64,000 nucleotides of DNA, taken from positions 45,260,001 through 45,324,000 of the forward strand of contig NC_043012.1 of NCBI RefSeq assembly GCF_006345805.1. Reading direction: 5' to 3'. Under the pieces are notes generated by a model that was given only the letters and a program-made list of their open reading frames with translations, ran no database searches and was not told where the DNA came from. Below, piece after piece: positions 1-64,000 of this stretch; positions within the stretch are counted from its first letter, which is position 1, and the number at the start of each line of letters is the position of its first letter. The translations under genes were made by a program, and so were the position numbers. This DNA comes from Octopus sinensis. Its lineage: Eukaryota.

Positions 1-78
1 CAGAACGAAAAGAAGGAAGAAATGCCGCTAAGCGTTTCGTCCAGCCACCTCACGATTTCGCTAGCTCGCTGCCTTAAG
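1..78 (-). mobile_element. SINE family D 5' head (window edge)
   Basis: Reverse complement (aaggcagcgagctagcgaaatcgt...gaaacgcttagcggcatttc) resembles the heads at 13317 and 13560. Confidence 0.55.
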
Positions 79-123
79 GAATACATTCCTAGTAATATTA
101 GTGGCAGTATACTCACTGAGAGA

Positions 124-440
124 AGGCATGGCCTGGTGGTTAGGGTGTTGCACTCCCAATCGTGAGAGGTGAGATGGTGGTTTGAAACCCTAGACCGAGT
201 AGTGCGTTGTGTTCTTGAGCAAAACACTTCATTTCACGTTTCGCTGCGATCACTTCGACTCTTCGACTCTGACGCGTGGTAGGTACACCGTGCACTCTTT
301 CAGGCAACATCGATTTGATGGTGAGACTGATCTAATGTGCGGCACGAGCATACGATCGCTATAAAAAAAATCATTTATGCAGATCGTTCAGCAAAAGCTG
401 AACGCGCATACTTCATCTTCGATGGGAGAGGCTATCATAC
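124..440 (+). mobile_element. tRNA-headed SINE, family E
   Basis: A-box-like tggcctggtggttagg, B-box-like ggtttgaaaccc, then gcgttgtgttcttgagcaaaacacttcatttcacgtt shared with the monomer at 10775. Confidence 0.7.
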
Positions 441-549
441 TGTACCCTTAGTTAATCGTTTCCTGTGAAATATATACTGCTGCGACTATCTGATTCCGTC
501 GATTTTTCATTTCGCTCATTCTGTAAATATCCTTAATCCAGATACACAG

Positions 550-700
<151 letters not shown>

Positions 701-1294
701 TCTGGGGCAAAATAAACGGTTGATTCATTAATGCCACAACAATTAATGGAAACAAGACACCTTTTATCTAAGGAGGGTATCCATGTGTATTCCAGTGCAT
801 ATGGATGTTCACATTTACATGCAAACATCAATGACTGAGGTAATCACAAAACCGAAAAAGCTCTCTTGACTTAATGAAAGAGCCTTAACACTTCATAAGT
901 GAGCGACTTGAATTCTGCAAAGAAAACACACACACACACACACCACACACACACACACACGCACACACACACACTCACGCACAAGCACACACACATACAC
1001 ACACAATAAACTTAAACACGCAGCAATACATTGTAGAAAATATTAACAAAAACAATTATATACAAGACAACCTAAAAACGAGAAAATTCGAAAGCATACA
1101 TTAACGAATAATCGAAAACTGTTTAAGGCCCATATGGGCACATAAAAAATACATTACAAGGGGCAAAAGATTTTCCTCAATCGAAGTCAGGTTTGAGTCA
1201 GAAGAGTAAACCAAAGTATTTTCTACAGAATCACTTGTTTTTGCTGTTGTTTTTGTTGCTGGTGCTCCTTATATATTGGACAACCACAACTTAG

Positions 1295-1884
1295 GCCGTA
1301 GGGTCACAAAAATAAAATTCAAGAATAGGCCCCTGAAACTGAAGCACAATGGCTGGTGTCAGCCACCAGCTACAATTTTGAAGACGTTACTAACATCTTG
1401 GAAATTGCCATCCTAGATCACCAGAACTGGATATGCCAGTCTTTCGAAATCTTGATTGAAGATAGAATAGAAAATATAGGAGATTTGATAAAACTACCAG
1501 GCGGCACCAACTTACATATCGCCGTTGAAGGCAGAAAACCACGCTGTCACCTCTGTGGCAGCAAAAACCACGTAAAAGTTGGTTGTGGTTGTCCAATATA
1601 CAAGGAGCAACAGCAACAAAAGCAACAACAAAAAAACCAAAAACCAAAGAAAGAACCAGCCCTACTACCCACACCGCCATATGCACAGCTGATAAAATAG
1701 CTCTACCAAGAAATGAAAGATCATCAGCAACCAACTAGCCAGCCCAAGCAAACGACAACTCTATCAGCGCCACCAAGAACAGAAACAGTACAATCACCAC
1801 CACCACCACCACCACCACAAATAACGCCGCCACCACCACCGCCGCCACCACCACCGCCACCACCATACCACCACCACCACCACC

Positions 1885-1916
<32 letters not shown>

Positions 1917-2175
1917 CAAAAAAACCAAAAACCAAAGAAAGAACCAGCCCTACTACCCACACCGCCATATGCACAGCTGATAAAATAGCTCTACCAAGAA
2001 ATGAAAGATCATCAGCAACCAACTAGCCAGCCCAAGCAAACGACAACTCTATCAGCGCCACCAAGAACAGAAACAGTACAATCACCACCACCACCACCAC
2101 CACCACAAATAACGCCGCCACCACCACCGCCGCCACCACCACCGCCACCACCATACCACCACCACCACCACCACC

Positions 2176-2207
<32 letters not shown>

Positions 2208-2752
2208 CAACAACAACAAAAACAACAATAACAACAACAACAATAGAAGCATCAAACGAAGAAGAGAAAAACAAAAGGACTCACAGCCGCCTCCCCAAAA
2301 CCCATAAACCACATCCCAAGTGTCACCAACCAGCACCAACAATAACAACAAAATCAACATTAGCACACTCCTAAATAGACCCCAATTCCTCGGACATGTC
2401 GTCCGACGAAGACGACACAGAGGAATGGCAAGTGGCCACAGGGGAAGGAGAAAAAGGGGTAAAAAGAAAGAATAGAGAAGCAAACAAAGCAAGGAGGTTT
2501 ACCACTCCCGAAACCAAAACATACGCAGAAAACAAAAGCATTAACACAAACACACAAACACGCAAGGAATCCACAATGCTGACAACAATAACCACAAACA
2601 ATTCAAACCTAATGCAATACATTAGGTCAAAGGCCAACATAACAGAAGACAATGTCAAAACAAACAATCACCCACGCAAAACACCACCACAACACATAAA
2701 AATCCTGCACGTGACACAACACACGCAACACACTGAAATCTCTCTAACCTGA
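1295..2752 (+). mobile_element. Tx1/L1-type LINE ORF1 remnant with gag-like CCHC zinc knuckle; frameshifted and internally duplicated
   Basis: GRRVTKI...LHIAVEGRKPRCHLCGSKNHVKVGC (C-x2-C-x4-H-x4-C), followed by a low-complexity tail and SSDEDDTEEWQV..KRK; lies upstream of a Tx1-type ORF2 fragment. Confidence 0.75.
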
Positions 2753-2794
2753 TGCTGTAGGGAGATTTCAAAAGTACTTATAAACAAATTGTAA

Positions 2795-3600
2795 AAAAAA
2801 TCCTCCTAAAGGGTTGGGTGGAGGTGGCGAACGTGTACATCGCATGGGTGATCTATTACCGTCTGAGGGTCGTACCTTCTCCCGACCCTACCATCACCAA
2901 ACTGGAACCCATGCCCTTTCGCTTTTTGTTGAAGGGAAGCGTTTTTGTGATGGTTAGGCGATCCATTTGCTGTCAACACCCGCTAATTGGAGGGCTGGGC
3001 ATGCCGCAGTGGATGATGTGCAGACATGCGCTGAGACTGCGACATCTCCGGCGCTTTATAGTCGACGGTGAACAGGTGTGGTCGCCGTGTGTGAGACGCG
3101 CTTTCCTGCAGCTCATCGCTTTGGCCGAATTGCATTCATGGGTCAAACAGAGACCGAGGCTAGGCGAATGGCACCGCGAGTGCCGCCTTGCTCCCCAGCA
3201 ACTCTGCCGTCCGAGACAAAACTTGTGCGACCCCAATTCCACGAAGGCGTTCTATAGAAGATTAGTGGAGGGGAGGCGCAACGTCGTTCTTAGGGAGAAT
3301 CTAGTCATCGACGGGGAACACCTGACCTGCCTCTTCAGGACCACTTTCAGGCCGGGATCTATGGACAACCACCGGAGATCCCTGGCATGGCAGTACCGTG
3401 GGGAAGCATTGCCTGTTCAGGATAAGCTCTATAGGCACGGTTCGTGCCTATAGATTTGCCCGAGATGCAGTAAGAGCGATGAAACCTTCCTACACACACT
3501 CGTGCAGTGTCCAACCATTTCGGGCCTGTAGGCTTTATGTCGAACTGCTACTGTCCAGTGTAGGACGAATTCGGTTATCGCCAAGTCCATCATGAATACA
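2795..3600 (+). mobile_element. Tx1/L1-type LINE ORF2 3' fragment (post-RT region and C-terminal zinc finger)
   Basis: LKGWVEVANVYIAWVIYYRL, CCQHPLIGGLGMP, and CPRCSKSDETFLHTLVQCPTI after a stop; endonuclease and RT are absent. Confidence 0.8.
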
Positions 3601-4686
3601 GCCCCACCACCTGTAATGTATAGCTATCAGTAGTTATATATTTGTGCGTGTCTATAGTGTCTGCTTTTTCCAAAAGTCTGTTTCATACAGAAAGAAGTTG
3701 TTGAATTACTTTGTACTCAATATATGTGCTTAACCCTTAACTCTAAACTTAAATGCCAATACAACCATAACCGAGCACGTAACCATAAAATTGAAGATAT
3801 TTAATAACAAATTTCGGGTTGGTTACTTCTTCCATAACTCTGAACTCTGCTATAGATCTTTTTGATGTTTGTGTTCGTGCTTTTATCCAGGTTTGTGTTA
3901 TATCGTGTTTTTTAAACAAAAGTCTGTTTGATTTTTGTATTTAAATAGGAATGTAACATAAGATGTGGGTTCACTTTCTAGTAGAAATCACCCCTTAATA
4001 AATGAACGCAAAATATTTGAACAACATCACAAAGCAGAATTTAAGCTGGCTTAGCTTAAAGTAAATCTTAATGAAGTTTTTCAATAAAAAAATGCGGTTT
4101 CGAATTGTGTTGTTGTTCATGGATTTGCACTTGCTTACATAAAATTTAGTCGATTTGCTGTATATATCGGTGGTAGAGTATTAGACGAAAATCTGCTTAA
4201 TTCGTTTTAAAATAAAAGTTGATTAAACATTTATCATGGTTATTGACAGCATTTATAAATTTAATTCCAGTCGGGTTCCCCCACGACTGAGATTTGATGT
4301 CATTCTATCTGCTAGAAAAGATGCCCAAATTGTTTTGTAATCATTCTTTCCTACTGTAAGCAAAAGCTGTGAACAAGATCTAAACGATCTGCGAACAGAG
4401 GAGCCAAGATTAAACCGTATCTAGAGCAATACAGATATAAATAACAAAAACTATAATAACTAACGCAAAAGATTTGGAATTCCGGTTCTTTTTACTGAAA
4501 TCCCCCCAAATTTTAAGTCGCTATAACAGATGAAGGTGTTTTTCCGAAACGTCTGCCAAATTAACAACTACAAGAGAAGCCTCAACTGAAAATTTGGAAG
4601 TGACAAAGAAGTTGACGTAAAGGCAGTAACGGGGCAGAAATCACAGTACCAGCTATCAATGCTTCTGTAATTTATTAAAATAAAAG

Positions 4687-5470
4687 CAGGGGTCGAACAG
4701 TTACATTATTTTTCGGCATAGTCTTCTTACTTATTCCATCGGAGAAAAAGGTTTTCGCCTGGTCGCATAGCTATTTATGTACCGTTTCATGCTCTTCATT
4801 CGTCGCAAATCGACAATCTGGTAAAGGATGCCGAAAGGTTATCTGATAGTCGAAGCGAGGAGTGGACTGTATGTAGAGTGTCCTGGCAATCCGAAACCCA
4901 GATTTTCAATAACATCAATGATGTGGGCGACCGTGTGTGGGTGTGCATTATCATGCAACAATAATACTTAATCTCATACTTTGGTGAGAATATCTAGTTT
5001 CTGTTTCTTGGCTATCTTTTCACTGTAGCCTAAACTGGTCGCTGTAAAGCCTCTTTTCAGGTAACGTTCCAATATAGTTTCTTTTTTGCATCTAATATAA
5101 CGGTTAGCATTACTTTTCCTGCGGAAGATTGTGTCTTGAGTTTCTTTTTCGCTGGCGATTCCGGGTGTTTTAATTCTATATTCTACTTTTCGGATTTTAG
5201 CTCAAAGTTTTGAGCCGAGATCTCATCTCGTTTGATTCTTTTCTTCAGAAACTTCGCCTTCATCGTTTAAGCGGTTGAGTAAGCGTTGACATGCGCTTAA
5301 TCACTTCAGCAAGCTCTCATGACACCCATCTCGCACGCACTTTACAGAATCGATAATTGTCGGGGTTGATTTTGTATGTAGAACCATGACTAATTTGCAG
5401 AGAATATACCACCTCATCAATGGTTTCTCTCTTGAGCTTGCTGAATCTTCTTCATCAATTTGTACAACAT
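4687..5470 (-). mobile_element. Decayed mariner transposon, 3' part (interrupted by a LINE)
   Basis: Minus-strand remnants ETIDEVVYSLQISHGS, KVRARWV, KLKTQSSAGKVMLTV, LLHDNAHPH; degenerate TIR-like gcaggggtcgaac at about 4686. Confidence 0.75.
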
Positions 5471-7869
5471 CTTCCCGGTTCGGCCAGGCCCTTCTTGACG
5501 TGGCTGAAGATTGTTTTCTATCGCAACATGTTGAATATCCGACAAGGCATCGGTCTGGGCAGCAGCCATCTATGCTAGATCTGGTATTCTCCCGCTATCC
5601 AAGATCAGTGTCAGACGTATCTGTGTGCGCCCCTCTTGCCAAGAGTGATCATGCGGTCCTGAAGTTCGTCATGCACACAACTTTTTCTACGCCCACGACT
5701 ACTTCGCTGCCACGTAGAGTCTTCTCTGCAATTAATCTTGAAATTCTAACCGAGGCTTCCGCGCTTCTGGACTGGCGATCCCTGATGACGTTGTCCTCAG
5801 TTGACGAACTATGGTCATCCCTCAAAGCATATGTAATCTGTTTGACTGACCAGGCAGTTCCCGTTGGGCTTCCCAAGAAGAAGAAACACAAGCCCTGGGT
5901 GACGAAGAAGGTTAAACGAGAACGTCGACTCAGAGATATTGCTTGGGCTGAATTCAAAAATCTGGATTCGACTGCAGCTTTTGAGGTGTACAAAACTCAA
6001 CGAGACCGAGCCGTGAAAATTGAAAAGAAAGAACGCTTCAGTTATGAATACAAAACCGCGGCAAATGCCAGTAGCAATCCAAAAACCTTCTTTGCCCATG
6101 TCCAGCGGAATTCCCGCTTGAACAACCAGATTGCAACGTTGGTAGACTCAACAGGCGTATCGATTGAGGACCCTTATCAACAGAGTCAATTATTTGCCGA
6201 GGCTTTTTCAACTATTTTCAAACAAGATGATGGTCGTGAACCCCCTCCATTTGATAGATCGGTACCTCCAATGCTTCGATTGGTCATCACGCAGGACGAA
6301 GTCAAACGTGTTATTCAAGGCCTCGATGTCAACAAGGGTCACGGCCCTGACGGCATACACCCACGGGTTATCAAAGCGTTGGCTCCGGTCATCTGCGAGC
6401 CCTTAACACGACTATTCAATATGTCATTGGCGACGGGTGTTATACCTGCAGACTGGAGAACAGTGATAATCTGCCCAATTTTCAAGAAAGGGAGCCGCGA
6501 AGACCCGCTTAACTACCGACCGGTTTCCCTTACATCAATAATCAGCAAGATGTTCGAAACCATCCTTAAGAAAAGTATGATGCTTCACCTCCTAAACACA
6601 GCCTCTATCTCTGATTCCCAACACGGCTTCGTGCCGAAGAGATCATGCTTGACCAACTTACTAGTAATGGAAGAATTGGTGACGCGCATCCTCGATGATA
6701 GTGATGCTGTTGACATCGTTTTATTGGACTTTGCCAAAGCTTTTGACTCGGTAAACCACCGCCTATTACTTGTCAAGCTTCAAGCATATAGTTTCCATCC
6801 GGATATTATACGATGGGTTGGTGCCTTCCTCTCAGATCGCTCCTTCCAAGTCCAAGTTAATGGTTCGCGGTCCGACGTCTCCAGTGCGAGCAGTGGCGTG
6901 CCTCAAGGTTCAGTGCTTGGGCCCTTGTTGTTCTTAGTCTTCATAAATGACTTGCCCGACGACCTCACGCAACACACCCTTCTATTTGCCGACGATATCA
7001 ACTGGTCGCTCCTCGCGGTAATATAGAGGATCTTCGTCGATGCCTCCACCAAATTTGGAAGTGGTCTAACGATTGGGACCTGTGTCTGAACGTGTCAAAG
7101 TGCTGTCATCTGCCTGTCGGCCCTACTCCTGCAACTCAACTTGATTTCGAGCCGGGTCGTCTGCTGCTGGAGAGGACCGATCAGGTAAAGGACCTGGGTA
7201 TCTTGGTGGATTCCTCCTTTTCGCCTTCGGCCCAGTGCGTCCATGCTGCCAACAAAGCACGCGAAATTCTGTTCTTGATTCGACGGTCATTCGGAATGCT
7301 CACAGCAGCCATATTCCTACCACTCTATGTCACGCTGGTGAGACCCATATTGGAGTATGGGATTCAAGCCTCTTCTCCTTATCTCCTCAAAGACATACAG
7401 CATCTCGAAAGAGTCCAGAAGCTGGCTACCCGCATGGTTCATGGTCTCAAAAATTTGTCCTACGAAGAAAGGCTGAGGACGCTCGACCTTTATTCTCTTG
7501 AAAAACGCCGCCGCCGTGGTGATCTCATTCTCGCCCACAACATCATAAGCGGAAAGTGTAACCTCTCGAAAGAGCTGTTCTTTACTCCTGCTCCAGAGAG
7601 TCGGCTGCGGGGTCATTCCGAAAAGCTCTACCTGCGACGATTTCATCTCAATCGAAGGAGAGAGGCTTTCTCCGTCCGGGTTGTGGATCCGTGGAATAAG
7701 CTGCCGGACGAGATAGTGAAGATGCCGACGACCGCTTTGTTCAAAGCCTCCCTGGACCTCAAGTGGCCTGAACTCTTTACATGAACACCACCTTGTACTT
7801 AACTCCATGTCCCCCTACATGGCCTTGCTATTTGCTTTTGAGCCAAATTAACTAACTAACTAACTAACT
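5471..7869 (+). mobile_element. 5'-truncated CR1-type LINE ORF2 (endonuclease C-terminus and reverse transcriptase), one frameshift near 7010, (ACTA)n tail
   Basis: LDLVF..SDH, YRPVSLTS, QHGF, DFAKAFDSVNH, GVPQGSVLGPLLF, FADD, RPILEY, RRRRGDLI; tail aactaactaac at 7849-7872; AACAT at 5466-5470 and 7870-7874 (TSD). Confidence 0.92.
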
Positions 7870-8130
7870 AACATGCCAGTAGTGGAGGCTGATTGGTATC
7901 TACGTGCTTCAAACTTGTCAGGGCGTTTTACAATTTCTGGATCCACTCATACACACTTTTACGCTGTTCCCTTATTGTAATGAAAGCCCGTTGAAGAATT
8001 TCAACTCCTGTCACACATTCAGATGGAAGAAATCGGATCATTAATCTTTGTTTTCACTCGATGCACACCACCAGCATGGTTACTCTGTAGAACAAAAAAG
8101 AAAACTTGAGTGATCAAGTTCAACCCTCGT
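7870..8130 (-). mobile_element. Decayed mariner transposon, 5' part (HTH region and TIR)
   Basis: Minus-strand KQRLMIRFLPSECVTGVEILQR...SVYEWIQK; end acgagggttgaac; continuous with 4687-5470 across the TSD. Confidence 0.75.
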
Positions 8131-8349
8131 TTACCTGACCACAAGAATACCAACATTTAATACGCGCGTGCAGAAGACAGTGTGGCCATCATAAAGAAAA
8201 GAAATGGCGAAAGTGCGGATAATGTCGCAAAATGGATATCCTTTATGAAAAAATATATAATCGGTCCAAACTGCAAACTTTGTATATAATCTGAGATCAC
8301 CGTAACTTCGAAGCGTATTCACACGCACACACACACACACGTTTATATG

Positions 8350-8470
<121 letters not shown>

Positions 8471-8757
8471 GGAGGCGAAATGGCCCAGTGGTTAGGGCAG
8501 CGGACTCGCGGTCGTAGGACCGAAGTTTGGATTCCCAGACCGGGCGTTGTGAGTGTTTATTGAGCGAAAACACCTAAAAGCTCCACGGCGCTCCGGCAGG
8601 GGGGTGGTGATCCCTGCTGTACTCTTTCACCACTCTTTCTTCTGTTGGCCTGCTCGCTTAGCCAGCGGGGTGGCGTCATTCGAAGGCTAAAACAATGCAA
8701 ACGCATTGTGACCAGCGATGTCTAACACCATCTGATGGTCGGTCACGTGATCACGTG

Positions 8758-8758
<1 letters not shown>
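8471..8758 (+). mobile_element. tRNA-headed SINE, family B
   Basis: ggaggcg..tggcccagtggttagggcagcggactcgcggtcgtagg..gattcccagaccggg; same head at 11016 and 61942. Confidence 0.8.
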
Positions 8759-8814
<56 letters not shown>

Positions 8815-10774
8815 ATATATATACATGTACTAGGAAGTTATGGAGGTTAATTACAAAGATATTGGTTAGCCTGTAAAAACCATAAAATGAAAATCTATAA
8901 ATATTATAATAAAATTTTCTTAGAAGACTGATCTTATAATAGTTTAAATCAGGTCCATAATTTTCCTGCTATGTATATTTGCTAACTTTTCATTATAGAC
9001 AATAATGGATTTCAAAATTGAAATGTGATGTATTAAAGCAGGCGTAAATTTTGTCGGGTGCCCAAATCACTAGGTCAGCGCTCAAAACTAATGTATATAA
9101 TATAAACGCATATAAGTTGATGGATCCATCGATGGAATAATCAGACTTATGCAAGCATTTGTTTGTAACAATGAAGAAAAGAAAGCTGTAAAACAAAACT
9201 ACGATAAACAAATTTATGAAAGGTAACAAACAAAAAGCAGAATATATGGCGAGTGAGTGTATGATAGAAGTGAAGATAGAATGAAAATGGAGTTGAGTAA
9301 CGCAAGAAGAATAAGACTGAAATGGAGGAGGAGGAGAAGGAGGAGGAGAAAAATAAGAAGAAGGAAGTGGAGTGATTAAGACTAAGAACAAAAGTAGACA
9401 TTTGTTTATAAAATCTATCGTATCAGCAGGTGCATATGAATAGGGAAATTGTGGCTGAGAGAAATAACTGAACAATCACGCTGTTGCTGCTGCTGCTGCT
9501 GCTGCTGTTGTTGTTGTTGTAAGTGCTCCCACTGCTACAGCTACTGTTAGTGCTACTTCTACAACTGCTGACAGAGAATAGTATTGATTAAGACTATTTC
9601 TGCTCATTCTCCTCGCGGCCTTCGTAAGATAAAATTGCTTCAACTAAAATTGTAAATTCCATTATTCAAGTCTTATTTATGTGAAAGAAATGAGAGATTA
9701 CTAGTGATTGTATTAAATCTTAACTCTTGTTGCTCACTAATGTCATTTTCGATGGCCATTAGGACGCTATTGTTACTGTGCAAACTTCTCATTGTCATAA
9801 CAGCTAACTCTCGAAATGTTTATCTTCTTCTTGCTGTAGGTGGTTGTTAATGTAGATTTTAATTTTCGATGGCGACACATTAGATATTTTCACACACAAA
9901 AAAGAATATGAATGAAGCTGAATTAATAGAATGATTTCGGTGTTTTAGTGATAAAACAATGAATGCATTTTTGTCTGGATATTGAATTTGGGTCTCGATA
10001 ATTTTTTATGAAATTTTAAATCCTTTTGTCACTAAATTTTGTATATCATATGTCACTAGATACACTAGATATCTTGCACACATGCAGTTACTATTAGATT
10101 GAAAGGAGAAAAAATAAACTAAAAACTGCTGTGCATTTCATAAGATGGAATATTCGTAAGGCTTAATTAAAACACTTCTGACACAATGAAAATGATTGTC
10201 GAATTATATCGCCACGCATGTCAAAAGTTTTATAAGATTATGGACAATATGCCAGTAGCCATCTCTCTTAATGTATACATTTAGCTTTCTACTAGCATTC
10301 TCCATGACTTCAATACAAAAAATTTAAAAACTGAGGTTTTAGAGTTGCTTTTCCTCTGTATACATTATATATCTAAGTATCCTTCATATTAATGTGAAGA
10401 ATTTGAATCTTTGGAACGTATGTAAATATATTTTTCTGTAGGATGATGATACATCTTGCCAGTGTATGATCAGGACAACGAGTATTAATGGTATATTTGT
10501 AAGGAACACTTGAGATGAGATAAATTAGCCATATCAGAAACTTGAATGCATTTTATATTATTGCCTGCAAGTAGATTCTCTAGATATGTTATAAGAGTTT
10601 ACAGTTTCAAATATACCGATACATTGCGTTTAAATATTGAATAAAAATGCATAAAATTTTGAATATGTCTGGTGATGAAAATCGTTTGCATATAACTGCT
10701 GATTGCTTACATAACGCAAAAGCAAGTGACCTAATACAAATTCCATGTTATTGTAAGCTATGCAATGATACGTC

Positions 10775-11329
10775 GTGGAGGCGCGTGGCTTAGTGGTTAG
10801 GGAGTCAGCATCATGATCGTAAGATTGTGGTTTCGATTCCTGGACTGGGCGACGCGTTGTGCAAAACACTTCATTTCACGTTGCTCCAGTTTACTCAACT
10901 GGCAAAAATGAGTAGCGTTGCGATGGACTGGCGTCCCGTCCAGCTAGGGAATACATACGCCATTGAAATCGGGAAACCGGGTCCATGAGCCTGGCTACGC
11001 TTTAAAAGGGTGAAAGGAGGCGCATTGACCCAGTGGCTAGGGCAGAGAACTCGCAGTCAGAGGATCGCGGTTTCGATTCCCAGACCGGGCGTTGTGTGTG
11101 TTTATTGAGCGAAAACACCTAAAGCTCCACGAGGCTCCGGCAGGGGGTGGTGGCGACCCCGGTTGTAGTCTTTCGCCCCAACTTTCTCTCACTCTTTCTC
11201 CCTGTTTCTTGGGTAACGCTGCAATGGACTGGCGTCCCGTCCAGTTGGGGAGAAGACATACGCCATAGAAACCGGGAAAACGGGCCCATGGCCTGGCTAG
11301 GCTTGAAGAGGGCGCATAAATAAATAAAA
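10775..11329 (+). mobile_element. Dimeric SINE (family E monomer 10775-11012 plus family B monomer 11016-11329) with 15-bp TSD
   Basis: atgcaatgatacgtc at 10760-10774 and 11330-11344; both monomers end in a gc(g/a)atggactggcgtcccgtccag tail; terminal (AAAT)n. Confidence 0.85.
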
Positions 11330-11585
11330 ATGCAATGATACGTCATATTATAAGTAATTTCTAATATGAACGTGTTCTGCTCACGCAAATGCTTTTGAAT
11401 AAGGCATTTCACGAGAATAATGTTTTTTTTAAAAAATATTTCGTAGCTGCTCCCTAAATTGAAGGATCTTAAAAAACATTTAGATGAAAGGATTCCTCTG
11501 CTATAATTGTTTTTCTAATATAAACAGTGTTTCTCCTAATTGAGTTATAAAAGAAAAGATCGTAAACTAATTAAGCACAGTTATT

Positions 11586-11588
<3 letters not shown>

Positions 11589-11665
<77 letters not shown>
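11589..11665. repeat. (AAT)n microsatellite
   Basis: Directly visible. Confidence 0.95.
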
Positions 11666-11667
<2 letters not shown>

Positions 11668-13081
11668 CTCTTGTGGCCTGTGGTCATTTTGCTTTTGATG
11701 ATAGACCTACTGTTGATACCAAAATTAAAGGTTTAATTCATACTACCTTCTTGACATTCAACTGATATTCGACAAAGAAATAAAAGAACTATTTTTCATG
11801 TTTGCATACCAAACACAATTTATATAGCAACAAACGTCACTACTAGTCTTATCTTCGATACTACATTTTCAATTTTTGTTTATCGTATTAGTAGTTTTAT
11901 TCCAGGCCAATTGTACCACCATGAGTATTTTGTTTCTAAAAGCATTTTTCTCATCTATTGTCAGCAGCATTCTGTAAGAGATGTAATCGTTGTATTAGTA
12001 TAGTATTTATTCTGTTGCCTGTAGATGTTTGAAGATTTTAATGGTTCTGCGTACTCTCTGTTTTGCTATGATGTTTTTGGCTTCAGATATTTTGTCTCGC
12101 CAGATGTCATAATGTTGGTTAAAGTGATAACAGTGATCGAAATATGTTGAAACTCATTCATACAACAATAAACAAGAGGAAAAATACAATTAGATTTCCA
12201 TTACGAACAACTTCAAAAGGCACAAGAAGAGCGCGCAACATCAAAACGCTTTCCAAATACTAGACACAACAAAGAATATAGATAAATAAAGTCAGGAACT
12301 ACAAAGGCTAGCGTAGTACACAAGAACTGTAATGAGAGATGCAAATAAGCACTGTTTGACTTACATCAAATATATTGTAATTGTCAGAGAGGAGTGAATG
12401 TGTAGTGAACACAAGAGCCACTCAGGACACCTGCCAATAGTTGGGATATTTATCACATATTTGATCAGGCGTTCAAACATGGCTTCAAAAGCTGTCAATA
12501 ATCATATAACAAATGTAGGTTAGAAGATACAAAACTAAATTTCAAATGGTGTTTGGAAACAGTAGAAATTTTTTTTTTTTTTTTTTAATTTTCCAGCGGT
12601 CTGGTTTCACGTTCCACTCCAGTCTTAGCGTGGAAATACTAATAACAAGATAAATTGTTGTTTTTTTATTCCCTGTGAACATTTTATTATCAGCAAAGCG
12701 ACGTATTAAAAATAAATAAAGATTAATTTGCTTCCATTTCACTGGCACAAAGAAGATTCTCAGATAATTTTTGTGAATAAATCGACGATTTCTATCTCGT
12801 TTATAAATGCATATATGGCCCATAGCAAGGTTTATGTAAGTATGCTTACATGCACGTATGTATGCAACTATGTATTATTATGTATGTAAATAAATATATA
12901 TATATATGTAGGGGGTTAGTGTGTGTATATATATATATATATACGTGTGTGTATGTGTGTATGTATGTATGTATGTATGTATATCTATATATATATATAT
13001 AAACACACGTATATATGTATATCTGTCAAGATATCTATGTTAGCAGGTGCATGAACAGATAAATAAAAGTGGCTTCATTAA

Positions 13082-13289
<208 letters not shown>

Positions 13290-13316
13290 GGACCATTCAA
13301 CAGTTACATACGGATT

Positions 13317-13685
13317 AAGCCGGCGAACTGGCAGAGTCGCTACCAAACCGGAGAAACTCAGAACATAAAAAATTAGAACACAAAATCATCCGATTTTATG
13401 CTCTGAGTTCAAATTCTGCCGGATCGACTTTATATTTCGTCCTTTCGGGGCCGATAAGACAAGTACCAGTTGAGTACTGGAGTCTATGTAATCAGCTCAC
13501 CCCTCCTCCAACCTTGCTGGCATGTGCTAAAATTTAAAATCAATTTTAATATACGGCATAAGGTGGCGAACTCTTAAGATCGTTAACCCTTCGGGATAAA
13601 TGCTTGGTGGCGTTTCGTCCCTCTCTACGCTCTGAGTTTAAATTCCTCAAAAGACATTGTCTTTCATCATTGGAGGTCAATGAAA
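13317..13685 (+). mobile_element. Two adjacent decayed SINE family D copies (about 13317-13545 and 13560-13685)
   Basis: ggcgaactggcagagtcg...ctctgagttcaaattctgccgg..gacttt..tttcgtcctttcggggccgataagacaagtaccagttgagtactgg; tail fragments also at 15065-15135, 39640-39775 and 35120-35250 (minus). Confidence 0.7.
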
Positions 13686-14462
13686 TTGGGTCATCCCATA
13701 AATAATACAGTTTTTTTATACTTCTATTTTCCAAAATTATGATATATTTAGTTATTTTTAAATCTAAAATATACTCTCTTTCATTTTCTACAATGCTTTT
13801 TCATTTATCTGGTAGACTTGCAAGGCCTCTCTTCCAAAATTTGCTTGGCCATGACGACAAGTACTCCTCCAGTATTGTTCTGACCTCATCTACTGCATTC
13901 ATATTTCTTCCGTCCAAATGATTTTGAAATAAATGATAATGGGATGGGGCAATGTCCGGCGAATATGATGGGTGGGGGTCATCGTTTCCCACACTTCTCC
14001 GGTATGGAATATCATCCTCGCTGTATGTGACCGAGCATTATTCTGATGGAAGAACACCTTTCGTCTTGAAACCAAAGATGGTCGTTTTCCTTCAAGATCA
14101 AGTGATGATGGATGATTGAATGACCAAATCCAAGTTTCTCTGTTAGTTCCCCAACAGTTACGATGGGATTTTGTTCCATCAAGGTTTGCAGGATGTCCTC
14201 GTCAATCACTACAAATCTTCCAAGACGAGGCTCGTCTTCTAGGCCGTAGTTTCCGGTTCGGAACTTCCGGAACCACGGTTTACACTGGCTTACGCTTATT
14301 GTCCGATCCCCATATACTGCATTAATCTTCATCGCACTTTCCGTTGCGCTTTTACCTTCATTGAACATATAAAGCAAAATATACTGAATATGCTCCTTTG
14401 TCACTTCAATCATAGTTTTGAAAAAATAACTGTTAAAATCGAACTGCACTCTTCAAAACTTG
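13686..14462 (-). mobile_element. Internally deleted mariner (Mos1/SETMAR-like) transposase remnant
   Basis: HTH region KEHIQYILLYMFNEGKSATESAMKINAVYG...WFRKFRTGNYGLEDEPRLGR; C-terminal HPSYSPDIAPSHYHLF; central catalytic part missing. Confidence 0.88.
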
Positions 14463-14467
14463 CACAT

Positions 14468-14629
14468 AGGTGCAGGAGTGGATGTGTGGTAAGTAGCTTG
14501 CTTACGAATCACATGGTTCCGGGTTCAGTCCCACTGCGTGGCAACTTCGGAAAGTGTCTTCTACAATAGCCTCGGGCTGACCAAAGCCTTGTGAGTGGAT
14601 TTGGTAGCGGAAACTGAAAGACGCCTGTC

Positions 14630-14725
<96 letters not shown>

Positions 14726-14936
14726 TGTGTATCTGTGTTTGTCTCCCCAACATCACTTGACAAACGATGCTGGTGTGTTTAGGTCCCCGTAACTTAGCGG
14801 TTCGGCAAAAGATACCAGTAGAATAAGTACTAGGCTTACAAAGAATAAGACCTGGGGTCAATTTGATTCGACTAAAGGCGGTGCTCCAGCATGGCCACAG
14901 TCAAATGACTGAAACAAGTAAAAGAGTAAAAGAGTA
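14468..14936 (+). mobile_element. SINE family A, full length, with internal (TA)n(TG)n
   Basis: gcaggagtgg.tgtgtggtaagtagcttgctt...ggttcagtcccactgcg head; gactaaaggcggtgctccagcatggcc..cagtcaaatgactgaaacaagtaaaagag tail; many near-identical copies in the window. Confidence 0.88.
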
Positions 14937-15559
14937 AGAATTAAAAAAATGGAAAATTACTACCTTCTTTTATAGCGAGGTGATGCCGGTAGCTTATCCC
15001 TACCCCCGACTTTTAGTTCATGTAATTGAAGAAACTGCATTATATATAGGATGACCTCATACCATTTGAAATATGGGTCGATGTAATCCACTTACCTCTC
15101 CTCGAAATTGCTGGTTTTGTGCCAAAATTTGAAACCAATATTAATATGTGAGTACACACACACACACACACACACGCACACACACACATATATATATACG
15201 GCAAACAAGAAAATAGAGAGGATACAAAACGACATACACTATCCGTAGACATTCCAGTGTGTCTATTTATTCCAAAGCATTAGAAAGTATTAGAAGAAAA
15301 CATACACATGTAGGGACTATATGTTAAACAAACATGTATTACCCAGCCAGTTCCTTACGACTGTTTCTGCCAAGACGCAACGTGATTCTCCATGCCATCT
15401 CCATCTCTTGCATGTATAAAAATATATACAGGCCAACAAATAACCACACACGCACACACACACATACACATGCACTTACCCTTATAAATGTGTGTCTGTA
15501 AGTTTAAGTGTGTGCGTGTGTGTGCGTGCGCACGTACGTGTTCACAGTGGTACATTGTG

Positions 15560-16890
15560 CTATCGAGACAGCTGAAGTACAGATACCGGCTTATACCAGT
15601 GTTCAAAACCTTCTTAGATAGGTTATCAATATTGCGTATTGAGGTGTTAAAGAGTCCAATATATGAGAAACAATCTCGCACCACATACTTTTCAAGATAA
15701 ATCATCAATATTTCACTACTTCTGCAGTTATTCCCTTCATGCCAGGTGATTTCCCATTATTCATTAGTGCTAAGTCTTTGTTGACTTCTTCTTAATCTGA
15801 GATTTCATCTAATTATTCTTTTAATTGGAGATGCTCAATATCGTCTAGTACTGAGTCATCAATCCCTTATGCTGTTCAATACTTCATGGCAGTCCCTCCG
15901 ATTATCATGCGTTTGGATGCTTCACTATCTTATTTCCATTAACAGATACAAAAGATGGCTCGTGTGGACCATAAACTATTCAGAAGTTGGTAGATTACCT
16001 TAGATTCTGTAGCATCTGATGCGTTATGAAGAGCTTCAGATTTTGCTTCCTACCAGGAATTCTGGATACTATGCAAACGAATTTAGACTCCACATTCCAC
16101 CGTCCTTAATGCTTCCACTTCTTTCTTCTTATCGATCGAAGGAAGAAGTTTCTTTTCATAGAGCTTTTCTTCCTGCAGTTTGCAAATCGCCTTATAATTC
16201 TCATCACCCCGGTCTCGCTGTTTCGTTTTCTAATACTCAGAGTTTCCTTAGATGTGTGATGTATTTATTCCTTGGAATACTCCCAAATATACATCTCGTT
16301 GTTAAAACAATGTGTGTCGCTACTCCCCCACCGCCAGTGGCCTTTCAAGAAAAATTTCATTTTTCTGATGTTAAGCATTCATTTCCAAGATGACTTGTGC
16401 GTAAGTATATTCGCGAGTGGATATGCACAGCACCAGATCCGCTTTTTGAACGTTGCAAAGTTTACCAACAGCTCAAATAAGTGAGACAATTGGCTTTCAG
16501 AACCAGTTTTCGTTGGTGCTCAGTATACTTGGGTGGATATGCTCTCAAGCTGACTATGACATTTCTTCCTGAGACAAGGTAATCTTTGCTGATATAAGTC
16601 ATCAGATTTACTACTGCCAGAAGAAAAACAGGATTTGTAGTTAGGCTCATTCTACAAATATTGCTACCTCATGAAGGAGGAATCCTAGGCATCAGACACT
16701 ACGATTCTTGCTATGGATATGAATTCAATACGCACTTGGGTCCCCAGACCACTAAACTTCATGTAGAATTGCCTTGCAAGTGTTCAGGCAAATGTCTGCG
16801 TATAATTGATTCACAGGTATTGCTAGAAATAAGAGCCAAAACAACTCAATACCAACAAAATGCAATGCACTTATTAATGAGACAGTAAGG
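15560..16890 (-). mobile_element. Heavily decayed RTE-type LINE fragment (endonuclease end to RT start)
   Basis: Minus-strand remnants IQNSW*EAKSEALHNASDATESKVIYQLL, GIDDSVLDDIEHLQ, EEVNKDLALMNNGKSPGMKGITAEVVK. Confidence 0.65.
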
Positions 16891-17065
16891 AAGACAAGCC
16901 CTCTACTATCTACAGATAGATCACCGATGATTTCACATTCTGATGCTTAACGCTTCTTAATGCTCATCTGTAGCACTCATCGCGCTTAGTCTTAAGCTCA
17001 TCGCACCATGGCAGGTTATAAGATCTACGTTGAAATCATATTATCTATAATTCTCACACTACCAT

Positions 17066-17270
17066 TTATGTATGTATGTATGTATGTATGTATGTATGTA
17101 TGTACGTACGTACGTATGTATGTATGTATGTATGTATGTATGTATGTATGTATGTATGTATGTATGTATGTGTATATATATATACATATATATATACATA
17201 TATAGATAGATAGAGAAATAGATAGATAGGTAGATATATAAACACAAACACACATACATACATACACATT
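17066..17270. repeat. (TATG)n-dominated compound microsatellite
   Basis: Directly visible. Confidence 0.95.
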
Positions 17271-19187
17271 TGCATGATGTATTTTGGGTCTCCTCAGTTC
17301 GAAACCAATTTTTAAATTAAGATTTCATGGCGCACTACCTTAACCATGGCAGCACCGACCTGTCATCAACGCTATGACATACTAATCAAAATAACATGGT
17401 TAACGGTAAGAACTCCAAGGATGAGAATCTTCAAATAATCGCAATATAAACCTTTTCTATGTTGGAATAATGGATTCACTTCTTTCTTGACTCATAAGAC
17501 ATGCCATCTTGAATTGTAAGACATGTCATCTCGGGCAAAATTGTTAGTCAGGGCATCAGTCATTTTACTTATCTTTATCTTTTTTTCTTTTTGTCAATAT
17601 TTTTCTACTTCATAGTTAATAATTTTTCAAGTTGCGTACACGTTTACCTAGGCTATTTCACGGAAGTGTTCATAATAACTTCATTGAAACACTGACTCAA
17701 CAGGGATCCTCGATAATTATTACTGTTCCGTGGTTATATAATATTAATTGTATTTATATACCATATGTCAATGGGAAATAACTGATAAGGGGTTAAATGT
17801 CTTAACTATAGTTTCTGGGCGGATTGCGAACCATTAACCTCTGCAAGCTGTTCCTCATGCGTAGTTGCATTGTTGAAACAATATAATCACACAGACTATG
17901 GAAATTGAAGCCTCATTTTGAGAACTAACAGTAATAAAATTAAATAATACAAATGCTTGCCATTCCTGGATTTCTGTGTAGTAGAAAAATAGCAAGAGAA
18001 GAAGAGAGGTAGTCATAAAGTAAATAACGATGTTGTTTTATTAATGCTATTAAATATTGTTATAGTTAATATGATGCACATAGAAAATTTAATCTTAAAA
18101 TTGAAATATCTATCAAATCTATATAGAAATTGCATTTTCTAAAATAAATAGAATTATTCATTATTCTTTTAGACAAGCCAAGAATCCACAATTCTGTGGT
18201 GTGCATTGAGTTGAAGAATGATAATGATTCAGTCGTATTGATTATTTCACAGCAATAAATATGTAACGCGTGAATATTTCTTCTGTCAGTGCCAGTAAAA
18301 TCTGAGTTAATTTTACTAAAATATCTTAGTTTTATGGTCATTATTAAATTTAAGTTTTCTCCTGCTTCGTGAGTAAATATAAGCATGGACTAAAAATAAA
18401 ATTGTATGGATAGTGATAAAATTGTATGATATTGCCGGAAACTAAAGAATAGTTACTGAGGAAAGAAGGTTTGAGAAGGTTACATAATATAAAGCATAGA
18501 TTGATAACAACACTCGGCAAAATCGATTCGTCTAGAATTAGTATCTTAATGCAATTCATCATTGAAGAAATAAAATGGAATTTTATTGTACCATTTCAGT
18601 TAATAATGTACAACTTTGAAATAATGGAAGAATAAATGATCTCTCCACATCTGGAACAAACAGGGATGGGATGGGGAAGAAAATATAAAATATAAACTAG
18701 CGTAATGAATAGAGTACAATAAAAAAAAGATATGCTTAGTACTAAAATGTATGTCATAGAAGCAACGTCTGAATTTGTCAGAGGCTACGGCACAGTTTCA
18801 AATCTTTTTTTATAACCAATTTACAGTAGTTACATCAGTAAAATTTTAGAATTCAAATCTCTGAGTGAGATTAAATCAGTGAGAACACTCTCAATATTCG
18901 TGAACCATGTGACTGACGTTTTACCGAGACAAATATGTATCCTGCAGCACATGACCAGTTATAATCTCTAGACCAAGTCGTTTAATCATAGTTACGCAAA
19001 TGCCGACAGAAAGGGTATGTAAAACTTTTTCACTCATACTATTTTTTAGAAGTTATAATCTGATTGTAGTATACGACAGTAATAAATCTAAGGAGATAAT
19101 CGGCGCTGAAATGTGTTTTTGATTGCTGATTACAGTCATTTAATTCCATGACTATTACTATTCATCATCATAATCTCTCTTTCGCTT

Positions 19188-19221
<34 letters not shown>

Positions 19222-19337
19222 CCCCTTTCTCTTTGTATCTCTGTATCTATATGTATCTTTATGTATCATTGTGTGTATCGTTGTGTGTGTGTGTGTGTGT
19301 GTGTGTGTATAAGATACAAGATACATACAAACATGCA

Positions 19338-19948
19338 AGCATATATTGCCAAATCGGCTGCAATGAAGATAGGCTCACTTCTTCGTTCGAGGAGTTATCT
19401 CACTCCTGAGACTATTCTTTATCTTTATAAGTCCACCATTCGCCCTTACGTTGAGTACTCTTGTCACATAGGGGCTGGTGCTCCTGCGTATTTTTTAACT
19501 CTGTTGGATCGCACTCAACGCCGTATTCGAAATACAATTGGTCCTGATCTATCTTCAAAATTGGATTCACTCTCTCATCTTCGTCGTGTGTCTTCCCTAT
19601 CTCTTTTCTACAAGTATTTTCATGGACATTGTTCAGCTGAGCTCTCTTCTTTGGTTCCTCCTTTAAGAACTTATCAGCGATCGACTAGATTTTTATCCAG
19701 TTCTCATCAGTATACTGTGCAACCTCCTAGGTGCCGTAAAGCACTTTATAGTACCAGTTTCTTCCTTCGCACCTCTGGACTTTGGAATTCCCTTCCACGG
19801 TCTTGTTTTACTCTTCAATATGACCGCCAGTCTTTTAAGTCTTATGTACGTCGTCACCTGTTGACTTCTGTCTAGCGTCCATTTTATTCTAGTAGCTCTT
19901 ATGTTTTCAGTAGTCTAAGGACTGTGTAACGAGCGAACGCTTAAAGAA
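19338..19948 (+). mobile_element. 5'-truncated CR1/Jockey-group LINE 3' end, followed by (TACA)n
   Basis: Open frame KIGSLLRSRSYL...LYKSTIRPYVEYSCHI...LDRTQRR...RRVSSLSLFYKY...SFF.RTSGLWNSLP. Confidence 0.82.
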
Positions 19949-20149
19949 ATACATACATACATACATACATACATACATACATACATACATACATACACAT
20001 ACATACATACATACATACATGCATACATAAATGTATACATACATATATACATACATACAAGGAAACAAACACACGTTCATGCATTCTTACATACCCGCAA
20101 ACTTACCTAATACATACACAAATAGGTACATAATTACATAGACGTTTAG

Positions 20150-20465
20150 AAGGAACTATGTTCAGCAGTGAAAATCAGTGGCTCAGATGATGTCAACAAA
20201 ACGCTAAAGATCAACGAAAGAGAAAAAACAAAACATTTACCCTGAACTATTGAGGAGTTTTCAGCTATTCCACTCATATTACAAGTTCAGATTAGTACCC
20301 GAAATTAAGGGGGCACTAGGATATGTAATAAATTGCCCCAGAATTAATCTTGAGAAATTAGGGTTATAAATCCAGGAAAGAGAAAGTTAATTCGAAGACT
20401 ACAGGTGCAAGCCCGCAATGGAACTGTCAAAATATATAAAACTTTCCAAAATTTTAGATATGACA
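20150..20465 (+). mobile_element. Decayed 3' end of a restriction-like-endonuclease (RLE) non-LTR element
   Basis: Frame-broken KISGSDDVNKTLKINERE, YKFRLVPEIKGALGYV, LIRRLQVQARNGTVKIYKTFQNF, resembling the KY..L...PI.IGALG C-terminus of RLE elements. Confidence 0.5.
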
Positions 20466-20763
20466 TATGCATTGAGTATACATACATAATACACACCTTA
20501 CAGATCTACACTTGTACTGACTCCAAATAATTGCACATATACACATATACACAACTACCCTGTTGATGTTGAAATTTTACTGAAGGAAACTTGGATCTAG
20601 GTTAGAAGTAGGCTTCACTTTGGAAAGGAATCTAGAATTAAAACAATAGCATATATACACACATGCATACACACCACACATACACAAACATAAACACACA
20701 CACGCGCTAAGTATGCAAGGTTTCTGGTCGCAAAAGTGTATAGTTGGAGGTAGGTTAGGAACT

Positions 20764-21204
20764 ATCTGTGAGAATGTTTTAGAATTTATTAGGTTCTACT
20801 GACAGACACAGTCAAGGGATTTTCTGAAATCAAGAAGGCTCGACTGCTTTGTATATAGTTGTATTGTACGAGATATTAATGTTGAGTAACATATTTTAAA
20901 TCCTTTTCTGAGCTGTACAAGTCGTCACTTTACAGGGAAAAATACACAATGAAGTGGTAACTATTTTCATTACATTTCATTGCCCAAAGACACCATTTTT
21001 TTAGGACGGGACCCTATTATAAAGCGTCATTTTGTTTTTGCTTTTAGATGTTTAGCTATGTGCAGAGAGATAGATACGACTAAGAATTTGGTTAGGTTAG
21101 AAGCCAATACAATAGAACTTTGGGCATGATTACAGAATTAATTAGTCTATAATATCTGTGGGAATATTTTAGGATTTACTAGGTTCTAATGATAGACACA
21201 GTCA
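20764..21204 (+). repeat. 51-bp imperfect direct repeat (20764-20814 and 21154-21204)
   Basis: atctgtgagaatgttttagaatttattaggttctactgacagacacagtca vs atctgtgggaatattttaggatttactaggttctaatgatagacacagtca. Confidence 0.75.
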
Positions 21205-21229
21205 TGTGTTTGTACACATAGCAGCTACA

Positions 21230-21555
21230 CATTAGAAATAGAGACAGGAAGTGTTATTTATTAGCAGCAGAAATGAAGCCGTAACATTTGAGTGGGAGAG
21301 GTCTACAGGGTAGGAACAGAAATAATCTGACCGCTGGCTGGAGAAGGTAAGTGGAGCGCCGTAACGGCAAATAATTAGAGGGTCATTAATATCGTTTAAA
21401 ACGTCCAGTTGAGAGAGGTGAGGGTGAGGAGAATGAAAGCATAGAGGCGAATTTGAGAAAAACGTGAATACAGGTTATACTTTGAGCAGTGAAGAAGATA
21501 AAAGGGTCTAGATATGAAGTTACCTTGCAGATGGCATCAGCTCCAATTTATTACT
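21230..21555 (-). mobile_element. Possible highly decayed CR1-group LINE 3' fragment
   Basis: Minus-strand KIGADAICKVTSYL and HLSQLD..INDPLI weakly resemble the element at 19338. Confidence 0.3.
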
Positions 21556-22119
21556 GGTACTGACTTGATAAAAGAAAAAAAATCAATTCTTCTACGATTT
21601 GATCTCGAAATAGAAAGACTTAATAGTGCACTTAGTTTGGCCGCTCAGTGTTTTTATCATCTCCTTTATTTCGTAGTAAAATAATAGACCATTAACATAT
21701 ATGAAGAATGACATATGATTATGGGAATTTAATATAGTCGGCAGATATTAGAGACACGAGGGAGGGAAATAGATACAATATCACATTCACCGTATCACGG
21801 AATTGCAGTACATGTCAGAAAACATGTTGATGCCCGGTAGAATTTCATTTGCAAAGTTTGAAGATGAACTACCTGTCAACTACTGTTGAATTTGGCTATT
21901 TCGTTTGGAAATCATTCCACGTAAAAGTTGGTGCAAAAACCTACTGAAAAAGGGTGGATTAAGATAAAAAAAAAAAACGGAATTCACATTGATTGGTCGA
22001 AATCCACAAACCAATGCAGTTACAGTACTTTTCAGAATGTACCTTATTGAAGAAAGGAAATAATATTGTTCCAGAAAACCTAAAATTAAACAATTTCAAG
22101 CTTGATAGGTTGATAATGA

Positions 22120-22120
<1 letters not shown>

Positions 22121-22207
<87 letters not shown>

Positions 22208-22461
22208 TCACACACACATATATATATGTATTTATATATGGAAAATAATGTTGTTTAAATGTCGAAGCACGTATATGTCATATTTGAGGTGAAGCATTCT
22301 TCAGAAATGAAACAAATTAGCTAGCTCAACATATTTTCTTCGCAGACAAGGTAGTCTACTGAGACAGGAGAAACAATGACAAACTAAGCAGTTTAAAAGC
22401 TAAATGTGTTATTCGATATTTTCCAAGTTATTATGTTCCAATATAAAGTAACGCTATTGTG

Positions 22462-22555
<94 letters not shown>

Positions 22556-22614
22556 TATATATGCGTGTGTATTACATATGTGTGTATACATGTATATATG
22601 TGCATATATATATG

Positions 22615-22661
<47 letters not shown>
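22121..22661. repeat. (CA)n tract 22121-22220 and long (TA)n tracts 22461-22661
   Basis: Directly visible. Confidence 0.95.
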
Positions 22662-22663
<2 letters not shown>

Positions 22664-23609
22664 GATTGTCAACTATTTATAGAATACTGTGTCTTTCAAG
22701 CGATTATTGGATATTAAGTTATTTTTTTCAAACCCATTTAAAATTTCTCTTCAGTTGATAATAATAGAAAAAGACATTTGTAAGACATCAAACAAGTTAT
22801 CATTACTGACAGAAATACTTAGTTTACAGATTTTTGGAGTGGCAGAAATGGTTGCAAGCTAAAATAGATAGTTTACTCAATAAAGTAAATGCCTTCACAT
22901 TTCGAGATCAAATTCTGAGTCGAATTTACCATTCATTTCTCCGTATTTTGAAGCAGCAATATAGTAGGGTTTAATTTAATGAACTTCCTGATCAATGTGA
23001 TATAAAGTAAGCGTGATCTTTATATAGGAAGACCCACCTTACCTGAAAGCAGGAGCGTCTTATACATTTCAATTTCAGTTGTATAAATTTCACTTGAAAT
23101 CATTTCCCTTAGGTAAATAATGCCCAATAGACATATAAAAATATTTCAGTTTGAAAAATCATTTAAATATTTTGTTTCATTAAACTAAATCAAATGTTTA
23201 AGGACTATTTGGTTTACATGAACCCTTCTTTGCCCTGGAAGGAGAAGAATAAACTTTGCGATGCAACTTGCATGTAAAGAAACTAGAATTTGGGTTTCTG
23301 CATATGTATTACTCTACCATAAAATGTCTGGTTTAAATATTTGAATTGTTCCATTCTGAGGAAGAATTAATCATAAAATCCTTCTGTTAGTGATATGGAG
23401 GGGTGATCGTTTACGAGAAGGAGCTAGAGAAATTTATCTGAAATGTTTGTTATTTTTGGTCGGCTTGGGCACCGGAATAGATGTATATTTTGGAGTAGTA
23501 GTAATAATAGTGCTTCAATTAAGACGAATCAAAGAGTGCATAATTCATTATACATGTATTATGTAACTTATCACTTGTTATGACTATCGCTTAGCTTATA
23601 GAAACTTAA

Positions 23610-26600
23610 AAGTTGGTTTGTTGATGAGTACCTCAAAGAAATCCGGAGTGGAGCCCCGAAGGCGGTCTAGTGTTCGACTCGACACTCTTCCGGCAGCTCC
23701 CGCAACCAAGCTGGTGCCAAACGTAATGCACTGCACTCCTTTGGACTACATCAGCAAGGTCGAGAGAGAAAACCTGATGATTGGGCTACCCAGGACTTTC
23801 TTATCTCTAGCCCAGGCCAGTGCAAAACTGGAGAGGACACTTCAGTGCTGCTGTAAAAAGCTACAGAAACAACACGGGAGGTAACAGTCACGAGTGATAA
23901 GTCCATTCAGATTGGCGTAAAATATGGGCGCTACGGGTTACCTCTGACGGTGGGAGGGACCTCCGTGTCCTATTGGTTAGCTACTGCCCACCTCAAGCTG
24001 GGCAGCCCCCAGTTAATAAGGTGCTGACCCGCCACAGGCCGCCTGCTTCATTGGGTGCTTGGAGCTAAGAGTATGACTTGAAAAACGGCCTGCAACCTCT
24101 GCACCAGGCAAACAACTAAAAGTGAAGAAAACACCAGTCCTGCGGTTGGCAAGCTGGAATGTCAGGACCATGTGCCCTGGAATATCTGATGATCTACTCA
24201 GGGTTGAAGACACAAGGAAAACAGCCATCATTGACCGTGAACTAAAGAGGCTCAACATAGACATTGCTGGGCTACAGGAGACAAGACTTCCCTCAAACCG
24301 CAAACTCAAAGAGCAGGATTTCACCTTCTTTTGGCAGGGAAGAGATCCAGAAGAACCTCGTCAACATGGCGTTGGCTTTGCAGTGAGAAACTCACTACTC
24401 TCCTCAATAGAACCACCATCATGAGGCACTGAGCGAATCCTCTCACTGCGCCTCTCGACTGCTTCTGACTCAGTACATCTACTCAGCATCTATGCTCCCA
24501 CTCTCTACAGCTCAGAGGAGACCAAGGACCAGTTCTACAAAGATCTCAACTGTGTCATAGAAATATACCAACGACTGAAAATATCTACCTTCTAGGGGAT
24601 TTTAACGCTCGCGTGGGATCTGACCATGATTCGTGGCCCATTTGTGTTGGACACTTTGGTATTGGCAACATGAATGACAATGGTCAGAGACTATTCGAAT
24701 TCTGCACATACCACAACCTGTGCATCACAAACACATTCTTTACCAACAAGCCATCCCACAAGGGATCTTGGAGACATCCAAAATCTCACCACTGGCATCA
24801 GCTGGATCTCATCATTACACGGAGATCCTTTCTGAATTCTACTCTATTGACCCGCGGTTACCACAGCGCGGATTGTGACACAGACCACTCACTAATTAGA
24901 AGTAGGGTGAGGATTCTACCTAAAAAGGTCCATCGCTCCAAGAAAGTGGGCCGACCACGCATCAACACTGCCAGAACCTCGGACCCTACACTGCGAAAAT
25001 GTTTTGCTGCTTCTATCAAGGTTGCCCTCAGTGGCTGCCCAACCTCCTCTGCTGAAAGTAGGTGGAACTATATCAGGGAAGCTTTGTATACGACATCAAT
25101 AGATACTTTCAGCATGAGAGAAAGGCAAAACCCAGATTGGTTCAATGCTGGGCTCTCAGAGCTGGAGCCAGTTAACGAAGCAAAGCGTGCAGCTCTGATG
25201 CAATACAAGACTGGCTCTTCTACAAAGTCACTCGAAGAACTCAGAAAGGCACGAAATAAAACCCAACTGACAGCCAGACGCTGTGCAAATAGGTATTGGC
25301 AGGAAATCTGTCAGAGCATCCAGTCAGATGCTGACAGTGGCGACACCCGTGGGATGTATGCCGGTTTGAAGAAGGCTCTCGGACCATCCGCAACCAAATC
25401 AGCCCTTCTGAAATCAACTACTGGAGATCTCATCAGGGATCAAAGCAAGCAAATGGATAGATGGGTGGAGCACTACCAGGATCTCTACTCACGGGAGACT
25501 ACAGTGGCTGAGGCTGCAGTCGAGAGTGTCAAGATCTTGCCAGTCATGTGCGAACTTGACAGTCCGCCATCTATAGCAGAGTTCATCAAGGCTGTTGACT
25601 CCCTAGCAAGAAACAAAGCTCCGGGAAAAGACGGCATCCCCCTCAGAGATCATCAAAGCCGGCAAAAACACCATCCTGCTTCGGCACCTTCATGAGCTTC
25701 TGTGTCAGTGCTGGGAAGAGGGTACAGTCCCTCAGGATATGCGGGATGCTAACATCATTACGCTTTACAAAAACAAAGGTGACCGTGGTGATTGTAACAA
25801 TTACCGTGGAATACCTCTTCTAAGCACTGTTGGAAAGACCTTTACCCGCGTTATCCTGGCTAGGCTACAACTACTTGCTTCTCGAATCTATCCGGAATCG
25901 CAGTGTGGCTTTAGAAGAAGCAGATCAACTATCGATATGATATTCTCCATACGCCAACTTCAGTAGAAGTCCAGAGAGCAGAGAATGCCATTATATATGG
26001 CCTTCATTGATCTAACAAAGGCCTTTGACTCGGTAAGCAGAACAGGCTTCTTCACCCTGCTCCAAAAAATCGGATGTCCACCAAAGCTGCTGAGGATCAT
26101 CAAGTCTTTCCATGATGACATGCAAGGCACCATACAGCACAACGGTTCAACATCAGCCGCCTTCCAAATAAAAAACGGGGTAAAGCAAGGTTGTGTCCTC
26201 GCTCCTACATTGTTTGGCATCTTCTTCTCGCTCTTACTCTCACATGCCTTTCAGACATCAGATGATGGAGTGTTTCTGCACAGTAGAAGTGACGGGAAAC
26301 TGTTCAATCTCTCGCGCCTGCGTGCCAAGACCAAAATCAGAAACGTCCTAATCATTTGCTGATGATGCCGCTCTGGTATCACACACAGAAGAAGCCCTCC
26401 AAAGGCTCATTAACTGTTTTGAGCAAGCATGTAACGACTTTGGCTTAGCTATCAGCCTTAAGAAGACCAACATCATGGGTCAGGCTACATCGGACATCCC
26501 AAACATACATATTGGAGACCACAGATTACAAGAGGTGGAGAAGTTTACCTATCTGGTCTCTACCGTCACCTACAATCTATCCCTCGACGCTGAGCTCAAT

Positions 26601-27370
26601 ATACGCATTGGCAAGGCAGCTGCTGCGATGGCCCAACTCTCCAAACGGGCTTGGAACAACAATAAGCGGACCAAGACCACGAAAATGAAGATCTACCAGG
26701 CATGTGTACTTAGCACTCTACTGTATGGAAGTGAGACTTGGACGCTATACACACGCCAAGAGCGTCGCCTAAACATCTTTCACCTGCGCTGCCTCCGGAA
26801 AATCCTCCGCATCAAATGGCAGAACCATATCCCCAACAAAGATGTCCTCAGGCAAGCAGGAATACCAAGCATGTTTGCACTCCTCACACAAAGACGTATG
26901 AGATGGCTTGGGCATGTTAGCCGTATGAAAGATGGCAGAATCCCCAAGGACATACTTTACGGAGAGCTTGCTAGGGGTACTAGGTCTGTGGGTAGACCGC
27001 TCTTACGTTACAAAGATGTTTGCAAAAGGGACATGAAGGCCTGCAACATCAATATTAGTGGTTGGGAGGCAGTTGCCGGCAACCGTGGAGACTGGCGACG
27101 CACCGTAAGAGAGGGAATACAAAGGGGTGACAGAGAGAGAGAGGAGAAATGGAAAGACAAGAAAAGACGTCAACAAGAAACTATGGCATTACAACCAGCC
27201 AGGAACAGTCTTCGCTACATTTGCGGTACCTGCCAGAGGGAGTGTTTGTCCAGGATATGACTACACAGCCACAGCAGGAAATGTATCAGGACATGAAATG
27301 TAAAAGCCGGACTAGACTACTTTATGCGCAACTCCATTGTCTCCCGAGACAAAAAGGATGCCAACCAACC
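23610..27370 (+). mobile_element. Near full-length RTE-clade LINE (AP endonuclease and RT), inactivated by several stops and frameshifts
   Basis: LASWNVRTM, IAGLQETR, GDFNARVG, QLDLIITRR, DCDTDH, NYRGIPLLS, QCGFRRSRSTIDMIF, FIDLTKAFDSV, GVKQGCVLAPTLF, FADD, RWLGHVSRM..GRIPKDILYGEL, C-terminal YICGTCQRECLSRI; 3' end ccattgtctcccgagac...gatgccaaccaacc. Confidence 0.93.
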
Positions 27371-30300
27371 TCTAATATATGAATAGCAATCACTTATTTT
27401 ACAATGTAAATAAATATATATATTAGCAAACACTGAAAAAGAGAAACCAATTACGAATGTCCTTTTCTTAATACTCTCAGTATATTTATTCATTATACAT
27501 GAAACCAAGATGCTATTTATTTTGAGTATGGATATAGGCAGGTGGCACTGAAATAAAGGGAAACTACTCATCTAGAATTTTCCCTGTAAATATTTCTTGA
27601 ACTCGTAACTCATACATGTCAGTTAGCACATAAGGTATAGGGGATTTTTTCATGTCAGTGACAGGCTGAATTATGTTTTTCCTAGTTTGAATGGTGACAT
27701 CTCTTTCAGGCTTGTTCCATCGACGCATAACATTTCTAAACAATATAATCTAACAATAAATGAATCTGTCTTCCCGCTATGTACAACAATAAGTAATATC
27801 TATCCATGCTACCTTATTTATATTTTACCAGTTTTCACCTTAAGATTACAGCCATGCTAGGGACTACTTCAATGGGTTTTAATCGGTCACATCTCTCACA
27901 GGATTTATTTCAGTTTCGTACTATGTTTTAATGATCGATTAAGTAAACTTTTTAAAGTAAGATCAGAATTGTAATGTGTCAAACACAGACGCAGAAACAT
28001 TCATACGTTGGGCCTTTTCACAATTTCTGCTCACAAGGCATTGGTCAACTTGGTCAAGATCCCTCGAAGCGAACTTCCTAATCACAGGGCTATGTCAGAT
28101 CTTGTATACAGCTTGATAAAAATGATAATTGAAAGCTTGGTGTTTTTCTTAATGTGCCATGCATGATCGTTGACAGGAGACATCAACCTGATAAAACCAA
28201 AACTGTCTTCACTTAATCAACTACAGTTTTCTCATAAATTAGTCTGTGAAGAAAAGAAAGTTCATGATCGATGCTTAGACACATTTATTGAAGGTAATTG
28301 TAGAAACCACCATTATATATAGCAACAGCGTCTGCATTAGTCTACAGTGTATACTTGTTTTGACATTGTTACTAATTAGACAAAATGCAATGGACAGTAG
28401 TCATAGAAGTAAGTGTCAAAGAGTAATTACAAATTGGAAAGGTAACGAAGTCACAAGATAACGTGGTACTGTGATGCATATATGTACTACATATTCTTTA
28501 GAATGCTATTTACAAATGGCTGCTCGATTGCACTAATTTAAGTACAAACTTTACAAGACCAGTAGCAGCACTAGATAGTAATGGTAATATTGCTTGCCTT
28601 TCCAGCTAAAACTAGATGATCGTAGATTTAACTGTTTCAGTAATTTTGTTTAGAAATATTGGCAGCTGTATCTGAAAAAGCAATAATATAACTTAACTAG
28701 CAGAAGTAGATGTAGCGATTAAACCCGCCATTACAGCAGCCGCAGCTATCAGCAGCATCTGCTGCAGCAACCGCAGAAGCAGCAGGAATAACTGGAAAAT
28801 TATATTTATCTACAAAGATAATACTTTTCTATGCAAGCTACTCTCGAAGAAAGTGGATTCGTGGATTAGACATAACTAATCCTTTGTTGGCTAGCATATT
28901 TCGATGTTGTAATTAACGTGTTAGTGACTTCAAGGCAATAATAACATTCATGACAGATCCTTGTAATGGTTCTTCTGTTAAGGACACTAGTTGTTGTTGT
29001 TCAAATGTTGTGGTAGATATTTTCAATAGTCTGTACAGTTCGCATGATTTGGTTGAAGTGGAAATAATAGTGTCTGTTGTAGAAAATTAGCTTGTTCTCT
29101 TTATGAAGTTGCAGTCTGCTTTGAAAGATGATAAATAACATTAGGTCTTCGTTACTAACAAATCTGCATGTATTAGAGATAGTCTTTATTGGGGCTGGCA
29201 ATATTCAGGACATTGAAAGTGGTACATGTATCGATTGCTAAAAATGATACTTAAGACTTTTTCTTGCTTAGACTTTAACTCTGGATTTGTGGTTAGTTTG
29301 TTGTGTTTGTCTGAGATACAATAAACGAGGATAGAGATTATTTTCATAACGGTAGCTATGTCTGTGCAAGTGGTCGTACATAACATTACTCTTTTTTCTG
29401 TTGCGATAATGCTGGTTATATCTGTGGTGATCACTTCAAGTAGTAGTACTTGTAAATATTGTAATGCCGATTAATTTTCTATTGAAAGCGACCATTGTGT
29501 TGGAGATGTAATTGGTAGTAACATTCGTTGTATTACAGTAGTACAAATGACAACAGTTTTGTTGATGTTCATACTGGTAATCACTCATTCGACGTTGTTA
29601 ATATCTGTGATGGCTCATTTTCAGCAGATGGCATGGATAGTAAATTTAAAAGTAGGCGTTGTGTTTAATACTCTGAGAAGTCGTTTTGCTGGCTGTTGTT
29701 GGTTGTTATTCGGAGTTCTACATAATTAATGTCATCTTGTAAGATATGAATCTCACAACATTACCATTTATTTTCCTGTATTTGTACAAACTTGAACACG
29801 ACCAACGTTTTTTTTTGGCAGTGTTTTTATGTACAGCTTGCAATTTCTAGCGAGAAATAATGAATTAGTGTACAAGTAAAGATTCGGGTTTTACTATATA
29901 GTACTAATAAACTAATTATCAACTGAATGGTTTAAATTATTCGAACTGCAACTTTTTGCTATGACTGGTGAAGAATACAATTATCGAATTTTGTTTGCTA
30001 TGATAGGTTATACTCGATTAAACTCCCTGTAAGTATGTTACTTGTGTATAAAATATTGACTCCGATGGGACAAAAGAAATATAAAATAAATAAATAAATA
30101 GCGTACGCCGCTAACGGAATTGAAAGTAAGAGTGTGTGTACGGTGTTCCCTAACAACAGAAATAATATATTTTACCTGCTCGTATTAAATAGGATGTAGA
30201 AGTGTGGCTTCTCCGTGTATTAATGTTCTTAATGCAATTACACAGCAGTCTCGCACCAACATTCACAGTTGTACTGTATCTGTTTCCCTGTGTTGACAGC

Positions 30301-30994
30301 AGATGTTTTGCATCTCAATTTGCTGTATATCAATACACCTATTAAAATGTTTCCAGACAACTCTCACTGGTCAAGTGAGGAGACATGCGCACCAAAAACG
30401 TAGATATAACAAGATATAGAGTGTTCGTGGTGATATTCCAATTAACTAATGGTGTATGATATATTACACGAATAATATTTAATATCGCTGTTTTTGCTTG
30501 CTGGCTCACGCTATCTCACTTGTTACAACCAGTTTTATGGGATATAGATAAATAAAATGTTGAAGTTTTATAGCCTTGAGATATTGTGTTGGTGTTTCTG
30601 TAGTGTATCCAGCAGAGTGGTTTAATGTAATGTGGTGCCTCAGATTCTTCCATGGTGTCTGTGGATGTGTATATATTAAATGTTTTTTTTTTACTCTTTC
30701 ATTTACATCGTTTCTTTTCTTGGTACCTTATAGCGGTAGAAACCTTGCTAAATGTAGGTCGGCAGTTTACTAATGCGTAAGGTAAAAAAGAAAACAACAA
30801 TTACATGAATCCGCGAGATTCGGTTTCAAATACCAGTGAATTAAATAACTATCTTTTTAAAATGAAGCGTTCAGATGAAGAGACATTTTTTCACAACCAT
30901 AAGACCGCTAAGCGCTCCTCACGAACGCACGTTTGTAAGATGGTTGTGATATATAAACAGTTTTGAATTGGAACCCGAAAGTGAAATATGAACA

Positions 30995-31080
30995 CGCAGT
31001 GCGCATGTACACACTAAATTCATAAAACGGAAGAGAAGAAAAAACACAATGCGCATGTCAAATAAAACCGGAAGTGAAGA
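30995..31080. promoter_or_regulatory. Candidate housekeeping-type promoter (NRF1-like and ETS-like motif cluster)
   Basis: TGCGCATG at 31000-31007 and 31050-31057; CGGAAG at 31028-31033; CCGGAAGTG at 31068-31076; unique, comparatively CpG-rich context. Confidence 0.35.
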
Positions 31081-31399
31081 ATACAACAAGTTATACGATG
31101 GTTTGTCTGCTACATCTATCACCACTATTACGCAGCTTTGCTGTGGTTTTCTTGTTCTTCGTTGTAATAAAAGTAGTTTGTCCCATAAAATGCGTCAATA
31201 TATTTCCCTGAAAAATCTGTAAAGCGTATTGTGAACATTGGTGAAGTAAGCCAGTTAGATATTTATGTGCGTGTATCTATATATATATATATATATACTC
31301 GAGGGGATTTCGTAGTTTCGAACCGCCAAATTTCTCTCGCAATGCTTTGATTGACAATAGGTTACGCAGCTGTCTGTGACAGTAAATTTATTTCATAAA

Positions 31400-31433
<34 letters not shown>

Positions 31434-32053
31434 GAGCAAAACGCCCCCGTTCAATGGACGGTTCTGAGTTGTCAAGCATTTAACTTTTGTGATCTCTTAA
31501 ATATACTGCATTTTGTGGCATTATTTCAAGCCAGCCGGCATTTTTTTGCGCAAACCGCATGTGCATTTTTCTCGTGCACGCGTAGTATTGATCGCAACAA
31601 CTGATGTACTTACGCGAACAAATGCACGTTCCCACGGCTTTATCCATCGCATTCTCACCTGGAATCGATTTTTATAATTTTTCAACACTTGTACATGCCT
31701 TTATACCGTCGGTATCTATATATCAAATTTGGGCGCAGAAACATGTCTTGGGGTCCCAAGGTGTGGTGAGCCCACTTGGAATAAGTGACTCCCGGTCTTT
31801 TAAGGTGTCCCTCTAGGATAAGGTTAACTCGTATGTAAAACTCGCTGCTCTACAGAGCCGGATAACTTGTACTTTACCTATTTCTGGGTTCTTGGTATTG
31901 GTATTGGAATTTGATGTGGTGTTGCGTAAGACATACTCGACTTAAAACCCTTGTAAGAGCATTGCTGACACTACGTGTCAGCGATGGTCGGGGTCGTCTA
32001 GCGAGTAGATATCCATCATCATCATCATACACACTCAAACACACACGCACACG

Positions 32054-32090
<37 letters not shown>

Positions 32091-33499
32091 AAACACGCAG
32101 ACACACACACACATAGGTTATAAGATAATACTTTACTCCGTAAATTACTTCCACGTTGAAATAATTATCTGAATGATAATGAGGAAAACAAATTTCATGG
32201 TACTACTATTTTGGGGGAATTCAATAACAAATAAACATACTTACGCAGAAGATATATAAAATGATAAATTCGTTGTTTATAAGCTTAGGGTTCATGTTCA
32301 GTGCCTATATTTGGTTAGCTAATTTAATAGATAACTTCGGTTAGATAAACTAAACCCATTCTAATTCATGAAGTCAATTTACTAAGTGGCGAATTGAAAA
32401 ATTATCTGTCTCCGCTAGAGGAAGATTTGTAGCTCAAGCTTTCTATTCTAAAACTCCAGTTAATTAATAACTATAGGAGCTCCAGCCGGTCGTGTGACTC
32501 CTTAGAAAGAGTCATGTCCGCGGCCAATTGGAAATGGATATAAGCTTTTGGTAAATCGATTTGGTTATCCCACTTCAATTTAATGTTGCAATGTATATTT
32601 ACCTTTATACGTAACATTTTCAGACAAGTTATATTTTGAGAATCTTGCGTTTCTTCGACTTATAACGAATAGTGTGAAACGTGTCCCATCAATTCTTTGG
32701 ATTTAATCCAAAAGAACTGCATTTTTTTCTTATTTCAGCAATTGTATTTAGCTCTTGCAAGAAAATAAAAATGTATTTTAACGATATATTCCTCTTGCTA
32801 CATGCAGCAGTTAACTGTATTTTCTTGAAATATATATATATACAACCAAATAAGCTAACCACAGCCAGGTGTTATATACTTTGTCACCTCAGCTAGAAGC
32901 TAATGTAAAGAATGAAATAGAAATAAAGAAATCGTGTTTTTGCTTCTAATCATTACAAAATTAATAGTTGTATTTTCGTTTCTCTCTTTTTACAGCAGAA
33001 GTATTTTTGTTATTGTCGCTGTTAGTTTTTAGAACAACAATAACAAAAACAAAACGATAACAGCACACGAACCAAGCATGTGATCCAAGCTGTGTGTTGG
33101 AGTAAACAAGAAATTTTAAGTAAAATAACAGTCTAGAACAATTGAAAGAATGTCGTTTAATTAACCAATTATAAATTTAGATTCTGTGCGACTTATACTT
33201 TCACAGGAATGTCTAAAAATCGATAGAATGTTTCTCCTTTTATACTATACCCTTTTCAATACTGTTTTATTAATATTAGCCGACGCAGACTCACGCAAAC
33301 TCATTAATACACGGAAACAACAGCTAATCAGACAAGTAAAGAATAGTTATTATTGTTGTTGTTGTTGTTGTTCTTGCTGGTTATCATAGCTGAACATGTT
33401 TTTAGAGCTCTGAAAGTCTATATTGTTTTCGTTTCCAGAAGATTCTATTTTTTAATGTCATTCCTTTATCTTCTTGTTAAGTCAAGCGACACGAATGGT

Positions 33500-34330
33500 T
33501 GCCAGAAATTCCACAGTACTACTCTTCAGAGCATTAATGAGAAACGGGAAATATCAACGCTCTCGGGGAAACTCTGGGTGCCACCGAGAATCAATAGGCT
33601 GGTCTTTTCTGAAGGACTTTCAGATCCTACCTACCTAGGCACTTCATCCCTTTTCTATCACAGGCCTCCGACAGCTTTCCTCCACTCTTCTTAAATCGTG
33701 GCTATCTTAAGATCTGACTCCTAGATAGTGGTGTTGCACCTACCTACATCTATTTCTACACCTGGGAATGGGTATTCAATATTCATTTGACCTGCATAGT
33801 TTGACCCCGTCCATCATGGAAGGCCATACTCGGAGCATGCACTCCACTAGCATAGTTCTGGAGGTCACTGAGGCATAAATAACCACATCGCAAGAACGAT
33901 TAGGTCTTTTGCTGGAAGATCCTATGGGTAATTTCAAGCCTTTACTCGTCCGCTAACGCTGCTGGGGAGGGGATTAGTCCCTATTCGAGATAAACGCAAC
34001 AGGCACGGAAGTGCCGTCAACTGGGCTTGTCAAAACTGCAGGTAGACTGACGAATCTGGTTGGCATTCAATATTGTAGACTGAAAGGGCTGAAGACACGC
34101 TTTTGGCTTTCGAGGAAATGGAAAATGAGCCTGGAGAGAGTAATGCTGTCTCCCAGCAAATTCCTTGAAAGGTACATGAGTTGTCAGCGTGTTCTGAGAG
34201 AATAGGTCTGCTTTAAGCATGCGTTTGCTGACTTCCCACGAGTAGTTCCCAGTGGACCCACCTACTTTTGGCAAATCTCCTTGTTTAAAATTTCATTGTT
34301 CCTATGATAACTTTTCTTCAATTTTGCTTA
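33500..34330 (+). mobile_element. Decayed Tx1-type ORF2 3' fragment, related to 2795-3600
   Basis: LVPIRDKRNRHGSAVNWACQNCR*TDES aligns to ALPVQDKLYRHGSCL*ICPRCSKSDET; also RKWKMSLERVMLSPSKFLERY. Confidence 0.6.
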
Positions 34331-34407
34331 CCTGCTGTTTTTGTTATCTTGTTCTTTTAATGTTCTTGTTTTTGTGTGAGCCAATATAAGCATTAATTAT
34401 TGTTCTT

Positions 34408-34612
34408 GAGTGAAAGAGCAACGCACGTCATCAAAGTGACACTGAAGTACAAATATAGGAAGCCCAATATATTCTCCATGGCAACCCGTCTGATCAGGGT
34501 ACATCAAGCACATGCATCACAACCATATGTGCACCACATTTTTTTTCACGTCAAGTAGCCCATCACACTCAAAAGGTCATTGAACGAGGGTAGTTTAAGA
34601 ATGATGAACGAA
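34408..34612. mobile_element. Partial, internally deleted copy of the 550-bp TAA-associated family
   Basis: gagtgaaagagcaacgcacgtcatcaaagtgacactg...gcacatgcatcacaaccatatgtgc matches the copies at 35369 and 39893. Confidence 0.8.
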
Positions 34613-34729
34613 GCACATATATGCATGTATATGTACATATATATACAGGTATGTACATATATGTATGTATATATGCATATATTTATATATTATTTATATT
34701 ACTATATATATATATGTAGTATGTGTGTG

Positions 34730-34932
34730 TGTTTGTCCCACCACCACCATTGCTTCACACCGATGTTGGTACGTTTGCGTCTCTGTAATTTAGCTGTTCA
34801 GCAGAAGAGACTGACAGAATAGGCACCAGGTTTACAGGGAATAATTCCAAGGGTCAATTTCTTCGACTAAATGTCGGTGCTCTAGCATGGCCACCGTCAA
34901 ATGACTCAAACAAGTGAAAGAATAAAAGAATA
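34730..34932 (+). mobile_element. SINE family A 3' half
   Basis: Diverged match to the 14750-14936 tail. Confidence 0.75.
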
Positions 34933-35368
34933 CCAGAAAAAACGCTCTGCACCACTAAACCAAGAAGGTTCTTTGAATATGTATGATGTATTTTAAGGTT
35001 AAATATTAATTCTGTTTACGTTTGTGAAAATGAGATATTTTGGTTGGATTATAGTCATTGGTGTTACATTATGTACTACATTCTGTAACTCTTACAATAT
35101 ACTTTTCTTGGCCTGATTTTTTTGTGGGGAGAAGGCCAGTTGATTAGATCGAGCCCAGTACGCAAGTGATACTTAATTTATCGAGCCCCAAGGGGCGAAA
35201 GGCCCAAGTCGGCCTCGGCAGAATTTGAATTCAGACCTTAAAGACAGACGGTCCTAATATACAAACTTTTCTCATGGCACCAGTACACTGTTTTCAGATG
35301 TTTACATTTTTCTTAATGTTTCCGTGAATTTTTCACGGCTCAAGCTAGTTATTATTATTATTGTTATT

Positions 35369-35930
35369 GAGTGAGAGAGCAGTGCATGTCATCAAAGTGA
35401 CACTGGGGTAAAATATATATGAAGCCCAGTATACCCATCATGACTACCCGTCTGATAAGGGTACTCTAGGCACATGCATCACAACCATATGTGCGCGACA
35501 TGGTGATCTCATATCAACATAAACAGCACATGACCTTGCAGGTGGGGCCCAGTTAGAATTTTCTTCTGGTCGAATAACCCATCCCGCTCAAAAGGTCCCT
35601 GAATAACAGTTGTTTAAGGATGTTGAACGAAACACCCATGTTTCCAGAGGTAAATTATCCAAACCCCCAAAGAATCTCTCTCAACACATGGCTATGATGT
35701 TCCCCCCGCTACCTCTGCTCGTGATCAGAGATGCACATATCGTCAGCCACTAAGGGACATGCTCAACTGGTTAAGGTCAAACAGCTGACAAGCAAATCTG
35801 TGGTGTTGAGCAGAATATTTGCTGTAACCCATCTTTTATACCAAGACAAAACAATGTACATGATAACGCTTCCAATCAGTTAAGATCAGAAACCATCAGA
35901 GCCACTTCCTGGTACTGCATTAGGGCATTT
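35369..35930. mobile_element. 550-bp non-coding interspersed element flanked by (TAT)n on both sides
   Basis: Closely similar full-length copy at 39893-40449; no ORF, TIR or tRNA head recognised. Confidence 0.85.
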
Positions 35931-35944
35931 TATTATTATTTTTA

Positions 35945-35998
<54 letters not shown>

Positions 35999-36030
35999 TA
36001 TTTTTATTTTTATTATTATTATTATTTTTA

Positions 36031-36068
<38 letters not shown>

Positions 36069-36069
<1 letters not shown>

Positions 36070-36976
36070 TATGTTTGACTTTTGCTTTATATTTGTACAA
36101 GTTGGCTCCAAGTCTCACCCAGAGACCTCAAGAGACAACAGGGTTGGAAGTTCATGTTGTTGTTATGCCTAGTGTGCCATATATTTGGGGGGTGGGGATG
36201 TTGTACTAATGAATGTCTAAAAAAAAAAAAAGGTTTTTTTTTTTGTTTTTTTTTTTAAACCGAAAATTATGGTTGTTTTAAACCTTGAGGTTACATAGAG
36301 AGTATTTTGCGTAGGATATGAGCAGTTCCCATGAGCACTATCTTTTGAACTTCTGCCATTTTTGGGTTTCCTGGTATCTGAGTTAGGTAGCTATCAGCCC
36401 CTTTTGCTATCATTCCCAGGGCACCTATGACAACAGGTATTGTTTTAGTCTTCAGCTTCCACATTTTGCTGATTTCTATTTCAAGATCTTTATATTTGCT
36501 CAGTTTTTGGTAGGTCCTGACAGATACGTTTATATCGATTGGGACAGTCATATCAATGAGGAGGCATGTTCTTTGTTTGAAGTCTTTCAATATGATGTCT
36601 GGCCTATTTGCATCTATCTTCCTGTCAGTTTGAATGGTGAAGTTCCAGAGGAGTGAGATGTGGTCATTTTCAAGCACTGGGGGTGGTTTGTGTTCCCACC
36701 AGTTTTTTTCATGGGGCAAATCCAGGTTTTTACAGATTACCCAGTGAATATATTGTGCAGCTCTATCGTGCCTGTTGAGATACTCTGTAGGCGCTAGAAG
36801 ACTGCACTTGGAGACCACATGGTCAATGGTTTCATTTTGTTGCTTGCATACACGACACGTTGGACTGCTTCTGATCTTTAATATGTTGGCCTGGTAGTTT
36901 CTTGTTGGTAGGCATTGATCTTGAGCTGCTATGATAAACCCCTCTGTTTCAGATTTTAAGCCAGAGGCCATTAGCC

Positions 36977-36977
<1 letters not shown>
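36069..36977 (-). mobile_element. R4/Dong-clade non-LTR element 3' fragment, copy 1 (zinc knuckle and RLE), inserted in (TAA)n
   Basis: WLMASGLKSETEG, CRVCKQQNETIDHVVSKC, RHD, RPDII...LIDM..P...KLSKYKDL, IPVVIGALG; ORF ends at 36291; TAA repeats on both flanks. Confidence 0.9.
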
Positions 36978-37054
<77 letters not shown>

Positions 37055-37062
37055 TATTATTA

Positions 37063-37129
<67 letters not shown>

Positions 37130-37157
37130 TTTATTTTTATTATTATTATTATTTTTA

Positions 37158-37192
<35 letters not shown>

Positions 37193-37193
<1 letters not shown>

Positions 37194-38098
37194 TATGTTT
37201 GACTTTTGCTTTATATTTGTACAAGTTGGCTCCAAGTCTCACCCAGAGACCTCAAGAGACAACAGGGTTGGAAGTTCATGTTGTTGTTATGCCTAGTGTG
37301 CCATATATTTGGGGGGTGGGGATGTTGTACTAATGAATGTCTAAAAAAAAAAAAAAGTTTTTTTTTTTTTTTTTTTTTTAAACCGAAAATTATGGTTGTT
37401 TTAAACCTTGAGGTTACATAGAGAGTATTTTGCGTAGGATATGAGCAGTTCCCATGAGCACTATCTTTTGAACTTCTGCCATTTTTGGGTTTCCTGGTAT
37501 CTGAGTTAGGTAGCTATCAGCCCCTTTTGCTATCATTCCCAGGGCACCTATGACAACAGGTATTGTTTTAGTCTTCAGCTTCCACATTTTGCTGATTTCT
37601 ATTTCAAGATCTTTATATTTGCTCAGTTTTTGGTAGGTCCTGACAGATACGTTTATATCGATTGGGACAGTCATATCAATGAGGAGGCATGTTCTTTGTT
37701 TGAAGTCTTTCAATATGATGTCTGGCCTATTTGCATCTATCTTCCTGTCAGTTTGAATGGTGAAGTTCCAGAGGAGTGAGATGTGGTCATTTTCAAGCAC
37801 TGGGGGTGGTTTGTGTTCCCACCAGTTTTTTTCATGGGGCAAATCCAGGTTTTTACAGATTACCCAGTGAATATATTGTGCAGCTCTATCGTGCCTGTTG
37901 AGATACTCTGTAGGCGCTAGAAGACTGCACTTGGAGACCACATGGTCAATGGTTTCATTTTGTTGCTTGCATACACGACACGTTGGACTGCTTCTGATCT
38001 TTAATATGTTGGCCTGGTAGTTTCTTGTTGGTAGGCATTGATCTTGAGCTGCTATGATAAACCCCTCTGTTTCAGATTTTAAGCCAGAGGCCATTAGC

Positions 38099-38100
<2 letters not shown>
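37193..38100 (-). mobile_element. R4/Dong-clade 3' fragment, copy 2 (tandem duplicate of copy 1)
   Basis: Identical 226-aa translation and same truncation point; offset 1123-1124 bp. Confidence 0.9.
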
Positions 38101-38148
<48 letters not shown>

Positions 38149-38178
38149 TATTATCATTATTATCATTATTATTATTAT

Positions 38179-38220
<42 letters not shown>

Positions 38221-38265
38221 TATTATTATATTATCATTATTATCATTATTATTATATTATTATTA

Positions 38266-38324
<59 letters not shown>

Positions 38325-38429
38325 TATTATCATCATTATTATTATATTATATTATTATTATTATTAATTATTATTATTATTATCATTATTATTATTATTA
38401 TTATTATCATTATTATATTATTATTATTA

Positions 38430-38464
<35 letters not shown>

Positions 38465-38489
38465 TATTATCATCATTATTATTATATTA

Positions 38490-38526
<37 letters not shown>

Positions 38527-38586
38527 TATTATCATTATTATTTATTATCATTATTATTATTATTATTATCATTATTATTATTATTA

Positions 38587-38660
<74 letters not shown>
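38101..38660. repeat. 560-bp degenerate (TAT/CAT)n microsatellite
   Basis: Directly visible. Confidence 0.95.
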
Positions 38661-38661
<1 letters not shown>

Positions 38662-39083
38662 CTCGGTACTTTGAAGAGCTGAACAATTTCTGGTGATGTT
38701 TTTTTAAGAAATTAAATTTGATTGTAAGATGTTTACTTCAGAAATGGTTTGATATAATATTAACATCAACAATTTGGGTAGGATCGGAAAAATAAGCGAG
38801 CGAGTGACAGCAATCGCAATTAGCAGTAACATGCTATCACTGCTGCAGGAAGAACTAAATCCGTCTTACCTCTGCCAAAAACCAATATTACGACTTGTGG
38901 CATCAGCATCAACTCTGATTAGGCTGGTGAAAAATACAGACATCAACACCAGCCGTGGCACTGGTTACACTACTTATAATAAGGTGAAATCTTCTATCAC
39001 AGATGCATTCACCTCGAGCTCAAATAAAAGCAGCACCACAAATGCTAGTACTAGCCCAAATAGGGCTGCTGCAGCCGCCAAGT

Positions 39084-39084
<1 letters not shown>

Positions 39085-39116
<32 letters not shown>

Positions 39117-39280
39117 GTAGTAGTACCCCACCACTACTCTACTACTACTACTGCTACTGCTACTGCTGCTGCTGCTGATGATGATATTGATGACGATGAC
39201 GATGATGATGATGATCATGATGATGATCATCATCATCATGATCATGATCATGACGACGACGACGACGACGACGATGATAA
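39085..39280. repeat. Compound (ACT)(GCT)(GAT/CAT/GAC) trinucleotide tract
   Basis: Directly visible. Confidence 0.9.
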
Positions 39281-39809
39281 TGCTTATGTTGATGCGCTGT
39301 CATATACACCATTGTAATCAACAACACAGTTAGTATTAATAATACTGAGCACTAGAAGTCTTAAGGGTAGATTGTAAAACGTGATTGAGATGTGAAAGCT
39401 CTTGGATATAGATAACTGAAGGGCTATTATAGTAATTCCCATCCTTCGCCGATATCACCCGAGCAATGAACATGCGAAACGTTATAAACTAGTAGTTAGC
39501 ATAGAAGTGACGACAAGTGGAGACACAGATATAGAGATCTGTAGAGATGTATCTGATGGGGGACCAGACAGCACGTAAATTTCCTGTCTGGCACCAGACG
39601 GTGCGAAAATGTGGGAGAGAGACACTGAAGTGAATTGAAGAACCCCACCCGGTCAACTTCTTCTGTCAACGTTTCGGGGCGTACAGAATAAGTACCAGTT
39701 GAACACTCGGGTCGATGTAATCAACTTGACAATCCCCTTACAATTGCTAGCCTTGTGCCATGATTAGAAAGAATTATTATAACTGCTGATGCTGTTGTTG
39801 TTGCTGTTA

Positions 39810-39892
<83 letters not shown>

Positions 39893-40449
39893 GAATGAGA
39901 GAACAGTGCATGCCATCAAAGTGACACTGGGGTAAAGTATACGAAGCCCAGTATACCCATCATGACTACCCGTCTGATAAGGGTACACCAGGCACATGCA
40001 TCACAACCATATGTGCGCGACATAATGATCTTGTATCAAGATAAACAGCGCATGACCTTGCAGGTGGGGCCCAGTTAGAATTTTCTTCTGGTCGCGTAGC
40101 CCATCCCGCTCAAAAGGTCCCTGAATAAGAGTTGTTTAAGGATGTTGAACGAAACACCCATGTTTCCAGAGGTGAATTATTCAAATCTCAAAGAATCCTT
40201 CTCAACACATGGCTGTGATGCTCCCCCGCTACCTCTGCTCATGATCAGAGATGCACATATCGTCAGTCATTAAGGGAGATGCTTAACTGGTTAAGGTCAA
40301 ACAACTGACAAGCAAATCTGTGGTATTGAGCAGAATATTTGCTGTAGCCCATCTTTTATACCAAGACAAAGCATGTACATGATAACACTTCCAGTCAGTT
40401 AAGATTAGAAGCCATGAGAGCCACTGTCTGGTACTGCATCAGGGTATTT
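39893..40449. mobile_element. 550-bp non-coding TAA-associated element, second full copy
   Basis: Matches 35369-35930; (TAT)n on both flanks. Confidence 0.85.
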
Positions 40450-40453
40450 ATTA

Positions 40454-40547
<94 letters not shown>

Positions 40548-40548
<1 letters not shown>

Positions 40549-41035
40549 CAGTAGTGTTATTTCTAACACCTGCTTTCACTTACACTACCGAGCGCACCTC
40601 TGTGCGCCTTGGGTATGCGCTGTGGTTTTTTGTGATGCTCTTATTTTTACTGTATGGAAAGTGCATTACGTAGGATGTGTGCGGTGCCTAGTAGTGCTAT
40701 TTTCTGTGTGTTAATTATACTTGTTAGTCCTAGTGTTTTTGCTACGCATTAATCTGAAAATTTTTTATCATACCTAAAGTACCTACTACGATAGGAATTG
40801 TTTTTGTTTTTAGACGCCACATTCGAGTTATCTCTATTTCCAGGTCTTTGTATTTTGTAAGTTTCTCCATTTCTTTTAGAGAAACGTTGTCTTCTGTTGG
40901 TATTCATACATCGACTAGAAAACAGTTCTTCTTTGATGATCTCTGATAACAATATTCGGCCTGTTGGTCTTAATTTCTCTATCTGTATGTATTGGCATAT
41001 CCCATAGTATGCTTCATACCTGTATACACGAGAGT
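40548..41035 (-). mobile_element. Second, more decayed R4/Dong-type 3' fragment (RLE region)
   Basis: Minus-strand WDMPIHTDREIKTNRPNIVIRD, IPTEDNVSLKEMEKLTKYKDLEIEITRMW, TQKIALLGTAHILRNALSIQ*; different 3' UTR ending ctactg then aataat. Confidence 0.8.
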
Positions 41036-41299
41036 TGCTTTTATGAAATTACAACATGGTTAGATTATTCTGTTTTATAGATATTTATTTTAATTAATTA
41101 TATATTTGTTTTTAATTTTTATAAGTTCTGAATTTATCCTTACATACGTTGCATGTCTCCATTCCTTTATAACATTTTTATATAACCTTCTTTTCGCTGA
41201 ATTAATAATACTTTTCCTTTAACTTCAGTGTAGTAGAATTTGTGAATGGTCACAATTGCACATATTTCAGCAGATATATTAAATTAGAACGAAAATAGA

Positions 41300-42480
41300 A
41301 AAAGGAAATTGACAAGGCGCTTGGAAGAAGATGGCATGTAAAATACTGCATTTAAAGTACATAGCAGATTACTTAGCAACACCAAGAATGACGCTCTATA
41401 TATTCTTAGACGCAATGCGTATTTGATGGGTGAGAGATCCAGCAACGTAATATACATTTTTATGAGAAATTGTCCGATTTCAAACAATTGTTTGTGAATT
41501 AGCACAGCACTTTGCCGAAATGTCCTTAATAAAATCAGGACTAGCCTCATAAAATGATTTTGATTCTAAGCAATTGTTCTGTAAATGGACTGAGAATGTC
41601 CAGTTTAATGATGCGTACCAAGAAAAAAGAATTGTTAGGAGTTCTGTTTTAGGACTTGTAGAATAGGGGTCTGGAGTAAATTGTGGCTTAGGCAAACCGA
41701 GTCACAGTATGCACTTGCTTGGTGAGCAAAATAAATTTCTAAACCAATTCAATTTGAAGTCAATTGTTATCCAATCCATTCAGCTGACATGGTAAATCAC
41801 AGGTAACTGTATAATTCCTTTGAAAGCTCTGCGACTAAAACTTTTATCGATGAAACACAAATAGCTCTAGTGAATTTCTACTCCATTAAAGCAGCTCAGC
41901 ATAGCGTCGTAATCTTTTTGATGCTTTATTGTGTGAAGGTGATATTTTTGTATCGTCATTTGTCACAGTTCTTGGCGTAGATTTCCAAAACAATGTTGTC
42001 TCACCTGCATTTTTAGCTGCTGAGGAATTGAATTTTAATCTGCAATTTGGTATACTTGGCACAAGGTTAGTAGTTGCTTCTGAACGTTTATTTACTGCAC
42101 ATCGCACCAAAACTTAAGTCCTTGCTTCTTGAAACTTTGGACCCAACCCTCATTGTAATCATATTCATAATCTCAGCCTTAAACGTAATGAAATTTTGTT
42201 TCTTAGAATTTCAAATATCCCAACACTTTTATACGCAGCCTAAACGATTTCAACAGAACTTCAATCAAAGTCTGAACTTTTCAACTGGTATTGTTTATTC
42301 TTAAGAAAAATAAACTTAAAAAATATTTCATCTCTTCCTCAATATCATAAACTAGGGAAAAGCCAATGCTGTATAACCCACTTAAGCGTTTTACAGTCAT
42401 ATAACTGTCCATTTCATAAAATTCAACTATTTCTACTGGCCAAAGCCGTTTGTTTGCATTTTGTACAGTGAGAGCTTTAA
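41300..42480 (-). mobile_element. Decayed Tigger/pogo-family transposase
   Basis: TVKRLSGLYSIGFSLVYDI (psq-type HTH), YNEGWVQSFKK, NAGETTLFWKSTPR (cf. NADETALFW), RRAFKGIIQLPVIY. Confidence 0.72.
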
Positions 42481-43339
42481 GTGGGGTTAAAAGCGAACAG
42501 AATATATAAAAAAAAGGGAGAAATAGGAATTCTTTTTCTGTGTTTGGAAGTAATGGTAACAATGTATTTATGCAGAACGTACTGCCGCCAAAAGTAAGCA
42601 TTATGATGAAGCTGCAAAGCGGAAAATTGGAGTTTAACGATAGATTAGTTGAAACTAGTGCCTGAAATGTCGAATGGACAGCCTTTATATGGAAGATTTC
42701 TTTCAATGCTTTTGTTTGTGGTTTAGAAATCCACTGTGACAATTTGTGTTGTGTCCATTTCATTTCTGGCTGCAGATATTTCTAATTAGAATTTGATCCC
42801 AGCTCACTGCTATTTAACTTTTCTTATCTTGGAAATCTTGTTAGAAAATGTATGAACACCACCACCTCATTTCTTACTCTTCCAAATATTGGAAACTCAA
42901 GAATAAAACCATTCCACTGTATTATATGTATGAAACTATAAAGATGAATTAACCTATCGCTAAAAATCGATATTCTTTAAGAAAAAGCACAAGGCCTAGC
43001 TTGTAAATCATGGGAAACGTATCATTCAATGTTCCAAGATTTATTTTCATAGGATTTAATTGTCCCATAATTCTTTGTCTATGTGAAGTTCTACATACTA
43101 CAGTTCTGTCAATCGATTTTTGGAACAATCTTTGATTTGTGCTGATACTTCTATGGTTTCCAGTCTTGAAGTGAACATTTGTTTAATTTCTTCGGTCTTC
43201 TGCCAGCAAGGATATCTTCTCTCTAAATCATTGAACCTTTGTTATTTTTCTGTCACATTCTGATTAGCAACAAATTAGTTCTTAAATCATATGACCAATT
43301 CCAGCGAACGGACATTTATACTAGATTTTTGCTTATAAC

Positions 43340-44025
43340 CTAATGTCAATCTCTTATAGTTAACTCTGCTTCCTGTCTGCTATAGTTAACCATACTGTCA
43401 ATCTTAACTCACTGTCCATCTCTTATAGTTAATTCTGTTGCTTTCTCTTATAGTTACCTCGTCTGTCAGTGTCTTACATTGTCTGCTTCTTATAGTTATG
43501 TACAGCTATTCTATTACAGTTACTCTACCGCTAGTTCCTTCTCCTTAAACTCTATTGCCAGTCCCTTGTAATTGATTCTACTATCAGAATCTTACAGTTG
43601 ACTCCACCACCAGTCTCTTATAGAGGACTCTCCTGCAGTCTCTAATACTTAACACAATTGTCTTCCTCGTGGAGTGATCTACAGTTAGTCTCTTATAGTT
43701 ATTCCACCACCAGTCTCTTATAGTTGACTCTACTACCAATCTCTTATAGTTGACTCTACTATCAATCTCTTATAGTTGACTCTACTACCAATCTCTTATA
43801 GTTGGCTCTACTACAAGTTTCTTTTAGCTAATTCCTTTGCCAGTCTCTTACTCCCTGCCACGTATAGCTGACTCTGCTGCCATTTTCTTATATTTGACGC
43901 TATTATCAGATTCCTATAGTTGACTTTACTGTGAGTTGACTCTACTGCTAGTCTCTTATAGTTAACTCTACTGTCAATCAATTATAGTTAACAATACCGG
44001 CAATCTTGTATAGTTAATTTTACTT
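43340..44025. repeat. Degenerate 26-bp minisatellite (consensus ctcttatagttgactctactaccaat)
   Basis: Near-perfect units at about 43715-43820, increasingly diverged on both sides. Confidence 0.85.
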
Positions 44026-44639
44026 CTTTTATAGACAACTACATTGCAACTACTACGTTCATTTCCTCGCAATCTTCTCAACAAATTCTACCATACCATA
44101 ATTTATATATGGACAATAAACATTAATGCAGTACTACTAAAAATCGGACTAAGTACGCTGGAAATGCATTTGATCAGGGGCCAAATAACAATAAAATTAT
44201 TTTTGTATTCAAGCAGAAAAACCGCAAACTCTTCTCAAAATTCTACAGCTCTTCTACAAAACATGCGATATAGAGAAGTGATGAGAGTCAGTTGTTCCGC
44301 GTCAGTTGTAATAATTCATATACGCTTAGTTCCCGTATTTTGCAAAATCACGCATTGCCTAGCATCATACTTGCGTCAACATGATTATTCAAATTATGGT
44401 AGACGGTAGTGATATCAATGTCATTTCTTCCACCCTGTGAACAATAAAAACTGGCTAGAAACACCCGCATTTTTTATTTTCGATAATGAAAACACTGCAT
44501 ACAATTAAAGAAGGACAACTAATATCATCTCAGTTTTGCATATATATAAGTATATTCTTACATATATGTGTACAAAAATGCATGAATACATACATATATA
44601 CGTATATACATACATGGGGGTGTGAATACCTGAATAATA

Positions 44640-44762
44640 AGCCTGCTTAACAACTATGTGGATATGATTTCAATCGCACTGCGGGGAAATTTGGGAAGTG
44701 TATTCCACTATAGCCCCAGGCCGACCAACGCCTTGTGAATGGATTTAGATGGCAGAAACTGG
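44640..44762 (+). mobile_element. SINE family A 5' fragment
   Basis: actatagccccaggccgaccaacgccttgtgaatggattt...gaaactg. Confidence 0.7.
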
Positions 44763-44949
44763 GTAGTTGATGGGCAAGACGAGGTGCTGAAGAAAGGACA
44801 ATAATTCTTGAAAGATGCATGTACATCCATTGCATATTTTTTTTCCTATTGTGTATCGCATTGTTTACATAGACGAATTTGTTCACAAAACGTAAATGAT
44901 GGCTCTGAATTCAAGAGAAAATCTGTAGAGATACCTTAAATAAATAAAG

Positions 44950-45030
<81 letters not shown>

Positions 45031-45312
45031 TAATATAATATAATATAAATGGGACAAGAACGCAAAACATCCGGACAGCTAGGTGATACAAAAAGGGACA
45101 ACAAAACATCCAGACAGACGATACAAAGAAAACAAGGACGGGTCATTCGAAGTTTTCTTTCTTCAGTCAAGCACCAGATTATCCTCGCAATTTCGGCTAA
45201 TTATTCTTGAGATTGCTCCAATCTGGCCAGCCTCAAGGAAAAACTAAGCTAAGAGCTTTAGATTCCTTGGAAGAAAGCAGCAAATGTATTATATATATAT
45301 ATTATATATATA

Positions 45313-45344
<32 letters not shown>

Positions 45345-45515
45345 CAACAATCAAGGAACGGCCATAATCAAGGAACGGCCATAATAGGCCATTCACCCAA
45401 TTGTTGATGTTGATGTTGAACTTAAAAATGGTCTTTGACTATTTAATTTTTTCCCACTAGGCCGCTGGTGGCAAAAAAATTCTACAAAATTTTTTTTTTT
45501 GCCACCCTATATTGA

Positions 45516-45522
<7 letters not shown>
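45345..45522 (-). mobile_element. Dispersed, partly inverted fragment of the 484-bp hammerhead repeat family, in (TA)n
   Basis: About 45409-45522 is the reverse complement of about 63152-63258; 45348-45398 matches about 63260-63293 directly. Confidence 0.88.
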
Positions 45523-45567
<45 letters not shown>

Positions 45568-45629
45568 CTTTGAAGAGTTTTTGTCGAACAACTCGATCCC
45601 AGGACTGATTTTTAAGCGTAGTACGTAAT

Positions 45630-45755
45630 CTATCTCTCTCTTTTACTCGAGCCGCTAAGATACTAGGACCTAAACGTACCAACTCCGGGTGTCAAAGCAA
45701 TTATTGTTGGACAAACACAAAGATACACGCATGGATATATACATGAACATATACA

Positions 45756-45796
<41 letters not shown>

Positions 45797-45976
45797 TATA
45801 TATATATGTATATATATAGGACGGGCTTCTTTCAGTTTCCGTCTACCAAATCCACTCACAAGGCTTTGGTCGGCCGAAAGGTATAGTATTAGACACTTGC
45901 CCAAGGTGCCACGCGGTGAGACTGTACCTTAAACCATGTGGTTGGGAAGCAAGCTTCTTACCACACAGCCACGCCT
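45630..45976 (-). mobile_element. SINE family A copy
   Basis: Reverse complement of head and central region, with internal (TA)n. Confidence 0.8.
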
Positions 45977-46249
45977 CTGTGTGTGTATGTATGTGTTCAT
46001 TGGTATGTGTGTGTGTGTTTACATGTACGTATGCATCATGTATGTTTATATCTATGTTTATCTTTATGACAACCTTGCCGCTGAACCGTGTAGGAACGTT
46101 TATGCATGTATGCATACATACATACATGCATACAAACATGCATACATACATACATACATACATACACATTTATATGTATATCTGTATGTGTACGTGTATG
46201 TGCTTGTATGTGTGTTTGTTTATATTATATGTAATGTATATATATATAT

Positions 46250-46545
46250 ACTCTTTACGCTTTTACTTGTTTCAGTCATTTGACTGCGGCCATGCTGGAG
46301 CACCGCCTTTAGTCGAGCAAATCGACCCCGGGACTTATTCTTTGTAAGCCCAGTACTTATTCTATCGGTCTCTTTTGCCGAACCGCTAAGTGACGGGGAT
46401 ATAAACACACCAGCATCGCTTGTCAAGCAATGCTAGGGGGACAAACACAGACACACAAACACACACATATTTATATATATATATATACATATATACGACA
46501 GGCTTCTTTCAGTTTCCGTGTACCAAATCCACTCACAAGGCATAT
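46250..46545 (-). mobile_element. SINE family A copy (5'-truncated)
   Basis: ttttacttgtttcagtcatttgactgcggccatgctggagcaccgcc... Confidence 0.85.
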
Positions 46546-46585
46546 CTACATACATATGTGTGTGTATATTTGTATGTCTGTATGT

Positions 46586-46631
<46 letters not shown>

Positions 46632-46810
46632 TTAAATATGCATATCTCACATGTACCTACATAATTTGATGAGAGCGAATGCACGGAAATCTTGAGTCAA
46701 TCCATAACTTGCTGATTAGTAAAAAATATATATACACTCATGTTTTGAGTTCTATTTCCTGTTTCACCAAACTTAAGCGAGTATCATGTTATGAATGGAT
46801 ACCTATCTAT

Positions 46811-46974
46811 AGGCGCAGGAGTGGCTGTGTGGTAAGTAGCTTGTTTACCAACCACATGGTTCCGGGTTCAGTCCCACTGCGTGGCACCATGGGCAAGTGT
46901 CTTCTACTATAGCCTCGGGCCGACCAAAGCCTTGTGAGCGGATTTGGTAGACGGAAACTGAAAGAGGCTTGTCG

Positions 46975-47057
<83 letters not shown>

Positions 47058-47245
47058 CTATGTATATATATATTTATGCGTGTGTGTGTTTGTGTGTCTG
47101 TGTTTGTCCCCGTTACTTGGCGGTTCGGCAAAAGAGACCGATAGAATAAGTACTGGGCTTACAAAAGAATAAGTCCCGGGGTCGAATTGCACGATTAAAG
47201 GCGGTGCTCCAGCATGGCCGCAGTCAAATGACTGAAACAAGTAAA
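46811..47245 (+). mobile_element. SINE family A, full length
   Basis: Head and tail match 14468-14936. Confidence 0.88.
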
Positions 47246-48169
47246 TGATTAAAATATAAAAAAGAAAGATATATCCATACATACATACATACATACACGC
47301 ATACATATATTATGTTGGTGACCCAGCATGGCTGCAGTCAATTACCTGAAACAAGTAAAAAATAAACGTTATATTCATGTGTGTGAGTGTGTGTGAGTGT
47401 ATGTGTGTGTTTATACACACATACATACAAATCGGGTTTGTTTACAAATATCATATATATATATGTATGTCTGTATGTATGTATATATATATGTATATGT
47501 TTGTGTGTGTGTGTCTGTGTGTGTGTGTATGTATTATGTAGGTATATATATATATGTATGTATGGACACACATACACAGACACACACACACATACAAGGG
47601 GAGAGATAGTGAAAGAGGAAGAGAAATAAATAGAGAGAGTGAGATAAAATGCCTTACTTTATATTCTATTTAGTGAAAAATCGAAATTTTTTTTTTTTTA
47701 ATTACCATATTATATAATTGGTGTTTATTTTAGATTATTTATTGTGTTTGTTGTTAGATTCGCTTGTCGCTTCGAACATCGACTCTCTAAGCAGCGAGAT
47801 GTTATTTCACGATAACAGCAGAAAATTAATCAGGACAGCTGGCAGTTGCCTCGAAATATCACTTTCCAGCGCACTGCTGGCTGTTTGGCTGACTAACTGC
47901 TTGCCTGACTGGAAGCAATGGGCGGCTGATTATTATTAAACAGATGAATTATGTATATATATTAAAGAGAGAGAAACCAGCACGGTAATAGAAAACTATT
48001 TGACAATTAAGCGACATCAGTTGTCAAGCTTTTATAATGAGTTAACATTATTGAGACCTCCCGCCGAGACAGGGAAATTTGGTTGTGCGAAAAAATTACA
48101 TAGCAAAAAAAAAACAAAATATGAAATAATTTAAAGGAACGACAGAAGAGAAAAGAAATATGTCCGAGA

Positions 48170-48625
48170 GGAAAACAGAGAGAGAGAGGGAGGGAGAGAG
48201 AGAGAGAGAGAGAGAGAACGAGAAAGGAGGAAGTGAAGGAGGGAAAACTAAACAAAGAAAAACAAAGGTCATGAAGTTTCGAGGGGTAGAGGACAAAACG
48301 TAAGGGGGGAAAAGAGCTGGTGTTCAGACATCCGGAGGGGAGACAGACAGAGAAAGAGAGAGGGGGGAAGGAGAGGGAGAGGGAGAGAGAATGAGAGTGA
48401 GTGAGAGAAAGAGAAAGCGAGTGAGAGAGAAAGAAAAAGAGAATGAGAGAGAGAGAATGTGAAGTGTGACAGTGAAAAAGAAGTATAGAGAGGGTTCAAG
48501 GAGGGTAAAGGACAAAGAAAGAGAAAGAAGAAGAGAGAGAGAGAGAGAGAGAAAGAGAGAGGGAGAGAGTAAAGGAAAAAGAGGGTGAGAGTAAGAAGGA
48601 GAGAAAGAAAGTGAGAGAAAGATAA
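48170..48625. repeat. Polypurine (GA-rich) tract of about 450 bp
   Basis: Directly visible. Confidence 0.9.
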
Positions 48626-48859
48626 AGTTGACAAAAAGATTAATTTGTAGTGGCGTTTGTATCCAATAGAAATAAATTTTGAGTTGGATTTAATAAAAAA
48701 AGGGAAGATAATGGAAATTAATAACAATGCTGATTGCAATGACCGCAAATAAGGGCAATAAACACACACATACACACACACGCGCGCGCGCGTGCGCGCA
48801 TATAGATAGGTATGTGTGAGTGTGTATTGTGTGTGTATATGTTTTGAATACTTTTTTTT

Positions 48860-49060
48860 TTACTTGTTTCAGTCATTTGACTGTGGCCTTGCTGGAGCAC
48901 CGCCTTTAATCGAGCAACTCGACCGCGGTACTTATTCTTTGTAAGCCCTGTACTTATTCTATCGGTTCTTTTGCCGAACCGCTAAGTTACTGGGACGTAA
49001 ACACACCAGCATCGATTGTCAAGCAATGCTAGGGGGACAAACACGACACACAAACACACA
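48860..49060 (-). mobile_element. SINE family A 3' half (split by the Penelope insertion)
   Basis: Tail in reverse orientation ends in the internal (CA)n at 49060; the matching 5' half resumes at 53650-53814. Confidence 0.85.
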
Positions 49061-52000
49061 CTCGGTTTGTCCTTACACAGAGGCCATCCGGATTCCCGTT
49101 TGCGCCGTGAACAGGAATTAATCTTCTCTCTTCGCTCTTATACGCCATTTGGTCTCAACTCTCCCCCCCTCCTCATCTAATCCCCCTCTCCCCCCTCCTC
49201 ACCTATCCTTTCCCCCCGACCCCTACTTCTTCAGTCCTTCATCCTTTCACCCCTACTCCCCTTCCCTTCTTCCCTCTTTCTCCCTCCCTCTTCCCTTCCC
49301 TCTGCTCCTCTCCCCTTCTCTCTCCCCCTCTCCCACTTTCCTCCTTCATCCCCCTCCTCCCCCTCCTCTCCTCTTCCCCCCTCTCCTCCCCCTTTCTTCC
49401 CTCCCCTTCTCACCCCCCTCTTCTCCCCCTCCCCTCTTCTCCTCACTACACCACATGACTTTACACATCACATCACATATGATGTGCCATACTAATACAC
49501 ACACCAACTGATACATACTAATACGTACTAATACATACTAGTACATACTAATACATACACCAACCCTATACATACACACGTCCAGACCCCGCATACGCAC
49601 TTATACTCTCTCACCACACACACACAACACACTTATACATACCAATACGTACTAATACATACTAATACATACTAATACATACACGAACCCCATACATACG
49701 CACGTCCAGACCAATCCTACGCACTAATACTCTCTCATACACACACACACACACCAACACCTTATACATACTAATACATACACCAACCCTATACATACAC
49801 ACATCCAGACCCCTCCTACGCACTTTTAGCTGGTCCCTCAACCCTTTATCAACCCTATTATCTCCCCTTATTCGCTCTCGCGTCTCATGTTGATCTTTGA
49901 CCTCTGGCCGAAATCAGATCGCCATGTTGATTCGTTAGCTACTGCACGCATTTTTTTCTCTCCTATTTTTTCTGTGTTTTTCTCTCTCTGTGTATCTTTC
50001 TGTTGAAGAGCGTAGGCTCGAAACGTTAAAGACTTGTTTTATTTATTTTTTGAGCGCCATACTAATACAATTGTTCGTTTGTTTTCCACCTGCCTTCGTC
50101 TTTGTTTATTTTCATAAAAGCTCCCGTTATATATTATGCGCTCACGTGGTCTCACTTTCATCCTATATTCTACCAATACCACTATCAACACTTACCTCTA
50201 CCTTGGATTTTCTTTACCTCTGGATACTTACCATTGGCTGCACCTCTCTTTCGCGGATCAAAGTGACTTTGCATTGATGTGAAATCCTTAAAAAATATAC
50301 CACGACGTCTACACATTTCTCACCTTGAACTTTCAACCTTGAACTTGTTCGCATAAACTGTCCCGTTTGTTGTATTTTATTTTCTCTTATATTACCACTT
50401 TTTTTACATTCATTTCATGCTTTCCACATTTTCCTGAATTTTTGTTCTCCTTTCCGTCTTTCTTCCCTCTCTGGATGTCCATACTCCGTTTCCTCTGCCT
50501 GCACCCCCCTTTTTTTTGCCTCCCCCTCTCTCTGCTTCCTTCTTTCTTTCCCTTTTCCGTTTGCCCCGTCTTTTCTGCCCCTATCGCTTACTTATCTAGT
50601 TTTTCATACGATTATTATTTTTTTGTTTTTTTGAACGTTTGTTTTTTCCCTTTTTTTCGCTATCCTTTTTTTCTATTTTTTTCATACGATAATTTTTGTT
50701 TTTTGTTTTTTTTGTCTTTTCGAACGTTTTTCTTCCGCTATCCCATCATGCCGGATCCTAGGTCCTACCTCCTCACCCTCCATCACCGTTTGAAGGATCA
50801 TCTCCGTCGCTTCCTGTATATTGCCTTCAGCCGTCCGTTAATCTCTCTCTACTTCTTTTTAAAAAAACCCGCTTCTCTAGCCATGTCTCTTTCCTAAGCC
50901 GCTGCCTACATCACCGACTCATCCCTAAAGGTTTCCGCCTCCACTTCCACCCTGTTCTCCACTCGGATTCTTCCATCTTACCCATACTCCGCACCACATC
51001 TTACCGCCTTATGCGGGCCACCATTCGCTCCAATCTCTCCAAACTACATGCCATTCAACCGCCTTCTTCTCCTGCTTTTCCACCTTCTTCTCCTCTCTGC
51101 CGCCTCTCTTGCTCCAAACACGCTACGCTTCATTATCCATTTGAATCAACTCTTCCATCAATTTCTTTCTGATACCAAACTTCGTAACTCCAATCACTCT
51201 TCCATTCCACCCTACCCGACGCCACTACCCCAACGCCTCCACCACCCTTCTCCCTCCCGATAGGCTCCATCCACCCACACCTAACCCCACTGCCCCTCCC
51301 TACAACCCCTTCTCCCCTCCCGGTAGGCTCCATCCACCTACACCTAACCCTACTGCCCCGCCCAACCACCCCCCACCACACCTCCCCAATCCTCCCCCTC
51401 AGACCTCCACGAGACCTACCACCCCTCCTACTTCTATTCCACCCACCCCTTCTCCACTTCCGTCTGTTGTTACCATTCCCCCCGATCTTCCCCTCTCTGC
51501 GGCTGAACGCTCCGTCCTTGGTAGGGGTCTGCGTTTCATCCCCCTCACTCCATCCTGTAAGGAATTCCAGACGCGAGTTGATGTCCACAGCTTTGTGCGA
51601 CGTGTCCGGTTGGGTGCGCATTACCACGACTCGCCATCCACACCCAACGAAGAGGACTGCTTCACTGGCCTGGGCCGCCGACCATCCCCGTGGACGCCTG
51701 CCCCTGGCCAGATCCTAGCAGTGGATCTTTTTGCGGGCGCTTGTCAGCGTGCATTGGAGCGGTTCAACTTCTCCAGGCGCCAACGCCGCCTCAACATCTC
51801 CCCGGCTGAGCTCTTGGCTCTTCGTTCCCTCCAACGGCGCGCTGACATTATCATCAAACCGGCTGACAAGGGTGGAGCTGTAGTGGTGTGGGGCGCGGAC
51901 CTCTATAGGGCCGAGGCTTTCCGCCAACTCAATGACACCTCCTTCTATTCCCCTCTGCCCTCTAACCCCACACGTAGCTACCAACAGACGGTATCCTCTA

Positions 52001-53595
52001 CTGTCCAAGACCTCATCTCGTCCTCCCGTCTCCCCCGCACCGCATCCAACCTAATTGTGCGAACCCCACGTACCCCCACCATTTACTTCCTCCCCAAAAT
52101 CCACAAACCCAACAACCCTGGCCGCCCCATCGTCTCCTCCGCCTGTAACTGCCCCACGGAGCTCATCTCTAAATACCTCGACCGTGTCCTTGCCCCCCTA
52201 GTGGCATCTCTTCCCTCCCACATCCACGATACCAACCATGCTCTCCGGCTTTTCAACTCTTTCTCCTTTCCTCCCGGCTCCTCCAAAATCCTTTTTACTA
52301 TGGACATCCAAAGCCTCTATACTGTTATCCCTCACCACGAAGGACTGCAGGCCCTTCGACACTTTCTTGACCTCCGCTCTAACCCTGTACCTGACACCTC
52401 CACACTCATTCGTCTGGCCGAACTTGTCCTTACTCTGAACTGCTTCTCGTTCGCGGGCGAGTTCTACCATCAGATCTCGGGAGTGGCCATGGGAACGCGA
52501 ATGGGCCCCAACTATGCGAACCTGTTCGTTGGCTATGTTGAGGCCCAAATATTCTCTAATTTCACTGGTCCAACTCCTGAACTATATGGTCGTTACATTG
52601 ACGACATTATCGGTGCCACCCACTCTCCCGCGAACATCTAGATTCCTTCCTCTCTTTCGTCCATCTTTCCATCCAGCCCTCCACTCCACTTCCACTATCT
52701 CCAACACCTCTGTCTCCTTCCTCGACATTTCGGTTAGCATTCTCCACTCCACTCTTACCACCTCCATTCACTACAAACACACAGACTCACACTCATACCT
52801 CAACTTCTCTTCCTCCACCCAGAACACACCAAGCTTTCCATCCCCTATTCCCAATTCCTCCGTCTACGTAGGCTCTGTAGTGACGACCATGACTTTGAGA
52901 CTCAGTCTCAACGTATGGCTCACCACTTCACCCTACGTGGATACCCCCCTCACCACTATCCACACCGTCCTTGCCAGAGCACGGTCCGTGGACCGTGTAT
53001 CTGCTCTCTCTCCCCGAACCCGCCCTGTAGTCTCCCGCCTCCCTTTTCCCCTCACTTACCACCCCACCCACGACCCTACGTCTCCAACGCACCATTCTTC
53101 GAGCTTTCCGTCATCTCCAGTCCGACCCGTCCACTTCCAACCTCTTCCCTAACCGACCCCTCCCCCCTTTCAAACGAGCCCACAACCTTCGAGACCTTTT
53201 GGTCCATAGCTCCTTCCCTGACCCTACCTCCCAACCCGGCTCGTTCCCCTGCTCCCGCCCACGTTGCCGCACTTGCCCTTACCTCTCCAACACCACCCGC
53301 CTCACTAGCACCCACCATCGACCCTATCCCATCATCCACTCCTTCACCTGCACCTCCAGCAATATTATCTATTGCATCTCTTGCTCTCTCTGCAATTCCT
53401 TGTACATCGGACAAACGGGACGCCGCTTGGCTGACCGGTTCGCGGAACACCTTCGTGACATCCACGTTAACATCCACGTGACATCGAACGTTAAAGACTT
53501 GTTTTATTTATATTTCCTGAGCGCCATACTAATACAATTGTTCGTTTGTTTTCCCCTGCCTTCGTCTTTTGTTTATTTTCATAAAGCTTCCCGTT
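49061..53595 (+). mobile_element. Near full-length Penelope-like element (Neptune-type RT and GIY-YIG) with 5' pseudo-LTR; frameshifted
   Basis: ATG 50748 then HVSFLSRCLHHRLIPKGF; ADKGGAVVVW; IYFLPKIHK..PGRPIVS; TMDIQSLYT; GVAMGTRMGPNYANLF; RYIDD; CSRPRCRTC linker; NIIYCISCSLCNSLYIGQTGRRLADRFAEHL; 49061-49150 encodes the GIY-YIG end RLRREQELIFSLRSYTPFGLN; 50018-50128 is repeated at 53484-53595. Confidence 0.92.
49995..50032 (+). ncRNA. Minimal type I hammerhead-like motif in the Penelope pseudo-LTR (A6U core variant)
   Basis: Stem I tcttt/aaaga; CUGUUGA plus extra A; stem II gagc-gtag-gctc; GAA; palindromic ACGU; putative site GUU at 50025-50027. Confidence 0.65.
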
Positions 53596-53606
53596 ATATA
53601 TATATA

Positions 53607-53637
<31 letters not shown>

Positions 53638-53649
53638 ATACACATATAT

Positions 53650-53814
53650 ACGACGGGCTTCTTCCAGTTTCCGTCTACCAAATCCACTCACAAGGCTTTG
53701 GTCGGCCCTAGGCTATAGTAGAAGACGCTCGCCCAAGGTGCCACGCAGTGGGACTGAACCCGGAACTATGTGGTTGGTAAACAAGCTACTTACCACATAG
53801 CCACTCCTGCGCCT
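53650..53814 (-). mobile_element. SINE family A 5' half (partner of 48860-49060)
   Basis: gacgggcttcttccagtttccgtctacc...ccactcctgcgcct. Confidence 0.85.
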
Positions 53815-53829
53815 TTTATATATATACCT

Positions 53830-54032
53830 TTTTTTTCTTTTACCTGTTTCAGTCATTAGACTGCGAAACCACTAATTTACAGGACGCAGACACATAAACA
53901 ACGGTCGTCAAGTGGTGATGGGAGAAGACAAACACAGACACACAGACATAGCTATATATACATATACGACGGGCCTCTTTTAGTTTCCCTCCTCCAAATC
54001 TACTCACAAAGCTTTGGTCGGCTCGAGACTAT
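53830..54032 (-). mobile_element. Decayed, deleted SINE family A copy
   Basis: Reverse tail and central motifs. Confidence 0.65.
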
Positions 54033-54078
54033 ATATATAAATATATATATATAAATATATATATATATAAATTTATAT

Positions 54079-54464
54079 GCAGGAGTGGCCGTGTGGTAAG
54101 TAGCTTGCTTACCAACCACATGGTTCCGGGTTCAGTCCCACTGCGTGGCACCTTGGGCAAGTGTCTTCTACTATAGCCTCGGGCCGACCAAAGCCTTGTG
54201 AGTGGATTTGGTAGACGGAAACTGAAAGAAGCCCGTCGTATATATGTATATATATATGTATGTGTCTGTGTTTGTCCCCCTAGGATTGCTTGACAACCGA
54301 TGCTGGTGTGTTTATGTCCCCGTCACTTAGCGGTTTGGCAAAAGAGACCGATAGAATAAGTACTGGGCTTACAAAGAATAAGTCCCGGGGTCGAGTTGCT
54401 CGACTAAAGGCGGTGCTCCAGCATGGCCGCAGTCAAATGACTGAAACAAGTAAAAGAGTAAAGA

Positions 54465-54466
<2 letters not shown>
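54079..54466 (+). mobile_element. SINE family A, full length
   Basis: Head and tail match 14468-14936. Confidence 0.88.
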
Positions 54467-54512
<46 letters not shown>

Positions 54513-54519
54513 ATATGAC

Positions 54520-56360
54520 CAAATAATAAACACACGCTCTATAATATTGGTTCTTCACTCGTTTATTACTGTTCTTATTCAAACTCATGTCCATTGTCCG
54601 GAAATCTTTCGCCACACATCTGTGACCTCCACAGCGACACTTCCTTTCTTCGTGTCTGCTCTTGCTCTGCTTATTCCATTCTGTTCTTATATAAAGTGTA
54701 TCGTTATATGCGCATGCGTCTTTGTTTGTGTGTGTGTATGTCATTGTTCTTAGTAGCATTATGACCTTCCCCTCAGCCACTGCTGCCCTTCAACCCAACT
54801 TTTTGTACCGTTCTTGTAACTCACTGTGTGTGTTCGCTCACGCTGCTGTCACCATGGTAGATGTTGTTATTGTTGCCATTGTCGTTGTTGATATTGTTGC
54901 GCCTGTCTGTGAATTTATCATATGTGTGTTTGTGTGTGTATATCGGTTCGCTTCCTATGTTGTTTGTATTTGTGCCCTTTATACGGTTTATTTTATGTCT
55001 CTAACTTTTTCTTATATTTATCATAGGTATGTGCATAGGTGTATTATGCTGTTTGTACCTGTTATTTTTTCTCCCTTCGGTCTTTAGTCGTCATGTTGTG
55101 TGGTAGTGAATGCTTTTGTTCCATTTGTATTTTCTGTTGAGGCTCGATCTGTCTATTGCTATGTGTGTAACCTCTGTGATCTAAGTGTCGCGTCATTTCT
55201 ATGCGTTGATAATTCCCTGATCTCTGTGCTATTGACTCAACCTCTATGTTCTCCTTCAGCCTGTTAGAACACTGACGAGTCTTTCTCTTCTTTGAGAGCT
55301 CTGGCCAGTGTTCACCTATACGCTCTCCTCTGCTGCGTGCTCTCTCTTCAATGTATGTAGTTGTCATGCTTCTGCACCGTTCCTCAGTACATCGTAAGCT
55401 ATGTACAATATTCCTAACCTTACACTTAACCTGTGGGTTCATCCCACAGGTTCTACAGATCAGGGATTTTATGGGGGCATTAGTCCTTTCTACTACTTTA
55501 ATCCATAGATTGGCCTTATCTAATGATTTTCTAAAAAGGTATGCTAACTACATCAACGAACATGACACTGGTATTTTTTGTTGTCACGCCATGAGTTGGC
55601 CTTATCTATTTTAATTCTGGTCCTTTTTGAGTTGTTCCAGGATTTACTCCTGTATATCAGGCAGATCCCATTTGCATCATTCTGTATGATGGTTTTTGCA
55701 CTTAAACCTGGCTCATTTGTACACTTTGGTTGTAGCCAGAGAACTGCATGCGGTGTATTAAGTGTTATATGTGTCTTTCCAATTCCATAAGTTCGAATAT
55801 GCGAGACACTTTCCTTAATCCCTCTCACCAAGTCTGCTATAAGAATATTGAACTTGGCGTTCTCTACAATGGCTGTATTCGTGTGGACAAGGTATTTTGA
55901 GGCCATGATTTGGCATAATGGGAGTGAAGGATGTGGAACTTATTGTTCTTGGTTTATAACCAGAGTTCCGTGTCTAAAACTGGTAGCCCATAGTTTGGGT
56001 GCTTGTTAGGGTAGTTTGTCGTTATTTTGATACTCTGGTGGATGGAATTAGCTATTTGCTGGATGCTCTCCATAGTGTAGGCTTCTAGATCATCTTGTAG
56101 GGCTGCATTGGCTACTATGTTGGTATCATCCACTTAGCGATAGCACATGTTTAGGGTTCTGGAATTCTCTGCTAATTTCTCACTGAGTCTTCTATCCCGC
56201 CATTCCATGAATAGGTTAGCCACATCGTCAGCGATACTGACACCGATGGCTGAACCTTGCTCATGGGCCTATATCTTGTTATTAAATTCAGTTATGTGTC
56301 CCTTGAGAGCCACTTATACCTATTGTACTACATGTTCTACCCTATAATTTCTCTGGTTAT
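54520..56360 (-). mobile_element. 5'-truncated decayed Penelope-like element of a second clade (tentatively Naiad-like): RT C-terminal half, GIY-YIG and 3' region
   Basis: Minus-strand QGSAIGVSIADDVANLFMEW, YR*VDDTNI, IANSIHQSI, LPVLDTELW, HSHYAK.MASKY, CRTCGMNPQVKCKVRNIVHSLRC...TYIEERARSRGERIGEH. Confidence 0.78.
54595..54639 (-). ncRNA. Minimal type I hammerhead-like motif downstream of the second PLE ORF (A6U core variant)
   Basis: Minus strand ugucg CUGUGGA G gucaca-gaug-uguggc GAA agauuu C cggaca: 6-bp stem II, pseudo-palindromic stem III, bulged stem I. Confidence 0.55.
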
Positions 56361-56477
56361 CATCTCTTTGACTGCGTCTGTTGTTGTTGTTATTGATGGC
56401 GATAGCGGTGGTGGTTGTGTTTCTATGTGTATTTTTGTCAGTAATGTTTGTGTTGGTTTGCGTGTTACCATCTCCAA

Positions 56478-56570
56478 TATTATCACACATACACACACAC
56501 AGACACACACACACACAGACACACACACAGACACACACACACACAGACACACACACACACCACACACACA

Positions 56571-56621
<51 letters not shown>

Positions 56622-56642
56622 ATATTTATATATATATATACT
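56478..56642. repeat. Compound (CA)n/(TA)n microsatellite
   Basis: Directly visible. Confidence 0.95.
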
Positions 56643-57545
56643 CGCACATACACACACCTGAAGACGTGCAGCTACACACCCATTGTTGAATCACATTAAT
56701 GCAATAATATGTATAAGATGTGAAACACTCAACGATTACTAACTGTCATTCGTGCACAAAAACAGTTGTAGCGATTTGGACTGAAGCCTGTGCATTCCAT
56801 GTGCCCATATAAAAATTATTTTTTATGAATGCTGCGGGTATTAACATATTTCCATGTGTATCCAGTGAAATAAGATTTTCTGCTGTAGGATAGCATATGG
56901 TAGCTGAATCCCGTAGAAGAGCTTTGGAAAGAACGATATGTTATTACTCTGATGATACACACACACAGGCGCGTGCGCACACACACACACACACACACAA
57001 ACAAACAAACACACACACAGACGCACGCACACATAGGAGTCATTCAAAATATTTATGTCAGAGAGTAACCTTATTAACTGTAGGCATGAATTAGCGACAC
57101 GCTGTAAGCATTTTAAAAATAAATCCCTCGGCAGGTTCTATAAATAACTTTAACACCATTGAAGGAGGTATATCTCAGGATAGGTATGATGTCTTGAGAT
57201 AAATGAGAATTACCTAATTTTTTACAAATATGTATCTGGTACATTTTATTTCGTTAAATTTTAAAATCTTTAAATTTTTAAAATTTATTTTATTATATTT
57301 ATGTTTTTTATATCTATTTAAAAAAATATTTTTTGTGTTTTTACTTTTCATTTATATTTTTATTTCATTATTACTAGTTTTTAATTACCTTTTTATTGTT
57401 GTTTTATTATATCTCGTTATTATTTTTTAATTACTTTTTATTGTCTTTTATTATTTCCTCATTATCATTATTTTATCATTATTTTATTGTTATTTTATTA
57501 GTATTATTATTATTGGTGTTGTTATTGTTGTCGTCGTCGTCGTCG

Positions 57546-57578
<33 letters not shown>

Positions 57579-57989
57579 CCATCATCATTATCATTACTGT
57601 TTTAGTATTACCTATTATTTCTTAAAATTATTTAAACTCGTAATTTTTTTAATGTTTGTTTTAATGCTAAATTTAAACACTTTTTACTCTAGTTCAAATT
57701 TTAATCCTTAATCAGTTTAATGGTTTAAAAACTAAAATTTCTTTTAAAACTCTTTTAATGAGTTTAATTTGAAATTATATCTGGCCTCCAATGTTATTTG
57801 ATTTTAAACAACTCAACTAGACTTTATCTCATTTCAAGCTCACGTTTCTCAATGTATCAGTAATTCATATTCTAGCCAGCCAGAGCTTTCTCAACCTCTG
57901 CATCACAATAAGATTACTGATGAGTTTCATTAATTTTCTACACTATAAAATTGTGGGGATTTCCAACCTTGGACCCTGCCATAAAAGTA

Positions 57990-59337
57990 CGAGGGCGTGC
58001 CCAAAAGAAACCGGAATTTCGCAATATCATTCTATTCACTTAGCTTTACATGTTTACACTTTTATCGCCTTCAAAGTATTCTCCATTTGAGGCAATGCAC
58101 CGGTCTAGACGCGTTTTCCATTGTTCGAAGCAGTCCCGGAACTCTTGCGAAGTGATGCCTTTTAACGCCTCTGCCTTTATTTTTCTTAACCTCTTCCACA
58201 TTTTTAAAATGTCTTCCTTTAAATACTTTTTCTATTCGGGGATGGGGGAGGTGGGAGACAAAAAAACAGTCGGTTGGTAAGCGGAGTCAAAAACTGTCTC
58301 ACACTCAAGGCGGCGTGCGCAGGAGCATTGTCGTGATGAAACCACCACTCTTCACTTTGCCATAGGCCACCACGTCTCGCAACTACTGCCGAGTAGGTTC
58401 TGTAAATAACTTTAACACCATTGAAGGAGGTATAGCTCAGGATAGGTATGATGTCTTGAGATAAATGAGAATTACCTAATTTTTTACAAATATGTATCTG
58501 GTACATTTTATTTCGTTAAATTTTAAAATCTTTAAAATCTGGCTAACAGTATGACCAGGTGGAGCAAATCCTGTGCGGTCAATTCCTTTCACAGCAATGA
58601 AACAAGTCAGTATCATCTTCACGCTTTTTGGGGGTGTGGTGACATTGAATGCTTCCATTGAATTGATTGCTGCACCGTTTCCGGATCGTAGCCATAGCAC
58701 CAGCTTTCGTCACCAGTGATGACCTTCCAAAAAAAGGGCCGGATCAATTCCAACTGTTCTTTCAGTTCACAACCCGCATTCAGTCGTGACTGTTTTGATC
58801 TTCCGTGAGCAAGCGAGCAACAAATTCTGCTTCAATTCTCTTCATTCACAATTCCTCGCTCAAAAGTCTTTGGCAGGAGCTTCATGGCACAACAGTCATA
58901 TCAGCAAGTTCGTCAATTGCTCGGCGACAGTCCTTCAAGGTCAGTTCACGAATTTTCGTGATGCTTTCATTCGTTCGGGAGGTCGACGGTCACCCTGAAC
59001 GAAGTTGCTTTTCAAAGGACAAGTGACCATTCCTACCACTCGTTATCTTATGTTCTGCTCATGGCAGCGTCCTTGTAATCTGTTTGAATCATGACAACTT
59101 TCTTAGATGCCAGCAGAAAGCAGAATTTCACGGAAGCACGCTGTTCCTTCGTTTCAGTCATCGCAAAAATCGACAAACAAGGGAGGAGCCTGTAAAACAA
59201 AGACGTATCACGTGGTAGTACGACTCTAATCGACGACGTCTGAGGTTCGCATCAAGTGGCTACTTGCAGCGGAAGCCTGAACTATATCCAGCTTGTCCTA
59301 CAGAGAATATTTCCGGTTACTTTTGGTTACTCCTGCG
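57990..59337 (-). mobile_element. Decayed mariner transposon with both TIRs
   Basis: TA-cgagggcgtgcccaaaagaaaccggaat vs reverse of the right end cgcaggagtaaccaaaagtaaccggaaat; KSVKMILTCF..KGI..PPGHTVSQ and WWFHHDNAPAHAALSVRQFL. Confidence 0.85.
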
Positions 59338-59589
59338 TGCTTGAAGTTCTCCACTAATCTAAAAAATATTGTTAATCCGCTGTGTCAAGAGAGAGGTTAT
59401 GAAGTATTTTACACCGATTGATAAACCTGCACTATTAGTCATGTTTTATATACATATACATACATACAAACATACATGCATTCATACATGCCTGCATACA
59501 TACGCGCGGACACACACACACATTATATGTATGTATATCTATCTGTCTATCTATCTATGTATCTATTTATCTCTCTATATAATTTATTA

Positions 59590-59758
59590 TTATTAAAGCT
59601 TCAAAGCATCACTAAAATATCACAAAAAACTCCTACTCAGAGTTTTACGTTCCAGTTCGTTGGACAGTTTCAATCTAAACTCTCCGATGAACGCGAACGT
59701 GAAACTCTGAGTAGCAACATTTTGGGGTATTTTTGTGATGATTTTGGAGCTTTAATAA
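59590..59758. repeat. Imperfect foldback (63-64-bp arms, 42-bp spacer), MITE-like
   Basis: ttattaaagcttcaaagcatcac...ctactcagagttttacgttc pairs with gaacgtgaaactctgagtag...gtgatgattttggagctttaataa. Confidence 0.75.
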
Positions 59759-59830
59759 AGCAAATCACTCTGCCTCAGTTATTCGAGTACTATTTTCCTC
59801 ACCTTGTTTCATATTTATGAGCCAACTTTG

Positions 59831-59869
<39 letters not shown>

Positions 59870-60596
59870 ACACACACACACCACACAAAAACACACACAC
59901 ACACACACACTCACACACAGACACACATACACACACACACACATCTCACTCTCGTACGCACGTCGCATAACGCCAAGAGGTATTTCAAAATTTGAAATAC
60001 ACAACATTCGAGAGATGGAGGAATGTAAGTGCACAGTAACTCGATCTTCGAGAAGTAGCACAACATTTCATATAAAGCACTTCTCACCTCTTTCATAATG
60101 GATTATACAGTCTCAATACACGGGAAGACCAGAATGCTTATGAAGAAACGATACTAATGACATATTTTGTTGTTTACAAGCCAGTACAATATACGTGTAA
60201 CCAATAATTTTCTTTATTGCTTTAATTTTGCTGGAACTATTACTGAGTTAAATCTGAAACAAGTATGCCCTAGATCAAAGAACCAAGGGAAGCAACCACC
60301 GGAGATTATTTTTTGCCAGATTGTATATATGTACATACCGTCAATTGTATGGCAATAATTGCAATTGACTACAATAGTAAAGAGTAAACCGATTATATCT
60401 AGTGTTTGTGTGTATGGATTAATGAAACTATATATTAAGTGTAGGTTCTGCTTTTCTTCTTTGTACTTCATAAAACTAAGTGAGCAGCGGACAATTTTAT
60501 AAATCTGAGTTCAAAAGCCGATTACGCTCCTGATTGTATTCTGCCCCTAAAACTACATCTTAGGAAAGTTTGGCTGATGTTTTTGTTCATTTACAC

Positions 60597-60844
60597 CGGT
60601 GGTTCCCAACCATCTTTTACCTGTTGACACAAGTGGTTCCTATTTCACTCTAATGAACTCTAAAATTCAATGTTTAAAAAAAGTCCCATTATATTTTTTA
60701 TAATTAAATATTGGGAACTATTAAAAAATTGTCGAAATATTTTCTGATTTGCAGAATTATAACCGATTAGTTGTACATAAATTTTAACAGTAAAATCTTA
60801 TGTGGAGCCCTAAGAATCATGAGGACCCCGGTTGAGAACCATTG
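60597..60844. mobile_element. hAT (Charlie-like) MITE
   Basis: TIRs cggtggttcccaacc and ggttgagaaccattg; flanks atttacac and atttatta (partial 8-bp TSD). Confidence 0.7.
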
Positions 60845-61255
60845 ATTTATTACACAATTAGAATTGTATCTGAAATGATACTAGAGTGCATATTAGTAAA
60901 AGTGCCAGATCATAAGTACCTCAGACTAAAGTACGTGGGGGGGGGGCGCTTTCTGTTTGTATCCTGTGTTTCAGTGTCAAGTATATACTTAACAGTGGTT
61001 TGTGCCATTTCCTTTATGTCTTACACATTGTTTAGATATACACTTACATACACATATTCACACATACAAGCATTCACATATTACAAAAACACGTACATAA
61101 GCTGTGCAAAAGAACGCATACCACTCAACAAAACTATACATGTACATTCAGATGAAAACGCGCCTATAAATTCATAGAGACTAATACCAACACGGTGAAT
61201 TAATCTGTTTTACAGATTAGTCCCTATAATGATAAACACGAAGAATCGCTGATAT

Positions 61256-61292
<37 letters not shown>

Positions 61293-61846
61293 ATATATAA
61301 TATATATAATATATATATATAGTTCACACGAGAAGATGATATTAAATCATGAATCTCCAGATTTAACGTGCTATGAAGAGAACAGGCTTACTCTCTGCAG
61401 ATACCAGAACAGTCCTGGCTGAATAAGCGGCATGAGCCTGACATTTTTCGAACATTGTTATGAGAAATACCCCAGCCAAATTTTCCCAAGGTGCATTTTT
61501 AGGTCCAGAATACAATCAGGAGCAATAATTCTCTTTTGAACTCAGATTTATAAAACTTTCACCTGCTCATTTAGTGGCATGTATTTGAATACGGATGCTT
61601 TGCGTTCTTGTCCCATTTTGTAATATATATATAATATATTATTATATATTTTTATTATACTATCGATAATTATCCCTTTTTTTGATTTTCACTCTCGATG
61701 AATTTCCCCCTTTTTTGTGTCCCTAGCACTTGGCATCCTTATTTAGGAGCCCTTAATTATATTTATATATGAATAATATTTTGTCTAATGACTAATTCGT
61801 CTTTTGTGCTGGGCCACTGGTAGTAATCTATGTTATTAACCCTTTT

Positions 61847-61880
<34 letters not shown>

Positions 61881-61891
61881 TATATATATAG

Positions 61892-61941
<50 letters not shown>

Positions 61942-61943
<2 letters not shown>

Positions 61944-62095
61944 AGGCGCAATGGCCCAGGGTTAGGGCAGCGGACTCGCGGTCGTAGGATCGCAGTTTCC
62001 AGTCCCAGACCGGGCATTGTGAGTGTTTATTGAGCGAAAACACCTAAAAGCTCCACGAGGCTCCGGCAGGGGGTCGTGATCCCGGTTGTACTCTT
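61942..62095 (+). mobile_element. SINE family B 5' part
   Basis: Head matches 8471. Confidence 0.8.
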
Positions 62096-62418
62096 ATACA
62101 CATATATATGTGTGTAGGGTACCATTGGATTTCAAAAATCCGTCCATACTCTATCATCAGTCAACATAGTGTCTATGTTGACTTATGAAGATTTACAACA
62201 TACTTTCTCAGTGAAACTCAATATACCAAATGTACATTTTCGGATTTTTCATAAGTTCATAATGTGATGTAATTCTTTGGTATAGCCATTGCATGCGGCT
62301 GAAGAGAGCTTTAAACTATCTGTTATGTCGATTACACATTGATGTAAGAATAGGGTGTTTTATAAAGCTTGAAACACGTGTACCGCAACATCCTTCGTGT
62401 TCTGTTTTTTATTTCATT

Positions 62419-62470
<52 letters not shown>

Positions 62471-62896
62471 ATATATATATAACGGCGTACTTTGGTCTCT
62501 TATATGTAAGTATACATTTTTCAAAATCTTGTACGACTCAATTTCAGTCGATCAGCCATTTCACGCTCATTCGTTCATTCCACTCTTCGTTCATTTATTC
62601 TCCCTCTCTCACATTTCTTTGCCTTCTCTTCTCTCTTCTTGCTAACTTTCCCTCCACTTTTTACTGTACTGTGTCCCTGTCATTTTTTCTCTCCCTTCCT
62701 TAATTCTTCTTCCCTCTGCCACTACCTGTCTCACTTCTCTTCCCACGTGACCGGCGTGGTCTTTCTTTCTTGGTCTGGCTGTTGTCCGTGCAACATCGAT
62801 ATTCCTCGATTTAACTCATATATATATATATATATATATAATTCCTAATTAATCAATATAGGGTGGCAAAAAATTTCGTAGAATTTACCCTGTAAT

Positions 62897-62999
62897 TTCT
62901 TATACGATGCACCGTTTCATCTATTGTTTAATGGTAAACTAACCCGATTAAATTAAATCAAGCCAATCTTCCATAGGCCGATAGATTCGTCAGTAAGAA
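62897..62999 (-). ncRNA. Canonical type I hammerhead ribozyme, copy 1
   Basis: UUCUUA CUGACGA AUCUAU-[56 nt]-AUAGAU GAA ACGGUGCAUCGU A UAAGAA; predicted cleavage 3' of GUA, between 62903 and 62902. Confidence 0.9.
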
Positions 63000-63380
63000 C
63001 AGCCAGATCGGAACAGATATTTTCACGAGGCACTTCTATCCCTGCCTCGGCAATATCTGACCTAAAATTTTCAAATCATCGCACTCGCGCCAAATTTATC
63101 GGCAGCAAATATAAGCCGCCGATTCCATTAGGGAATTAACCAGAAAATTCCTAATTAATCAATATAGGGTGGCAAAAAATTTCGTAGAATTTTTTTGCCA
63201 CCAGCGGCCTAGTGGGAAAAAATTAAATAGTCATAGACCATTTATAAGTTCAACATCACAATCAAGGAACGGCCATAATAGGCCATTCACCCACTGGAAA
63301 TAACAGCCAAAGCTTCAACCGCAAAAACAACATCAATTCCGCAAACCAGGAGAAAATTAAAAAAACATTTACCCTGTAAT

Positions 63381-63483
63381 TTCTTATACGATGCACCGTT
63401 TCATCTATTGTTTAATGGTAAACTAACCTGATTAAATTAAATCAAGCCAATCTTCCATAGGCCGATAGATTCGTCAGTAAGAA
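63381..63483 (-). ncRNA. Canonical type I hammerhead ribozyme, copy 2
   Basis: Same fold with all core nucleotides canonical; predicted cleavage between 63387 and 63386. Confidence 0.9.
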
Positions 63484-63938
63484 CAGCCAGATCGGAACAG
63501 ATATTTTCACGAGGCACTTCTATCCCTGCCTCGGCAATATCTGACCTAAAATTTTCAAATCATCGCACTCGCGCCAAATTTATCGGCAGCAAATATAAGC
63601 CGCCGATTCCATTACGGAATTAACCAGAAAATTCCTAATTAATCAATATAGGGTGGCAAAAAATTTCGTAGAATTTTTTTGCCACCAGCGGCCTAGTGGG
63701 AAAAAATTAAATAGTCATAGACCATTTATAAGTTCAACATCACAATCAAAGAACGGCCATAATAGGCCATTCACCCACTAGAAATAACAGCCAAAGCTTC
63801 AACCGCAAAAACAACATCAATTCCGCAAACCAGGAGAAAATTAAAAAAACATTTACCCTGTAATTTCTTATACGATGCACCGTTTCATCTATTGTTTAAT
63901 GGTAAACTAACCTGATTAAATTAAATCAAGCCAATCTT

Positions 63939-63985
<47 letters not shown>

Positions 63986-64000
63986 AGTAAAGAGTAAACC

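What the first reader, a model, noticed from the sequence alone, without database searches (positions are those of the whole stretch)
62841..63943. Retrozyme-like array: 484-bp tandem unit carrying a canonical self-cleaving hammerhead, predicted to release a 484-nt circular RNA
Seen in sequence: the unit repeats with an exact 484-bp period between two (TA)n tracts. Its minus strand reads stem I UUCUUA, core CUGACGA, stem II AUCUAU...AUAGAU, GAA, stem III ACGGUGCAUCGU, site GUA, stem I' UAAGAA. Complete ribozymes lie at 63381-63483 and 62897-62999, and a half copy starts at 63865 and is cut by the array end. Units differ at only a handful of positions and there is no ORF. Established knowledge: tandem type I hammerhead repeats (non-LTR retrozymes) occur in several animals, self-process to monomers that accumulate as circRNAs, and are proposed to be mobilised by Penelope-like RTs. 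Inference: a minus-strand transcript cut at 63387/63386 and 62903/62902 gives an intact 484-nt monomer. I do not know of a description of this family in cephalopods but cannot search for one.
Basis: partly seen in the sequence, partly recalled or inferred. Interest (0 to 1): 0.95.

Follow-up and report, generated by a model that had tools for sequence, protein, structure and literature searches.

The report
Hammerhead-ribozyme tandem repeat (animal retrozyme)
A 484-bp non-coding tandem repeat carries an intact hammerhead self-cleaving RNA motif and looks like a new member of the known animal "retrozyme" mobile elements, so it is real and well formed but not a new kind of thing.

Summary
A 484-bp unit repeats 2.2 times (99% identity, no indels) between two (TA)n tracts. 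Its minus strand carries two complete type I hammerhead motifs and one half motif at the stated coordinates. Such a motif is expected about 0.001 times or less per simulated 64-kb window.

The element fits the published class of metazoan non-LTR retrozymes. It is non-coding, 38% GC and strongly self-paired on the ribozyme strand only. Helix III is short and self-complementary, and two copies are predicted to form a double hammerhead. A Penelope-like element (PLE) lies in the same window.

- A second, 5'-inverted copy of the family also sits in (TA)n. It ends within 6 nt of the same internal unit position, just past a 12-bp hairpin. This fits the AT-rich cutting and internal start of reverse transcription shown in vitro for a PLE.
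- A second hammerhead, unrelated in sequence but with the same architecture, lies 500 bp away.
- Both hammerheads have a 47-55-nt insert in helix II and lack the usual G10.1-C11.1 pair. Rfam models miss them even at E≤10.

Cleavage, transcription, circles and the host species (the cephalopod claim) could not be tested. Verdict: new member of a known kind, moderate interest.

The parts
62841..63943 (-). Whole insertion. It consists of a 46-nt 3' 'tail' piece, two full 484-bp units and a 93-bp partial unit. The RNA sense strand is the minus strand.
   Evidence: TRF period 484, 2.2 copies, 99%. Self-BLAST and unit comparison.
63381..63483 (-). Complete type I hammerhead, copy 2. Helix I is UUCUUA/UAAGAA, followed by CUGACGA. 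Helix II is AUCUAU/AUAGAU, extended by an imperfect hairpin. Then come GAA, helix III ACGGUGCAUCGU and A17. The predicted cut is 63387|63386.
   Evidence: Motif scan. The constrained fold is -25.7 kcal/mol against an MFE of -28.2. The dimer MFE is a double hammerhead.
62897..62999 (-). Complete type I hammerhead, copy 1. The predicted cut is 62903|62902. It differs from copy 2 by one A-to-G change, which turns a U-A pair of the helix II extension into U-G.
63865..63943 (-). Half hammerhead (helix II 3' part, GAA, helix III, A17, helix I 3' strand), cut off by the 5' end of the insertion. It cannot cleave on its own.
62903..63386 (-). The 484-nt monomer between the two predicted cleavage sites. 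GC is 38%. The circular MFE is -145.5 kcal/mol (z = -5.65), against -112.1 for the antisense strand.
63168..63202 (-). Perfect 12-bp hairpin GGUGGCAAAAAA...UUUUUUGCCACC, also present at 63652-63686. Both independent insertions of the family end 8-22 nt downstream of it.
62841..62886 (-). 3' terminal 'tail'. It matches unit positions 63147-63192 and is joined to the array across a roughly 176-nt deletion or template jump at an ATTT microhomology. It ends ...GAUUAAUUAGGAAUU against (AT)n.
62818..62840 (.). (AT)n target tract at the sense-3' side of the insertion.
63941..63981 (.). (AT)n target tract at the sense-5' side of the insertion.
45345..45520 (+). Second, truncated copy of the same family, lying between (TA)n tracts. 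The sense part is 45404-45520 (about 92% identical to the unit). An inverted 5' piece is at 45345-45399. It ends ...GAUUAAUUA against (TA)n, 6 nt from the array's junction. It has no hammerhead.
62294..62387 (+). Second hammerhead (HHR-B), of unrelated sequence. It reads UGCGG-CUGAAGA-helix II 8 bp with a 47-nt insert-GAA-ACACGUGU-A-CCGCA. The predicted cut is 62382|62383. It is a single copy in an element of about 300 bp that ends at (TA)n 62424-62481.
51463..53486 (+). Decayed Penelope-like element, the candidate class of mobiliser. It has an RT, a CX4CxxC linker (CSRPRCRTC) and a GIY-YIG endonuclease. It is truncated at about residue 515 of 576.
   Evidence: Pfam RVT_1 and GIY-YIG, both just under Pfam's curated cut-offs. 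tblastn with homologues. Homologue list.

Best explanation
The array is one genomic insertion of a non-coding, non-autonomous retroelement of the metazoan 'non-LTR retrozyme' type. This is a hammerhead-bearing repeat that depends on a Penelope-like element (PLE) for its spread.

Proposed working:
(1) The minus strand is transcribed across at least two units.
(2) Helix III of each hammerhead is only 3-5 bp as a hairpin, but it is self-complementary over 12 nt. Two neighbouring ribozyme copies therefore pair into a double hammerhead, and each cuts 3' of A17 (63387|63386 and 62903|62902).
[quoted passage not shown] A host RtcB-type ligase can close it into a compact, highly paired circle.
(4) New copies arise when a PLE RT/GIY-YIG protein nicks AT-rich DNA, here (TA)n. 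It starts reverse transcription at an internal site of the RNA, about 227-241 nt downstream of the cleavage site and just past a 12-bp hairpin. It then copies more than one unit of a multimeric or circular template, which leaves a partial-tandem array.

Shown here: the motif, the repeat, the strand-specific structure, the dimer prediction, the shared junction, the (TA)n sites and a PLE in the same window. Inferred from the family: transcription, cleavage, ligation, and which RT does the copying.
For: - Repeat anatomy.
- Complete hammerhead core with helices of 6, 6(+) and 3-5 bp. Chance expectation is <=0.001 per window.
- Dimer prediction: the unconstrained dimer MFE is exactly the double hammerhead, with a 12-bp intermolecular helix III (-68.7 against 2 x -28.2 kcal/mol). 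The unrelated HHR-B behaves the same way (-55.5 against 2 x -24.2).
- Two sequences that share nothing but the core keep the same architecture.
- The sense-strand circle folds at -145.5 kcal/mol (z = -5.65), while the antisense strand is at the shuffle mean (-112.1).
- GC is 38% and no ORF exceeds 44 aa.
- A second insertion of the family is also in (TA)n and has a 5' inversion. Its 3' junction is 6 nt from that of the array. For two random positions in 484 nt, p is about 0.03.
- A PLE with a CX4CxxC linker plus GIY-YIG lies 9 kb away. An intact relative of that PLE carries a minimal hammerhead with the same CUGACGA box 93 nt after its ORF.
- Literature: class definition and circRNA life cycle (PMC7229834). 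Weak palindromic helix III and dimeric action of metazoan type I hammerheads (PMC4209133). (TA)n bias of some PLE clades and the proposed role of the linker (PMC8557442). PLE cutting of AT-rich DNA and internal initiation of reverse transcription next to a stem-loop (PMC11167929). Retrozymes as PLE derivatives (bioRxiv 10.64898/2026.07.22.740005).
Against: - No Rfam hammerhead model scores the region, even at E<=10.
- The 10.1-11.1 pair is A-U (G-U in HHR-B), not the strongly conserved G-C.
- No recognisable helix I/helix II loop contacts are present.
- The monomer hammerhead fold is 2.5 kcal/mol above the MFE.
- There is no evidence of transcription, cleavage or circles.
- No other copy carrying the ribozyme could be retrieved, so conservation and covariation within the family are untested.
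- The unit shares no sequence with the PLE in the window. That PLE copy is truncated and has no hammerhead.
- The shared-junction argument rests on only two insertions.
- In vitro, hammerhead cleavage was not needed for PLE insertion (PMC11167929). The circle may therefore be a by-product rather than the template.
Confidence: 0.8

Rival explanations
1. The family assignment is right, but this locus is an inert relic. The array is a dead insertion that is not transcribed, so no 484-nt circle comes from it. Any circles in the animal would come from other, larger arrays.
For: The array has only two complete ribozymes. No promoter can be identified with these tools. The array carries a terminal deletion and sits among decayed transposons. 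Units have already diverged at 4 sites.
Against: Both ribozymes are intact. The one change inside a ribozyme keeps the pairing (U-A to U-G). Units are 99% identical, so the insertion is young.
Confidence: 0.4
2. The element is mobilised by a LINE rather than by a Penelope-like element. On this view it is a SINE-like parasite of one of the CR1/L2-type elements in the window, and the hammerhead is only an RNA-processing device.
For: LINE RT ORFs lie in the window at 5386-7784 and 24613-27260. Fixed 3' ends and 5' inversion (twin priming) are also LINE hallmarks.
Against: The element has no poly(A) or LINE-like 3' tail and no sequence shared with those LINEs. The junction is internal to the repeat unit, the structure is partial-tandem and the targets are (TA)n. 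These match published PLE behaviour (PMC11167929, PMC8557442). Type I hammerheads with palindromic helix III are a PLE signature (PMC4209133).
Confidence: 0.12
3. The array is not an independent non-autonomous element. It is tandem pseudo-LTR debris of an autonomous PLE whose ORF was lost at this locus.
For: PLE hammerheads sit in pLTRs, and PLEs insert as partial tandems (PMC4209133, PMC11167929). Retrozymes and pLTRs are homologous in Xenopus (10.64898/2026.07.22.740005).
Against: The period is exactly 484 bp with no trace of RT/EN coding sequence in any frame. The second copy at 45.4 kb also lacks any ORF remnant. There is no similarity to the PLE in the window.
Confidence: 0.1
4. This is an ordinary satellite or local tandem duplication in which a hammerhead-like string arose by chance and does nothing.
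For: No Rfam hit. The 10.1-11.1 pair is non-consensus.
Against: The expected number of such motifs is <=0.001 per window. A second, unrelated hammerhead with the same architecture lies 500 bp away. RNA structure is strand-specific. The family is dispersed and has defined ends in (TA)n.
Confidence: 0.02

Closest known systems
Metazoan non-LTR retrozymes (Cervera & de la Pena 2020, PMC7229834), for example the Mytilus galloprovincialis 350-390-bp repeats
   Same: Type I hammerhead in a short, non-coding, low-GC tandem repeat. The RNA is highly self-paired. A PLE coexists in the same genome. In mussel, too, the ribozyme lacks the archetypal loop 1-loop 2 contacts.
   Different: The unit is 484 bp, above the 150-450 bp usually quoted. 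Helix II carries a 55-nt insert. The 10.1-11.1 pair is A-U. Expression and circles are not shown here. The host lineage is unidentified.
Minimal and atypical hammerheads of Penelope-like elements (Cervera & de la Pena 2014, PMC4209133)
   Same: Type I topology, a longer-than-usual helix II, a short helix I of 5-6 bp, a palindromic helix III and predicted action as a dimer.
   Different: It is not in a pLTR next to an RT/EN ORF. There is no bulged base between A9 and 10.1. There is no G10.1-C11.1 pair. Helix III is a real 3-5-bp hairpin rather than 0-2 bp.
Newt satellite 2 / axolotl retrozymes, and the Dolichopoda pDo500 satellite (about 500-bp unit; from my own knowledge, reference listed in PMC7761336)
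   Same: Tandem satellite-like repeats whose transcripts self-cleave to monomers. Weak helix III requires dimeric hammerheads. pDo500 shows that a unit of about 500 bp is not unprecedented.
   Different: Those form very large arrays, up to 10^5 copies. Here only a 2.2-unit array and one fragment are seen. There is no sequence similarity.
Green-anole Poseidon PLE (PAc) insertion mechanism (Frangieh et al. 2024, PMC11167929)
   Same: AT-rich target DNA. The 3' end of insertions is set by an internal start of reverse transcription beside a stem-loop downstream of the hammerhead. Products are partial tandems, and an optional short 'tail' is present.
   Different: That work concerns an autonomous element, with a start site 85-92 nt after the cut. 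Here the element is non-coding and the junction lies about 230-240 nt after the cut. The link is an analogy drawn from two insertions.
Plant LTR retrozymes (PMC4918200)
   Same: Non-autonomous hammerhead elements that give circular RNAs.
   Different: Plant elements have type III hammerheads inside LTRs, PBS/PPT, 4-bp target duplications, high GC and Gypsy-dependent mobilisation. None of these is present here.

Membership tests
Hammerhead ribozyme (structural definition) | Conserved core C3 U4 G5 A6 N7 G8 A9 / G12 A13 A14 / A15.1-U16.1 / H17 (not G) | tested here: met
   CUGACGA, GAA, A-U and A17 are present in both complete copies. HHR-B has CUGAAGA, GAA, A-U and A17.
Hammerhead ribozyme (structural definition) | Three helices around the core, with helix I open (type I) | tested here: met
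   Helix I is 6 bp and helix II is 6 bp plus an extension. Helix III is 3-5 bp as a hairpin, or 12 bp in the dimer.
Hammerhead ribozyme (structural definition) | G10.1-C11.1 closing pair of helix II (strongly conserved in natural ribozymes) | tested here: not met
   The pair is A10.1-U11.1 in HHR-A and G10.1-U11.1 in HHR-B. PMC4209133 lists G-C as highly conserved.
Hammerhead ribozyme (Rfam models, all hammerhead families of release 15) | Score at or above the gathering threshold | tested here: not met
   No hammerhead match at gathering score or at E<=10 on 62700-64000 and 61900-62500. The 47-55-nt helix II insert is the likely reason, but that was not tested.
Hammerhead ribozyme | Site-specific Mg2+-dependent self-cleavage | not testable with these tools
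   This needs in vitro transcription of monomeric and dimeric constructs.
Metazoan non-LTR retrozyme | Type I hammerhead inside a short head-to-tail repeat (about 150-450 bp), from dimers to multimers | tested here: met
   Period 484 bp, 2.2 copies. The unit is slightly longer than the quoted range (PMC7229834).
Metazoan non-LTR retrozyme | Non-coding, no LTR/PBS/PPT, GC below 45% | tested here: met
   ORFs are <=44 aa. Frames have no homologue. GC is 38%.
Metazoan non-LTR retrozyme | Monomer RNA predicted to be highly self-paired | tested here: met
   The circular MFE is -145.5 kcal/mol with 64% of bases paired and z = -5.65. The antisense strand is at -112.1. The linear fold has z = -4.9.
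Metazoan non-LTR retrozyme | Coexistence with autonomous PLEs in the genome | tested here: met
   A PLE RT+GIY-YIG lies at 51463-53486. The copy seen is decayed, so an active PLE is not shown.
Metazoan non-LTR retrozyme | Abundant linear and circular monomer RNAs in tissues | not testable with these tools
   No transcriptome of the host is reachable. Look-ups by exact and homologous frames found nothing.
PLE pLTR hammerhead (min-HHR) | Located in the pseudo-LTR of an RT/GIY-YIG element, with a bulged base after A9 and helix III of 0-2 bp | tested here: not met
   No ORF remnant adjoins the array. There is no bulge, and helix III is 3-5 bp. The relative in L002 does show the classic form.

The most novel reading that the evidence does not exclude
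This may be a lineage-specific retrozyme family (or two families) whose hammerheads carry a long helix II arm and a non-G-C 10.1-11.1 pair, and so escape standard covariance-model screens. Its insertions may record the copying mechanism directly. That record would be a (TA)n target, a fixed internal start of reverse transcription next to a hairpin, a partial-tandem product and a 5' inversion. If a genome-wide census confirmed this, it would be the first genomic footprint tying animal retrozymes to PLE-type internal-initiation TPRT. It would also give a defined RNA element (hairpin plus AU-rich site) to test with purified PLE protein.
Probability: 0.3. Interest if true: 0.6.

Novelty: new member of a known kind. 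Interest (0 to 1): 0.42.

Why it matters
Animal retrozymes are a recently recognised source of abundant ribozyme-made circular RNAs. Who mobilises them, and from which template, is still argued. This locus adds a well-preserved example from a genome that is not represented in the searched protein collection.

The locus has three useful features:
- Standard Rfam screening misses these ribozymes, so the class is probably under-counted.
- Two independent insertions share an internal 3' junction in (TA)n.
- Two unrelated hammerheads share the same unusual architecture side by side.

These features make the PLE-dependence hypothesis testable in this host. They do not change what is known about the class.

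Tried and rejected
- Rfam at gathering score over the whole window, and at E<=10 over the array, over HHR-B and over the PLE region, gave no hammerhead. The hits were only (TA)n-driven miRNA noise and a weak IRES_Picorna match (18 bits, gathering 33), which I regard as chance.
- I tried to reach other copies through spurious ORFs. Two exact look-ups and one homology search with the 62-aa frame found nothing.
- A pattern scan for CTGAYGA-N50-80-GAAACGGTGCATCGTA found one hit in metagenome contigs. It lies in a GC-rich, non-repetitive, bacterial-looking contig (L001) with no helices and is a chance match. The same scan of viral contigs found none.
- Host identification failed. An exact look-up of a young LINE ORF found nothing. 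The best PLE RT homologues are 58-66% identical and the best LINE RT homologue is 50% identical, from sharks, corals, a snail, a turtle and birds, so they are uninformative. A literature search for SINE strings found nothing, and ARAGORN found no tRNA.
- Homology between the 3' tail of the HHR-B element and the sequence after the truncated PLE (62392-62417 against 53559-53582) is 81% over 26 nt with E of about 3. I rejected it as insignificant.
- I found no hammerhead in the window's own PLE copy or after its upstream EN fragment. That region is CT-rich low-complexity sequence.
- The candidate minimal hammerhead at 44783-44827 is weak (helices of 4/5/1 bp) and does not give a clean double hammerhead. 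I left it unresolved.
Full report
**1. The observation**

Tandem Repeats Finder reports one array at 62883-63943 with period 484, 2.2 copies, 99% matches and no indels. Direct comparison gives 4 substitutions between units 1 and 2 and none between unit 2 and the 93-bp third unit. The array lies between an (AT)n tract at about 62818-62840 and one at 63941-63981.

Complete motifs are at 63483-63381 and 62999-62897, and a half motif is at 63943-63865. The predicted cuts (63387|63386 and 62903|62902) are 484 nt apart. No start-to-stop ORF exceeds 44 aa and no stop-free frame exceeds 62 aa.

I wrote a descriptor scan that requires CUGANGA, GAAA, U-H and three helices, with a helix II loop of up to about 120 nt.
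- On the real window it finds these two copies and one further strong hit (section 3).
- On 1000 first-order-Markov windows, a loose version hits 0.051 times per window.
- A version with helix I >=5 bp and helix II >=6 bp hits 0.001 times per window.
- The observed strength never occurs (also 0 in 100 shuffles).

First, the insertion starts at 62841 with a 46-nt piece equal to unit positions 63147-63192. This piece is joined to the rest across a deletion or template jump of about 176 nt at an ATTT microhomology. Second, no Rfam hammerhead model matches, at gathering score or at E<=10.

**2. The ribozyme**

All invariant core positions are present: C3-A9 with C7, G12-A14, A15.1-U16.1 and A17. 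Helix I is 6 bp and open, so the motif is type I.

Helix II opens with 6 bp and continues as a long imperfect hairpin, about 67 nt in all. The unconstrained fold also predicts this hairpin. The single substitution between ribozyme copies changes a U-A pair of that hairpin to U-G.

Three features depart from the textbook motif:
- The 10.1-11.1 pair is A-U rather than G-C.
- Helix II carries the 55-nt insert.
- There are no recognisable helix I-helix II loop contacts.

Helix III is weak as a hairpin (3-5 bp). With two G-U pairs, however, ACGGUGCAUCGU is self-complementary over all 12 nt. With ViennaRNA, the monomeric hammerhead fold (-25.7 kcal/mol) lies 2.5 kcal/mol above the MFE. The unconstrained MFE of two copies is exactly a double hammerhead, with a 12-bp intermolecular helix III and helices I formed in trans (-68.7 against 2 x -28.2 kcal/mol).

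This is the behaviour described for most metazoan type I hammerheads and for PLE hammerheads. In those, a short palindromic helix III gives poor monomer activity, and the active form is a dimer in tandem transcripts (PMC4209133, PMC7229834). Cleavage here is therefore predicted to need the tandem arrangement. That prediction is inference; no activity was measured.

**3. A second hammerhead, and a second copy of the family**

The scan found another strong motif on the plus strand at 62294-62387. It reads UGCGG / CUGAAGA / helix II of 8 bp with a 47-nt insert / GAA / ACACGUGU / A / CCGCA. It shares no sequence with the 484-bp unit but has the same architecture. Its dimer MFE is again a double hammerhead, with an 8-bp palindromic helix III. 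It is a single copy in an element of about 300 bp that ends at (TA)n 62424-62481. Two unrelated sequences that obey the same constraints in one neighbourhood argue for function of the motif in this genome.

Self-BLAST found a second copy of the 484-bp family at 45345-45520, again between two (TA)n tracts and in the opposite orientation. The sense part (45404-45520) is about 92% identical to the unit. An adjacent unit segment is present in inverted orientation at 45345-45399. This is a 5' inversion of the kind made by twin priming or template switching.

Its sense-3' end is ...GAUUAAUUA|(TA)n, and the array's is ...GAUUAAUUAGGAAUU|(AT)n. The two ends are 6 nt apart on the unit. Both lie 227-241 nt downstream of the cleavage site and 8-22 nt past a perfect 12-bp hairpin (63168-63202). 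For two random junctions on a 484-nt unit, the probability of falling this close is about 0.03. This is suggestive, but it rests on two cases.

**4. The RNA as a whole**

The monomer is 38% GC. As a circle, the sense strand folds at -145.5 kcal/mol with 64% of bases paired (z = -5.65 against dinucleotide shuffles). The antisense strand folds at -112.1, about the shuffle mean. The linear fold gives z = -4.9. Selection for structure therefore acts on the ribozyme strand, as expected if that RNA is the functional molecule.

**5. Surroundings**

The window is transposon-rich animal-type DNA. It holds CR1-like LINE RTs, a Mos1-type HTH and many microsatellites.

A Penelope-like element lies at 51463-53486 on the plus strand. 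It has an RT (RVT_1) followed by CSRPRCRTC (a CX4CxxC linker) and a GIY-YIG motif; both Pfam matches fall just below the curated cut-offs. It has frameshifts and is cut at about residue 515 of 576. A scrap of the EN C-terminus lies upstream at 49049-49159. It has about 1900 homologues in animals, the best at 58-66% identity.

An intact relative (L002) carries a classic minimal hammerhead with the same CUGACGA box 93 nt after its stop codon. The window's own copy has lost that part.

Published work:
- Craig et al. link the CX2-5CxxC linker (Neptune/Nematis, Naiad) with (TA)n insertion bias (PMC8557442).
- Frangieh et al. show in vitro that a PLE cuts AT-rich DNA and starts reverse transcription internally in its RNA beside a stem-loop downstream of the hammerhead. 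They also show that it produces partial tandems with an optional 'tail', and that it does not need hammerhead cleavage for insertion (PMC11167929).

The array's anatomy matches this picture point for point: a (TA)n target, an internal fixed junction next to a hairpin, a tail piece, more than 2 units in tandem, and an inverted 5' piece in the sister copy. The match is an analogy, not a demonstration. The unit shares no sequence with the PLE copy seen here.

**6. Comparison with what is known**

The element meets the testable defining features of metazoan non-LTR retrozymes (PMC7229834). These are a type I hammerhead in a short tandem repeat, no coding capacity, GC below 45%, highly paired RNA and coexistence with PLEs. 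The class was shown in a coral, a mussel and the axolotl, and was reported bioinformatically in many phyla. A 2026 preprint argues that retrozymes derive from PLE pLTRs (10.64898/2026.07.22.740005).

I found no paper describing such elements in cephalopods. I also could not establish that the window is cephalopod. It is not a PLE pLTR hammerhead in the strict sense, because it has no adjoining ORF, no bulged base after A9 and no G10.1-C11.1 pair. It also fails Rfam's score-based membership. I file it as a new member of a known kind, with a variant ribozyme (long helix II arm).

**7. Limits**

Transcription, cleavage, ligation and the identity of the mobilising RT are inferred. No further ribozyme-bearing copies could be fetched, so within-family covariation is untested. 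The one metagenome pattern hit is a chance match in a bacterial-looking contig.

**8. Verdict**

The interest is moderate. It is a clean, young example of a known class. It adds Rfam-invisible ribozymes, two architecturally matched hammerhead families side by side, and insertion junctions that make PLE-type mobilisation testable.

Noticed in passing
window 62294-62387 (+), element about 62117-62423: A second type I hammerhead (CUGAAGA core, 8-bp helix II with a 47-nt insert, palindromic helix III ACACGUGU). It is unrelated in sequence to the array, is a single copy, and ends at (TA)n 62424-62481. It is predicted to act as a dimer, but no partner copy is present in the window.
   Followed up: partly
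window 45345-45520: A truncated, 5'-inverted copy of the 484-bp family lies between two (TA)n tracts. It contains a 17-bp internal duplication (45349-45385). Its 3' junction is 6 nt from that of the array.
   Followed up: yes
window 51463-53486 (+) and 49049-49159 (+): A decayed Penelope-like element (RT, CX4CxxC linker, GIY-YIG) is cut inside the endonuclease. A scrap of an endonuclease C-terminus lies 2.3 kb upstream, which may be the remains of a partial-tandem (pLTR-type) insertion. No hammerhead is left in either.
   Followed up: partly
L002 7824-7857 (+): An intact relative of the window's PLE (ENA assembly ERZ25073780, 66% identical RT) has a classic minimal hammerhead 93 nt after its stop codon. 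It has a CUGACGA core, a bulged A, a 4-bp helix II and helix III ACGU.
   Followed up: partly
window 44783-44827 (+): A weak 45-nt minimal-hammerhead candidate has a CUGAAGA core, helices of 4/5/1 bp and an AUGCAU palindrome in loop 3. It lies 500 bp upstream of the 45.4-kb copy. It does not fold into a clean double hammerhead and could be chance.
   Followed up: partly
window 61943-62096; 53650-53815; 54070-54150: tRNA-like SINE sequences. One sits between (TG)n and the HHR-B element. Two are in inverted orientation after the PLE. ARAGORN calls none of them a tRNA gene.
   Followed up: no
window 36291-36971 and 37414-38094 (-): Two identical 226-aa ORFs (zf-RVT, the C-terminal end of a LINE RT) lie in a direct duplication of about 1.1 kb embedded in long (ATT)n tracts. 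This suggests a very recent duplication.
   Followed up: no
window 1614-2207: A 288-bp tandem repeat (2.1 copies, 99% identity) is rich in CAA/CAC triplets and overlaps ORFs of a degraded retroelement.
   Followed up: no
window 63149-63317 (-): A weak Rfam IRES_Picorna match (18.1 bits, gathering 33, E = 0.024 on a 1.3-kb search) covers the hairpin-rich middle of the unit. I regard it as a chance match to a structured AU-rich RNA.
   Followed up: no
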